The position numbers were made by a program, and so were the translations under genes. A stretch of 64,000 nt of DNA from Octopus vulgaris. Lineage: Eukaryota. The notes below the pieces were generated by a model, which ran no database searches, was not told the DNA's origin, and saw only the letters and a program-made list of their open reading frames with translations. The DNA is taken from assembly GCA_951406725.2 (NCBI GenBank), contig OX597819.1, positions 135,470,001 through 135,534,000 on the forward strand. The letters run 5' to 3'. Shown one piece after another: positions 1 to 64,000 of this stretch (the stretch's first letter is position 1; every line of letters begins with the position of its first letter).

Positions 1-67
1 GGAATCGAAACCGCCATCCTCCGACCGCGAGGCCGCTCCCCTAACCACAGAGCCATTGCGCTTCCAC
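1..67 (-). mobile_element. tRNA-derived SINE head (partial, runs off window)
   Basis: Reverse complement shows Pol III A-box (TGGCTCTGTGG) and B-box (GGTTTCGATTCC) like motifs. Confidence 0.7.
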
Positions 68-72
68 AAAAT

Positions 73-322
73 GAATTCGCCCTTTTAAAGCCTAACCAGG
101 CTCATGGGCCCGGTTTCCCGGTTTCAGTGGCGTATGTGTTCCCCAGCTGGAGGGGACGCCAGTCCATCGCAGCGTTACTCATTTTAGCCAGCTGAGTGGA
201 CTGGAGCAACGTGAAATGAAGTGTTTTGCTCAAGAACCCAACGCGTCGCCCCGTCCAGGAATCGAAACCACAATCATACGATCATGATGCTGACACCCTA
301 ACCACTAAGCCACGCGCCTACA
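73..322 (-). mobile_element. tRNA-derived SINE
   Basis: Minus strand: TGGCTTAGTGG A-box, GGTTTCGATTCC B-box, then TTCTTGAGCAA..CACTT..TTTCACGTTGCTC..CACTCAGCTG body shared with 25990-26320. Confidence 0.8.
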
Positions 323-764
323 CCCTACGTCATTATATAAATAGAATAATCATCTACAAGGTGCACTTCGAGCTACAAATAATTCTGCCTGCTACAATTA
401 TAAGGTTTTAACTTTTGCTAATTAATTACATCGACGCCGAAGTTAATCTAGAGAGAATTGTATCGACCCTTGAAATGAAAAAAAGTGACGGGATTCGAAC
501 CCAGAATGTAAATTACCAAGGAATAGTTATAAATATTACTAACAAGTCATTGAGTGTATCTCTCGTGTAGTAATTGTTAGTATGAAACAGGTGTGCCTGT
601 TTGTGTGCGTATCGAAGAAAAGGTGTTTGTGTGACTTATCATACAATAAGCGAAGAGTGTTGTTACACTTGACTTAACATTAACAACTGAAGTCGCTTTT
701 ATAAAAAAAAATTATACTTCTATCCCAGTAAACAACTCTCATTATTATCAAGGCTATATACACC

Positions 765-932
<168 letters not shown>

Positions 933-981
933 TTGCAGGGGAAAATTAGATTTAGCATTAAATCCAGTTTTATAGTATAAA

Positions 982-1145
982 TATATTATATTATATTATA
1001 TTAAATTAGAGATAAAACCACTATTAGGCAAATCAAACAGTGAAAAACATAAGCCATTACATAAAGTTAATTTAAAAATATAAAAGTTAAAATTTTAAAA
1101 ATTATTTAAATAATTTAAACTTATAAATTTTAAATATATATATAT

Positions 1146-1189
<44 letters not shown>

Positions 1190-1598
1190 ATGTATGTATA
1201 TTTTTATATTTATATATTATTTTATTTAATAATTTATTTATTATTTAATTTATTTAATTATTTATTTATTAATTTTTTTTTTATTATCATATAAATATCA
1301 AAAGTATTACAACTTTTAATACTTTTGATATTTATATAATGAAAATAAAATAAATAAATTAATAAATAAAATAATTAATTAATAAATTAATAAATAAAAT
1401 AATATATAAATATAAAAATATACATACATACACACACACATGTATATATATATATTTAAAATTTATAAGTTTAAATTATTTAAATAATTTTTAAAATTTT
1501 AACTTTTATATTTTAAAATTAATTTTACGTATTGGCTAATGTTTTTTCACGGTTTGATTTGCCTAATAGTGGTTTTATCTCTAATATAATATAATATA

Positions 1599-1610
<12 letters not shown>
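982..1610. repeat. AT-rich imperfect palindrome (fold-back), centre ~1313
   Basis: TTAGAGATAAAACCACTATTAGGCAAATCAAAC (~1006) is the reverse complement of GTTTGATTTGCCTAATAGTGGTTTTATCTCTAA (~1552-1584); arms pair inward to AAAGTATTA/TAATACTTT. Confidence 0.9.
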
Positions 1611-1651
<41 letters not shown>

Positions 1652-1774
1652 GCAGCTTGTTAAAAAGGTTCTGAAAACAATTACAGTACGGACATTTGAT
1701 AAGAAACATAGAAGCAACTTAGATGAGGTTTTCTTTCCTTTTATATCGACCTCCATATTCAAAAGGTCCTTATT

Positions 1775-1835
1775 TAATCGACCCTAAAAGCATAAAAGTC
1801 AAAGTTGACATTGGTGGAGTTCGAACGCGGAATGT
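1775..1835 (-). mobile_element. Degenerate SINE fragment
   Basis: ATCGACCC..AAAG..ATAAAAGTCAAAGTTGAC..GG.GGAGTTCGAAC resembles the reverse complement of the body of the 25748 SINE. Confidence 0.5.
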
Positions 1836-2022
1836 GAAGCTCCTGGGCAGAGCTCTAAACATTAGTAACAAGTTATTAGCTGGATGAGTGTGTGTGTGTA
1901 AAATTGTTAGGTGTGTCACTTATGTTGAATAGTGTTTCTCGCCTGCTGACTTTAAACCTGACTTGACAAAATTTGTTTTGCCAAACAAAAGGTCGATTGT
2001 TATTCTAAGCCATTAAACGACT

Positions 2023-2063
<41 letters not shown>

Positions 2064-2169
2064 TATCAAATCTGTACACGCACACACTTGTCAGCATTTG
2101 TATATATATTCATACAAATATAGATGTATATGCCTACATATATATGCATTTATGCCTACATAGGTACTG

Positions 2170-2230
<61 letters not shown>

Positions 2231-2405
2231 CATTACAGATAAAAGGGTGAAATATAATTAATTTAATAAAATCAACAAATTTCACCTAGTAGCACTTCGG
2301 TACGGAAAAGGACCATATTCGGTAAAAGATTATATAATTACAACAATAACAATAAGGGTCTTTTCGGTATGTGGTCAATCAACTTGTGGCAAAGACCCTT
2401 ATTGT

Positions 2406-2444
<39 letters not shown>

Positions 2445-2466
2445 GTATATAGATATATATTCTCTT

Positions 2467-2857
2467 TTCCTCTTTTGATGTTTCAGTCATTTGGCTGCGG
2501 CCATGCTGGAGCACCGCCTTTAGTCGAGCAAATCGACCCCGGAACTTATTCTTTGTAAGCCCACTACTTATTCTATCGGTCTCTTTTGCCGAACCGCTAA
2601 GTGACGCGTACATAAACACACCAGCATCGGTTGTCAAGCAATGCTAGGGAGACAAACACATACACACACACACACATATATATACATATATACGACAGGT
2701 TTCTTTCAGTTTCCGTCTACCAAATCCACTCACAAGGCATTGGTCGGCCCGGGGCTATAACAGAAGACACTGGCCCAAGATGCCACGCAGTGGGACTGAA
2801 CCCGGAACCATGTGGTTGGTTAGCAAGATACTTACCACACAGCCACTCCAGCGCCTA
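2467..2857 (-). mobile_element. Full-length tRNA-derived SINE (octopus-type)
   Basis: Minus-strand head GGAGTGGCTGTGTGGTAAG..GGTTCAGTCC; 3' end GCATGGCCGCAGCCAAATGACTGAAAC plus purine tail, shared with 28131-28460 and 32800-32960. Confidence 0.85.
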
Positions 2858-3270
2858 TGGCCACTCCTATATGTAAATTTATATAACTAATGATAATCGC
2901 CTGCATGGGGATGAAAACCTCATAGATAATAATTATTATCAAAATTATAATTTAGCTGCTAGATATAGCAGCCTAAACCTAACTCTAAAACCACATTAAA
3001 TGTTTATAGAGCACCAGGAGAGAAGAGAAAGTGAGAAAGTAAACTAGTTAACGAGTTTATTATTATCTTTTTTGTTTGTTTATTTTGTCTTTTTGTCTTC
3101 CCGCCTGGTGCTGTATGGACATTTCATGTGGTTTTAGACTCACGTTTTGACTGCTATGTCTAGCATTATGCTATTTCTTACATACCCTTATTTGCAATTT
3201 TAATAATTGTATGTATATATATATATATATGTGTATATATATGTATGTGTATATATAAATATATACTTAC

Positions 3271-3344
<74 letters not shown>

Positions 3345-3347
<3 letters not shown>

Positions 3348-4191
3348 AACTTAGATAAACTTAGATATGTTTCGACCAAATATTGGTCCAGGCCATGTCT
3401 AACTTAATAGCACCACCTGGTAGGATTATTCGAATCATCTTTAAGTCAAGTTTGTTCAAGTAGTGAGTTCTTGTTGGGTGAGGTGTATCCAATTATGGGT
3501 GGCTTATCTGGTATTCTTTGAAGGAATTTATCCAGACTCCGTTTGAAGTTGATGGGATCCTTTTCCTCTTTGATCTCCCTCGGGAGAATGTTAAATAGGG
3601 CAGGGCCTGTTGAGGAAAAGAAATTATGTTGCAGTGTACATGTATGTTGTGATCTTGAATTGGGCAGGGGACGTATGGCCCGTGGTCCCAGTCTTGGATG
3701 AACGTTGAAGCCAATGTTAAGGTCGTTTGGGCAAAGTTGGCGGTATATTCGCCACATCGTACAAATGACGTACCGCTCACGGCGACGCTGGTGGGAGTAA
3801 AGTTTCAAGGCTTTAAGGTGATCCCAATAATCGAGAGCAGCCATGCCTTCAATTCGTTTAGTGAGTGCTCTCTGGGGTGATTCAATCCTCGAGTTGTTTT
3901 GTCTTGTATGGGGAGACCACAGTGGGCAGCAGTATTCGAGGTGTGGCCGTACAAAGGAGGAGAAAGTGGTATGATGACACCTTGTTGTCTTGACCGGAAA
4001 GTTCTTAAGATCCAGGAACTCATCCTACGAGCTATATCGACCTTCTTGTTGGTGTGTGCACTCCAACTGAGATCGTCATCAACAATTACACCCAGGTCTC
4101 TGATATTGTTAGAGGCTGTGAGCGGTTCCCCCTGAAGGAAGAGAATATGGTTGTTTTAGTGAGGAATTTCTTCCCAAATGCATCAGCTCAA

Positions 4192-4195
<4 letters not shown>
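3345..4195 (-). pseudogene. 5'-truncated, frameshifted CR1-group LINE 3' fragment related to the 9217-13940 element
   Basis: Split ORFs SWILRTFRSR / LKLYSHQRRRERY..DKFLQRIPDKPP align with the C-terminus of ORF 10837-13854; shared 3' UTR CCAGGTGGTGCTATTAAGTTAGACATGGCCTGG and TCTAAGTT tail repeats. Confidence 0.92.
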
Positions 4196-4254
<59 letters not shown>

Positions 4255-4477
4255 AATATATGTATATATATATACACACACATATATATATATATGTACA
4301 TATATATACGTATATAGAGGCATAAATAGGTATATACATATATACATACTTACATATACGCGTACATAAACCTTCTACACATCCATGCACGTTTATGACT
4401 GTGTCTGTCTTTCCTTTTAATTTTTTCAAATGTTATATATGTAATGCATATAGGAGAATGTATGAATATTAATGTAC

Positions 4478-4514
<37 letters not shown>

Positions 4515-4517
4515 TAT

Positions 4518-4556
<39 letters not shown>

Positions 4557-4749
4557 TCATTTCCACCATGGTAACACGCTATCTTCTTCCTTACTAATTC
4601 TTCAGATCCTTTCAACCAAAACAGCTTCGTCATCAACATTTATATACATATATACACACACATACATATATGTAGATGTATATACTCAACATTTAGGCAT
4701 ACTAAACAACTTATACATAAGTGTCTAAAAGTGTTTGTGTATGTAGATG

Positions 4750-4803
<54 letters not shown>

Positions 4804-4876
4804 CATCTACATATACAAACACATTTAGACACTTACAGAAAATATATACACATAAAAACACAGACACATATATTCA

Positions 4877-4920
<44 letters not shown>

Positions 4921-6200
4921 TGAATATATGTGTCTGTGTGTTTATGTGTATATCTTTTCTGCGTTTGCGTGTGTCTGTATGCATGTATGTCTATATCTAT
5001 GTACAACTCAACAGATATTTCAACTAATACAATATAGTTTTGTAATATATTTTAACTTCTAAAGGCAAATTCACAGCAATTCCCGTGGAAAATGAATTCG
5101 TTTTTTTATGGTAAAAGATTTCCAAACGCCAAACCCGCCAATTCTTCCCCCCACCTATGAATGTATCTATATGTGTTTAAAATCATAACATATTTGTGCA
5201 TCTATTCATATATAAGTGCACGTATGTATGTATGTATGTATGTATGTATGTATGTATGTATGTATGTATGTATGTATGTATGTATGTATGTATGTATGTA
5301 TGTATGTGTGCATGACTCTGTGTGTGTGAATGACATCTAATAGTTTGGGGTTCTTTCGCTTGCGCTCGAGATTATTGCCACGGGATACCTCGCCGTGACC
5401 TGTCTCCGGATCATGTCAGTAGAGGGAATAGGATCCCTAATGTGTCATGTAAGCCGTTTTGGATCTAAAATTTTAGGTCGCATAATCGCTGGCGAGGGTC
5501 TTTAGGATGAGTAGGAGGATACTTTGACGAGCATGGAATCCATGGCCCCGAACCTGGGTAAATCTGACCACGAATACAATGGTAATTAGCATGGGCATTG
5601 CAGGCAATGTGGGCGATGGTCAGCGACCGCCTTCTTCGATCAGGAATGGACAGCCTTCATCAACATCATACATACATACATACATACTTACATATATGCC
5701 TATATACGAAACTGCATACATGCATACACAATAAGTAGTTGCATGTATGTATAAATACAGACAAAGGTGAATACATACGTAGGTATATACATACCTGCCC
5801 ATACATGCATACATACACAACAATATACTTACTTGCATATAGAACTATATATACTTATATACATACATTCATACACTCTCATTCTTATGCGTATATAGAC
5901 ATATAATTTTCAAAATCCGGTCTCGTACACAATGAAAAATACATTCAAATGGTGACTCACTATTTCTTTTCTTTGACATTTCTAAAGAAATTCTAAAATA
6001 TCTCAACTCACGCTCATTAAATTTCTAATCAAAAGAAACTTGTCTCTAATCAAATCTTAGATCAACATTTAGGTCATAGTTAGGAAAACCGGATAAACTC
6101 AAGTACATATGTACTCACACTTTTCCATCAATTTATCTATCTATCTAGCTAGCTAGCTAACTGATATATGTATGTATGTATATATATATATATATGCATG

Positions 6201-6236
<36 letters not shown>

Positions 6237-6274
6237 TACATGTATATAGACACATATATATGCATATATATATA

Positions 6275-6331
<57 letters not shown>

Positions 6332-6418
6332 AGGAAAAATCTTTTTTTAAATGCAGAATGCTCAAATGAAAGAAAATTTTAATAAAATGAGAAATTGATA
6401 AAATATATAAATATATAT

Positions 6419-6459
6419 TTATTCAACCGGTTTTCGTCATTGTATGACTTGTCAAGAAT
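6419..6459 (-). ncRNA. Minimal hammerhead-ribozyme-like motif (U3-A8 variant) in 3' pLTR
   Basis: TATTC-TTGACAA-GTCA tacaa TGAC-GAAA-ACCGGT-T-GAATA on the minus strand. Confidence 0.6.
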
Positions 6460-7088
6460 ATTTATGTTTTAAAAAGTTTTTTTAAAAATTAGAAAGGGGA
6501 AAAAAAGAAAATTGCATTGTTTTTTGTAAAAGAATAATGATAAAAATGTACAAAAATTAAAAAATAAGTTCTCCGATACATTGTGAGTTCGTTGTGTATC
6601 TTGAGTTTTATGGTTGTTCACGAAAAAATTACCTTGAGGTGTTAAGATCCAAAGGGATTAAGAGCATGTGTTGTGTTGTTAAATTCAGCATGTTTGCAGG
6701 ACAGGAAGTAGTAGTAATTGTGGTCCTGGTTCTTCAGTTCCTGTGTTGTGAGTAAGGGGAGACAACTCTTTTGAGTTCTTCAATAAAACCCAAATTATAA
6801 AATTATCATTTTAGCTTCATTTGCGTTATCTTTTTTATATAATTGCTTGTTAACTTAACTTTCAGATTTTAACACTTTATTTATATTATTTTCTAATTAT
6901 ATAAATCTGCATAGACAATTGCATTTCAAATTGTCATATCATTTATAATAAAAATGATAGTAATAACAACAATAGTAAAAATGATATTTAAAGAATATAA
7001 GTTTTAGCTTGAAGTGATGAATGCATGGTATCTTTAAATATTTGTGTTAGTCCATCCATGAAGAGTGAGGTAGAGAAAGGAAGTTTGA

Positions 7089-8816
7089 TCAACGAGGAGT
7101 TTGCATATTAAGTTGTGTTTGGAATTTTTCAATAAAGAGATTCTCCTTGTTAATTCTCTCCTGTGTGGTGATCCCGTCTTTACATTGATAGAAGGGGAAT
7201 ATATAGAATTTGGGGTTTAAGTCTTTAGCACATGAGTCTAAGTGGTCACTCAGTGGAATTTGTCGGTATTCCGGGAGATTTATTTGTTCTTTATGCACCG
7301 TTACTCGTTTACGTAACGGGAGACTCGTTTGTCCAACATAATTATGTTGGCAACCAGCGCATGTGAGAACGTAGATAAGGTTCTCGGAGGAACAGGAGAA
7401 GTTAGTCTTGATTTTAAACTTCGTACCTTGTTTGAAGGTAAATTCAGAGCCTTCAAGTAGAAAGGGGCAGGTACCACAGTTTGAGCGTGCACATTTTTTT
7501 ACTGTTAGGGGTGGATGTGGTGTGTGAAGTTTGGCATTTGTCAAGAGTTTTTTTAAAGATTTGTGTTGCCTTTTGCATTTGAGGATTTTGTGTGTATTTA
7601 TAATGTTTTTCATTTTTGGGTCTGTTGACAGTAAACTGAGGTTTTGTATGATTGTGGTGTATGCTTCGATATTTTTGGGGTTGTGGGTGGAAATGTATGG
7701 AAGTATTTTGAGGTTGTGTGTGGTGTTAGGTTGGGTGGTTTTCAGTGTAGTGTTGTCTAGTTCTTTGGCGCGTTTTATTCCATACTCTATAAGGGTGGAG
7801 GGATATTGACGTTGTAATAGTGTTTTTTTGAGGTCTTGAAGGCGTATTTCTCGTGTTTTTGGATCCGAGACAATGGTGCATACCCTTTTAGCTAAATTGA
7901 AAGGGATATTTGTCTTGGTGTGTTTTGGGTGGCATGAACTAAAGAGGAGGTATTGTTGTGAGTCTGTAGGTTTGTGGTAGATGTCTGTTATGATTTGGTT
8001 CTTAGGTGTTTTTATAATTAGGAGATCAAGGAATGGGAGATGATGTTTGCTTAATTCCATAGTGAATTGGATGTTGGGATGTATGTTGTTTAGTATGGTT
8101 TTGAATTCCAGGAGTTTTTCATAAGGTTCTTTCCATATGATGAAACAATCATCTAAATACCTTTTCCAGTTTTCCATTAGGTAGGTGTGGAAAACATGCC
8201 CAAATTTCTGGCTTGATATTTCATAGAGTGACAGTTCGAAGTAACCCATTATGAGGTTCGCAAGGACTGGTGCAGCCTTGGTACCCATCGCAATGCCACA
8301 TTTTTGACGGTAGTGTGTGTCGTCGAAGAGAAAAAAATTGTTTGTCAGAATGAACTTGAGAGATTCTGTAATAAAAGACTTGTTAATGCGGTCAGGGAAT
8401 GTCTCTGGGTGTTTTTCTAGCCAGAAGTCAATTGCCTCTATACCATACTCATGTGGAATGTTGGTGTAGAGGTTGATGACATCAAAGGATACCAGGAGTG
8501 CCTCCTCGTTAACTGTTTTCGGGAGGTGTTTGAGCATGTCCAGATCATCCCTAATGAAACTTTTGATGTGGGTAAGGAAAGGTTTCAAAAGGATGTCTAG
8601 GAAGTTACTCAGGCGGTGTGTTTCACAGGAGGTACCAGCCACGATGGGCCTTAGTTTTAGGTCCTCCGGTGCTTTGATGTTGATGTGGATGTCAGTGGAG
8701 AGTTTGCAGGCTTCGGTGATGTATTTGTTTTTATGGATTTTAGGAAGGCCATAAAAAAGGCTGGGCTTGCATTTGAAAATGGTGATATAATCCCTTTCTT
8801 TTTCTGTGAGTCCTTG
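7089..8816 (-). CDS. PLE reverse transcriptase plus GIY-YIG endonuclease, N-terminally truncated
   Basis: FYGLPKIHK, LRPIV, SFDVINLYTNIP, GIAMGT, RYLDD, LPFLD, YHKPT; Cys-rich linker CARSNCGTC (Neptune-type); NLIY..CAGC..YVGQT..R...H; no internal stops. The nominal TTG start at 8840 lies inside the inverted pLTR. Confidence 0.95.
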   Translation of the reverse strand, partial: QGLTEKERDYITIFKCKPSLFYGLPKIHKNKYITEACKLSTDIHINIKAPEDLKLRPIVAGTSCETHRLSNFLDILLKPFLTHIKSFIRDDLDMLKHLPKTVNEEALLVSFDVINLYTNIPHEYGIEAIDFWLEKHPETFPDRINKSFITESLKFILTNNFFLFDDTHYRQKCGIAMGTKAAPVLANLIMGYFELSLYEISSQKFGHVFHTYLMENWKRYLDDCFIIWKEPYEKLLEFKTILNNIHPNIQFTMELSKHHLPFLDLLIIKTPKNQIITDIYHKPTDSQQYLLFSSCHPKHTKTNIPFNLAKRVCTIVSDPKTREIRLQDLKKTLLQRQYPSTLIEYGIKRAKELDNTTLKTTQPNTTHNLKILPYISTHNPKNIEAYTTIIQNLSLLSTDPKMKNIINTHKILKCKRQHKSLKKLLTNAKLHTPHPPLTVKKCARSNCGTCPFLLEGSEFTFKQGTKFKIKTNFSCSSENLIYVLTCAGCQHNYVGQTSLPLRKRVTVHKEQINLPEYRQIPLSDHLDSCAKDLNPKFYIFPFYQCKDGITTQERINKENLFIEKFQTQLNMQTPR

Positions 8817-8962
8817 ACTCAAGATACACAACGAACTCACAATGTATCGGAGAACTTATTTTTTAATTTTTGTACATTTTTATCATTATTCTTTTACAAA
8901 AAACAATGCAATTTTCTTTTTTTCCCCTTTCTAATTTTTAAAAAAACTTTTTAAAACATAAA

Positions 8963-9003
8963 TATTCTTGACAAGTCATACAATGACGAAAACCGGTTGA
9001 ATA
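8963..9003 (+). ncRNA. Minimal hammerhead-ribozyme-like motif, inverted pLTR copy
   Basis: Same motif as 6419-6459, on the + strand. Confidence 0.6.
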
Positions 9004-9667
9004 AATATATATTTATATATTTTATCAATTTCTCATTTTATTAAAATTTTCTTTCATTTGAGCATTCTGCATTTAAAAAAAAATTTTTCCTTACTTATCA
9101 TTTCTCCACGTGCGGTCAACACAACCCCACCATTTATTGATCTCTATATATATATATGCATATATATATATATATATCTATATATATCTATATATATCTA
9201 TATATATGATATATATCATCCTGAAGCTGAGACGATAAGACGTGTTTTTACTCCTCTCTGCGCCGGTCAGCAGCAAGCTTCACAGCTACATTCGTCGTAA
9301 TTGACCATCACATATATTCCTGTATATTTGAAACCACGCTTTTTCCCAACTCGTGAGTAGACTTTTCCTTAACCACAAACTATTTTCATAACTTTCAAAC
9401 GACCAAATATTTTCAAACACCTTCTGATAACTAAAGGATCACCCACACATTAAAAATTAGAAAAAGAGGGGAAAAAATGAAAAGAAAAGAAAGATAAAAT
9501 AACTACAAGCCCATAATTCAAATACAAACTTCTCAGTATTACAGCAAACATTCTGTACAATCAATTCTACATACTTCTCCTTAAAAAAAAAAAAATAAAT
9601 AAAATAATTAAAAGTAATCAACAAAACAAACGAACAAAATAAAATTTAATAAAACATATCAACCAGA

Positions 9668-10846
9668 ATGGCTAGCCACCAAAAATCCAACAAAAACTGG
9701 TCTGATAATGAAGTCGACGTTCTTATCAACACATGGCATGGCCTTACCGAAACAGAGAGCATAGGTGCTTCGTATCTGAACGAAATTGCTAAACGAGCAG
9801 TTCACCATTTGCAAACTCGATCTGAACAGCAGATACAAAATAAATTAAAACAAATCGAAGTTGCTTTTAAATTAATAAATAAACACTTCGATAAACTGAG
9901 ATGTGTTTTCTCTTCGAACGCATCACCGGCGCAACAACAACAACAACAACAACAACAACAACCTCAACAACAACAAACTCAGCGGCAACAACAACAACAG
10001 ATACAGCAACAACAACAGGATGAACCACTCCTCGATTCATCTACAATGGCCGATTTGCTAAACGAAACGATTGACCCCCCAGTCATCAGGGTCACACAGC
10101 AGGAAGCACCACCCCTTCCTTTCACTGCCCCAGCAGCTCAATCATCATCATTGTCAACACCATCTCCTCTGCTTACTCCTACTAGTACTACTCCAACTAT
10201 GTATCGACAAATATCTTTGTCTTGGAATCGACCTCCTCAATCATTACCACTGTCAACATCTCTTCTACCTACTACTACTACTACAACTACTACTACTAAT
10301 GCTATCTCAAGGAATTTACCTCCTACAGGTCACAAAGGTCGCCAAAACTTCAACAAACTATCATCTACACCTTTCACAACTCACACACACACACGCACCT
10401 ACACACCCACTCGAAACCCCATCATTTGCCGATATTCTCTTCGCCATAGACTGTGCACTGATAGAGACTGCAAATTCACCCATTTACCTGGAACAAAACG
10501 CTCTATCCCCACAAACTACAACAGCAACCACCATAATACAACACCACCACAACCACCAATATCTCAAACAAGGAATCCCCAAATCTGCCGCTATTCCCAG
10601 CGAGACAGATTGTGTCTGCACAGGGATTGCCCCTTTACCCATCTCCCGGGGACTCGTCGGACATTTAAAGATAACCACTCACATAAAAATAGCCGCGGCC
10701 ACAGTCACCTGCGGTTCCCTAGACAGGAAACCACCTCTTCTTCCTCTTTTTTAGCTATAATGAATCTAGCAAAAGAACTGGAAAAAAACATCCGAGCTAT
10801 CACCCACCACCATCCACCACAAATACCCCACTGCACATGCCATTAA
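9668..10846 (+). CDS. LINE ORF1 protein: Myb/SANT(trihelix)-like N-terminus, polyQ and S/T/P linker, two CCCH zinc fingers
   Basis: NWSDNEVDVLINTW..RSEQQIQNKLKQI; CRYSLRHRLCTDRDCKFTH and CRYSQRDRLCLHRDCPFTH (C-x8-C-x4-C-x3-H); lies immediately upstream of ORF2. Confidence 0.8.
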   Translation: MASHQKSNKNWSDNEVDVLINTWHGLTETESIGASYLNEIAKRAVHHLQTRSEQQIQNKLKQIEVAFKLINKHFDKLRCVFSSNASPAQQQQQQQQQQPQQQQTQRQQQQQIQQQQQDEPLLDSSTMADLLNETIDPPVIRVTQQEAPPLPFTAPAAQSSSLSTPSPLLTPTSTTPTMYRQISLSWNRPPQSLPLSTSLLPTTTTTTTTTNAISRNLPPTGHKGRQNFNKLSSTPFTTHTHTRTYTPTRNPIICRYSLRHRLCTDRDCKFTHLPGTKRSIPTNYNSNHHNTTPPQPPISQTRNPQICRYSQRDRLCLHRDCPFTHLPGTRRTFKDNHSHKNSRGHSHLRFPRQETTSSSSFLAIMNLAKELEKNIRAITHHHPPQIPHCTCH

Positions 10847-13800
10847 AAAGCAATCAAATAAACAAATCACCAAAACAATTAAAACCATCCACTCTCGCCT
10901 CAACATTTCTGCTTAATGCCCAAGGCATCAGCCCTTCCACCAATACACAAAAATGGAAGATAAGATTCCTGGAGGACTGGGTCGAGGCCCATCCAAACCA
11001 CATCCCTTTCTTCGTCCTCACTGAAACCCATCTTAGTGACCTCCACTTGGAAGCCGAGGTGAAAGTTAAAAATTTCAAAACCATTCGTGCTGATCGTGCT
11101 GGCAGAAGAAAGGGTGGGACTGCCATTTATGTCCATGATTCATTCTCAACAGAAGCCATGAACATATTTTCGAATGGATACTGCGAAGCAGTCGCTGTAT
11201 TCAGTCAAACCAACAACTTAACAGTAGTTGGGCTCTACAGACCACCCCAAACGCCCCTACCATGCTTCAAGGAATGCCTCAACAGCATAAAGTGTTTCAT
11301 TCAGCAGTGTCAACCTGACAACATTTTAATGATGGGAGACTTCAACCTTCCCGGGGTTGACTGGTCTACAAACAGTCTGCCGCCAGGTTCTTCTCTCTCA
11401 ACCCCTGACAGGGAGGCAGTGGAATCGCTTCTTGACTTCATGGATGACTTCTTCTTGTCCCAACTGGTACTCGAACCAACGAGATGTCACAAAAATGTCT
11501 TAGACTTAATTTTCAGCAATCACACTGATACTATCCACAATATTGCAGTGGAGAAAACCCTACTCTCCGACCATGACATGGTTCTCTGTGATCTGAGATT
11601 TCACTGGCCAAAATGCAAAACAAATGTCATCCCTCCTGTTCATCCATTTGACACTATGGATTTCCACAATGCAAACTGGGAAGCGATCAATAATGATCTT
11701 GCACAAGTCGATTGGTCCTTCACGCACACATACACACCCACTAACATTAAAAAGTCCTGGCAGTCACTTGTAGACACCATCATGAACATATGTGCAAAAC
11801 ACACCCCATTAAGATCTGCAAACAAATCTAAGTGTCGAATCCCTAGAAATAGAAAATCTCTCATAAGGAAAATTAAAAGAATCAACAAAAAGATCAACAT
11901 GCTGAAATACTGTCAACAGCAACACACCAACCTGACTGCCATCTCGTCGCTAGAGATTAAAAAACATAAACTCCAAAACAACATGATGTCTATCATCAAT
12001 AGTCAGCGAAGAGCTGAAGAGGCCTGGGCCATTGAGAAGATCAAACTCAATCCCAAAGTGTTCTTTTCATTTGCCAAAAAACACAGAGTCACTGGTTCTA
12101 CTGTTGGCCCTCTGATTGATGAAAATGGTACTCTTCAAGACAATGCCAAAACCATGGGAGAGATATTGCAGAAACAATATTGCTCTGTTTTCAGCAATCC
12201 TGATATGACTGATCTGGGCTGTATCAGTGATGTTACTCCCCAATACACTTTATCGGACATAACATTTGGCGATCTTGATGTCTTAGCAGCAATAAAGGAA
12301 ATGAAGCATAATTCAGCAGTAGGTCCCGATAGGTTCCCTGCTTGTGTCTTGAAGATGTGTCAAAACCAACTTGCGCCCCCTCTAGCCAATCTGTGGCGGA
12401 ACTCACTGGATGCTGGATATATACCAGAGGACCTTCTATCCCAGTCTGTTGTCCCAGTTTTCAAAAAAGGAAACAAATCGCTTGCCGTGAATTACCATCC
12501 AATCTCACTTACCTCTCATATCATCAAGGTATTTGAGAGAGTGCTGAGATCGCGTATGACTCACTTCCTTGAGAGTCATAATATGCTGAACCCCAACCAG
12601 CATGGATTCCGTAATGGGAGAGATTGCCTGACGCAGCTACTGCATCATTTTGATGACATTTTGAGAGCCTTGGGAGAAGGTTCCAACACTGATGTCATCT
12701 ACCTTGATTTCAGCAAGGCCTTTGACAGGGTTGATCATAAGATCCTTCTGAGAAAGCTGTCCAATATTGGTGTCACTGGAAAGTTGCTGCAGTGGATCAA
12801 GTGCTTCCTGTCTAACAGAACCCAACATGTTGTAGTCGAAGGAGTCAAATCCAGCCCAGCCAAAGTCAGCAGTGGTGTCCCACAAGGCACTGTGTTGGGC
12901 CCACTTCTCTTCATCATCTACATAAATGATATTACTGATACCATCAAACACAGTAACATCAGAACCTTCGCTGATGACTCCAAGCTCCAGAAGGTCATCA
13001 ATGGCGTGGATGACCGAATAAACCTTCAGTCAGACCTACTGGCTGTTGTCCAATGGGCGGAAAAGAATAACATGTTGCTAAATGAAGACAAATTTGAACT
13101 GATCCACTTTGGAAGGGAGGACGCTCTGAAACTCCCATACTCTCTTCCTTCTGGAGAAATTCTCATGGCATCCAACAACATCAGAGACCTGGGAGTAACA
13201 GTGGACAACAACATAAGCTGGGCTACACATATAAGCAGCAAAGTTGACATGGCCCGCAGAATGTGTTCCTGGATTCTCAGAACCTTCCAGTCGAGAGATT
13301 CCCACGCTATTATCCTTCTCTTCTCCACTTTTGCCCGACCCCACCTTGAATACTGCTGTCCACTGTGGTCTCCCTACACAAAACAAAATATTATGAGAAT
13401 TGAAGCTCCCCAAAGGTCAATCACAAAAAAGATAGATGGCATGTCAGACCTTGACTACTGGGGTAGACTAGAGAAGCTGAAATTGTATTCACTCCAACGA
13501 CGCCGTGAACGCTACATTATCTGTATGATGTGGAAGATATTCCACCAGCACTGTCCGAATGATGTTGGCATCACCTTCAAAATGCATCCAAGGCTTGGAC
13601 CACGTGCCATCCGTCCACAACAAAAATCTAAATCGCATCACATAACGACAATACGGCACAACTATTTCACCTCAATTGGACCTGCTCTCTTCAACATTAC
13701 ACCAGGGCACGTCAAAAAAGAAACTGACCACACAAAATTCAAGAAGTCTTTGGACAAATTCCTTCAAACAGTACCGGACAAACCACCCACACCCGGATAT

Positions 13801-13854
13801 GTCTCCGCAAACAATAACTCTCTGCTCGAATGGGCCTTGGTGCCCAAATCCTGA
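10837..13854 (+). CDS. LINE ORF2: apurinic-like endonuclease plus reverse transcriptase (1005 aa, uninterrupted)
   Basis: LTETHL, YRPP, MGDFN, LDLIF, SDH (APE); QHGFR, YLDFSKAFD, GVPQGTVLGP, FADD, DLGV (RT). Confidence 0.97.
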   Translation: MPLKSNQINKSPKQLKPSTLASTFLLNAQGISPSTNTQKWKIRFLEDWVEAHPNHIPFFVLTETHLSDLHLEAEVKVKNFKTIRADRAGRRKGGTAIYVHDSFSTEAMNIFSNGYCEAVAVFSQTNNLTVVGLYRPPQTPLPCFKECLNSIKCFIQQCQPDNILMMGDFNLPGVDWSTNSLPPGSSLSTPDREAVESLLDFMDDFFLSQLVLEPTRCHKNVLDLIFSNHTDTIHNIAVEKTLLSDHDMVLCDLRFHWPKCKTNVIPPVHPFDTMDFHNANWEAINNDLAQVDWSFTHTYTPTNIKKSWQSLVDTIMNICAKHTPLRSANKSKCRIPRNRKSLIRKIKRINKKINMLKYCQQQHTNLTAISSLEIKKHKLQNNMMSIINSQRRAEEAWAIEKIKLNPKVFFSFAKKHRVTGSTVGPLIDENGTLQDNAKTMGEILQKQYCSVFSNPDMTDLGCISDVTPQYTLSDITFGDLDVLAAIKEMKHNSAVGPDRFPACVLKMCQNQLAPPLANLWRNSLDAGYIPEDLLSQSVVPVFKKGNKSLAVNYHPISLTSHIIKVFERVLRSRMTHFLESHNMLNPNQHGFRNGRDCLTQLLHHFDDILRALGEGSNTDVIYLDFSKAFDRVDHKILLRKLSNIGVTGKLLQWIKCFLSNRTQHVVVEGVKSSPAKVSSGVPQGTVLGPLLFIIYINDITDTIKHSNIRTFADDSKLQKVINGVDDRINLQSDLLAVVQWAEKNNMLLNEDKFELIHFGREDALKLPYSLPSGEILMASNNIRDLGVTVDNNISWATHISSKVDMARRMCSWILRTFQSRDSHAIILLFSTFARPHLEYCCPLWSPYTKQNIMRIEAPQRSITKKIDGMSDLDYWGRLEKLKLYSLQRRRERYIICMMWKIFHQHCPNDVGITFKMHPRLGPRAIRPQQKSKSHHITTIRHNYFTSIGPALFNITPGHVKKETDHTKFKKSLDKFLQTVPDKPPTPGYVSANNNSLLEWALVPKS

Positions 13855-13998
13855 ACTGAAAGACTTCACCAGGTGGTGCTATTAAGTTAGACATGGCCTG
13901 GGCCAATACTGGCCAAAACCTTTCTAAGTTATTCTAAGTTATGTATATAAATATATGTATATATATATATCTATATATATATGTATATATGTATGGAT

Positions 13999-14090
<92 letters not shown>

Positions 14091-14092
<2 letters not shown>

Positions 14093-14560
14093 GGAGTAAA
14101 CACATAAATGTGAAACAAGGTGGAAAAAAGAGTACTCAAATACCAGTGGTAGAGTAATATGCTTTATTTTAAGCAGCAGAAAATTCAACAAAATCTGTTA
14201 CTCTGAGTTTCTCGTTGCCGTTCATCAGACAGTTTTTGCTAGAATGGAACTGATATATCAATTCAATCTATACTCTTACAAACGCTACACCTTTAAAAAG
14301 AAATGGACTTGTTTGATTGGCCCTTTAGAAAAAACGGTCAATCTTCGAGCGATAAACAAAAAGGTCAAAAATATATGTATATATATATATAAAAAAACTT
14401 ATAAAAATTATAAAATCCGAGGAAAAAACCTTACATTGAATAAAATACATATTGACGTTAATGAAGAAAGTGCAAATTAATGCATAGAAATTAAACCTGT
14501 TATAAATATTACACTGCAATACATAATTATATTAAAATCTACATATATATATCAACATAC
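14091..14560 (-). mobile_element. Solo PLE pLTR / 3' terminal fragment
   Basis: Hammerhead motif ~100 nt from a terminus abutting (TA)n; TTGAGTAC motif also present at the end of the 17906 element; right boundary uncertain. Confidence 0.55.
14195..14232 (-). ncRNA. Minimal type I hammerhead ribozyme motif
   Basis: CTGT-CTGATGA-aCG gcaa CGa-GAAA-CTCAGAG-TA-ACAG; canonical core with GUA site. Confidence 0.75.
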
Positions 14561-15107
14561 ACAAAATTATGCGTGCAAACGCCATACATATACAGACGTA
14601 TGAATATAAATCTAAATATACACATAAAAGCATGTGTACATATATTCACGCAAAACCATCTCGCACGGAAGTTAAAAGATCTATGTAACGATTCTCATAT
14701 ACTGAGTAAGGGGGGAACGAAAGAAAGGGAGAGAGAGAAAAAGGAACGAAGGAGGTGTGGGGAAAAAAACGAAATAAGGAAAAAGTATGTATACAAGCAG
14801 TGTAACGGCATTATGGCATATATGGAGACCAGTATACATACATAAGTTTGAATGGATACAGTCGTGTATATGTGTGCTTAAGCACAAACATACTTTCACT
14901 TACACATACACAGATACGCATGCTTACAAATACATATGCTTTGCTATGCACATACTTATATCAACATTCTAATTCTTATTCATTTCAGCTCGCTTCGTAA
15001 GGACACTTGAAACCACGCGTCTCTAAACCATTTGAAATAAGGTAAAAAAAAATTTTCTTGTCTTGAATCTTGAGAAATACAAATGTAGGACTGGAAATAG
15101 AGTTTAC

Positions 15108-15171
<64 letters not shown>

Positions 15172-15176
<5 letters not shown>

Positions 15177-15468
15177 TAATCCAAACAAGAAAACAGAAAA
15201 AAAGGAGAAAAAAAGAGAAAAAAAACACAGCAACGCAGGACGTGGAACAATTAAAGTATTATTGACGCTCAGGAAAGAAGGGAAGGAGGGTTTAACGTTT
15301 CGAGCGGAGCTCTTCGTCGGAAACAAGGAGAAGGAAAGATCCCAAGGAGGGAAGACAGAGGAGAACATATTTGAGCTGGTGGTGCTCAAGAGATCACATG
15401 TTGAAAGAACAGAAGTTGAAGGTAGTTGAAACATGGTTTTATAAGGCAAGAGAGTTCCAAAAAAGGAA

Positions 15469-15470
<2 letters not shown>
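15172..15470 (-). mobile_element. PLE pLTR-like or retrozyme-like fragment
   Basis: Hammerhead-like motif ~120 nt from a (TA)n-abutting terminus. Confidence 0.45.
15290..15324 (-). ncRNA. Minimal hammerhead-like motif (U4C variant)
   Basis: GTTT-CCGACGA-aGAGC tcc GCTC-GAAA-CG-TT-AAAC; palindromic ACGU stem III. Confidence 0.6.
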
Positions 15471-15501
<31 letters not shown>

Positions 15502-15639
15502 AAGATGAAAAGTGTGTTTGTGCGTGCGTGTGTGTGTGTGTATTTTTGGTGAATAAAGGCAATGACAAAGCCAGCTGTCATAATGACTACTAGCTGTTTG
15601 TATCAGGCCAGGTCAAAGCCGGGTCAAAAAACAGAGGGC

Positions 15640-17735
15640 TATATGTATCATGTGTGTGTGTTGTTTGTAGTGTGTGTGTGTGCGTGTGTGTGTACGCGCG
15701 TGCGAGTGAATGTATGTATATATGTGTGCGTGTGTGTACAATGTAGGGGCTTGTATGTGTGTTTATATGTGTGTGTGTATGTATGTGTGTATGTGTGTGT
15801 ATGTGTATGTATGTATGTATATGTATGCGTGTGTGTATGTATGTATGTGTGTATGTGTGTGTGTATGTGTGTATGTATCTATATATGTATGTATGTATGT
15901 ATGTATGTGTGTGTGTAGGTATGTGTGTGTTTATGTATGTATGTACGTACGTATGTATGTATGTGTGTGTGTATATGTGTGTGTGTGTATGTATGTACGT
16001 ATGTGTGTATGTATGTATTTTTGCATGCGTGTATGTGTGTGTATACATATGTATGTTTATGTATGTGTGTGTATGTATGTATGTATCTATGTATGTAGTG
16101 TGTATGTGTGTGTGTATGTATGTATATATATGTGTGTGTATGTGTGTGTATGTATGTATATGTGTGTGTATGTATGTGCGTATGTATGTATGTATGTGTG
16201 GGTGTATGTGTGTAAGTGTGTATGTATGTGTGTGTGTGTAAGTGTGTGTGTATCTATGTATTTACGGGTGTATGTGTGTAAGTGTGTGTGTGTATGTATG
16301 TATGTATATGTACGCGTGTGTCTATGTATGTATGTGTGTATAGTATGTGTGTGTATGTATGTATGTGTACATGCGTGTATGTGTGCATGTGTGTGTCTGT
16401 ATGTATGTATCTATATGTATGTGTGTGTGTATGTATATATGTGTCTATGTATGTATGTGTGTATGTATGTGTGTATGTGTGTGTGTATGTATGTGTGTGT
16501 GTATGTTTATATGTATGTAAGTGTGTGTGTGTATGTATGTGCATATGTATGTGTGTGTATGTATGTGTGCATGCGTGTATGTGTGTATGTGCGTGTGTGT
16601 ACGTATGTGTGTATATGTATGTGTGTGTATGTATGTATATGTATGTATGTGTGAATGTATCAATGTATGTGTGTATGTGTGTGTGTATGTATGTGTGTAT
16701 TCGTGTATGTGTGTATGTGTGTGGGTATGTATGTATGTATATATATGTGTGTGTATGTGTGTGTATGTGTGTATGTATGTGTATGTGTGTGTGTGTATGT
16801 ATGTTTGTGTGTGTGTGTATGTGTGTGTATGTATGTGTGTATGTGTGTATGTATGTATGTATGTGTGTGTGTACGTGTGTGTATCTATGCATGTATGTAT
16901 GTGTGCGTGCCTGTATGTGTGTATGTGTGTATGTGTGTGTGTATGTATGTATGTATATGTATGCGTGTGCATGTGTGTGTATGTGTGTATGTATGTGTAT
17001 GTGTGTGTATGTGTGTGTATGTATGTTTGTGTGTGTGTGTATGTGTGTATGTATGTGTGTATGTGTGTATGTATGTATGTATGTATGTGTGTGTACGTGT
17101 GTGTATGTATGCATGTATGTATGTGTGTGTATGTATGTGTGCGTGTGTGTGTGGGTATGTGTGTGTATGTATGTGTGTATGTATGTGTGTATGTATGTGT
17201 ATCTGTGTGTGTATGTGTGTGTATGTATGTTTGTGTGTGTGTGTGTATGTATGTGTATGTGTGTGTATGTGTGTGTATGTATATTTGTGTGTGTGTGTAT
17301 GTGTGTATGTATGTGTGTATGTATGCATGTATGTATGTATGTATGTATGTATGTATGTGTGTGTGTACGTGTGTGTATGTATGCATGAATGTATGTGTGT
17401 GTATGTATGTGTGCGTGCGTGTGTGTGTGGTTATGTGTGTGTGTATGTATGTGTGTATGTATATGTATGTAAGGTACATGTGCGTGTGTGCGCTTACGTG
17501 CGTGTATCTGTGCGTCCCAGCTAGGTGTTTATAGGAGTGTGCGTATCCGTAGGAGTATTGTCCCTGGTGTGTGTGCACAGTCATGTGTGTGTGTGCGCGT
17601 GGGGGTGTGTGGGTGTGTGGGTGTGCGTATGGGTGTGGAAGTATGTGTGCGTACATGTGCATGTACGTTGTGTGTGTGTGGTGTGTTGGGAGTAGGTGTG
17701 TTCGTGGGTACGTGAGTATGTGTGTGTGTGACTGC
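15640..17735. repeat. Compound (TG)n/(TATG)n low-complexity tract
   Basis: Directly visible; source of the spurious CVYM/HTYI ORFs. Confidence 0.95.
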
Positions 17736-17989
17736 ATAAGGACAATTATAAAAATTAAAAAAATAAAAAATAAATAATAATTAATAAACAAAAAATAAAA
17801 ATAAAAGATGCGTGGGGTGAAGTGGAGCGCAGTCACTAAGAGGAGGGGGCTGTGTTGAGTCCGTGTGGGGTTAGAGTCCATGTATATATATAAATATATG
17901 TATGTAGGTCCCGGGTTGATTCGGGGTTAACCACAGTAAGTAAGGTACTCAATACATAGCAGAGTAAAATTAGTTTATTATATAGAAGG

Positions 17990-18040
17990 AGCTTCTACAG
18001 GACTAGTACTGTTTCATTCAAGAGAAATCTTCAGGAAGCT
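17990..18040 (-). ncRNA. Type I hammerhead ribozyme (left arm)
   Basis: Reverse complement of 25365-25415. Confidence 0.8.
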
Positions 18041-18191
18041 ATTTAACAAGAATTGTATTAGCATTTATACATTTAGGCAGGTTTAAAGGAGTGGTGGTGG
18101 GGGACTTTTTGGGGGTAGGCATAGCGCAAAAGTATCATACTTGGGGGAGTGGTCAAGGAGTCAGTGGTAAGTTAGATGAAAGAATAGATAG

Positions 18192-18230
<39 letters not shown>

Positions 18231-18439
18231 AAATAAAAAAAAAATAAAAAAAAATAAAAAATATTAAAAATATATATAAAAAAATATATATATAAAATAT
18301 ATATATAAAAAAATATATATATATAAAAAAAGGGGGGATAGAGTTATAGGTAAATAAGGAGATTCTCACTTATACCTATACACACATGTATACGTATCTA
18401 CACACACATACATACATACACATATATACACACACATAT

Positions 18440-18477
<38 letters not shown>

Positions 18478-19357
18478 CATATGTACACACATACATACAT
18501 ATCTACATACACACATACATACACCCGCCCACATATACAAATTTATACACATGCACATGCCTATACCTGTCTACACATACACACACGTATATATGCATAC
18601 ACTCACTCCCATGCATGCACGCATACACACATGTATATATATATATATATATATACCCACGACCACACATACATATATACACATAAAAATATATATTCAT
18701 ACGCACATACACTCATGCACACACAACACACCTAGTTCCCTATATACACATATTTACACCTATATATACATACACCCACATACACCTATGTACACATATA
18801 TATATATAAACATATACACGCATACATATATATACATGTGTGCACATACATACATACACACATATATACATACACATACACATACACATGTGTACCTATA
18901 CATACCTACACATACACACATACATACATACAAATATACATATACATATATATATATACAATCCAATACAGGCCCATTCCTTAATTTTAATTTTATTATC
19001 TTCATTTATTACTTTTGTTATCTTTGATCGCTAGGGCTAAGAATCCTGGCAATGGCTGCATGTCCATTTGTCTGTCTACTAGAAGGCAAGTACTCATTCC
19101 CGCACGCACACTCATTAGCACGTACATTCACCCATTCGTACACTCATACACATACACGTACGCACGCGTTATATTCATACATACAAACATCTACATACGT
19201 TCACGTATATACACATACGTACTCGTACCTACAGATTCGTGTCTACACTTTAGGAGGCTAGTCTATACATATACACCAATAAATATACATATATATATAT
19301 ATATACCCGCATATACATACACACACACACATATATACTCCTACATACAGATACATA

Positions 19358-19419
<62 letters not shown>

Positions 19420-19911
19420 CATACACATACACACATACATATACACACACATACATACACATATATATATACATACACAAACATATATACACACATATAT
19501 ATATACATACACACATACACACATACATACGTATACATACATACATACATCCATACATCCATACTTACATGCATTTATACGCATACACACACCCATCTAT
19601 ATATATGTATATATATATATATATATATACACACTCACACATACATATACAAATCTACGCACACACATACATACATACACGTATACGCATACACGCACAT
19701 ACACATATACATGCGTACCCATACACGTGCACACACGCACGCGCATCCATATATATACACACACACACATATATATACACGTGTGCAAGCATACATACAT
19801 ACTCATACGCGCACACATACTTACAAATACATATATGCACACACTTACACACATATATATACATACACATATACATGCATACATACATATATGCATACAT
19901 ACACACACGCA

Positions 19912-19957
<46 letters not shown>

Positions 19958-20020
19958 TATATACACATATAGATATATATACACATACATACACATACAC
20001 ATACATACACACATATACAC

Positions 20021-20053
<33 letters not shown>

Positions 20054-20227
20054 TACATATATACACATATACATACATATACATACACACACACATACAT
20101 ATATACATATACACTGATACACATACCCATACATACACATGCATATACTTATATCACTACATACTCACATATATAAACATATATACATATACACACATAC
20201 ATATATACATGTACATACACATACGTA

Positions 20228-20326
<99 letters not shown>

Positions 20327-20587
20327 TACATATACACATATACATGTATACATACGCAAAAATGATACACATATATACACATACACACACACAGACAGAT
20401 GCATATACATACATATATATATATATATAAATATATAACTACATATCTATATAAATACATACATAATACACATATACACACACATATATATACATTCATG
20501 CATATACATATACAAGTATACATACACATACATACACACACACGCGCACACATACATATACACACACACATATACAAATACATACAT

Positions 20588-20631
<44 letters not shown>

Positions 20632-20994
20632 ACATGTACACATATACACATGTATATATATCAACAAGGGAGGGTAAAGTTAATTAGTTATTAATCAATT
20701 TCATCAAGTGTTCAGTATGTAAAGGGACCATTATTATTTTGAGTAAACAATGTTAGAGGGAAAAAATTCTCTAAGTAGTGGAAGAGGCTAAAAAACTTTA
20801 TTGGCTGCTATTTCTAGAAAGTTTAGTATGTGGCAAAGTAATTTATTTTATTTTCCTAAGCCCTAATTATATAATATTTTATACATACATACACATACAT
20901 AAGCACATACATTTACACATACATATGCATATACATATATACACATATACATACAAACACATATACACATATACACACACACACACATACAAGC

Positions 20995-21045
<51 letters not shown>

Positions 21046-21313
21046 AATATATATACATATATATTTTTACATGCATACATACACACACACACACATAATA
21101 CATGCGTATATTCCTACTGTACCCATGCATTTCTATACATATATACATACATACATACGATACACATATACAAGCGTGCACATATAATATGTGAAAGGTC
21201 TTAGGAGAAAAGGTAATCGGGGGTGCTAGGGGAACAGTGGGGTTGGGGGGGGTTGTAGGGGGGGGTTGTAGGGGGTTGTAGGGGGGTTGTAGGGGGTTGT
21301 AGGGGGGTTGTCA

Positions 21314-21710
21314 TCAATCAGGTTGCCGGGTAGGTCTATAGTTCTTGTAGTTCGCATACTTCTTATGCATGCAATTTGGGGAGTGTTCTGAAAATTTGTT
21401 AAGGAGAGGGCCTTTGGCGAACAAGATCTCTAGGCTCTCTGATATGCATAGGTCACAGCAGGTATGTCCTCCTGTGTACGAGCGCGCCTTCTGTAGTAGT
21501 TTCCACTTGGTCTTGAAGGGGATTGAGTTCCTTTTAAGGTACCAGATGTGGGCGGCGAGGGTGGTTTGGTTGGATTTATCCTGTCGCCGGAACGAGTGTG
21601 TATGTGCATACCAGCGGGTCTTAAAGCTGTTTGACGTCATTCCAATGTAGGATTTACTTTTATCGTCAAGGCCTGATCTTACCTCGCATTTATATACTAG
21701 ATCCCTCTGT
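21314..21710 (-). pseudogene. Mirror copy of the PLE GIY-YIG fragment
   Basis: Identical translation on the minus strand. Confidence 0.88.
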
Positions 21711-22112
21711 TGCCTACAGAGGGATCTAGTATATAAATGCGAGGTAAGATCAGGCCTTGACGATAAAAGTAAATCCTACATTGGAATGACGTCAAACAGC
21801 TTTAAGACCCGCTGGTATGCACATACACACTCGTTCCGGCGACAGGATAAATCCAACCAAACCACCCTCGCCGCCCACATCTGGTACCTTAAAAGGAACT
21901 CAATCCCCTTCAAGACCAAGTGGAAACTACTACAGAAGGCGCGCTCGTACACAGGAGGACATACCTGCTGTGACCTATGCATATCAGAGAGCCTAGAGAT
22001 CTTGTTCGCCAAAGGCCCTCTCCTTAACAAATTTTCAGAACACTCCCCAAATTGCATGCATAAGAAGTATGCGAACTACAAGAACTATAGACCTACCCGG
22101 CAACCTGATTGA
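21711..22112 (+). pseudogene. PLE GIY-YIG endonuclease C-terminal fragment
   Basis: In frame from the loop: CLQRDLVYKCEV..KSYIGMTSNSFKTRWYAH..LAAHIWYLK..W..CDLCISE..LN..CMH. Confidence 0.88.
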
Positions 22113-22363
22113 TGACAACCCCCCCCCCCCCTACAACCCCCCCCCCTACAACCCCCTACAACCCCCAACCCCACTGTTCCCCTAGCACCCCCGATTACCT
22201 TTTCTCCTAAGACCTTTCACATATTATATGTGCACGCTTGTATATGTGTATCGTATGTATGTATGTATATATGTATAGAAATGCATGGGTACAGTAGGAA
22301 TATACGCATGTATTATGTGTGTGTGTGTATGTATGCATGTAAAAATATATATGTATATATATT

Positions 22364-22410
<47 letters not shown>

Positions 22411-22775
22411 GCTTGTATGTGTGTGTGTGTGTGTATATGTGTATATGTGTTTGTATGTATATGTGTATATATGTATATGCATATGTATGTGTAAATGTAT
22501 GTGCTTATGTATGTGTATGTATGTATAAAATATTATATAATTAGGGCTTAGGAAAATAAAATAAATTACTTTGCCACATACTAAACTTTCTAGAAATAGC
22601 AGCCAATAAAGTTTTTTAGCCTCTTCCACTACTTAGAGAATTTTTTTCCCTCTAACATTGTTTACTCAAAATAATAATGGTCCCTTTACATACTGAACAC
22701 TTGATGAAATTGATTAATAACTAATTAACTTTACCCTCCCTTGTTGATATATATACATGTGTATATGTGTACATG

Positions 22776-22816
<41 letters not shown>

Positions 22817-22975
22817 ATGTGTGTATGTATGTATTTGTATATGTGTGTGTGTATATGTATGTGTGCGCGTGTGTGTGTATGTATGTGTATGTATACTTGT
22901 ATATGTATATGCATGAATGTATATATATGTGTGTGTATATGTGTATTATGTATGTATTTATATAGATATGTAGTT

Positions 22976-23008
<33 letters not shown>

Positions 23009-23094
23009 GTATGTATATGCATCTGTCTGTGTGTGTGTATGTGTATATATGTGTATCATTTTTGTGTATGTATACATGTATATGTGTATATGTA

Positions 23095-23135
<41 letters not shown>

Positions 23136-23152
23136 GTGTATATATATGTATA

Positions 23153-23183
<31 letters not shown>

Positions 23184-23364
23184 GCATACGTATGTGTATG
23201 TACATGTATATATGTATGTGTGTATATGTATATATGTTTATATATGTGAGTATGTAGTGATATAAGTATATGCATGTGTATGTATGGGTATGTGTATCAG
23301 TGTATATCTATATATGTATGTGTGTGTGTATGTATATGTATGTATATGTGTATATATGTATGTG

Positions 23365-23401
<37 letters not shown>

Positions 23402-23460
23402 ATATGTGTGTATGTATGTGTATGTGTATGTATGTGTATATATATCTATATGTGTATATA

Positions 23461-23508
<48 letters not shown>

Positions 23509-23992
23509 TGCGTGTGTGTATGTATGCATATATGTATGTATGCATGTATATGTGTATGTATATATATGTGTGTAAGTGTGTGCATATATGTATTTGTAAG
23601 TATGTGTGCGCGTATGAGTATGTATGTATGCTTGCACACGTGTATATATATGTGTGTGTGTGTATATATATGGATGCGCGTGCGTGTGTGCACGTGTATG
23701 GGTACGCATGTATATGTGTATGTGCGTGTATGCGTATACGTGTATGTATGTATGTGTGTGCGTAGATTTGTATATGTATGTGTGAGTGTGTATATATATA
23801 TATATACATATATATAGATGGGTGTGTGTATGCGTATAAATGCATGTAAGTATGGATGTATGGATGTATGTATGTATGTATACGTATGTATGTGTGTATG
23901 TGTGTATGTATATATATATGTGTGTATATATGTTTGTGTATGTATATATATGTGTATGTATGTGTGTGTATATGTATGTGTGTATGTGTATG

Positions 23993-24054
<62 letters not shown>

Positions 24055-24938
24055 TATGTATCTGTATGTAGGAGTATATATGTGTGTGTGTGTATGTATA
24101 TGCGGGTATATATATATATATGTATATTTATTGGTGTATATGTATAGACTAGCCTCCTAAAGTGTAGACACGAATCTGTAGGTACGAGTACGTATGTGTA
24201 TATACGTGAACGTATGTAGATGTTTGTATGTATGAATATAACGCGTGCGTACGTGTATGTGTATGAGTGTACGAATGGGTGAATGTACGTGCTAATGAGT
24301 GTGCGTGCGGGAATGAGTACTTGCCTTCTAGTAGACAGACAAATGGACATGCAGCCATTGCCAGGATTCTTAGCCCTAGCGATCAAAGATAACAAAAGTA
24401 ATAAATGAAGATAATAAAATTAAAATTAGGGAATGGGCCTGTATTGGATTGTATATATATATATATGTATATGTATATTTGTATGTATGTATGTGTGTAT
24501 GTGTAGGTATGTATAGGTACACATGCGTATGTGTATGTGTATGTATATATGTGTGTATGTATGTATGTGCACACATGTATATATATGTATGCGTGTATAT
24601 GTTTATATATATATATGTGTACATAGGTGTATGTGGGTGTATGTATATATAGGTGTAAATATGTGTATATAGGAAACTAGGTGTGTTGTGTGTGCATGAG
24701 TGTATGTGCGTATGAATATATATTTTTATGTGTATATATGTATGTGTGGTCGTGGGTATATATATATATATATATACATGTGTGTATGCGTGCATGCATG
24801 GGAGTGAGTGTATGCATATATACGTGTGTGTATGTGTAGACAGGTATAGGCATGTGCATGTGTATAAATTTGTATATGTGGGCGGGTGTATGTATGTGTG
24901 TATGTAGATATGTATGTATGTGTGTACATATGTATATG

Positions 24939-24980
<42 letters not shown>

Positions 24981-25364
24981 ATATATATGTGTATGTATGT
25001 ATGTGTGTGTAGATACGTATACATGTGTGTATAGGTATAAGTGAGAATCTCCTTATTTACCTATAACTCTATCCCCCTTTTTATATATATATATTTTTTT
25101 TTATATATATATTTTATATATATATTTTTTTATATATATTTTTTATATTTTTTATTTTTTTTTATTTTTTTTATTTTATTATTTTTTTATTTTTTATTTT
25201 TTTATTTTTTTATTTATCTATTCTTTCATCTAACTTACCACTGACTCCTTGACCACTCCCCCAAGTATGATACTTTTGCGCTATGCCTACCCCCAAAAAG
25301 TCCCCCACCACCACTCCTTTAAACCTGCCTAAATGTATAAATGCTAATACAATTCTTGTTAAAT

Positions 25365-25415
25365 AGCTTCCTGAAGATTTCTCTTGAATGAAACAGTACT
25401 AGTCCTGTAGAAGCT
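25365..25415 (+). ncRNA. Type I hammerhead ribozyme (right arm)
   Basis: AGCTTC-CTGAAGA-tTTC tctt GAAt-GAAA-CAG tactagtc CTG-TA-GAAGCT; 6-bp stem I; predicted cleavage after GUA at 25409. Confidence 0.8.
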
Positions 25416-25445
25416 CCTTCTATATAATAAACTAATATAAATATA

Positions 25446-25534
<89 letters not shown>

Positions 25535-25603
25535 CTGTGTGTATGTATGTATGTATGTATGTATGTATACTCTTTTGCCCGCTAGCATAAATAGATGGAC
25601 GTA

Positions 25604-25738
<135 letters not shown>

Positions 25739-25747
25739 CATACATAA

Positions 25748-25980
25748 GGGCGGCAAGCTGGCAGAAACGTTAGCACGCCGGGCGACATGCGTAGCCGCAT
25801 TTCGTCTGCCGTTAAGTGTTCTGGGTTCAAATTCCGCCGAGTTCGACTTTGCCTTTCATCCTTTCGGGGTCGATAAATTAAGTACCAGTTACGCACTGGG
25901 GTCGATGTAATCGACTTAATCCCTTTGTCTGTTCTTCTTTGTCCCCTCTATGTTTAGCCCCTTGTGGGTAGTAAAGAAAT
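25748..25980 (+). mobile_element. tRNA-derived SINE with MetaSINE-like central domain
   Basis: GGTTCAAATTCC B-box; GCCTTTCATCCTTTCGGGGTCGATAAATTAAGTACC resembles the Meta domain (recognised from memory). Confidence 0.75.
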
Positions 25981-25989
25981 ATATATATA

Positions 25990-26320
25990 TGGCTCAGTGG
26001 TTAGAGCGTCGAGCTTACGATCGCGAGGTTGTGAGCTCGAATCCCGGACCGGGCTGCGCGTTGTGTTCTTGAGCAAGGCACTTTATTTCACGTTGCTCTA
26101 GTTCACTCAGCTGTAGAAGTGAGTTGCGACGTCACTGGTGCCAAGCTGTATTGACCTTTGTCTTTCCCTTGGATAACACTGGTGGCGTGGAGAGGTGAGG
26201 CTGGTATGAATGGGCAACTGCTGGTCTTCCATAAACAACCTCGCCCGGACTTGTGTCTAGGAGGGTAACTTTCTAGGTGCAATCCCATGGTCTGTGTCGT
26301 GACCGAAGGGGGTCTCCGAA
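25990..26320 (+). mobile_element. tRNA-derived SINE
   Basis: TGGCTCAGTGG A-box, GAGCTCGAATCC B-box; body shared with 73-322. Confidence 0.8.
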
Positions 26321-26699
26321 TATATATATATATATGAATATGCACATAAAAATGCTCTTCTATTGCCATTTATGTTTATTTTCTCAAACCATTATATAAA
26401 CTATAAAAATGTGTCCAGCATTTTTATAAGAATAGAAAGGTTGAACTAAAGATATTTGAGGAAATTTAAAGGAAGAAAATTATACCTAATTATACCCGAT
26501 GGAATTTTATATCTCAAGGAAAGATTTTAATTTATAAGTCAATTTTACAGGAATAAAAAAATATAAACTCTTTTTTCTTCATATAATTTAATGCAATCTC
26601 TACAATAAATCGCTGCCTTCAGCTAAAAAAAGGAAATATTTTACATTAATTTTTAATTTCATGTGTATATTTGACAAGTACCGATTAATATTCCTGAAT

Positions 26700-27030
26700 G
26701 CGGTAAATGATTCAATTCGTCTAACTCACTTCAGAGCTTCAAACTTTGTGCTGTGCTTCTAAAGATGTGGATCTCTGTTATTCAGTGGTTGATGGCATCT
26801 ACGCCTCTTTCTATAATCCTGGTGCGATATTTCCCTTGGCAATATTGACAGTGTCGGAATAAAGCCCTGGGTGGTGTGGTCTGAAAGAAATGCTTTTTCA
26901 GTCTGAGGTGAATCTGTCTTCTAGTTGATCTGATGTATGTGGCTTCACAAGACTTCAGATCTGGTTGACCACTTTTGAATTTAAACAAAGCCAGAGAGGT
27001 CAGATCTTCTGATGCTGTTTTTCAACTTAT
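26700..27030 (-). pseudogene. Degenerate PLE-type GIY-YIG fragment
   Basis: FKFK..SCEATYIRSTRRQIHLRLKKH resembles Y..C..YIG.T.R.L..R..EH. Confidence 0.5.
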
Positions 27031-27152
27031 TTTCCCTCAATGTAAACCCAGTTTTTATGTCAATGCCTCCGCTTCCTCCATTTCCTCCTTCTCTTATTCT
27101 TCTCTTAGCCTATATTATTAAGTCTACTATGTGTGTGTGTGTGTAATATATA

Positions 27153-27700
27153 CTAGCAGTCACCCATCCTTTGTCTCGGCGTGTAGTGTACACAAATGTA
27201 TTCATAAAGCATCTATCGTAATGCTTATGTATTAAGATCTTAGTTAAAGGTTACAAGTCGATACTCTTCACAAGAAAAAGTTCTAAATTCCAAGCTGACT
27301 TGTCGTTACTTTGATGTTTCCTGTTCTCTTGAGAAGGCATTTTTATCTGCGTTACTTTGAAGTTGTTCTGTTAACGTATATTCTGTTAAGCTGGCTTTTC
27401 TAATGGCTTGAGACTCGAACCTCTGTCGTTTCCCCTCTGGTGTCTCTTGTTCCCTCCAGCAGGCTTGCCTAGTTGTTTGAAACTGATGTTTTACTTCCTG
27501 TTGCTGTTGTGTCTCTACGACATTTCTTTGTCTACGTGCCTGCCCTACCTTTCTTCTTGTGTCTCCATACACCTTCAACTTCGGGAGCTTTAGACTTCAG
27601 ATGATTGAAAAATATTATGTTGTCTTCTACGCATCATACTGAATGTTCTGAAGTAAAATATCTAAAAAAAAGTCCACAATAAATCCCGTAACATGCATTT
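27153..27700 (-). mobile_element. Helitron-like remnant
   Basis: Minus-strand ORF with STPR-like repeats (REQETPEGKRQRFE, REQETSK) and a same-strand terminus ending CTGCTAG next to TA. Confidence 0.5.
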
Positions 27701-28130
27701 CATTTTTGTTGTTTCTAAATTCAATCACGTGACTTTATTTCATTCGTTTACCAAACTTCATAAACATCAGTTCAATAAATTTTCATTTATCATTATACAT
27801 CTATATGTATGTGTGTGTATACACACATACATAGGCATACATATTTATATACACCTATGCTTGTGTGTGTGTGTGTGTGTGTATGTGTGTCTGTGTGAGT
27901 GGGTAAATGTGTGTTCGTGCCTGTATGTTTCTTTACATTTCGTTCATCGATGAATTGTGTAAAAATTATGTTCATCTCAGCAAAGAAAATATTTTGAAAA
28001 CAAATGAATTTAATATTGACAAACAATAAAGAAGTGAAATGGGACCAGTGCGTGTGTTAATGATATTGGCATAATGACTCCCTGGATACTACAAAATTCA
28101 TATATGTATATATCTGTGTATATAGTCACA

Positions 28131-28460
28131 TGAATGGCTGTGTGGTAAAAAGCTTGCTTCCGCACCACATGGTTCTGCGTTCAATCCCTTGAAGCCTTGA
28201 GATTGAATTTGGTAGATGGGAAGTGAAAGAAGCCCGTCGCATATATATACGTGTGTGTTTATATGTACTCTTCATCATCGATTGGCGACCGGTGTTGGTG
28301 TGTTTACATCGCCATAAATTTGCGGATCGCTTAAGAATACTGATAGAAAAAGTACTAGGCTGAAAAAATGTCCGGGGGTCGATTTGTTCAACTAGAACCC
28401 TTCAAGGTGGTGCAACAGAATGGTCGCTGTCAAATGCCTGAAACAAGTAAAAGATTTTTA
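28131..28460 (+). mobile_element. Degenerate tRNA-derived SINE, same family as 2467-2857
   Basis: TGGCTGTGTGGTAA..CCACATGGTTC..; 3' CTGAAACAAGTAAAAGA. Confidence 0.75.
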
Positions 28461-28923
28461 AAAATGAATATAAATGTGTATGTGTGTGTGTGTGTGTGTA
28501 AAAGTGATAAAGTCAAGTTTCATGTATTTAGTGTCTGTAACTGTAACTCCCTCCCACTCCTTTTGCTGTTTTAGCTTTCATTCTGATGTGTCTATAAATT
28601 GTCTTTACAACTTCTACACTTCCGAAATTCAAATTGTAAACCCAGTGTTTATTTCAATGCCTCCGATTCCTCCATTTCCTCCCTCTCTTATTCTTCTCTT
28701 AGCCTATGTTATTAAGTCTACTATGCGTATGTATGTGTGTGTATAATATATACTAGCAGTCCCCTGGCCTTTGTCTCCGTGTGTAGTGTACACAAATGTA
28801 TTCATGTATTAAGATCTTAATTAAAGGTTAGTAGTCGATACTCTTCACAAGAAATAGTTTTAAATTCCAACCTTAAGTACACACGCCCACACACACACAG
28901 AGACAAATTTACAGAAAACAAAA

Positions 28924-28989
<66 letters not shown>

Positions 28990-29572
28990 TATATACATAT
29001 ACATATACATATATACATATATATATACATATATATATATATATACATATATATATAGTCATGTAGTCACATGATCGACGATACTGTCAGATGTTACGCA
29101 TCACTGGTCACAATGTGCTTTGCATCGTTTTACGTTTTGAATGATGCCACTCCACTGGTTAGGAAAGCAGGCGAACATTTGGAAGCTGTGGGAAAGGAAG
29201 GGCATTGCAAGAATCAAACCAACGATCTAGCTATTGTGAGGGTAACACCCGAATCACTATGCCATACGGCTACTCACACATGCACACGGGTATACACATA
29301 CATAGACTTATATATATACGTTTATGCAAACAAAGCAATCATTTTGCGCCTTTTCTCCATACTACCATGGGTTGTATGAGTATATTATCAATCCATTCTT
29401 TTTGCATCTGGATCCCCTTCATGTTATTAACCCTTACCTGTTGTTCAAGGGATCACTTATTCCAATGGTTTGTCTATTAACAGGGAAAATGATAATCTAA
29501 TCGTTCATAGCTGAGCAATTTTCAGTAACAGCAAATGGAAACATACACACACACACTCAAGCAGGTGTGTGC

Positions 29573-29786
<214 letters not shown>

Positions 29787-30117
29787 TACGTACACTCACA
29801 CACACACAAACACTTCATTTTGTCAGTTTTTTCACTGGTACTCAGATTTTGTCCAGTGGTGTACGATGGGCTTCTCTCAGATTATCTCTATTTAATCCAC
29901 TCAGAAGCCTTGATCAGCCATTGGATTTAGAAGAAGGTACTTGCCCAAGGTGTCATACAGTGGGACAAAACTGGTGGTTGGCGTTTGGAAGGGTATCCAG
30001 CAGTAACATACATGATAAAATAGACAATAGCCCAGGGAATTTTTTCTACCTGGCCTGCTCCTGTCATCCATCTTACTCATGAATGGATGAAAAGTGGACG
30101 TTAAGTGATGATGGCAA

Positions 30118-30182
<65 letters not shown>

Positions 30183-30780
30183 TGTATGTATGTATGTATA
30201 TATAAGGGAAATTTATTAAATAATTATGAATAGTCATGAAGATATTTGCAAAAATCTATAAAGTAAGAACTTGTTGATAGTGTCTGATTTGATCCCATCT
30301 ACTTTGCTAGTGTTTCGACAAAGATCAATACTGGAGGTTTTATTGAACAAACTCTTTCATTGATTCTTTTACTGGTTTTTGTAAATTTACCTTTCTTTGG
30401 AGAATCAGTTTGTCTTTGATATAAAGTGCCCTCCACCGTAGCTGGGGTATGATCCACAGATTTATAGCTCAAGATGTACGCTGCCTCTACGTAGCTGATC
30501 AACAGACTGTACGTTCCAATATTGAGGGTTTAAGTGTAACCAGTCAATCTGTAATCTAACCTAGATACACAACACAATGACTGTTGTTAGGTTTATTAGT
30601 GTCAAGAAGAACATTCAGCTATGAATAATACTTTAGATAAACTGAAGTTTACAATATCAATGTTATCTTTTGCAAGATTTTAGAACCATCAACTTCTGTT
30701 TATTGTTGTTTAACTCATTTTATAAGTTTTTAAAAACTGTTTTGTTTTCTTTCTTTTTTGACTGATTTTATTCAAAAGAC

Positions 30781-30858
30781 ATGGGAAGTATCATAGAAAA
30801 AATTAGGAATGATGACGTCAAAGGAGTGGAAAGATTAATTAAAAAGGATCCAACAATA
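30781..30858 (+). CDS. Probable first coding exon of a host gene (MGSIIEKIRNDDVKGVERLIKKDPTI), possibly ankyrin-repeat-like
   Basis: Polypyrimidine tract and AG at 30777-30778, ATG at 30781, 26 open codons, phase-0 GTAAGT donor at 30859; non-repetitive context. Product assignment is inference. Confidence 0.55.
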
Positions 30859-31699
30859 GTAAGTTGTTCTGTTTATTGCTTTCTCAAATTTGACTGTTTA
30901 TTATTTTATACCCAATATGAAATGTTTTATACACTATATGAAAAGTAGCCACATATATTTGTCCATGATATTTAATTTCTTTCTTCACCTCTTTTCTCTA
31001 ATCCTCATCATCGACATTTTTATAAATATTTAACCAAACATTACGACATGACAGAATTGATGGAATGTGAGTGAGAAAGAAATCCATCACACACTGCAAT
31101 GGGGTGTTCTGGCGGGAAGTATTCAGTCAGTCCAAGAGATGAGAGACAGATGGAGCCGATAAATGGATGGTGACTTTTTAAAGAAGTCCTCTTGCCATAC
31201 AAATTCGAAGGTTTTACTGGTGTCAAGGGCTACACCATTTTTTACAGAATTTTTTTACACATATGAAAACATTGGTTTGTCACATAGAAATCAAACCCCA
31301 CTTTATAAAACTGTACTGGTGTTCATTGAATCTAGAAAGACACCTAAAGGGACAAAGGTAATTTTTTAATGGAGTTTTATTTACTATTTAAATATTGGAA
31401 GTTAGAATGACAGGATGGCACTCAATAGATGGGATAGTGTCTGCAGGAATATAGAGCAGGGCTTCTCAAAGTGGTCAATACCACCAATGTGTGGGGGCCG
31501 TGGGAACATTTTATATTAGTTTATCTATATATGACACTCCAAGAATATATAACTGAATTTGGCAGAAGCCTCGTATTAAAGGTTAAATAAGTAAAAAAAG
31601 TGAAGTGATGATGCATCAAATATTTACTTATTGTGAGGTGGTGTTGTGGTAAGTAGTCAGCCACCAGGGTGGCGAAAAAGATAAATAAATACCCCTTTC

Positions 31700-32665
31700 T
31701 CGCCGAAAATGTTTAGGAGTTCCCCAAGATGTACATAGGATCGGGACAGTTACAATTTCGCCTGTCATCTGTAGTTGAGGATTTTAAAGTAGCAAAATGT
31801 AGTGTTGTAATGATGTAGAGAAACTCTAAGGACGAGCTTGTCAGACATGCAGGTATTACCACAAGCTGTGGGTAACTAGCACCGCTGTCGTTCAGGCAGA
31901 ACGCATGTTGGAGCTACGCGTCATAATTGGAGCAACGTGTTGGTGTCGAAAGGGACTTGGCTCTTCTTAATTCCAACAATGGAAGAAAGCAGGCACCAGG
32001 GAGAGGCGGGTTATGACTCAGAAAGCATTGTGCTACCAGGAGGAAGATAAAAGGAAATAAAGAGCTGTGGAGTTGGAATCTCTGGGTGCATGGACTAAAT
32101 GGGATCTCCCTAAGAGGAAGCTCACATGGACTGACCTGTGGAGGCTGCAACATTTGCACATCTCCTTCCTGCATGGAGCTGTGTATGACACACTCCCGAC
32201 ACCAACAAACCAGCACAGATAAAGTTTGAGGGAAGACCAGCTTTGTAGACTTTGTGGGAAAGGGGCACTCTGGCACACATCTTGGCAGGGTGCAGAATAA
32301 CACTTTCTCAAGGCAGATACAAATACTTGCTCACACCCTGGAGCAGTAAAGGTGTAAGAAACATCATCACCAAGGGAAGATAACTGCCGCAATTAAGTTC
32401 GTGAAAGAGTGAGAGAAACCAGTAAAGCCAGCAAAAGCAATACATAGCCTGCTGCAAGGGTCTCAACTATGGGATATGAAGGTAGACGTAGGGAAGAGAT
32501 TGCAGTTTCCCTAGGTTGTCCATACAACCCTGAGGCCTGATGTGGTCCTGTGGTCTGAAAAGGCCCAGAAAATTACCATAATTGAACGAAAAGTCACGTG
32601 GGGAGCGGGTTGTAACGAGGCCCATGAACGGAAGTGTGACAGATATAAGAGGTTGCTGCAGGCTC
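31700..32665 (+). pseudogene. Degenerate HERO-like (restriction-like endonuclease) non-LTR retrotransposon 3' fragment
   Basis: Manual translation across stops and frameshifts: LSSVVEDFKVAK, GAWTKWD, AVYDTLPTPTN, CRLCGK..TLAHILAGC..SQGRY zinc knuckle, TTLRPDVVLWSEK..IIE.KVTW..EAHERK. Confidence 0.82.
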
Positions 32666-32799
32666 CATTCACTTTGGTGAATAGATAAAATACACCCTTA
32701 CAGGTGTTATTAACTCGTAAATGTGTGTGTGTTTATGTGTGTGTGTGTGTGTGTGTATGCATGTGTATCTATGTTAGTGTGTGTCCCTAACTGCTAATT

Positions 32800-32960
32800 G
32801 ATAACCGGTGTTGGTGTATTTGCATCCCTGTTACATAGTTTTGAAGCAAAAGAGAGATATAGGTTGCTGCTAATTAGACAGAAAAGGGATCACACATAAA
32901 AGACAAAATCGAGGAGGAGCCACAGCATGGCCGCAGTCTCAGGACTGAAACAAGTAGAAG
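32800..32960 (+). mobile_element. SINE 3' portion leading into the satellite
   Basis: ACCGGTGTTGGTG; CAGCATGGCCGCAGT..GACTGAAACAAGTAGAAGA matches the SINE 3' end. Confidence 0.7.
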
Positions 32961-35900
32961 AGAGAAAGAAAAAGAAAGAGAAAAAGAAGAGAGGAAGAGA
33001 AAAATAGAAGAAGGAAAAGGATAATTGAAAGAAAACTATAGAGAGGACATAAGGAGAAACGAAACAGAGAAAAAGAGAGAGATAAAAGGAGAGAAAATAT
33101 AAAGAGAAGGAGATTGAAAAAAGAAAACGAGAGAGGAAAGAAAGGGAAAGAGAAAAAGAAACGAGAGATAGAATGAGTGAGATAGAGGAAGAATGATAAA
33201 AAGAAAACGAGAGGGAGAAAGAAGGAAAATAGAGCCTGACAGCAAGAAAGGAAAGAGAGAAAGAGAGAAATGAAAGAATGAGAGAGAGGAAAAAGGATCA
33301 AAAGAAAACGAGAGGGAGAAAGAAGGAGAAAGAAGCGAGTGAGCGAGAATGGAAAAAGAGAGAGAAAAGGAAACGAGAGAAAAAAGAGAGAAATGAAAGA
33401 GTGAGAGAGCAGAAGAAGAAAAAAACGAGGGGGACAAAAAAGGAGAAAAAAGCCTTAGAGCGAGAAAAGAAAGAGAGATAAAAAGAAACGAGAGGAAGAA
33501 AGAGAGAAATGAAAGAGTGAGAGATAGGGGGAAGTATAAAAAGAAAATGAGAGGGAGAAAGAGGAGAAAAAACGGAGAGAGAGAAAAAGAAACGAGAGAA
33601 AAAAAAGAGAGAAATGAATGAATGAGAGACAGGAAGAATGCAAAAAAGGAAACGAGAGGGAGGGAGAAGGAGATAAAAGCGAGAGAGCGAGAAGAAAAGG
33701 AAAAAGAGAGAAAAAGAAACGATAAAAACATTGAGAGAAATGAATGAGTGAGAGACAGGAAGAATGATAAAAAGAAAACGAGAGGGAGGGAGAAGGAGAT
33801 AAAAGCGAGAAAGCGAGAATAGAAGGAGAGAGCGAGAAAAAGAAATGAGAGAAAAATAGAGAGAAATGAATGAGTGAGAGACAGGAAGGATGAAAAAATG
33901 AAAACGAGAGGGAGGGAGAAGGAGATAAAAGCGAAAAAGCGAGAATAGAAGGAGAGAGCGAGAAAAAGAAACGAGAGACAAATAGAGAGAAATGAATGAG
34001 TGAGAGACAGGAAGAATGATAAAAAGAAAACGAGAGGGAGAAAGAAGGAGATAAAAGCGAGAGAGCGAGAAAAAAAGGAGAGCGAGAAAAGAAAGAATGA
34101 GAAAAAGAAACGAGAGAAAAAAAGAGAGAAATCAATGAGTGAGTGACAGGATAATTAAAAAATGAAAAAGAGAGGGAGGGAGAAGGAGATGAAAGCGAGA
34201 AAATAAGGAGAGAGCGAGAAAAAGAAACGAGAGAAAAATAGAGAGAAATAAAGGAGTGAGAGACACGAAGAATGATAAAAAGAAAACGAGAGGGAGAAAG
34301 AAGGAGATAAAAACGAGAGAGCTAGAAAAGAAGGAGAGAGAGAGAAAAACAAGCGACAGAAACAAAGAGAGAAACGAATGAGTGAGAGACAGGAAGAATG
34401 ATAGAAGGAAAACGAGAGGGAGAAAGGAGATAAAAGCGAGAGAGCGAGAAAAAAGAATGAGAGAGAAAAAGAAACGCGAGAAACAAAGAGAGAAATGAAT
34501 GAGTGAGAGACAGGAAGAATGATAAAAAGAAAACAAGAGGGAGGAAGAAGGGGATAAAAGCGAAATAGCGAGAAAAAAGGAGAGAGAGAAAAAGATACGA
34601 GAGAAAAATAGAGAGAAATGAATGAGTAAGAGACAGGAAGAATGATAAAAAGAAAACGAGAGGGAAGGAGAAGGAGATAAAAGCGAGAGAGCGAGAAAAA
34701 AAAAGAGAGAGAAAAAGAAACGAGGGAAAAATAGAGAGAAATGAATGAGTGAGAGACAGGAAGAATGATAAAAAGAAAACGAGGGGGAGAAAGAAGGAGA
34801 AAGAAGCGAGTGAGCGAGAATGGAAAAAGAGAGAGAAAAGGAAACGAGAGAAAAAAGAGAGAAATGAAAGAGTGAGAGAGCAGAAGAAGGAAAAAAAACG
34901 AGGGGGACAAAAAAGGAGAAAAAAGCCTTAGAGCGAGAAAAGAAAGAGAGATAAAAAGAAACGAGAGGAAGAAAGAGAGAGATGAAAGAGTGAGAGATAG
35001 GGGGAAGTATAAAAAGAAAATGAGAGGGAGAAAGAGGAGAAAAAAAGGAGAGAGAGAAAAAGAAACGAGAGAAAAGAGAGAGAAATGAATGAATGAGAGA
35101 AAGAAAAAAGGAAAAAAGGAAACGAGAGGGAGGGAGAAGGAGATAAAAGCGAGAGACCGAGAAGAAAAGGAAAAAGAGAGAAAAAGAAACGAGAAAAAAA
35201 TAGAGAGAAATGAATGAGTGAGAGACAGGAAGAATGATAAAAAGAAAACGAGAGGGAGGGAGAAGGAGAAAAAAGCGAGAGAGCGAGAAAAAAGGAGACA
35301 CAGAGAAAAAGAAACGAGAGAAAAAAAGAAATAAATGAATGAGTGAGAGACAGGAAGAATGATTAAAAGAAAACGAGATGGAGGGAGAAGGAGATAAAAG
35401 CGAGAGAGCGAGAAAAGAAAGAGAGAGAAAAAGAAACGAGAGAAAAAAAGAGAGAAATGTATGAATGAATGAGAGACAGGAAGAATGATAAAATGAAAAC
35501 GAGAGGGAGGGAAAAGGAGATAAAAGCGAGAAAGCAAGAAAAGTTGGAGGGAGCGAGAAAGAGAAACGAGAGAAAAAATAGAGAGAAATGAATGAGTGAG
35601 AGACAGGAAGAATGATAAAAAGAAAACGAGAGGGAGGGAGAAGGAGATAAAAGCGAGAAAGCGAGAATAGAAGGAGAGAGCGAGAAAAAGAAACGAGAGA
35701 AAAATAGAGAGAAATGAATGAGTGAGTGACAAGAAGGATGAAAAAATGAAAACGAGAGGGAGGGAGAAGGAGATAAAAGCGAGAAAGCGAGAATAGAAGG
35801 AGAGAGCGAGAAAAAGAAACGAGAGAAAAATAGAGAGAAATGAATGAGTGAGAGACAGGAAGAATGATAAAAAGAAAACGAGAGGGAGAAAGAAGGAGAT

Positions 35901-38900
35901 AAAAGCGAGAGAGCGAGAGAAAAAAGGAGAGCAAGAAAAGAAAGAATGAGAAAAAGAAACGAGAGAGAAAAAAAGAGAGAAATCAATGAGTGAGTGACAG
36001 GATAATTAAAAAATGAAAAAAGAGAGGGAGGGAGAAGGAGATGAAAGCGAGAAAAGAAGGAGAGAGCGAGAAAAAGAAACGAGAGAAAAATAGAGAGAAA
36101 TGAAGGAGTGAGAGACACAAAGAATGATAAAAAGAAAACGAGAGGGAGAAAGAAGGAGATAAAAACGAGAGAGCTAGAAGAGAAGGAGAGAGAGAGAAAA
36201 ACAAGCGACAGAAACAAAGAGAGAAACGAATGAGTGAGAGACAGGAAGAATGTTAGAAGGAAAACGAGAGGGAGAAAGAAGGAGATAATAGCGAGAGAGC
36301 GAGAAAAAAGAAAGAGAGAGAAAAAGAAACGCGAGAAACAAAGAGAGAAATGAATGAGTGAGAGAAAGGAAGAATGATAAAATGAAAACGAGAGGGAGGG
36401 AGAAGAAGATAATAGCGAGAGAGCGAGAAAAAAAAACCAAAGAAAAAAAGAGAGAAATGAATGAGTGAGAGACCGGAAGAATGAAAAAATGAAAACGAGA
36501 GGGAGTGAGAAGGAAATAAAAGCGAGAGAGCGAGAATAAATACACATAGGTGAAAAAGAAACGAGAGAAAAATAGAGAGAAATGAATGAGTGAGAGACAG
36601 GAAGAATGATTAAAAGAAAGCGAGAGGGAGGGAGAATGAGATAATAGCGAGAGAGCGAGAAAAAAAGGAGAAAGAGAGAAATGGATGAGTGAGGGAAAGG
36701 AAGAATGACAAAAAGAAAACGAGAGGGAGAATGAAGGAGATAAATGCGAGAGAGCAAGAAAAGGAGAGAGCGAGAAAAAGAAACGAGAGAAACAAAGAGA
36801 GAAATGAATGAGTGAGAGACAGGAAGAATGATAAAAAGAAAAAAAGAGGGAAGGAGAAGGAGATAATAGCGATAGAGCGAGAAAAATGGAGAGAGAGAGA
36901 AAACAAACGAGAGAAACAAAGAGAGAAACGAATGAGTGAGAGACAGGAGGAATGATAAAAAGAAAACGAGTGGGAGGGAGAAGGAGAAAAAAGCGAGAGA
37001 GCAAGAAAAAGGAAAGAATCAGAAAAAGAAACGAGAGAAACAAAGAGAGAAACGAATGAGTGAGAGACAGGAAGAATGATTAAAAGAAAACGAGTGGGAG
37101 GGAGAAGGAGAAAAAAGCGTGAGAGCAAGAAAAAAGGAAAGAATCAGAAAAACAAACGAGAGAAACAAAGAGAGAAATGACTGAGTGAGAGACAGGAAGA
37201 ATGATTATAAGGAAACGAGTGGGAGGGAGAAGGAGAAAAAAAGCGAGAGAACAAGAAAAAATAAAAGAGTGAGAAAAAGAAACGAGAGAGAGAAAGAGAG
37301 AAATGAATGAGTGAGAGACAGGAAGAATGATTAAAAGAAAACGAGTGGGAGGGAGAAGGAGATAAAAGCGAGAGAACGAGAGAAAAGGAGAGAGAGAAAA
37401 AGAAACGAGAGAAAAAAAGAGAGAAATGAATGAGTGAGAGACAGGAAGAATGATAAAAAAAGAAAACGAAAGGGAGAAACAAGGAGATAAAAGCAAGAGA
37501 GCGAAAAAAGAATGAGAGACAGAGAAAAAGAAGCGAGAGAAAAAAAGAGAGAAATGAATGAGTGAGAGACAGGAAGAATGATAAAAAGAAAAAAAGAGGG
37601 ATGGAGAAGGAGATAATAGCGATAGAGCGAGAAAAAAAGGAGAGAGAGAGAAAAACAAACGAGAGAAACAAAGAGAGAAACGAATGAGTGAGAGACAGGA
37701 AGAATGATAGAAAGAAAATGGGAGGGAGGAAGAATGAGATAAAAGCGAGAGAGCGAGAAAAAAGGAGAGCGAGAAAAGAAAGAATGAGAAAAAGAAACGA
37801 GAGAAAAATAGAGAGAAATGAATGAGTGAGAGACAGGAAGAATGAAAAAATGAAAACGAGAGGGAGGGAGAAGGAGATAAAAGCGAGACAACAAGAAAAA
37901 AGGAAAGAGTGAGAAAAAGAAACGAGAGAAACAAAGAGAGAAATGAATGAGTGAGAGACAGGAAGAGACACAAAGAAAACGAGAGGGAGGGAGAAGGAGA
38001 TAAAAGCGAGAGAACGAGAAATGAATGAGTGAGAGACAGGAAGAATGATAAAAAGAAAACGACATGGAGGGAGAAGGAGATAAAAGCGAGACTGCGTGAA
38101 AAGAAAGAGAGTGAGAGAAAAAGTGAGACATAAAAGAGTGAGAGACAGGAAGAATGATAAAAAGAAAACGAGAGGGAGGGAGAATGAGATAAAAGCGAGA
38201 GAACAAGAAAGAAGGAGAGAGAAAGAAAAAAAGAGAGAAATGAATGAGTGAGAGACAGGAAGAGATATAAAGAAAACGAGAGGGAGGGAGGGAGATAAAA
38301 GCGAGAGAACGAGATAGGAAAGAGAGAGAGAGGAAAAGAAACGAGAGACAAAGAGAGAAATGAATGAGTGAGAGACTGGAAGAATGATAAAAAGAAAACA
38401 AGTGGGAGGTAGAAGGAGAGAAAAGCGAGAAAGCAAAAAAGAAGGAGAGTGCGAGAAAAAGAAACGAGAGAAAAATGGAGAGAAATAAATGAATGAGACA
38501 CAGGAAGAATGATAAAAAGAAAACGGGAGGGAAGAAGAAGGAGACAAAAGCGAGAAAGCGAGAATAGGAGAGAGCGAGAGAAAGAAACGAGAGAAAAATA
38601 GAGAGAAATGAATGAGTGAGAGACAGGAAGAATGATAAAAAGAATACGAGAGGGAGGGAGAAGGAGATAAAAGCAAGAAAGCAAGAAAAGAAGGAGAGAG
38701 CGAGAAAAAGAAACGAGAGAAAAATAGAGAGAAATGAAAGAGTGAGAGACAGGAAGAATGATAAAAAGAAAACGAGTGGGAGGGAGTAGGAGATAATAGC
38801 GATAGAGCGAGAAAAAGGAGAGAGAGAGAGAGAGAAACAAACCAGAGAAACAAAGAGGAAAGAAACGAATGAGTGAGAGACAGGAAGAATGATAGAAAGA

Positions 38901-41900
38901 AAACGAGAGGGAGAAAGAATGAGATAAATGCGAGAGAGCGAGAAAAAAGGATAGAGAGAAAAAGAAACGAGAGAAAAAAGAGAGAAATGAATGAGTGAGA
39001 GAAAGGAAGAATGATAAAAAGAAAACGAGAGGGAAGAAGAAGGAGATAAAAGCGAGAGAGCGAGGAAAGAAAGGGAGAGAAAAAGAAACGAGATAAAAAA
39101 GAGAGAAATGAATGAGTGAGAGACAGGAAGAATGATTAAAAGAAAGCGAGAGGGAGGGAGAAGGAGATAAAAGCGAGAGAGCGAGACAAAAAGAAGAGAG
39201 AGAAAAAAAGAAACGAGAGAAAAATAGCAAGAAATGAATGAGTGAGAGACAGGAAGAATGATAAAAAAGAAATCGAGAGGGAGGGTGAAGGAGATAAAAG
39301 CGAGAGAGCGACAAAAAAAGGAGAAAGAGAGAAATGAATGAGTGAGAGAAAGGAGAATGACAAAAAGAAAACGAGAGAGAGAAAGAAGGAGAGAAATTCG
39401 AGTGAGCGAGAAAAGAAGGAGAGAGAGACAAAAAGAAACGAGAGAAACAAAGAGAGAAATGAATGAGTGAGCGACAGGAAGAATGTTAAAATGAAAACGG
39501 TTGGGAGCGAGAAGGATATAAAAGCGAGGGAACGAGAAAAAATGAGAGAGAGAGAGAAAAAGAAAGGAGAGAAACAAAGAGAGAAATGAATGAGTGAGAA
39601 TCAGGAAAAATGATCGAAGAAAATGAGAGGGAGGGAGAAGGCGATAAAAAAGAGAGAACGAGAATAGAAAGAGAGAGAGAGAGAGAGAAAGAAACGAGAG
39701 AAAAAAAAAGTAGAAATGAATGAGTGAGATACAGGAAGAATGATAAAAAGAAAACGAGTGGGTGGGAGAAGTAGATAAAAGCGAGAGAACGAGAAAAAAA
39801 GGAGAGAGAGAAAAAGAAACGAGAGAAAAAAAGAGAGAAATGGATGAGTGAGAGACAGGAAGGATGTTAAAAAAAAGGAGAGGAAGGAAAAAGGAGATAA
39901 AAGCGAGAGAGCGAGAAAAAGGAGGGCGAGAGAAAAAGAAACGAGAGAAAAATAGAGAGAAATGAATGAGTGAGAGACAGGAAGAATGATAAAAAGAAAA
40001 ATAGGGGGAAGGAGACGGAGATAACATCGATAGAGCGAGAAAAAAAGGAGAGAGAGAGAAAAACAAACGAGAGAAACAAAGAGAGAATCGAATGAGTGAG
40101 AGACAGGAAGAATGATAGAAAGAAAATGAGAGTGAGAAAGAATGAGATAAAAGCGAGAGAGCGAGAAAAAAGGAGAGAGAGATATAGAAACGAGAGAAAA
40201 AAGGGAGAAATGAATGGTTGAGAGACAGGAAGAATGATAAAAAGAAAACGAGAGGGAGGGAGAAGGAGATTAAAGCAAGACTGCGAGAAGAGAAAGAGAG
40301 TGAGAGAAAAAGAGAGACATAAATGAGTGAGAGACAGGAAGAATGATTAAAAGAAAACGAGAGGGAATGAGAAGGAGATAAAAGGAAGAAAGCCAGAAAA
40401 GGAGGAGAGTGCGAGAAAAAGAAACGAGAGAAACAAAGAGAGAATCGAATGAGTGAGAGAAAGGAAGAATGATAGAAAGAAAATGAGAGTGAGAAAGAAT
40501 GAGATAAAAGCGAGAGAGCGAGAAAAAAAGGAGAGAGAGATATAGAAACGAGAGAAAAATAGAGAGAAATGAATGAGTGAGAGATAGGAAGAATGATTAA
40601 AAGAAAACGAGAGGGAGGGAGAAGGAGATAAAAGCGAGAGAGCGAGAAAAAAAGAAGAGTGCGAGAAAAAGAAACGAGAGAAAAATAGAGAGAAATGAAT
40701 GAGTGAGAGACAGGAAGAATGATAAAAAGAAAACGAGAGGGAGGGAGAAGGAGATAAAAGCAAGAAAGCCAGAAAAGAAGGAGAGTGCGAGAAAAAAAAC
40801 GAGAGAAAAATAGAGAGAAATGAATGAGTGAGAGAGAGGAAGAATGATAAAAAGAAAACGAGTGGGAGGGAGAATGAGAAAAAAGCCAGAGTGCGAGAAA
40901 AAGAAGGAGAGAGTTAGAAAAAGAAACGAGAGAAAAATATAGAGAAATGAATGAGTGAGAGACAGGAAGAATGATTAAAAGAAAACGAGATGGAGGGAGA
41001 AGGAGATAAAAGTAAGAATGCCAGAAAAGAAGGAGAAAGCGAGAAAAAGAAACGAGAGAAAAATAGAGAGAAATGAATGAGTGAGAGACAGGAAGAATGA
41101 TATAAAGAAAACGAGAGGGAAGAAGAAGGAGATAAAAGCGAGAGAGCAAGGAAAGAATGATAGAGAAAAAGAAACGAGAGAAAAAAAGAGAGAAATGAAT
41201 GAGTGAGAGACAGGATGAATGATTAAAAGAAAACGAGAGGGAGGGTGAAGGAGATAAAAGCGAGAGAGCGAGAAAAAGGCGAAATAGAGAAATGAATGAG
41301 TGATAGAAAGGCAGAGTGATAAAAGAAAACGAGAGTGAGAAAGAAGGAGATAAAAGCGAGAGAGTGTGAAAAGAAGGAGAGAGAGAGAAAAAGAAGCGAG
41401 ATAAACAAAGAGAGAAATGAATGAGTGACAGACAGGAAGAATGATTAAAAGAAAACGAGAGGGAGGGTGAAGGAGATAAAAGCGAGAAAGCGAGAAAAAA
41501 AAGGAGAAATAGAGAAATGAATGAGCGAGAGAAAGGAAGAGTGATAAAAAGAAAACGAGAGTGAGAAAGAAGAAGATAAATGCGAGAGAGCGAGAAAGAA
41601 GGAGAGAGAGAGAAAAAGAAACGAGAGAAACAAAGAGAGAAATGAATGCGTGAGAGACAAGAAAAATGATAAAAAGAAAAAAGAGGGAAGGAGATGGAGA
41701 TAATAGCGATAGAGCGAGAAAAAAAGGCGAGAGAGAGAAAAACCAATCAGAGAAATAAAGAAAGAAACGAATGAGTGAGAGACAGGAAGTATGATAGAAA
41801 AAAACGAGATGGAGAAAGAATGAGATAAAAGCGAAAGAGCGAGAAAAAAAAGGAGAGAGAGAAAAAGAAACGAGAGAAACAAAAAGAGAAATGAATGAGT

Positions 41901-44900
41901 GAGAGACAGGAAGAATGTTAAAATGAAAACGGTCGGGAGGGAGAAGAGATAAAAGCGAGGGAACGAGAGAAAAATGAGAGAGAAGAGAGAAAAAGAAACG
42001 AGAGAAACAAAGAGAGTAATGAATGAGTGAGAATCAGGAAGAATGATAGAAGAATATGACAGGGAGGAAGAAGCAGATAAAAGCGTGAGAACGAGAAAAG
42101 AAAAAAAGAGAGAGAGAAAGAAACGAGAGAAAAAAGTAGATATGAATGAGTGAGATACAGGAAGAATGATGAAAAGAAAACGAGACGGAGGGAGAAGGAG
42201 ATAAAAGCGAGAGAAGGAGAAAAGGAGGAGAGAGAGAAAAAGAAACGTGAGAAAAATGAGAGAAATGAATGAGTGAGGATAGGAAGAATGATGAATATAA
42301 AACGAGAGGGAGGGATAAGGAGATAAAAGAGAGACTCCGAGAGAGAAAGAGAGTGAAAGAAAAAAAGTGAGACATAAATGAGTGAGAGACAGGAAGAATG
42401 ACAAAAAGAAAACGAGAGGGAGGGAGAAGGAGATAAAAGCGAGAGAACAAGAAAATAAGGAGAGAGAAAGAAAAAAGAGAGAAATGAATGAGTGAGAGAC
42501 AGGGAGAGATATAAAGAAAACGAGAGGGAGGGAGAAGGATGTAAAAGCGAGAGAACGAGAAATGAAAGAGAGAGAGAAAAAGAAACGAGAGAAACAGAGA
42601 GAGAAATGAATGAGTGAGAGACAGGAAGAATGATAAAAAGGAAACGAGAGGGAGGCAGATGGAGATAAAAGCGACAGAACGAGAAAAAAGGAGAGAGAGA
42701 GAAAAAGAAACGAGGGAAACAAAGAGAGAAATGAATGAGTGAGAGACAGGAAGAATGATAAAAAGAAAACGACAGGGAGGGAGAAGGAGATAAAAGCGAG
42801 AAAGCGAGAAAAGAAGGAGAGTGCGAGAAAAAGAAACTAGAGAAAAATAGAGAGAAATGTATGAGTGAGAAACAGGAAGAATGATAAAAAAGAAAACGAG
42901 AGGGAAGAAGAAGGAGATAAAAGCGAGAAAGCGAGAATAGAAGGAGAGCGCGAGAAAAAGAAACGAGAGGGAAATAGAGAGAAATGAATGAGTGAGAGAC
43001 AGGAAGAATGATAAAAAGAAAACGAGAGGTAGGAAGAAGGAGATAAAAGCGAGAAAGCGAGAAAAGAAGGAGAGTGCGCGAAAAAGAAACGAGAGGAAAA
43101 TAGAGAGAAATGAATGAGAGACAGGAAGAATGATAAAAAGAAAACGAGTGGGAAGAAAAAGGAGATAAATGCAAGAGAGCGAGGAAAGAAAGAACGAGAA
43201 AAAGAAACCAGAGAAAAAAAGAGAGAAATGAATGAGTGAGAGACAGGAAGAACGATTAAAAGAAAGCGAGATGGAGGGAGAAGGAGATAAAAGCGAGAGA
43301 GCGAGAAAAATAGGAGAAAGAGAGAAAAAGAAACGAGAGAAAAATTGAGAGAAATGAATGAGTGAGAGACAGGAAGAATGATTAAAAGAAAGCGAGTGGG
43401 AGGGAGAAGGAAATAAAAGCGAGAGAGCGAGAAAAAAAGGAGAGAGAGAGAAAAAGTAAGAGAGAAAAAAGAGAGAAATGAATGATTGAGAGACAGGAAG
43501 AATGTTAAAAAAGGAAAGGAGAGGGAGGAAGAAGGAGATAAAAGCGAGAAAGCGAGAATAAAAGGAGAGAGAGTAAAAAAGAAACTAGAGAAAAATAGAG
43601 AGAAATGAATGAATGAGAGACAGGAAGAATGATTAAAAGAAAGCGAGAGGGAGGGAGAAGGAGATAAAAGCGAGAGAACAAGACAAAAGGAAAGTGTGAG
43701 AAAAAGAAACGGGAGGAAAAAAGAGAGAAATGAATGAGTGAGAGACAGGAAGTATGATTAAAATAAAGCGAGAGGGAGGGAGAAGGAGATAATAGCGATA
43801 GAGCGGGAAAAAAAGGAGAGAACGAGAAAAAGAAACGAGAGAAATATCGAGAGAAATGAATGAGTGAGAGACAGGAAGAATGATAAAAAGAAAACGAGTG
43901 GGAGGGAGAAGGAGAAAATAGCGAGAGAGCGAGAAAATGGAGAGCGAGAAAAAGAAACCAGAGAAAAATAGAGCGAAATGAATGAGTGAGAGACAGGAAG
44001 AATGATAAAAAGAAAACGAGAGGGAGTCAGATGGTGATAAAAGCGACAGAACGAGAAAAAAAGGAGAGAGAGAAAAAGAACCGAGAGAAAAATAGAGAGA
44101 AATGAATGAGTGAGAGACAGGAAGAATGATAAAAAGAAAACGAGTGGGAGGGAGAAGGAGAAAAAAGCGAGAGAGCGAGAAAAAGAAGGAGTGAGCGAGA
44201 AAAAAAATAGAGCGAGAGAAAAAAACAAGAGAAATAGAGAGAAATGAATGAGTGAGAGACAGGAAGAATGATTAAAAGAAAACGAGAGGGAGGGAGGAGG
44301 AGATAAAAGCGAGAGTGCGAGAAAAAGAAGAGTGCGAGAAAAAGAAACGAGAGAAAAATAGAGAGAAATGAATGAGTGAGAGACAGGAAGAATGATAAAA
44401 AAGAAAACGAGAGGGAGGGAGAAAGAGATAAAAGCAAGAAAGTAACAAAAGAAGGAGTGTGCGAGAAAAAGAAACGAGAGAAAAATAGAGAGAAATGAAT
44501 GAGTGTGAGACCGGAAGAAATATAAAAAGAAAACGAGTGGGAGGGAGAAGGTGAAAAAAGCCAGAGAGCGAGAAAAAGGAGGAGAGAGCGAGAAAAAGAA
44601 ACGAGAGAAAAATAGAGAGAAATGAATGAGTGTGAGACCGGAAGAATGATAAAAAGAAAACGAGTGGGAGGGAGAAGGTGAAAAAAGCCAGAGAGCGAGA
44701 AAAAGAAACGAGAGAAAAATAGAGTGAAATTAATGTGTGAGAGACAGGAAGAATGATTAAAGGAAAACGAGAGGGAGGCAGAAGGAGATAAAAGCGAGAC
44801 AGCGAGAAAAGATGGAGAGAGCGAGAAAAAGAAACGAGAGAAAAAGAGAGAAATGAATGAGTGAGAGACAGGAAGAATGTTAAAATGAAAACGGTTGGGA

Positions 44901-47900
44901 GGAGAAGGAGATCAAAGCGAGAAAACGAGAAAAAAGGAGAGAGAGAGAGAAAAAGTAACGAGAGAAACAAAGAGAGAAATGAATGAGTGAGAATCAGGAG
45001 AATGATAGAAGAAAATGAGAGGGAGGGAGAAGGAGATAAAAGCGAGAAAACGAGAAAAGAATGAGATAGTGAGAGAAAGAAACGAGAGAAAAAATTAGAA
45101 ATGAATGAGTGAGATATAGGAAGAATGACAAAAAGAAAACGAGTGGGTGGGAGAAGGAGATAAAAGCGAGAGAACGAGAAAAAAAGGAGAGAGAGAAAAA
45201 GAAACAAGAGAAAAAAAGAGAGAAATGAATGAGTGAGAGACAGGAAGAATGTTAAAAAGAAAAAACAGGGAGGAAGAAGGAGATAAAAGCGAGAGAGCGA
45301 AAAAAACAGAGAGCGAGAAAAAAACAAACGAGAGAAAAATAGAGAGAAACGAATGAGTGAGAGACGGGAAGAATGATAGAAAGAAAACGAGAGGGAGAGA
45401 AAATGAGATAAAAGCGAGAGAGCGAGAAAAAAGGAGAGAGAGAAATAGAAACGAGAGAAAAAGAAGAGAAATGAATGAGTGAGAGACAGGAAGAATGATA
45501 AAAAGAAAACGAAAGGGAGGTAGAAGAAGATAAATGCGAGACTGCGAGAAAAGAAAGAGAGTGAGAGAAAAAAGAGAGACATAAATGAGTGAGAGACAGG
45601 AAGAATGATAAAAAGAAAACGAGAGGGAGGGAGAAGGAGATAAAAGCAAGAAAGTAACAAAAGAAGGAGAGTGCGAGATAAAGAAACGACAGAAGAATAG
45701 AGAGAAACGAATGAGTGAGAGACAGGAAGAATGATTAAAAGAAAGCGAGAGGGAGGGAGATGGAGATAAAAGCGAGAGAGTGAGAAAAAAGGAAAGAGAG
45801 AGAAAAAGAAACGAGAGAAAAAAAGAGAGAAATGAATGAGAGAGAGACAGGAAAAATGATTAAAAGAAAGCGAGAGGGAGGGAGATGGAGATAAAAGCGA
45901 GAGAACGAGAAAAAGGAGAGAGAGAGATAGAAACGATAAAAAATAGAGAGAAATGAATGAGTGAGTGACAGGAAGAATGATTAAAAGAAAACGAGAGAGA
46001 GGGAGAATGAGATAAAAAGAGAGAGGGAGAAAAATAGGAGAGAGAGAGAAAAAGAAATGAGAAAAAAATAGAGAGAAATGAATAAGAGAGAGACCTGAAG
46101 AATGATTAAAAGAAAGCGAGAGGGAGGGAGAAGGAGGTAATAGCGATAGATCGAGTAAAAAATGGAGAGAGAGAGAAAAAGAAACGAGAGAAACAAAGAG
46201 AGAAATTAATGAGTGAGAGACAGCAAGGATGATAAAAAGAAAGAATGAAGGATGGAGAAGGAGATAATAGCGATAGAGCGAGAAAAAAAGGAGAGAGAGA
46301 AAAACAAACATGAGAAACAAAGAGAGAAACGAATGAGTGAGAGACAGGAAGAATGATAGAAAGAAAATGAGGCGGATAAAGAATGAGATAAAAGTGAGAG
46401 AGCGAGATAAAAATGAGAGAGAGAAAAAGAAACGAGAGAAAGAAAGAGAGAAATGAATGAGTGAATGACAGAAAGAATGATAAAAAGAAAACGAGTGGAA
46501 GGGAGAAGGAGAAAAATGCCAGAGAACAAGAAAAAGGAAAGAGTGAGTAAAAGAAAGGAGAGAAACAAAGAGAGAAACGACTGAGTGAGAGACAGGAACA
46601 ATGATAAAAAGAAAACGAGTGGGAGGGAGAAGGAGAAAAAAGCGAGAGAACAAGAAAAAGGAAAGAGTGAGAAAAAGAAACGAGAGAATGAAAGAGAGAA
46701 ATGAATGAGTGAGAGAAAGGAAGAATGATAAAAAGAGAACGAGAGGGAGGGAGAAGGAGATAAAAGCGAGAGAGCGAGAAATGCTCGAGAGAGCGCGTAA
46801 TAGAAACGAGAGAAAAAAAGAGAGAAATGAATGAGTGAGACACTTGAAGAATGTTAAAATGAAAACGGTTAGGAGGGAGAAGCAGATAAAAGCGAGGGAA
46901 AGAGAAAAAAAGGAGAGAGAGAGAAAAAAAAAACGAGAGAAACGATTGAGAATCAGAAAGAATGATAGAAGAAAATGAGGGGGAGGGAGAAGGAGATAAA
47001 AGCAGAGAGAACGAGAAAAGAAAGAGAGAGAGAGAAAAAGAAACGAGTGAAATAAGTAGAAATGAATGAGTGAGAGACAGGAAGAATAATAAAAAGAAAA
47101 CAAGTGGGTGGGAGAAGGAGATAAAAGCGAGGGAATGAGAAAAAAAGGAGAGAGAGTAAAAGAAACGAGAGACAAAAAGAGAGAAATGAATGAATGAGAG
47201 ACAGGAAGAATGTTAAAAAGAAAAGGAGAAGGAGGAAGAAGGAGATAAAACCGAGAGAGCGAGAAAAAGGAGAGCGAGAGAAAAAGAAACGAGAGAAAAA
47301 AAGAGAGAAATGAATGAGTGAGAGACATGAAGAATGATTAAAAGAAAACGAGAGGGAGGGTGAAGGAGATAAAAGCGAGGGAGCGAGAAAAAAACGAGAA
47401 AGAGAGAAATGAATGAGTGAGGGAAAGGAAGAATTATAAAAAGAAAACGAGAGGGAGAAAGAAGGAGATAAAAGCGAGAGAGCGATAAAAGAAGGAGAGA
47501 GAGAGAAAATTAACGAGAGAAAAAGAAACGAGAGAAAAAAGGGAGAAATGAATGAGTGTGAGACAGGAAGAATGATAAAAAGAAAACGAGAGGGAGGGAG
47601 GTTGAGATAAAAGCGAGAGAACGAGAAATGAAAGAGAGAAAGACAAAGAAACGAGGGAAACAAAGAGAGAAATGAATGAGTGAGAGACTGGAAGGATGAT
47701 AAAAAGAAAAGGGGATGGAGGGAGAAGGAGATTAGAGCGAAAAAGCGAGAAACGAAGGAGAGAGAGAGAAAAGAAACGAGAGAAAAATAGAGAGAAAAGA
47801 ATGAGTGAGAGACAAGAAGAATGATAAAAGAAAACGAGAGGATGTAGAAGGAGAAAAAAAGCGAAAGAGCGAGAAATAAACGGAGAGAGGAAAAGAAACG

Positions 47901-50487
47901 AGAGAAACTAAGAGAGAAATGAATGAGTGAGAGACAGGAAGAATGTTAAAATGAAAACGGTTGGGAGGGAGAAGCAGATAATAGCGAGGAACGAGAAAAA
48001 ATGGAGAGAGAGAGAGAGAGAAAAAGTAACAGAGAGAAACAAAGAGAGAAAAGAATGAGTGAGAATCAGGAAGAATGATAGAAGAAAATGAGAGGGAGGG
48101 AGAAGAAGATAAAAGCGAGAGACGGAGAAAAGAAAGAGCGAGAAAGAAAAAGAAACGAGAGAAAAAAGTAGAAATGAATGAGTGAGAGACAGGAAGAAAG
48201 ATAAAAAGAAAACGAGTGGGCGGGACAAGGAGATAAAAGCGAGAGAAAGAGAAAAAAAGGGAGAGAGAAAAAAAAACGAGAGAAAAAAGGGAGAAATGAA
48301 TGTGAGAGACAGGAAGAATGATTAAAAGAAAACGAGAGGGAGGGAGAAGGAGATGAAAGCAAGAAAGCCAGAAAAGAAGGAGACAGCGAGGAAAAGAAAC
48401 GAGAGAAAAAATAGAGAGAAATGAATGAGTGAGAGACAGGAAGAATGATAAAAAGAAATCGAGTGGGTGGGAGAAGGAGAAAAAAGCGAGAGAGCGAGAT
48501 AAAGAAGGAGAGAGCGATAAAGAGAAACGAGAGAAAAGGAGAGAGAAATGAATGAGTGAGAGACAGGAAGAATGATAAAAAGAAAACGAGTGGGAGGGAG
48601 AAGGAGTTATAAGCAAGAAAGCCAGAAAGAAGGAGAGAGGGAGAAAAAGAAACGAGAGAAAAATAGAGAGAAATGAATCAGTGAGAGACAGGCAGAATGA
48701 TAAAAAGAAAATGAGAGGGAAGAAGAAGGAGATAAAAGCGAGAGAGCGAGGAAAGAAAGAGAGAGAAAAAGAAACGAGAGAAAAAAAGAGAGAAATAAAT
48801 GAGTGAGAGACAGGAAGAATGATTAAAAGAAAACGAGAGGGAGGTGAAGTATATATATGTGAGAGAGAGATAAAAAAAGGAGAAATAGACAAATGAATGA
48901 GTAAAAAGAAAACGAGGAGAGAATAGACAAATGAATGAGTGAGAGAAAGGAAGAATGACAAAGAGAAAACGAGAGAAAGGGAGAAAGAAGGAGATAAATC
49001 GAGAGAACAAGACAAAAAGGAAAGAGTGAGCAAGGAAAGAAGGAAGGAGAGAGAGAGACAGGAAGTAGAAACGAGAGACACAAAGAGAAAAATGAATGAG
49101 TGAGAGACAGGAAGAATGATAGAAAGAGAACGAGAGGGTGAGAGAAGGAGATAAAGCGAGAGAACAAGACAAAAGGAAAGAGTGAGAAAAAGAAACGAGA
49201 GAAACAAAGAGAGAAATGAATGAGTGAGAGACAGGAAGAATGATAAAAAGAAAACGAGTGGGACGGAGAAGGGGAAAAAAAGCGAGAGAACAAGAAAAAA
49301 AGGAAAGAGTTAGAAAAAGAAACGAGAGAAAGAAAGGGAGAAATGAATGAGTGAGAGACAGGAAGGATGATTAAAAGAAAACGAGAGGGAGGGAGAAGGA
49401 GATAAAAGCGAGAGAGCGAGAAATGAAGGAGAGAGCGAGAAAAAGAAACGAGAGAAACAAAGAGAGAAATGAACGAGTGAGAGACAGGAAGAATGATTAA
49501 AAGAAAACGAGAGGGAGGGAGAAGGAGATAAAAGCGAGAGAGCGAGAACAGAAGGAGAGTGCGAGAAAAAGATACGAGAGAAAAATAGAGAGAAATGAAT
49601 GAGTGAGAGATAGGAAGAATGATAAAAAGAGAACGAGTGGGAGGGAGAAGGAGATAAAAGCAAGAAAGCCAGAAAAAGAGAGAGGGAGAAAAAGAAACGA
49701 GAGAAAAATAGAGAGAAATGAATGAGTGAGAGACAGGAAGAATGATAAAAAGAAAACGAGAGGGAAGAAGGAGATAAAAGGGAGAGAGCGAGGAAAGAAA
49801 GATAGAGAAAGAGAATAGAGAGAAAAAAGCAGAGAAATAAATGAGTGAGAGACAGGAAGATTGATTAAAAGAAAGCGAGAGGGAGGGAAGAAGGAGATAA
49901 AAGCGAGAGAGCGAGAAAAAAAGGAGAGAGAGAGAAAAAGCAACGAGAGTAAAATAGAGAGAAATGAATGAGTGAGAGACAGGAAGAATGATAAAAAAAA
50001 AGAAGAGGGAGGAAGAAGGAGATAAAAGCGAGAGAGCGAGAAAAAAAGGAGAGAGAGAGAAAAATCAACGAGAGAAAAATAGAGAGAAATGAATGAGTTA
50101 GAGACAGGAAGAATGATAAAAAGAAAACGAGAGGGAGGGTGAAGGAGATAAAAGCGAGAGAACCCGAAAAAAAGGAGAAAGAGAGAAATGAATGAGTGAG
50201 AGAAAGGAAGAATGATAAAAAGAAAACAGAGGGAAGGAGAAGGATATAATAGCGATAGAGCGAGAAAAAAAGGAGAAAGAGAGAAATGAATGAGTGAGAG
50301 AAAAGAAGAATGACAAAAAGAAAAGGAGAGGGAGAAAGAAAGAGATAAATGCTAGTGAGCGAGGAAAGAAGGAGAGAGAAAAAAGAAGGGAGAGAAACAA
50401 AGAGAGAAATGAATGAGAGAGAGACAGGAAGAATGATAAAAAGAAAACAGAGGGAAGGAGAAGGATATAATAGCGATAGAGCGAGAG

Positions 50488-50518
<31 letters not shown>

Positions 50519-53500
50519 AAAAGAAACGAGAGAAAGAAAACGAGAGAGAAATGAATGTGTGAGAGACAGGAAGAATGATAAAAAGAAAACGAGAGGGATG
50601 TGGGAGAAGGAAGAGATAAAAGCGAGAGAGCGAGAAAAGATGGAGAGAGCGAGAAAAAGAAACGAGAGAATAAAAGAGAGAGATGAATGAGTGAGAGACA
50701 GGAAGAATGTTAAAATGAAAACGTTTGGGAGGGAGAAGGAGATAAAAGCGACAGAACGAGAAAAAAAGGAGAGAGAGAGAAAAAGAAACGAGAGAAACAA
50801 AGAGAGAAATGAATGAGTGAGAGACAGGAAGAATGATAAAAAGAAAACGAGAGGGAGGGTGAAGGAGATAAAAGCGAGAGAGCGAGAAACAAAGGAGAAA
50901 GAGAGAAATGAATGAAGGAGGGAAAGGATGAATGATGAAAGAAAACGAGAGGGAGAAAGAAGGAGACAAAGGCGATAGAGCGGGAAAAAAAGGAGAGAGT
51001 GAGAGAAAAAGAAACGAGAGAAACAAAGAGAGAAATGAATGAGTGAGAGATAGGAAGAATGATAAAAATAAAACGAACGAGAGGAAGGCAGATGGAGATC
51101 AAAGCGACAGAACGAGAAAAAAAAGAAGAGAGAGAGAAAGAAACGAGAGAAGGAAAGACAGAAACGAATGAGTGAGAGACAGGAAGAATGACAGAAAGAA
51201 AACGAGAGGGAGAAAGAATGGGATAAAAGCGAGAGAGCGAGAAGAGAAGGAGAGAGAGATAAAGAAACGAGAGAAACGAAGAGAGAAATGAATGAGTGAG
51301 AGTGAGTAAGAATGATAAAAAGAGAGAAGGAGAAGGAGATAAAAGCGATAGAGTTAGAAAAAAGGAGAGAGAGAGAAAAACAAACGAGAGAAACAAAGAG
51401 AGAAACGAATGAGTGAGAGACAGGAAGAATGATAGAAAGAAAACGAGAGGGAGAAAGAATGAGATAAAAGCGAGAGAGCGAGAAGAAAAGGAGAGAGAGA
51501 AATAGAAACGAGAGAAAAAAAGAGGGAAATGAATGAGTGAGATAGGAAGAATGATAAAAAGAAAACGAGAGGGAGGGAGAAGGAGATTAAAGCGAGACTG
51601 CGAGAAAGAAAGAGAGTGAGAGAAAAAAGAGAGACATGAATGAGTGAGAGACAGAAAGAATGATAAAAAGAAAACGAGAGGGAGGGAGAAGGAGATAAAA
51701 GCGAGAGAACAAGAAAAGAAGGAGAGAGAAAGAAAAAAAGAGAGAAATGAATGAGAGACTGGAAGAATGATAAAAAGAGAACGGGATGGAGGGAGAAGGA
51801 GATAAGAGCGAGAAAGCGAGAAACGAAGGAGAGAGAGAGACAAAGAAACGAGAGAAAAAAGAGAGAAATGAATGAGTGAGAGACAGGAAGAATGATAAAA
51901 AGAAAACGAGTGGGAGGGAGAAGGAGAAAAAGCGAAAGACCGAGAAATAAAGCGGAGAGAGAAGAAAAGAAACGAGAGAAACAAAGAGAGAAATGAATGA
52001 GTGAGAGACTGGAAGAATAATGAAAATAAAACGAGAGGGAGGGAGAAGGAGATAAAAGCAAGAAAGCCAGAAAAGAAGGAGAGAGCGAGAAAAAGAAACG
52101 AGAGAAAAATAGAGAGAAATGAATGAGTGAGAGACAGGAAGAATGATAAAAAGAAAACGAGTGGGAGGGAGAAGGAGAAAAAAGCGAGGGAGCGAGAAAA
52201 AGAAGGAGAGAGCGAGAAAAAGAAACGAGAGAAAAATAGAGAGAAATGAATGAGTGAGAGACAGGAAGAATGATTAAAAGAAAACGAGAGGGAGGAAGAA
52301 GGAGGTAAAAGCGAGAGAGAGAGAAAAAGAGTGAGTGCGACAAAAAGAAACGAGAGAAACAAAGAGAGAAATGAATGAGTGAGAGACAGGAAGAATGATA
52401 AAAAGAAAAAAAGAGGGAAGGAGAAGGAGATAAATGCGAGAGTGCGAGAAAAAAAGGAGAGAGAGAGAAAAACAAACGAGAGAAACCAAGAGAGAAACGA
52501 ATGAGTGAGATACAGGAAGAACGATAGACAGAAAACGAGGGGGAGAAAGAATGAGATAAAAGCGAGAGAGCAAGAATAAAAGGAGAGAGAGAAATAGAAA
52601 CGAGAGAAAAATGAGAGAAATGAATGAGTGAGAGACAGGAAGAATGTTAAAAAGAAAACGTGAGGGAGGGCGAAGGAGATAAAAGCGAGACTGCGAGAAA
52701 AGAAAGAGAGAGAAAAAGAAACGAGAAAAACAAAGAGAGAAATGAATGGGTGAGAGACTGGAAGAATGATAAAAAGAAAACGGGATGAAGGGAGAAGGAG
52801 ATAAGAGCGTGAATGCGAGAAACGAAGGAGAGAACGAGAAAAAGAAACGAGAGAAAGAAAGAGAGGAATGAATGAGTGAGAGACAGGAAGAATGATAAAA
52901 AGAAAACGAGTGGGAGGGAGAAGGAGAAAAAGCGAGAGAGCGAGAAAAAGGAGGAGAGAGCGAGAAAAAGAAACGAGAGAAAAAAGAGAGAAATGAATGA
53001 GTGAGAGATCGGAAGAATGATTAAAAGAAATCGAGAGGGAGGGAGAAGGAGATAAAATCGAGAGAGAGAGAAAAAAGGAGTGTGCGAGAAAAAGAAACGA
53101 GAAAAAAATAAAGAGAAATGAATGAGTGAGAGACAGTAAGAATGATAAAAAGAAAAAAAGAGGGAAGGAGAAGGAGATAATAGCGATAGAGCGAGAAAAA
53201 AAGGAGAGAGAGAGAAAAACGCTGTCTAGCTTTGTTTCTCCTTCTCCCTCCCATTCGTTTTCTTTTTATCATTCTACCTGTCTCTCACTCATTCATTTCT
53301 ATCTATTTTTCTCTCGTTTCTTTTTCTCTCTCTCTCTCGTTCGTTTCTCGCTTTCTCGCTCTTATCTCCTTCTCCCTGCATCCCGTCGTAAGTGTGTATT
53401 CTTATCATTCCTTCCAGTCTCTCACTCATTCATTTCTGTCTTTGTTTCTCTCGTTTCTTTTTCTCTCTCTCTCTCTCTTTCATTTCTCGTTCTCTCCTTC

Positions 53501-56500
53501 TATCTCCTTCTCCCTCCATCTCGTTTTCTTAATATCTCTTCCTGTCTCTCACTCATTTATGTCCCTCTTTTTCTCTCACCCTCTTTCTTTTCTCGCAGTC
53601 TCGCTTTTATCTCCTTCTCCTTCCTCTCGTATTCTTTAACATTCTTCCTGTCTTTCACTCATTCATTTCTCTCTTTTTTTCTCTCGTTTCTATTTCTCTC
53701 TATCTTTTTCTCGCTCTCTCGCTTTTATCTAATTCTTTCTCCCTCTCGTTTTCTTTCTATCATTCTTCCTGTCTCTCACTCATTCGTTTCTCTCTTTGTT
53801 TGATAAAAGCGAGAGAACGAAAAAAAGAGAGAGAGAGAGAGAAAGAAACGAAAGAAAAAAGTAGAAATGAATGAGTGAGATACAGGAAGAATGATAAAAA
53901 GAAAACGAGTGGGTGGGAGAATGAGATAAAAGCGAGAGAACGAGAAAAAAAGAGAGAGATATTCGTGTATAAATAAACGTGAGAGAAAAAAGAAAGAAAT
54001 GAATGAGTGAGAGACAGGAAGAATGTTATAAAGAAAAGGAGAGGGAGTATGAAGGAGATAAAAGGGAGAGAGCGAGAAAAAAGGAGAGCGAGTGAAAAAG
54101 AAACGAGAGAAAAAAGAGAGAAATGAATGAGTGAGAGACAGGAAGAATGATGAAAAGAAAACGGGAGGGAGGGAGAAGGAGATAAAAGCGAGAGAGCGAG
54201 AAAAGAAGGAGAAAGAGAGAAATGAATGAGTGAGAGAAGGGAAGAATGATAAAAAGAAAAGGAGAAGGAGAAAGAAGGAGATGAATGTTAGAGAGCGAGA
54301 AAAGAAGGTGAGAGAGAGAAAAAGAAACGAGAGAAACAAAGAGAGAAATGAATGAGTGAGAGACAGGAAGAATGATAAAAAGAAAAAAGATGGAAGGAGA
54401 AGATGTATGTATGTATGTATGCGTGTGCAAAAAAAAGGAGACTGAGAAAAACAAACGAAAGAAACAAAGAGAGAAACGAATGAGTGAGAGGCAGGAAGAA
54501 TGAAAGAAAGAAAACGAGATGGAGGGAGAATGAGATAAAAGCGAGAGAGCGAGAAACAAGGATAGAGAGAGAATTAGAAACGAGAGAAAAATAGAGAGAA
54601 ATGAATGAGTGAGAGACAGGAAGAATGATAAAAAGAAAACGAGAGGGAGGGAGAAGGAGATAAAAGCGAGAGAACGAGAAAAGAAGGAGAGAGAATGAAA
54701 AAAAGAGAGAAATGAATGAGTGTATGTATGTGTGTGTGCGTGTGTGTGTGGGTATGTGTGAGAATAAGAAAGAGAGAGAGGGAGAAGGTGATAAAAGCGA
54801 GAGAACGAGAAAAGAAGGAGAGAGAGAGTGAAAGAAACGAGAGAAAAAAGTAGAAATGAATGAGTGAGAGAGAGATGATAAAAAGAAAACGGGATGGAGG
54901 GAGAAGGAGATAAGATCGAGAAAGCGAGAAACGAAGGAGAGAGAGAGAAAAGGAAACGAGAGAAAAATAGAGAGAAATGAATGATTGAGAGACAGGAAGA
55001 ATGATAAAAAGAAAACGAGAGGGAGGGAGAAGGAGAAAAAAGCGAAAGAGCGAGAAATAAAGGGGAGAGAGTGGAAAAGAAACGAGAGAAACTAAGAGAG
55101 AAATGAATGAGTGAGAGACAAGAAGAATGATAAAAAGAATACGAGAGGGAGGGAGAAGGAGAGATCTGTGTGTGAAAGCGAGAATTGAAGGAGAGAGCGA
55201 GAAAAAGTAACGAGAGAAAAATAGAGAGAAATGAATGAATGAGAGACAGGAAGAATGATAAATAGAAAACGAGAGGGAAGAAGAAGGAGATAAAAGCGAG
55301 AAAGCGAGGATTGAAGGAGAGAGCGAGAAAAAGGAGCGAGGGAACCAAAGAGGGAAATGAATGAGTGAGAGACAGGAAGAATGTTAAAAAGAAAACGAGA
55401 GGGATGGAGAAGGAGATAAAAGCGAGAAAGCGAGAAAAGAAGGAGCGAGAGAAAAAAGAAACGAGAGAAAACTAGAGAGAAATGAATGAGTGAGAGACAG
55501 GAGGAATGATAAAAAGAAAACGAGTGGGAGGGAGAAGGAGAAAAAAGCGAGAGAGCGAGAAAAAGAAGGAGAGAGCAATCAAAAGAAACGAGAGAAAAAT
55601 AGAGAGAAATGAATGAGAGACAGGAAGAATGATAAAGGAAAACGAGAGGGAGAGAGAAGGAGATGAAAGCGAGAGAACAAGACAAAAGAAAGAGTGAGAA
55701 AAAGAAACGAGAGAAACAGAGAGAGAAATGAATGAGTCAGAGACAGGAAGAATGATAAAAAGAAAAATAGTGGGAGGGAGAAGGAGATAATAGCGATAGG
55801 GCGAGAAAAAAGAGAGAGAGAGAAAAACAAACGATAGAAACAAAGAGAGAAACGAATGAGTGAGAGAAAGATAGAATGATAGAAAGAAAACGAGAGGGAG
55901 AAAGAATGAGATAAAAGCGAGAGAGTGAGAAAGATGGAGAGAGAGTAAAAGAAACGAGAGAAAAAAGAGAGAAATGAATGAGTGAGAGACACGAAGAATG
56001 ATAAAAGGAAAACGAGAGGGAGAGAGAAGGAGAGAAAAGCGAGAGAACAAGACAAAAGAAAGAGTGAGAAAAAGAAACGAGAGAAGCAAAGAGAGAAATG
56101 AATGAGTGAGAGACAGGAAGAATGATAAAAAGAAAACAAGTGCGAGGGAGAAGGAGAAAAAAACAAGAGAACAAGAAAAAAGGAAAGAGTGAGAAAAAGA
56201 AATGAGAGAACGAAAGAGAGAAATGAATGAGTAAGAGAGAGGAAGAATGATAAAAAGAAAACGAGAGGGAGGGAGAAGGAGATAAAAGCGATTGAGCGAG
56301 AAAAGAAGGAGAGAGCGAGAAAAAGAAACGAGAGAAAAAAAGGAGAAATGAATGTGTGAGATACAGGAAGAATGATAAAAAGAAAACGAGTGGGTGGGAG
56401 AAGGAGATAAATGCGAGAGAACGAGAAAAAAGGAGAGAGAGAAAAAGAAACAAGAGAAAAAAGAGAGAAATGTATGAGTGGGAGGCAGGAAGAATGTTAA

Positions 56501-59500
56501 AAAGAAAAGGAGAGGGAGGAAAAAGGAGATAAAAGCGAGAGAGCGAGAAAAAAGGAGAGCGGGAGAAAAAGAAACGAGAGAAAAAAGAGTGAAATGATTG
56601 AGTGAGAGACAGGAAGAATGATAAAAAGAAAACGAGAGGGAAGGAGAAGGAAATAAAATCGATAGAGCGAGAAAAAAAGGAGATAGAGAGAAATGAATAA
56701 GTGAGATAAAGGAAGAATGATAAAAAGAAAACGACAGGGAGAAAGAAGGAGATAAAAGCGAGAGAGCGAGAAAAGAATGAGAGAGAGAGAAAAAGAAACG
56801 AGAGAAACAAAGAGAGAAGTGAATGAGTGATAGGCAGGAAGAATGATAAAAAGAAAACGAGAGGGAGGAAGAAGGAGATAAAAGTGAGAGAGCGAGAAAA
56901 AAGGAGAGCGAAAGAAAAAGAAACGAGAGATAAATAGAGAGAAATGAATGAGTGAAAGAAAGGAAGAATGATAAAAAGAAAACGAGAGGGAAGGAGAAGG
57001 AGATAAAAGCGATAGAGCGAGAAAAAAAGGAGAAAGAGAGAAATGAATAAGTGAGAAATAAGGAAGAATGATAAAAAGAAAACGAGAGGGAGAAAGAAGG
57101 AGATAAAAGCGAGAGAGCGAGAAAAGAAGGAGAGAGAGAGAAAAGAAACGAGAGAAACAAAGAGAGAAATGAATGAGTGATAGACAGGAAGAATGATAAA
57201 AAGAAAACGAGAGGGAGGAAGAAGGAGATAAGAGCGAGAAAGCGAGAAACGAAGGAGAGAGAGAGAAAAGGAAACGAGAGAAAAATAGAGAGAAATGAAT
57301 GATTGAGAGACAGGAAGAATGATAAAAAGAAAACGAGAGGGAGGGAGAAGGAGAAAGAAGCGAAAGAGCGAGAAATAAAGGGGAGAGAGTTGAAAAGAAA
57401 CGAGAGAAACAAAGAGAGAAATAAATGAGTGAGAGACAAGAAGAATGATAAAAAGAATACGAGAGGAAGGGAGAAGGAGATAAAAGCGAGAAAGCGAGAA
57501 TTGAAGGAGAGAGCGAGAAAAAGTAACGAGAGACAAAAAGAGAGAAATGAATGAATGAGAGACAGGAAGAATGATAAATAGAAAACGAGAGGGAAGAAGA
57601 AGGAGAGAAAAGCGAGAAAGCGAGGATTGAAGGAGAGAGCGAGAAAAAGGAGCGAGAGAAAAATAGAGAGAAATGAATGAGAGACAGGAAGAATGATAAA
57701 AGGAAAACGAGAGGGAGAGAGAAGGAGATGAAAGCGAGAGAACAAGACAAAAGAAAGAGTGAGAAAAAGAAACGAGAGAAACAGAGAGAGAAATGAATGA
57801 GTCAGAGACAGGAAGAATGATAAAAAGAAAAATAGTGGGAGGGAGAAGGAGATAATAGCGATAGGGTGAGAAAAAAGGAGAGAGAGAGAAAAACAAACGA
57901 TAGAAACAAAGAGAGAATCGAATGAGTGAGAGAAAGACAGAATGATAGAAAGAAAACGAGAGGGAGAAAGAATGAGATAAAAGCGAGAGAGTGAGAAAAG
58001 ATGGAGAGAGAGTAAAAGAAACGAGTGAAAAAAGAGAGAAATGAATGAGTGAAATACACGAAGAATGATAAAGGAAAACGAGAGGGAGAGAGAAGGAGAT
58101 AAAAGCGAGAGAACAAGACAAAAGAAAGAGTGAGAAAAAGAAACGAGAGAAACAAAGAGAGAAATGAATGAGTGAGAGACAGGAAGAATGATAAAAAGAA
58201 AACAAGTGGGAGGGAGAAGGAGAAAAAAACAAGAGAAGAGAAAAAGGAAAGAGTGAGAAAAAGAAATGAGAGAACGAAAGAGAGAAATGAATGAGTCAGA
58301 GAGAGGAAGAATGATAAAAAGAAAACGAGAGGGAGGGAGAAGGAGATATAAGCGAGAGAGCGAGAAAAGAAGGAGAGAGCGAGAAAAGGAAACGAGAGAA
58401 AAAAAGGAGAAATGAATGTGTGAGATACAGGAAGAATGATAAAAAGAAAACGAGTGGGTGGGAGAAGGAGATAAATGCGAGAGAACGAGAAAAAAGGAGA
58501 GAGAGAAAAAGAAACGAGAGAAAAAAGAGAGAAATGTATGAGTGGGAGGCAGGAAGAATGTTAAAAAGAAAAGGAGAGGGAGGAAAAAGGAGATAAAAGC
58601 GAGAGAGCGAGAAAAAAGGAGAGCGAGAGAAAAAGAAACGAGAGAAACAAAGAGAGAAATGAATGAGTGATAGACAGGAAGAATGATAAAAAGAAAACGA
58701 GAGGGAGGAAGAAGGAGATAAAAGTGAGAGAGCGAGAAAAAAGGAGAGCGAAAGAAAAAGAAACGAGAGATAAATAGAGAGAAATGAATGAGTGAAAGAA
58801 AGGAAGAATGATAAAAAGAAAACGAGAGGGAAGGAGAAGGAGATAAAAGCGATAGAGCGAGAAAAAAAGGAGAAAGAGAGAAATGAATGAGTGAGATAAA
58901 GGAAGAATGCTAAAAAGAAAACGAGATGGAAGGAGAAGGAGATAAAAGTGAGAGAGCGTGAAAAGAAGGAGAAAGAGAGAAATGAATGAGTGAGAGAAAG
59001 GAAGAATGATAAAAAGAAAACGAGAGGGAGGAAGAAGGAGATAAAAGCGAGAGAGCGAGAAAAAAGGAGAGCGAAAGAAAAAGAAACGAGAGATAAATAG
59101 AGAGAAATGAATGAGTGAAAGAAAGGAAGAATGATAAAAAAAAACGAGAGGGAAGGAGAAGGAGATAAAGGCGATAGAGCGAGAAAAAAAGGAGAAAGAG
59201 AGAAATGAATGAGTGAGATAAAGGAAGAATGATAAAAAGAAAACGAGATGGAAGGAGAAGGAGATAAAAGTGAGAGAGCGTGAAAAAAAGGAGAAAGAGA
59301 GAAATGAATGAGTGAGAGAAAGGAAGAATGATAAAAAGAAAACGAGAGGGAGAAAGAAGGAGATAAATGCGAGAGAGCGAGAAAAGTAGGAGAGAGAGAG
59401 AAAAAGAAACGAGAGAAACAAAGAGAGAAATGAATGAGTGAGAGACAGGAAGAATGAAAAAAAGAAAAAAAAGAGGGAAGGAGAAGGAGATAAAAGCGAG

Positions 59501-62500
59501 ACTGCGAGAAAAGAAAGAGAATGAGAGAAAAAAGAGAGACATAAATGAGTGAGAGACAGGAAGAATGATAAAAAGAAAACGAGTGGGTGGGAGAAGTAGA
59601 TAAAAGCGAGAGAACGAGAAAAAAAGGAGAGAGAGAAAATGAAACGAGAGAAAAAAAGAGAGAAACGAATGAGTGAGAAGAAGGAAGAATGATAAAAAGA
59701 AAACGAGAGGGAGAAAGAAGGAGATAAAAGCGAGAGAGCGAGAAAAGAAGGAGAGAGCGAAAAAAAGAAACGAGAGTAACAAAGAGAGAAATGAATGAGT
59801 GAGAGACAGGAAGAATGATAAAAAGAAAAAAGCGGGAAGGAGAAGGAGAGAAAAGCGATAGACTGAGAAAAAAATGAGAGAGAGAGAAAAACAAACGAGA
59901 GAAACAAAGAGAGAAACGAATGAGTGAGAGACAGGAAGAATGATAGAAAGAAAACGAGAGGGAGAAAGAATGAGATAAAAGCGAGAGAAGAAGAAAAGAA
60001 GGAGAGAGAAAGAAAAAAAGAGAGAAATGAATGAGTGAGAGACAAGAAGAGATATAAAGAATACGAGAGGAGAAAGAAAGAAATGAATGAGTGAGAGAAA
60101 GGAAGAATGATAAAAAGAAAACGAGAGGGAGAAAGAAGGAGATGAAAGCGAGAGAGCGAGAAAGAAGGTGAGAGAGAGAAAAAGAAACGATATAAAAAAA
60201 GAGAGAAATGAATGAGTGAGAGACAGGAAGAATGATAATAAGAAAACTAGAGGGAGGCAGATGGAGATAAAAGCGACAGAACGATAAAAAAAAGGAGAGA
60301 GAGAGAGAGAAAAAGGAGCGAGGGAATCAAAGAGGGAAATGAATGAGTGAGAGACAGGAAGAATGTTAAAAAGAAAACGAGAGGGAGGGAGAAGGAGATA
60401 AAAGCAAGAAAGCGAGAAAAGAAGGAGAGTGCGAGAAAAAGAAACGAGAGAAAATTAGAGAGAAATGAATGAGTGAGAGACAGGAAGAATGATAAAAAGA
60501 AAACGAGAGGGAGGGAGAAGGAGATAAAAGCGAGAAAGCTAGAATAGAAGGAGAGTGCGTGAAAAAGAAACGAGAGGAAAATAGAGAGAAATGAATTAGT
60601 GAGAGCCAGGAAGAATGAAAAAAGAAAACGAGTGGGTGGGAGAAGGAGAAAAATGCGAGAAAGAAAAGAAAGAAGGAGAGTGCGAGAAAAAGAAACGAGA
60701 GAAACATAGAGAGAAATGAATGAGTGTGAGACAGGAATAATGATAAAAAGAAAAGGAGAGGGAGGAAGAAGGAGATAAAAACGAGAGAGCGAGAAGAATA
60801 GGAGAGAGAGAAAAAGAAACGAGAGAAAAATAGAGATATGAATGATAAAAAGAAAGCGAGAGGGAGGGAGAAGGAGATAAAAGCGAGAGATATAGAAAAA
60901 AGGAGAGCGAGAGAAAATAAACGAGAGAAAAAAAGGGAGAAATGAATGAGTGAGAGACAGGAAGAATGATAAAAAGGAAACGATAGGGAGGGTGAAGGAG
61001 ATAAAAGCGAGAGAGCGAGAAAAAAATGAGTAAGAGAGAAATGAATGAATGAGAGAAAGGAAGAATGGAAAAAAGAAAACGTGCGGGAGAAAGAGGGAGA
61101 TAAAAGCGAGAGAGCGAGAAAACAAGGCGAGAGAGAGAAAAAAGAAACGTGAGAAACAAAGAGAGAAATGAATGAGTGAGGGACAGGAAGAATGATAAAA
61201 AGAAAAAAAGAGGGAAGGAGAAGGAGATAAAAGCGATAGAGCGAGAAAAAAGGAGAGAGAGAGAAAAACAAACGAGAGAAATATAGAGAGAAATTAATCA
61301 GTGAGAGACAGGAAGAATGATAAAAAGAAAAAGTGGGAGGGAGAAGGATTAAAAAGCGAGAAAGAAAAGAAAGAAGGAGAGTGCGAGAAAAAGAAACGAG
61401 AGAAGCATAGAGAGAAATGAATGAGTGAGAGACAGGAAGAATGATAAAAAGAAAACGAGGGGGAGGGAGAAGGAGATAAAAGCGAGAGAGCGAGAACAGA
61501 AGGAGAAACAGAGAAGTGAATGAGTGAGAGAAAGGAAGAATGATAAAAAAAAAGGAGAAGGAGGAAGAAGGAGATAAAAGCGAGAGAGCGGGAAAAAAAG
61601 GAGAAAGAGAGAAGTGAATGAGTGAGAGAAAGGAAGAATGATAAAAAGAAAACGAGAGGGAGAAAGAAGGTGATAAATGCGAGAGAGCGAGAAAGAAGGA
61701 GAGAGAGAGAGAAAACAAACGAGAGAAACAAAGAGAGAAATGAATGAGTGAGAGACAGGAAGAATGATAAAAACAAAACAAGTGGGAGGGAGAAGGAGAA
61801 AAAAACGAGAGAACAAGAAAAAAGGAAAGTGTGAGAAAAAGAAACGAGAGAAACAATGAGAGAAACGAATTAGTGAGAGACAGGAAGAATGATTAAAAGA
61901 AAACGAGAGGGAGGGAGGAGATAAAACCGAGAGGGCGAGAAAAGAAGGAGTGATCGAGAAAATGGAACGAGAGAAAAAAGGTAGAAATGAATGTGTGTGA
62001 TACAGGGACAATGATAAAAAAAAACGAGTGGGTGGGAGAAGGAGATAAAAGCGAGAGAACGAGAAAAAAGGAGAGAGCGAAAAAGAAACGAGAGAAAAAA
62101 AGAGAGAAATGAATGAGTGAGAGACAGTAAGAATGTTAAAAAGAAAAGGAGAGGGGGGAAAAGGAGATAAAAGCGATAGAGTGAGAAAAAAGGAGAAAGA
62201 GAGAACTGAATGAGTGAGAGAAAGGAAGAATGATAAAAAGAAAACGACAGGGAGAAAGAAGGAGATAAAAGCGAGAGAGCGAGAAAAGAAGGCGAGAGAG
62301 AGAAAAAGAAACGAGAGAAACAAAGAGAGAAATGAATGAGTGATAGACAGGAAGAAGGATAAAAAGAAAACGAGAGGGAGGAAGGAGATAAAGCGAGAGA
62401 GCGAGAAAAAATGAGAGCGAGAGAAAAAGAAATGAGAGATAAAAAGAGAGAAATGAACGAGTGAGAATCAGGAATATTGATTAAAAGAAAGCGAGAGGGA

Positions 62501-64000
62501 GGGAGAAGGAGATAAAAGCGAGAAAACGAGAAAAGATAGAGAGAGAGAGAGAGAAAGAAACGAGAGAAAAAAAGGAGAAATGAATGAGTGAGATACAGGA
62601 AGAATGATAATAAGAAAACAAGTGGGAGGGAGAAGTAGATAAAATCGAGCGAACGAGAAAAAAAGGAGAGAGAGAGAAGAAACGAGAGGAACAAAGAGAG
62701 AAATGAATGAGTGAGCGAAAGGAAGAATGTTAAAAAGTAAAGGAGAAGGAGGAAGAAGGAAATAAATGCGAGAGAGCGGGAAAAAAAGGGGAAAGTGAGA
62801 AATGAATGAGTGAGAGAAAGGTAGAATGATAAATAGAAAACGGGAGGGAGAAAAAGAAGGTGATAAAAGCGAGAGAGCGAGAAAAGAAGAAGAGAGAGAG
62901 AGAAAGAAACGAGAGAAACAAAGAGAGAAATGAATGAGTGAGAGACAGGAAGAATGATAAAAAGAAAAAAGAGAGGAAGGAGAAGGAGATAAAAGCGATA
63001 GAGCGAGAAAAAAAGGAGAGAGAGAAAAACAAACGAGAGAAACAAAGAGAAAAACGAATGAGTGAGAGACAGGAAGAATGATAGAAAGAAAACGAAAGGG
63101 TGAAAGAATGAGATAAAAGCGAGAGAGCGAGAAAAAAAGAGAGAGAGAAAAAGAAACGAGAGAAAAAAAGAGAGAAATGAATGAGTGAGAGACAGGAAGA
63201 ATGATAAAAAGAAATGAGAGGGAGGGAGGAGATAAAAGCGAGAGAACAAGAAAGAAGAAGAGAGAATGAAAAAGGAGAGAAATGAATGAGTGAGAGAAAG
63301 GAAGAGATATAAAGAAAACGAGAAGGTGGGAGAAGGAGATAAAAGCGAGTGAACGAGAAATGAAAGAGAGAGAGAGAGAAAAAGAAACGAGAGAAACAAA
63401 GAGAGAAATGAATGAGTGAGAGATAGGAAGAATGATAAAAAGAAAACGAGAGGGAGGGAGGAGATAAAAGCGAGAAAGCGAGAAACGAAGGAGAGAGAGA
63501 GAAAACGAAACGTGAGAAAAATTGAGAGAAATTGATGAGTGAGAGACAGGAAGAATGATAAAAGGAAAACGAGTGGGTGGCAGAAGGAGAAAACGCGAGA
63601 GAACAAGAAAAAAGGAAAGAGTGAGAAAAAGAAACGAGAGAAACAAAGAGAGAAATGAATGAGTGAGAGATAGGAAGAATGATAAAATGAAAACGAGTGG
63701 GAGGGAGAAGGAGAAAAAGCGAGAGAACAAGAAAAAAGAAAGAGTGAGAAAAAGAAACAAGAGAAATAAAGAGAGAAATGAATGAGTGAGAGACAGGAAG
63801 AATGTTAAAATGAAAACGGTTGGGAGGGAGAGGGAGAGAAAAGCGAGGGAACGAGAAAAAAAGGAGAGAGTGAGAGAGAAAAAGAAACGAGAGAAACAAA
63901 GAGAGAAATGAATGAGTGAGAATCAGGAAGAATGATAGAAGAAAATGAGAGGTAGGGAGAAGGAGATAAAAGCAAGAAAACGAGAAAAGAAAGAGAGAGA
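32960..64000 (+). repeat. Purine-rich tandem satellite, ~125-bp monomer, at least 31 kb (runs off window)
   Basis: Recurrent GAGAAATGAATGAGTGAGAGACAGGAAGAATGATAAAAAGAAAACGAGAGGGAGGGAGAAGGAGATAAAAGCGAGA; units start at 35585, 35711, 35837 (period 126); the unit 35585-35710 has 14 pyrimidines in 126 nt. Confidence 0.97.
53221..53801 (-). repeat. Inverted block of satellite monomers
   Basis: Abrupt switch to the CT-rich reverse complement (CCTGTCTCTCACTCATTCATTTC) and back. Confidence 0.95.

Follow-up and report, generated by a model that had tools for sequence, protein, structure and literature searches.

Head-to-head double copies of a Hydra-clade Penelope-like element form near-perfect hairpins in Octopus vulgaris

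The 7.5-kb hairpin described here is a head-to-head double copy, truncated in 5′, of a young Hydra-clade Penelope-like element (PLE) inserted in a TA tract. It is found in a 64,000-nucleotide stretch of Octopus vulgaris contig OX597819.1, hereafter called the window. This hairpin shape is published for PLEs, and it is the norm for this Octopus vulgaris PLE family. The existence of at least 600 smaller hairpins of the family suggests that the element is likely to insert by copying one RNA twice, once per cut strand. We give a probability of about 0.55 to a reading in which a single RNA is copied from both nicked strands of the target, each priming at its own start site, and the resulting cDNAs are joined head to head.

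The hairpin consists of a left arm of 3742 nt and a right arm of 3721 nt around a loop reading TGCCT. The features of the locus are as follows.

17880-17900, no strand: left TA-rich target flank, about 20 nt
17901-17968, minus: PLE tail, about 68 nt, on the left arm only
17969-21710, minus: left (tailed) arm, 5′-truncated element, from reference position 1861 to the 3′ end
17990-18040, minus: hammerhead-like motif, left arm
21314-21710, minus: putative GIY-YIG-type endonuclease fragment, left copy
21711-21715, plus: 5-nt loop, element-sense on plus, joined bluntly to the left arm
21711-22112, plus: putative GIY-YIG-type endonuclease fragment, right copy, with the native ORF end
21716-25436, plus: right (untailed) arm, paired part
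22113-25264, plus: microsatellite-rich 3′ UTR, mirrored in the left arm and also present in other element copies
25265-25366, plus: candidate retained intron, GT...AG, proposed from the sequence and reaching to the 5′ edge of helix I of the hammerhead-like motif
25365-25415, plus: hammerhead-like motif, right arm
25437-25570, no strand: right TA/TATG-rich target flank

The arms are identical over the innermost 409 nt. Elsewhere, 18 substitutions and about 40 indels separate them, nearly all within microsatellite or A-rich runs. These values bear out the first-pass annotation, which had reported arms of about 3.7 kb around a 5-nt loop, differences in microsatellite lengths and a few substitutions, one of them near 18980/24430 (18981 versus 24429), a ribozyme motif at each outer end and TA-rich tracts outside. 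The left-arm extension of about 60 nt that it had noted does exist, with a length of about 68 nt. That annotation had not recognized this extension as the PLE tail, nor noted that PLEs with this architecture have been published and that inserts of this kind are usual in the genome. It had also described a reading frame passing through the loop on the plus arm only; the frame is open on both strands (two 153-aa stop-to-stop ORFs), and it is the native codons (C-L) that are restricted to the plus arm. Since the loop is element-sense on plus, it was assigned to the right, untailed arm. An origin of the 3′ microsatellites in host DNA was rejected because sibling element copies carry them too. As regards target-site duplication, each end of the insert lies inside a TA tract, and no allele lacking the insert was seen. 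Genome-wide, three copies (the window, L039 and L043) start exactly at the window's break, so that a stop hotspot at this position is weakly indicated at best.

The identification as a PLE with a hairpin insertion, already made in the first pass, was correct. The RT domain is absent from the window insert. It is found in a single ORF of a sibling copy, L022, whose structural model (pLDDT 83) matches reverse transcriptases including TERT (3du5, E 1e-7), with bacterial RTs scoring as high as TERT. Against the RWK and DKT motifs given for the Hydra clade (PMC8557442), L036 has RWR and DKT, and RWR also occurs in a published member. The CxCX5C linker, CxxC and CxH motifs are present, and CCHH is absent as judged by eye. 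Family copies show a preference for insertion in (TA)n. The VY...YIG, R, E and N positions of the putative endonuclease are conserved over 89 homologs and agree, on visual comparison, with the Hydra alignment in the literature. GIY-YIG was matched by Pfam in one of six homologs, below the cut-off, and not in the query; across the fragment, the longer ORF and the six homologs, Pfam gave nothing above the cut-off and no RT match. A PDB sequence search returned nothing relevant, and no endonuclease appears among the structure matches listed for the L022 model.

The right-arm motif has a CUGAAGA core (25371-25377), a helix I of 6 bp, a helix III of 4 bp and a predicted cut after 25409. Type I hammerhead features are present (CUGANGA and GAAA core, NUH site, helices I and III), and the N position of the core varies in an older copy, L132. 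Helix II is closed by U-U where G10.1-C11.1 is expected, Rfam gave no hammerhead match for either motif at gathering and E-value thresholds, and the folding energy is no better than that of shuffles (z -0.17). As stated in the first pass, the geometry is such that only the downstream motif is sense in any one transcript. A search for spliced genomic copies of the candidate intron, made for one donor position and bearing on genomic DNA rather than on RNA splicing, gave 0 matches.

In order to see which arm owns the tail, the loop and the variants, we turn to the whole family. The two-armed layout is observed in 28 of 39 tail-anchored copies. The genome holds at least 607 mini-hairpins in addition to the long inserts. 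All fold at one site, the 5′ edge of the hammerhead, and are centred on a 4-nt palindrome. Exact matches to the hammerhead end number 4805 in the genome; with so many ends and one-site hairpins, arm ownership becomes countable. The tail is carried by exactly one arm in 57 of 58 mini-hairpins. Among long inserts with both ends seen, 38 of 39 have one tail, the remaining one runs into a tandem and none has two. Partial tandems, which form pLTRs, occur in L036, L089, L098, L100 and L111, and in tandem copies the tail continues into the 5′ region of the ORF.

Either arm can be the longer one. Among 47 long inserts, with several junctions placed only roughly inside microsatellites, the untailed arm exceeds the tailed arm by >20 nt in 15 and the reverse holds in 22; in 15 of the 47, neither arm includes the whole of the other. 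In mini-hairpins, extra centre bases come from the untailed arm in 18 cases, from the tailed arm in 13 and from neither in 18. Plain self-copying of a tailed cDNA was rejected, the loop and the longer arm being often on the untailed side. At the window, this scheme, which the first pass had offered as one of two options in the form of a truncated cDNA folding back, is a misfit because the tail belongs to the left arm alone and the five loop bases to the right arm alone, neither arm containing the other. Its second proposal, a meeting of two priming events, is the better fit, provided that a single template served for both arms. Its claim of direct evidence on the PLE second-strand step asked too much of a single locus.

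The single-template condition comes from the variants. The diagnostic base agrees across arms in 42 of 43 scored mini-hairpins, and templating by two unrelated RNAs was rejected on this basis. Lineage variants in mini-hairpins are common to both arms 48 times and arm-specific 11 times. Variants shared by the arms can stem from the source lineage, as in L048, whose variant has 21 matches including 8 inverted pairs, and in L041, whose variant is found at 2 further loci. The two window variants tested, 21725 and 25432, occur genome-wide only in the window's own two arms, and the L093 variant is likewise confined to its own arms. That no source copy is seen for these private variants speaks against twin priming; such variants would likewise be expected from arm-to-arm conversion or from RT errors copied by fold-back. 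Two RNAs transcribed at the same source locus would be indistinguishable from one RNA. Finally, the ends of eight short arms, both tailed and untailed ones, fall within about 30 nt at the border of a T-rich tract, as would be expected of RT stops.

For twin priming, the elements directly observed are the two arms, the tail on one arm, the shared template variants, the loop of the untailed arm and the family-wide layout. The element protein, supplied in trans by another copy, would cut both target strands. One DNA end would prime at the distal start site and give the tailed arm, and the other would prime at the proximal start site and give the untailed arm. The two cDNAs would then join at their 3′ ends, each serving as second-strand template for the other. 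A near-perfect hairpin would result if the two cDNAs ended at nearly the same position, having reached either the same 5′ end of the RNA or the same RT stop; in the window, the stops would be 5 nt apart. In vitro, another PLE cuts and extends both strands, has two start sites bounding the tail and is a predicted dimer (PMC11167929). Against the model, copying the same RNA stretch twice requires strand displacement, which PLEs are not known to perform. We tentatively consider a broader scheme, somewhat short of even odds, in which PLEs integrate by default as hairpins. Both strands would be primed by a protein dimer on one RNA at two start sites, the cDNAs being mutual second-strand templates. 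The 600 or more mini-hairpins would be run-offs whose end marks a defined boundary of the RNA, namely the intron acceptor located at helix I of the hammerhead, and hundreds of hammerhead-capped palindromes and potential dsRNA sources would thereby be seeded genome-wide.

Alternatively, either cDNA may stall, fold on itself and copy itself, the self-primed strand then being captured by a short cDNA that was primed at the opposite target end and that supplies or omits the tail. We regard this as rather unlikely, with several observations in its favour. Near-symmetric inserts (within 20 nt) amount to 9 of 46, as compared to 0.72 expected by permutation, and to 6 of 28 in the tail-anchored subset. 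Short self-pairing centres exist (6 nt in L032, 3 nt in L094, 4 nt in L081), the 607 mini-hairpins are centred on a 4-nt palindrome, and private variants are present on both window arms. The centres of 50 mini-hairpins include 18 perfect ones and 16 that are one base short, the latter being the natural outcome of a fold-back with a 3-nt loop and thus an observation against twin priming. Self-priming has been proposed for PLE palindromic junctions (PMC3846280). However, two primed ends are still required, and the window join has no native base available for pairing, and an untemplated base would have to be added. An excess of shared singletons in symmetric inserts is also predicted; they are not commoner there (14 in 11,367 sites versus 21 in 19,881 in asymmetric inserts), so that, at low power, a separate route of DNA copying is not indicated.

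Loss of the centre is known for long palindromes. All inserts could accordingly have started as longer fold-back palindromes of tailed cDNA, with later centre deletions and arm-to-arm conversion producing the spacers and the shared variants. This would let either arm be longer and would explain the private shared variants. It is nevertheless improbable: short-arm ends cluster at fixed element positions, tailed arms of 200-300 nt stand beside untailed arms of 4.6-5 kb (L099, L113), 18 of 50 mini-hairpins are still perfect, and the window arms retain 18 substitutions between them.

An assembly artefact from a fold-back long read is very improbable. Indeed, although the loop is covered in one run of four and the two flanks are not bridged by any single record, run X1 yields a 65-nt contig that crosses 21681-21745 with 0 differences at depth 11, the flanks are not mirror images, the arms differ, their ends match the family's tailed and untailed ends, and hundreds of comparable inserts each have their own junctions. 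Runs X2, X4 and X8 have no contig there, which does not imply absence; X1 may be the assembly's own sample, and its contig is therefore evidence against a single-read chimera, not evidence from a second individual.

Second-strand synthesis, inverted copies and the one-sided tail are stated as open questions for PLEs in PMC8557442 and in PMC11167929. Twin-primed copying and its alternatives can be confronted in this family, a good test set in which the ownership of tail, loop and variants by each arm is countable instead of being argued from few copies. Overall, kilobase near-perfect palindromes persist in an animal genome, and the 7.5-kb locus is just a striking member of a larger hairpin set.

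In LINE-1 twin priming, both target strands prime on one RNA and an inversion results, the L1 segments being non-overlapping parts of the RNA. In contrast, the octopus arms are two copies of one and the same 3′ region, and the outcome is an inverted duplication. Craig et al. 2021 (PMC8557442) described PLE insertions that include an inverted 5′-truncated copy and have the tail at one end. The octopus element shares with the Hydra-clade EN+ PLEs of that study RW(K/R), DKT, CxCX5C, CxxC and CxH, the lack of CCHH, (TA)n targets and a hammerhead-like motif, and it has a putative endonuclease at the same C-terminal place. It differs by its unit of about 5.6 kb, with a 3.3-kb microsatellite 3′ UTR included, as compared to generally <3 kb, and by a tail of about 70 nt instead of 30-40; Hydra-1_Obim, listed in that study, also differs from it in the RT stretches compared. 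The Anolis Poseidon element PAc (Frangieh et al. 2024, PMC11167929) resembles it by two RT starts bounding the tail, by cutting and extension of both strands and by AT-rich targets, its template being uncleaved hammerhead RNA. PAc belongs to another clade, and in the parts of that study consulted second-strand synthesis is left open and inverted products are unexplained. Schistosoma PLEs have opposite-strand hammerhead pairs about 100-700 bp apart, and in Drosophila virilis an intron stops where helix I begins on its 5′ side, like the octopus candidate intron (Cervera and De la Pena 2014, PMC4209133). The passages of that article consulted present no fixed fold site or arm analysis, and the hammerheads in them differ from the octopus motif, whose helix III has 4 bp and whose helix II lacks a closing G-C pair. 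In Adineta vaga Penelope (Arkhipova et al. 2013, PMC3846280), head-to-head inverted pLTRs, one of them tailed, also have junction palindromes; these measure 18-38 bp, belong to low-copy families and were read as self-priming on an antisense template. The octopus family, by comparison, has kilobase arms, hundreds of hairpins and a loop that can be owned by either arm.

The insert folds as a hairpin whose parts lie at the following window positions:

17901-17968, left-arm extension
17969-21710, left arm of the inverted repeat, - strand
21711-21715, loop TGCCT, between the arms
21716-25436, right arm of the inverted repeat, + strand
25265-25366, candidate 102-nt intron

In a global alignment the two arms are identical for the 409 nt nearest the loop. 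Further out, the arms differ by 18 substitutions and about 40 indels, mostly in simple repeats, and the difference singled out in the first-pass annotation (18981 versus 24429) was recovered. The left extension was also found, at ~68 nt rather than the ~60 nt proposed. The reading frame, said to pass through the loop only on the + strand, proved to be open on both; native codons across the loop are kept by the + arm. The tail being on the left and the loop being owned by the right arm, neither arm of this insert contains the other.

Upstream of the insert, a long degenerate (GT/AT)n tract (15450-17700) is only ~70% like the element's own microsatellites. Two adjacent elements resembling tRNA-headed SINEs, each beside a TA tract, were recognised by eye at 25745-25980 and 25990-26320. 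A GA-rich satellite array of ~125-nt period occupies 33100-64000, with ~580 nt inverted inside it (~53220-53800); the window ends ~55 kb from the end of its contig.

The coding part of the arm has 41 full-length matches at 99-100% identity (40 scored of 475 candidates). One sibling copy contains a 562-aa frame, the predicted structure of which matches reverse transcriptases, telomerase included. Motifs RWR, DKT, CxCX5C, CxxC and CxH were found in the protein, and no CCHH. Together with the (TA)n targets, these motifs would be in keeping with a Penelope-like element (PLE) of the Hydra clade (PMC8557442). Judged from its sequence, the left extension is a PLE tail; in tandem copies, tail sequence continues into the 5′ region of the ORF. 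Because the window insert contains only the endonuclease end and a 3.3-kb microsatellite-rich 3′ region, it cannot encode the reverse transcriptase. In the stretch between reverse transcriptase and endonuclease, which lies beyond the reach of the window copy, a difference in C-run length among sibling loci L003-L045 shifts the frame in 33 of 38 occurrences (overlapping loci counted twice). The shift may reflect copies mobilised in trans from a master that is itself frameshifted, slippage of the ribosome, or a homopolymer error.

A hammerhead had been proposed at each outer end. A hammerhead-like motif with the core, a 6-bp helix I and a 4-bp helix III is indeed present at both, and its match to hammerhead norms is incomplete: helix II is not closed by the usual G-C pair, an Rfam search returned no match to the motif and its folding was no better than that of shuffled sequences. 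The acceptor of the candidate intron meets the 5′ edge of helix I and the fold site of mini-hairpins found elsewhere in the genome. This spot is a candidate 3′ splice site as well; a genome search at one donor position found no spliced copies. For D. virilis Penelope, a 3′ splice site at a comparable hammerhead spot is reported (PMC4209133).

The two-armed shape is the family norm, a real structure of a known kind that is common in the genome. Exact matches number 4805 genome-wide for the hammerhead end and 1281 for one tail variant, a count that misses an older variant. Head-to-head two-armed inserts make up 28 of 39 other tail-anchored hits, the remaining 11 being single, tandem, gap-cut or unresolved. 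From 60 junctions examined, 47 two-armed inserts were kept and 13 dropped. At least 607 hairpins, counted with a gapped pattern, fold about a 4-nt palindrome in the 5′ strand of helix I. These mini-hairpins, ~200 nt long (loci L118-L175, for example), comprise two copies of the hammerhead plus a single tail and share this one fold site; their shape is MITE-like, yet they are retro-derived. At L031, L046/L074 and L082, insertion into a TA tract directly beside an earlier copy has given nested clusters, and the fold of L031 carries a small templated duplication. At L034 and L088, element copies end at N runs, in the position in which one might expect the centre of a palindrome.

The tail is confined to one arm in 57 of 58 mini-hairpins, chosen without regard to the tail; the other has two. 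Among long inserts with both ends seen, 38 of 39 have one tail and the last runs into a tandem (28 of the 47 long inserts were chosen as tail-bearing). Either arm may be the longer by >20 nt (untailed in 15/47, tailed in 22/47), and extra centre bases belong to the untailed arm in 18 mini-hairpins, to the tailed arm in 13 and to neither arm in a further 18. At a base splitting the family about evenly, the arms agree in 42 of 43 scored mini-hairpins (15/58 unscored). Lineage variants are shared between arms 48 times and arm-specific 11 times; the corresponding figures for singletons are 35 and 42. The tail, arm-ownership and one-template results require that both target ends be primed and that both arms derive from a single RNA or a single source locus.

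The ends lie within 20 nt of symmetry in 9 of 46 inserts (window excluded; two of the nine had been picked for their palindromic look), against 0.72 in 20,000 permutations, and in 6 of 28 of the tail-anchored subset. We favour, with a probability of roughly 55%, twin target-primed synthesis. Both target ends would prime synthesis on one RNA, as in L1 twin priming, the two products would join head to head, and a shared stop would yield a symmetric hairpin; the enzymatic steps, here and in both fold-back alternatives, are those that we infer. A fold-back caught by a second primer, which we consider rather unlikely, would account for the symmetry excess and for private shared variants: three of five shared variants checked genome-wide occur nowhere outside the pair of arms that carries them (the window has two of these, sibling locus L093 one), and two recur elsewhere. 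It also predicts an excess of shared singletons in symmetric inserts, and none is clear at the low power of the comparison (14 in 11,367 sites versus 21 in 19,881 in asymmetric inserts). A fold-back followed by later loss of the centre, centre deletion being known for palindromes, appears improbable. An assembly artefact is very improbable: a 65-nt contig from one short-read run (X1) spans 21681-21745 with no differences at depth 11, disfavouring a one-read chimera. Because X1 could derive from the very sample that was assembled and no record among the runs examined spans the whole insert, the evidence bears on that chimera and not on the presence of the allele in other animals. Most loop words are present in one of 24 listed runs, and the other three of four compared runs gave family sequence only.

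For PLEs, inverted 5′-truncated copies carrying a tail at one end have been published (PMC8557442). Also on record are palindromes at inverted junctions, interpreted there as self-priming (PMC3846280), and hammerheads paired on opposite strands (PMC4209133). The accessible part of a 2026 retrozyme preprint has nothing on such structures. Kilobase PLE hairpins, a fixed helix I fold site and arm-by-arm template tests were absent from the literature searched, most subscription papers, including older Penelope work, being outside its reach. What is new here is the scale, together with a hairpin set that spans the family; they make an open PLE question countable. In vitro experiments on a different PLE agree with twin priming: both strands are extended, two start sites bound the tail and uncleaved RNA is the template (PMC11167929).
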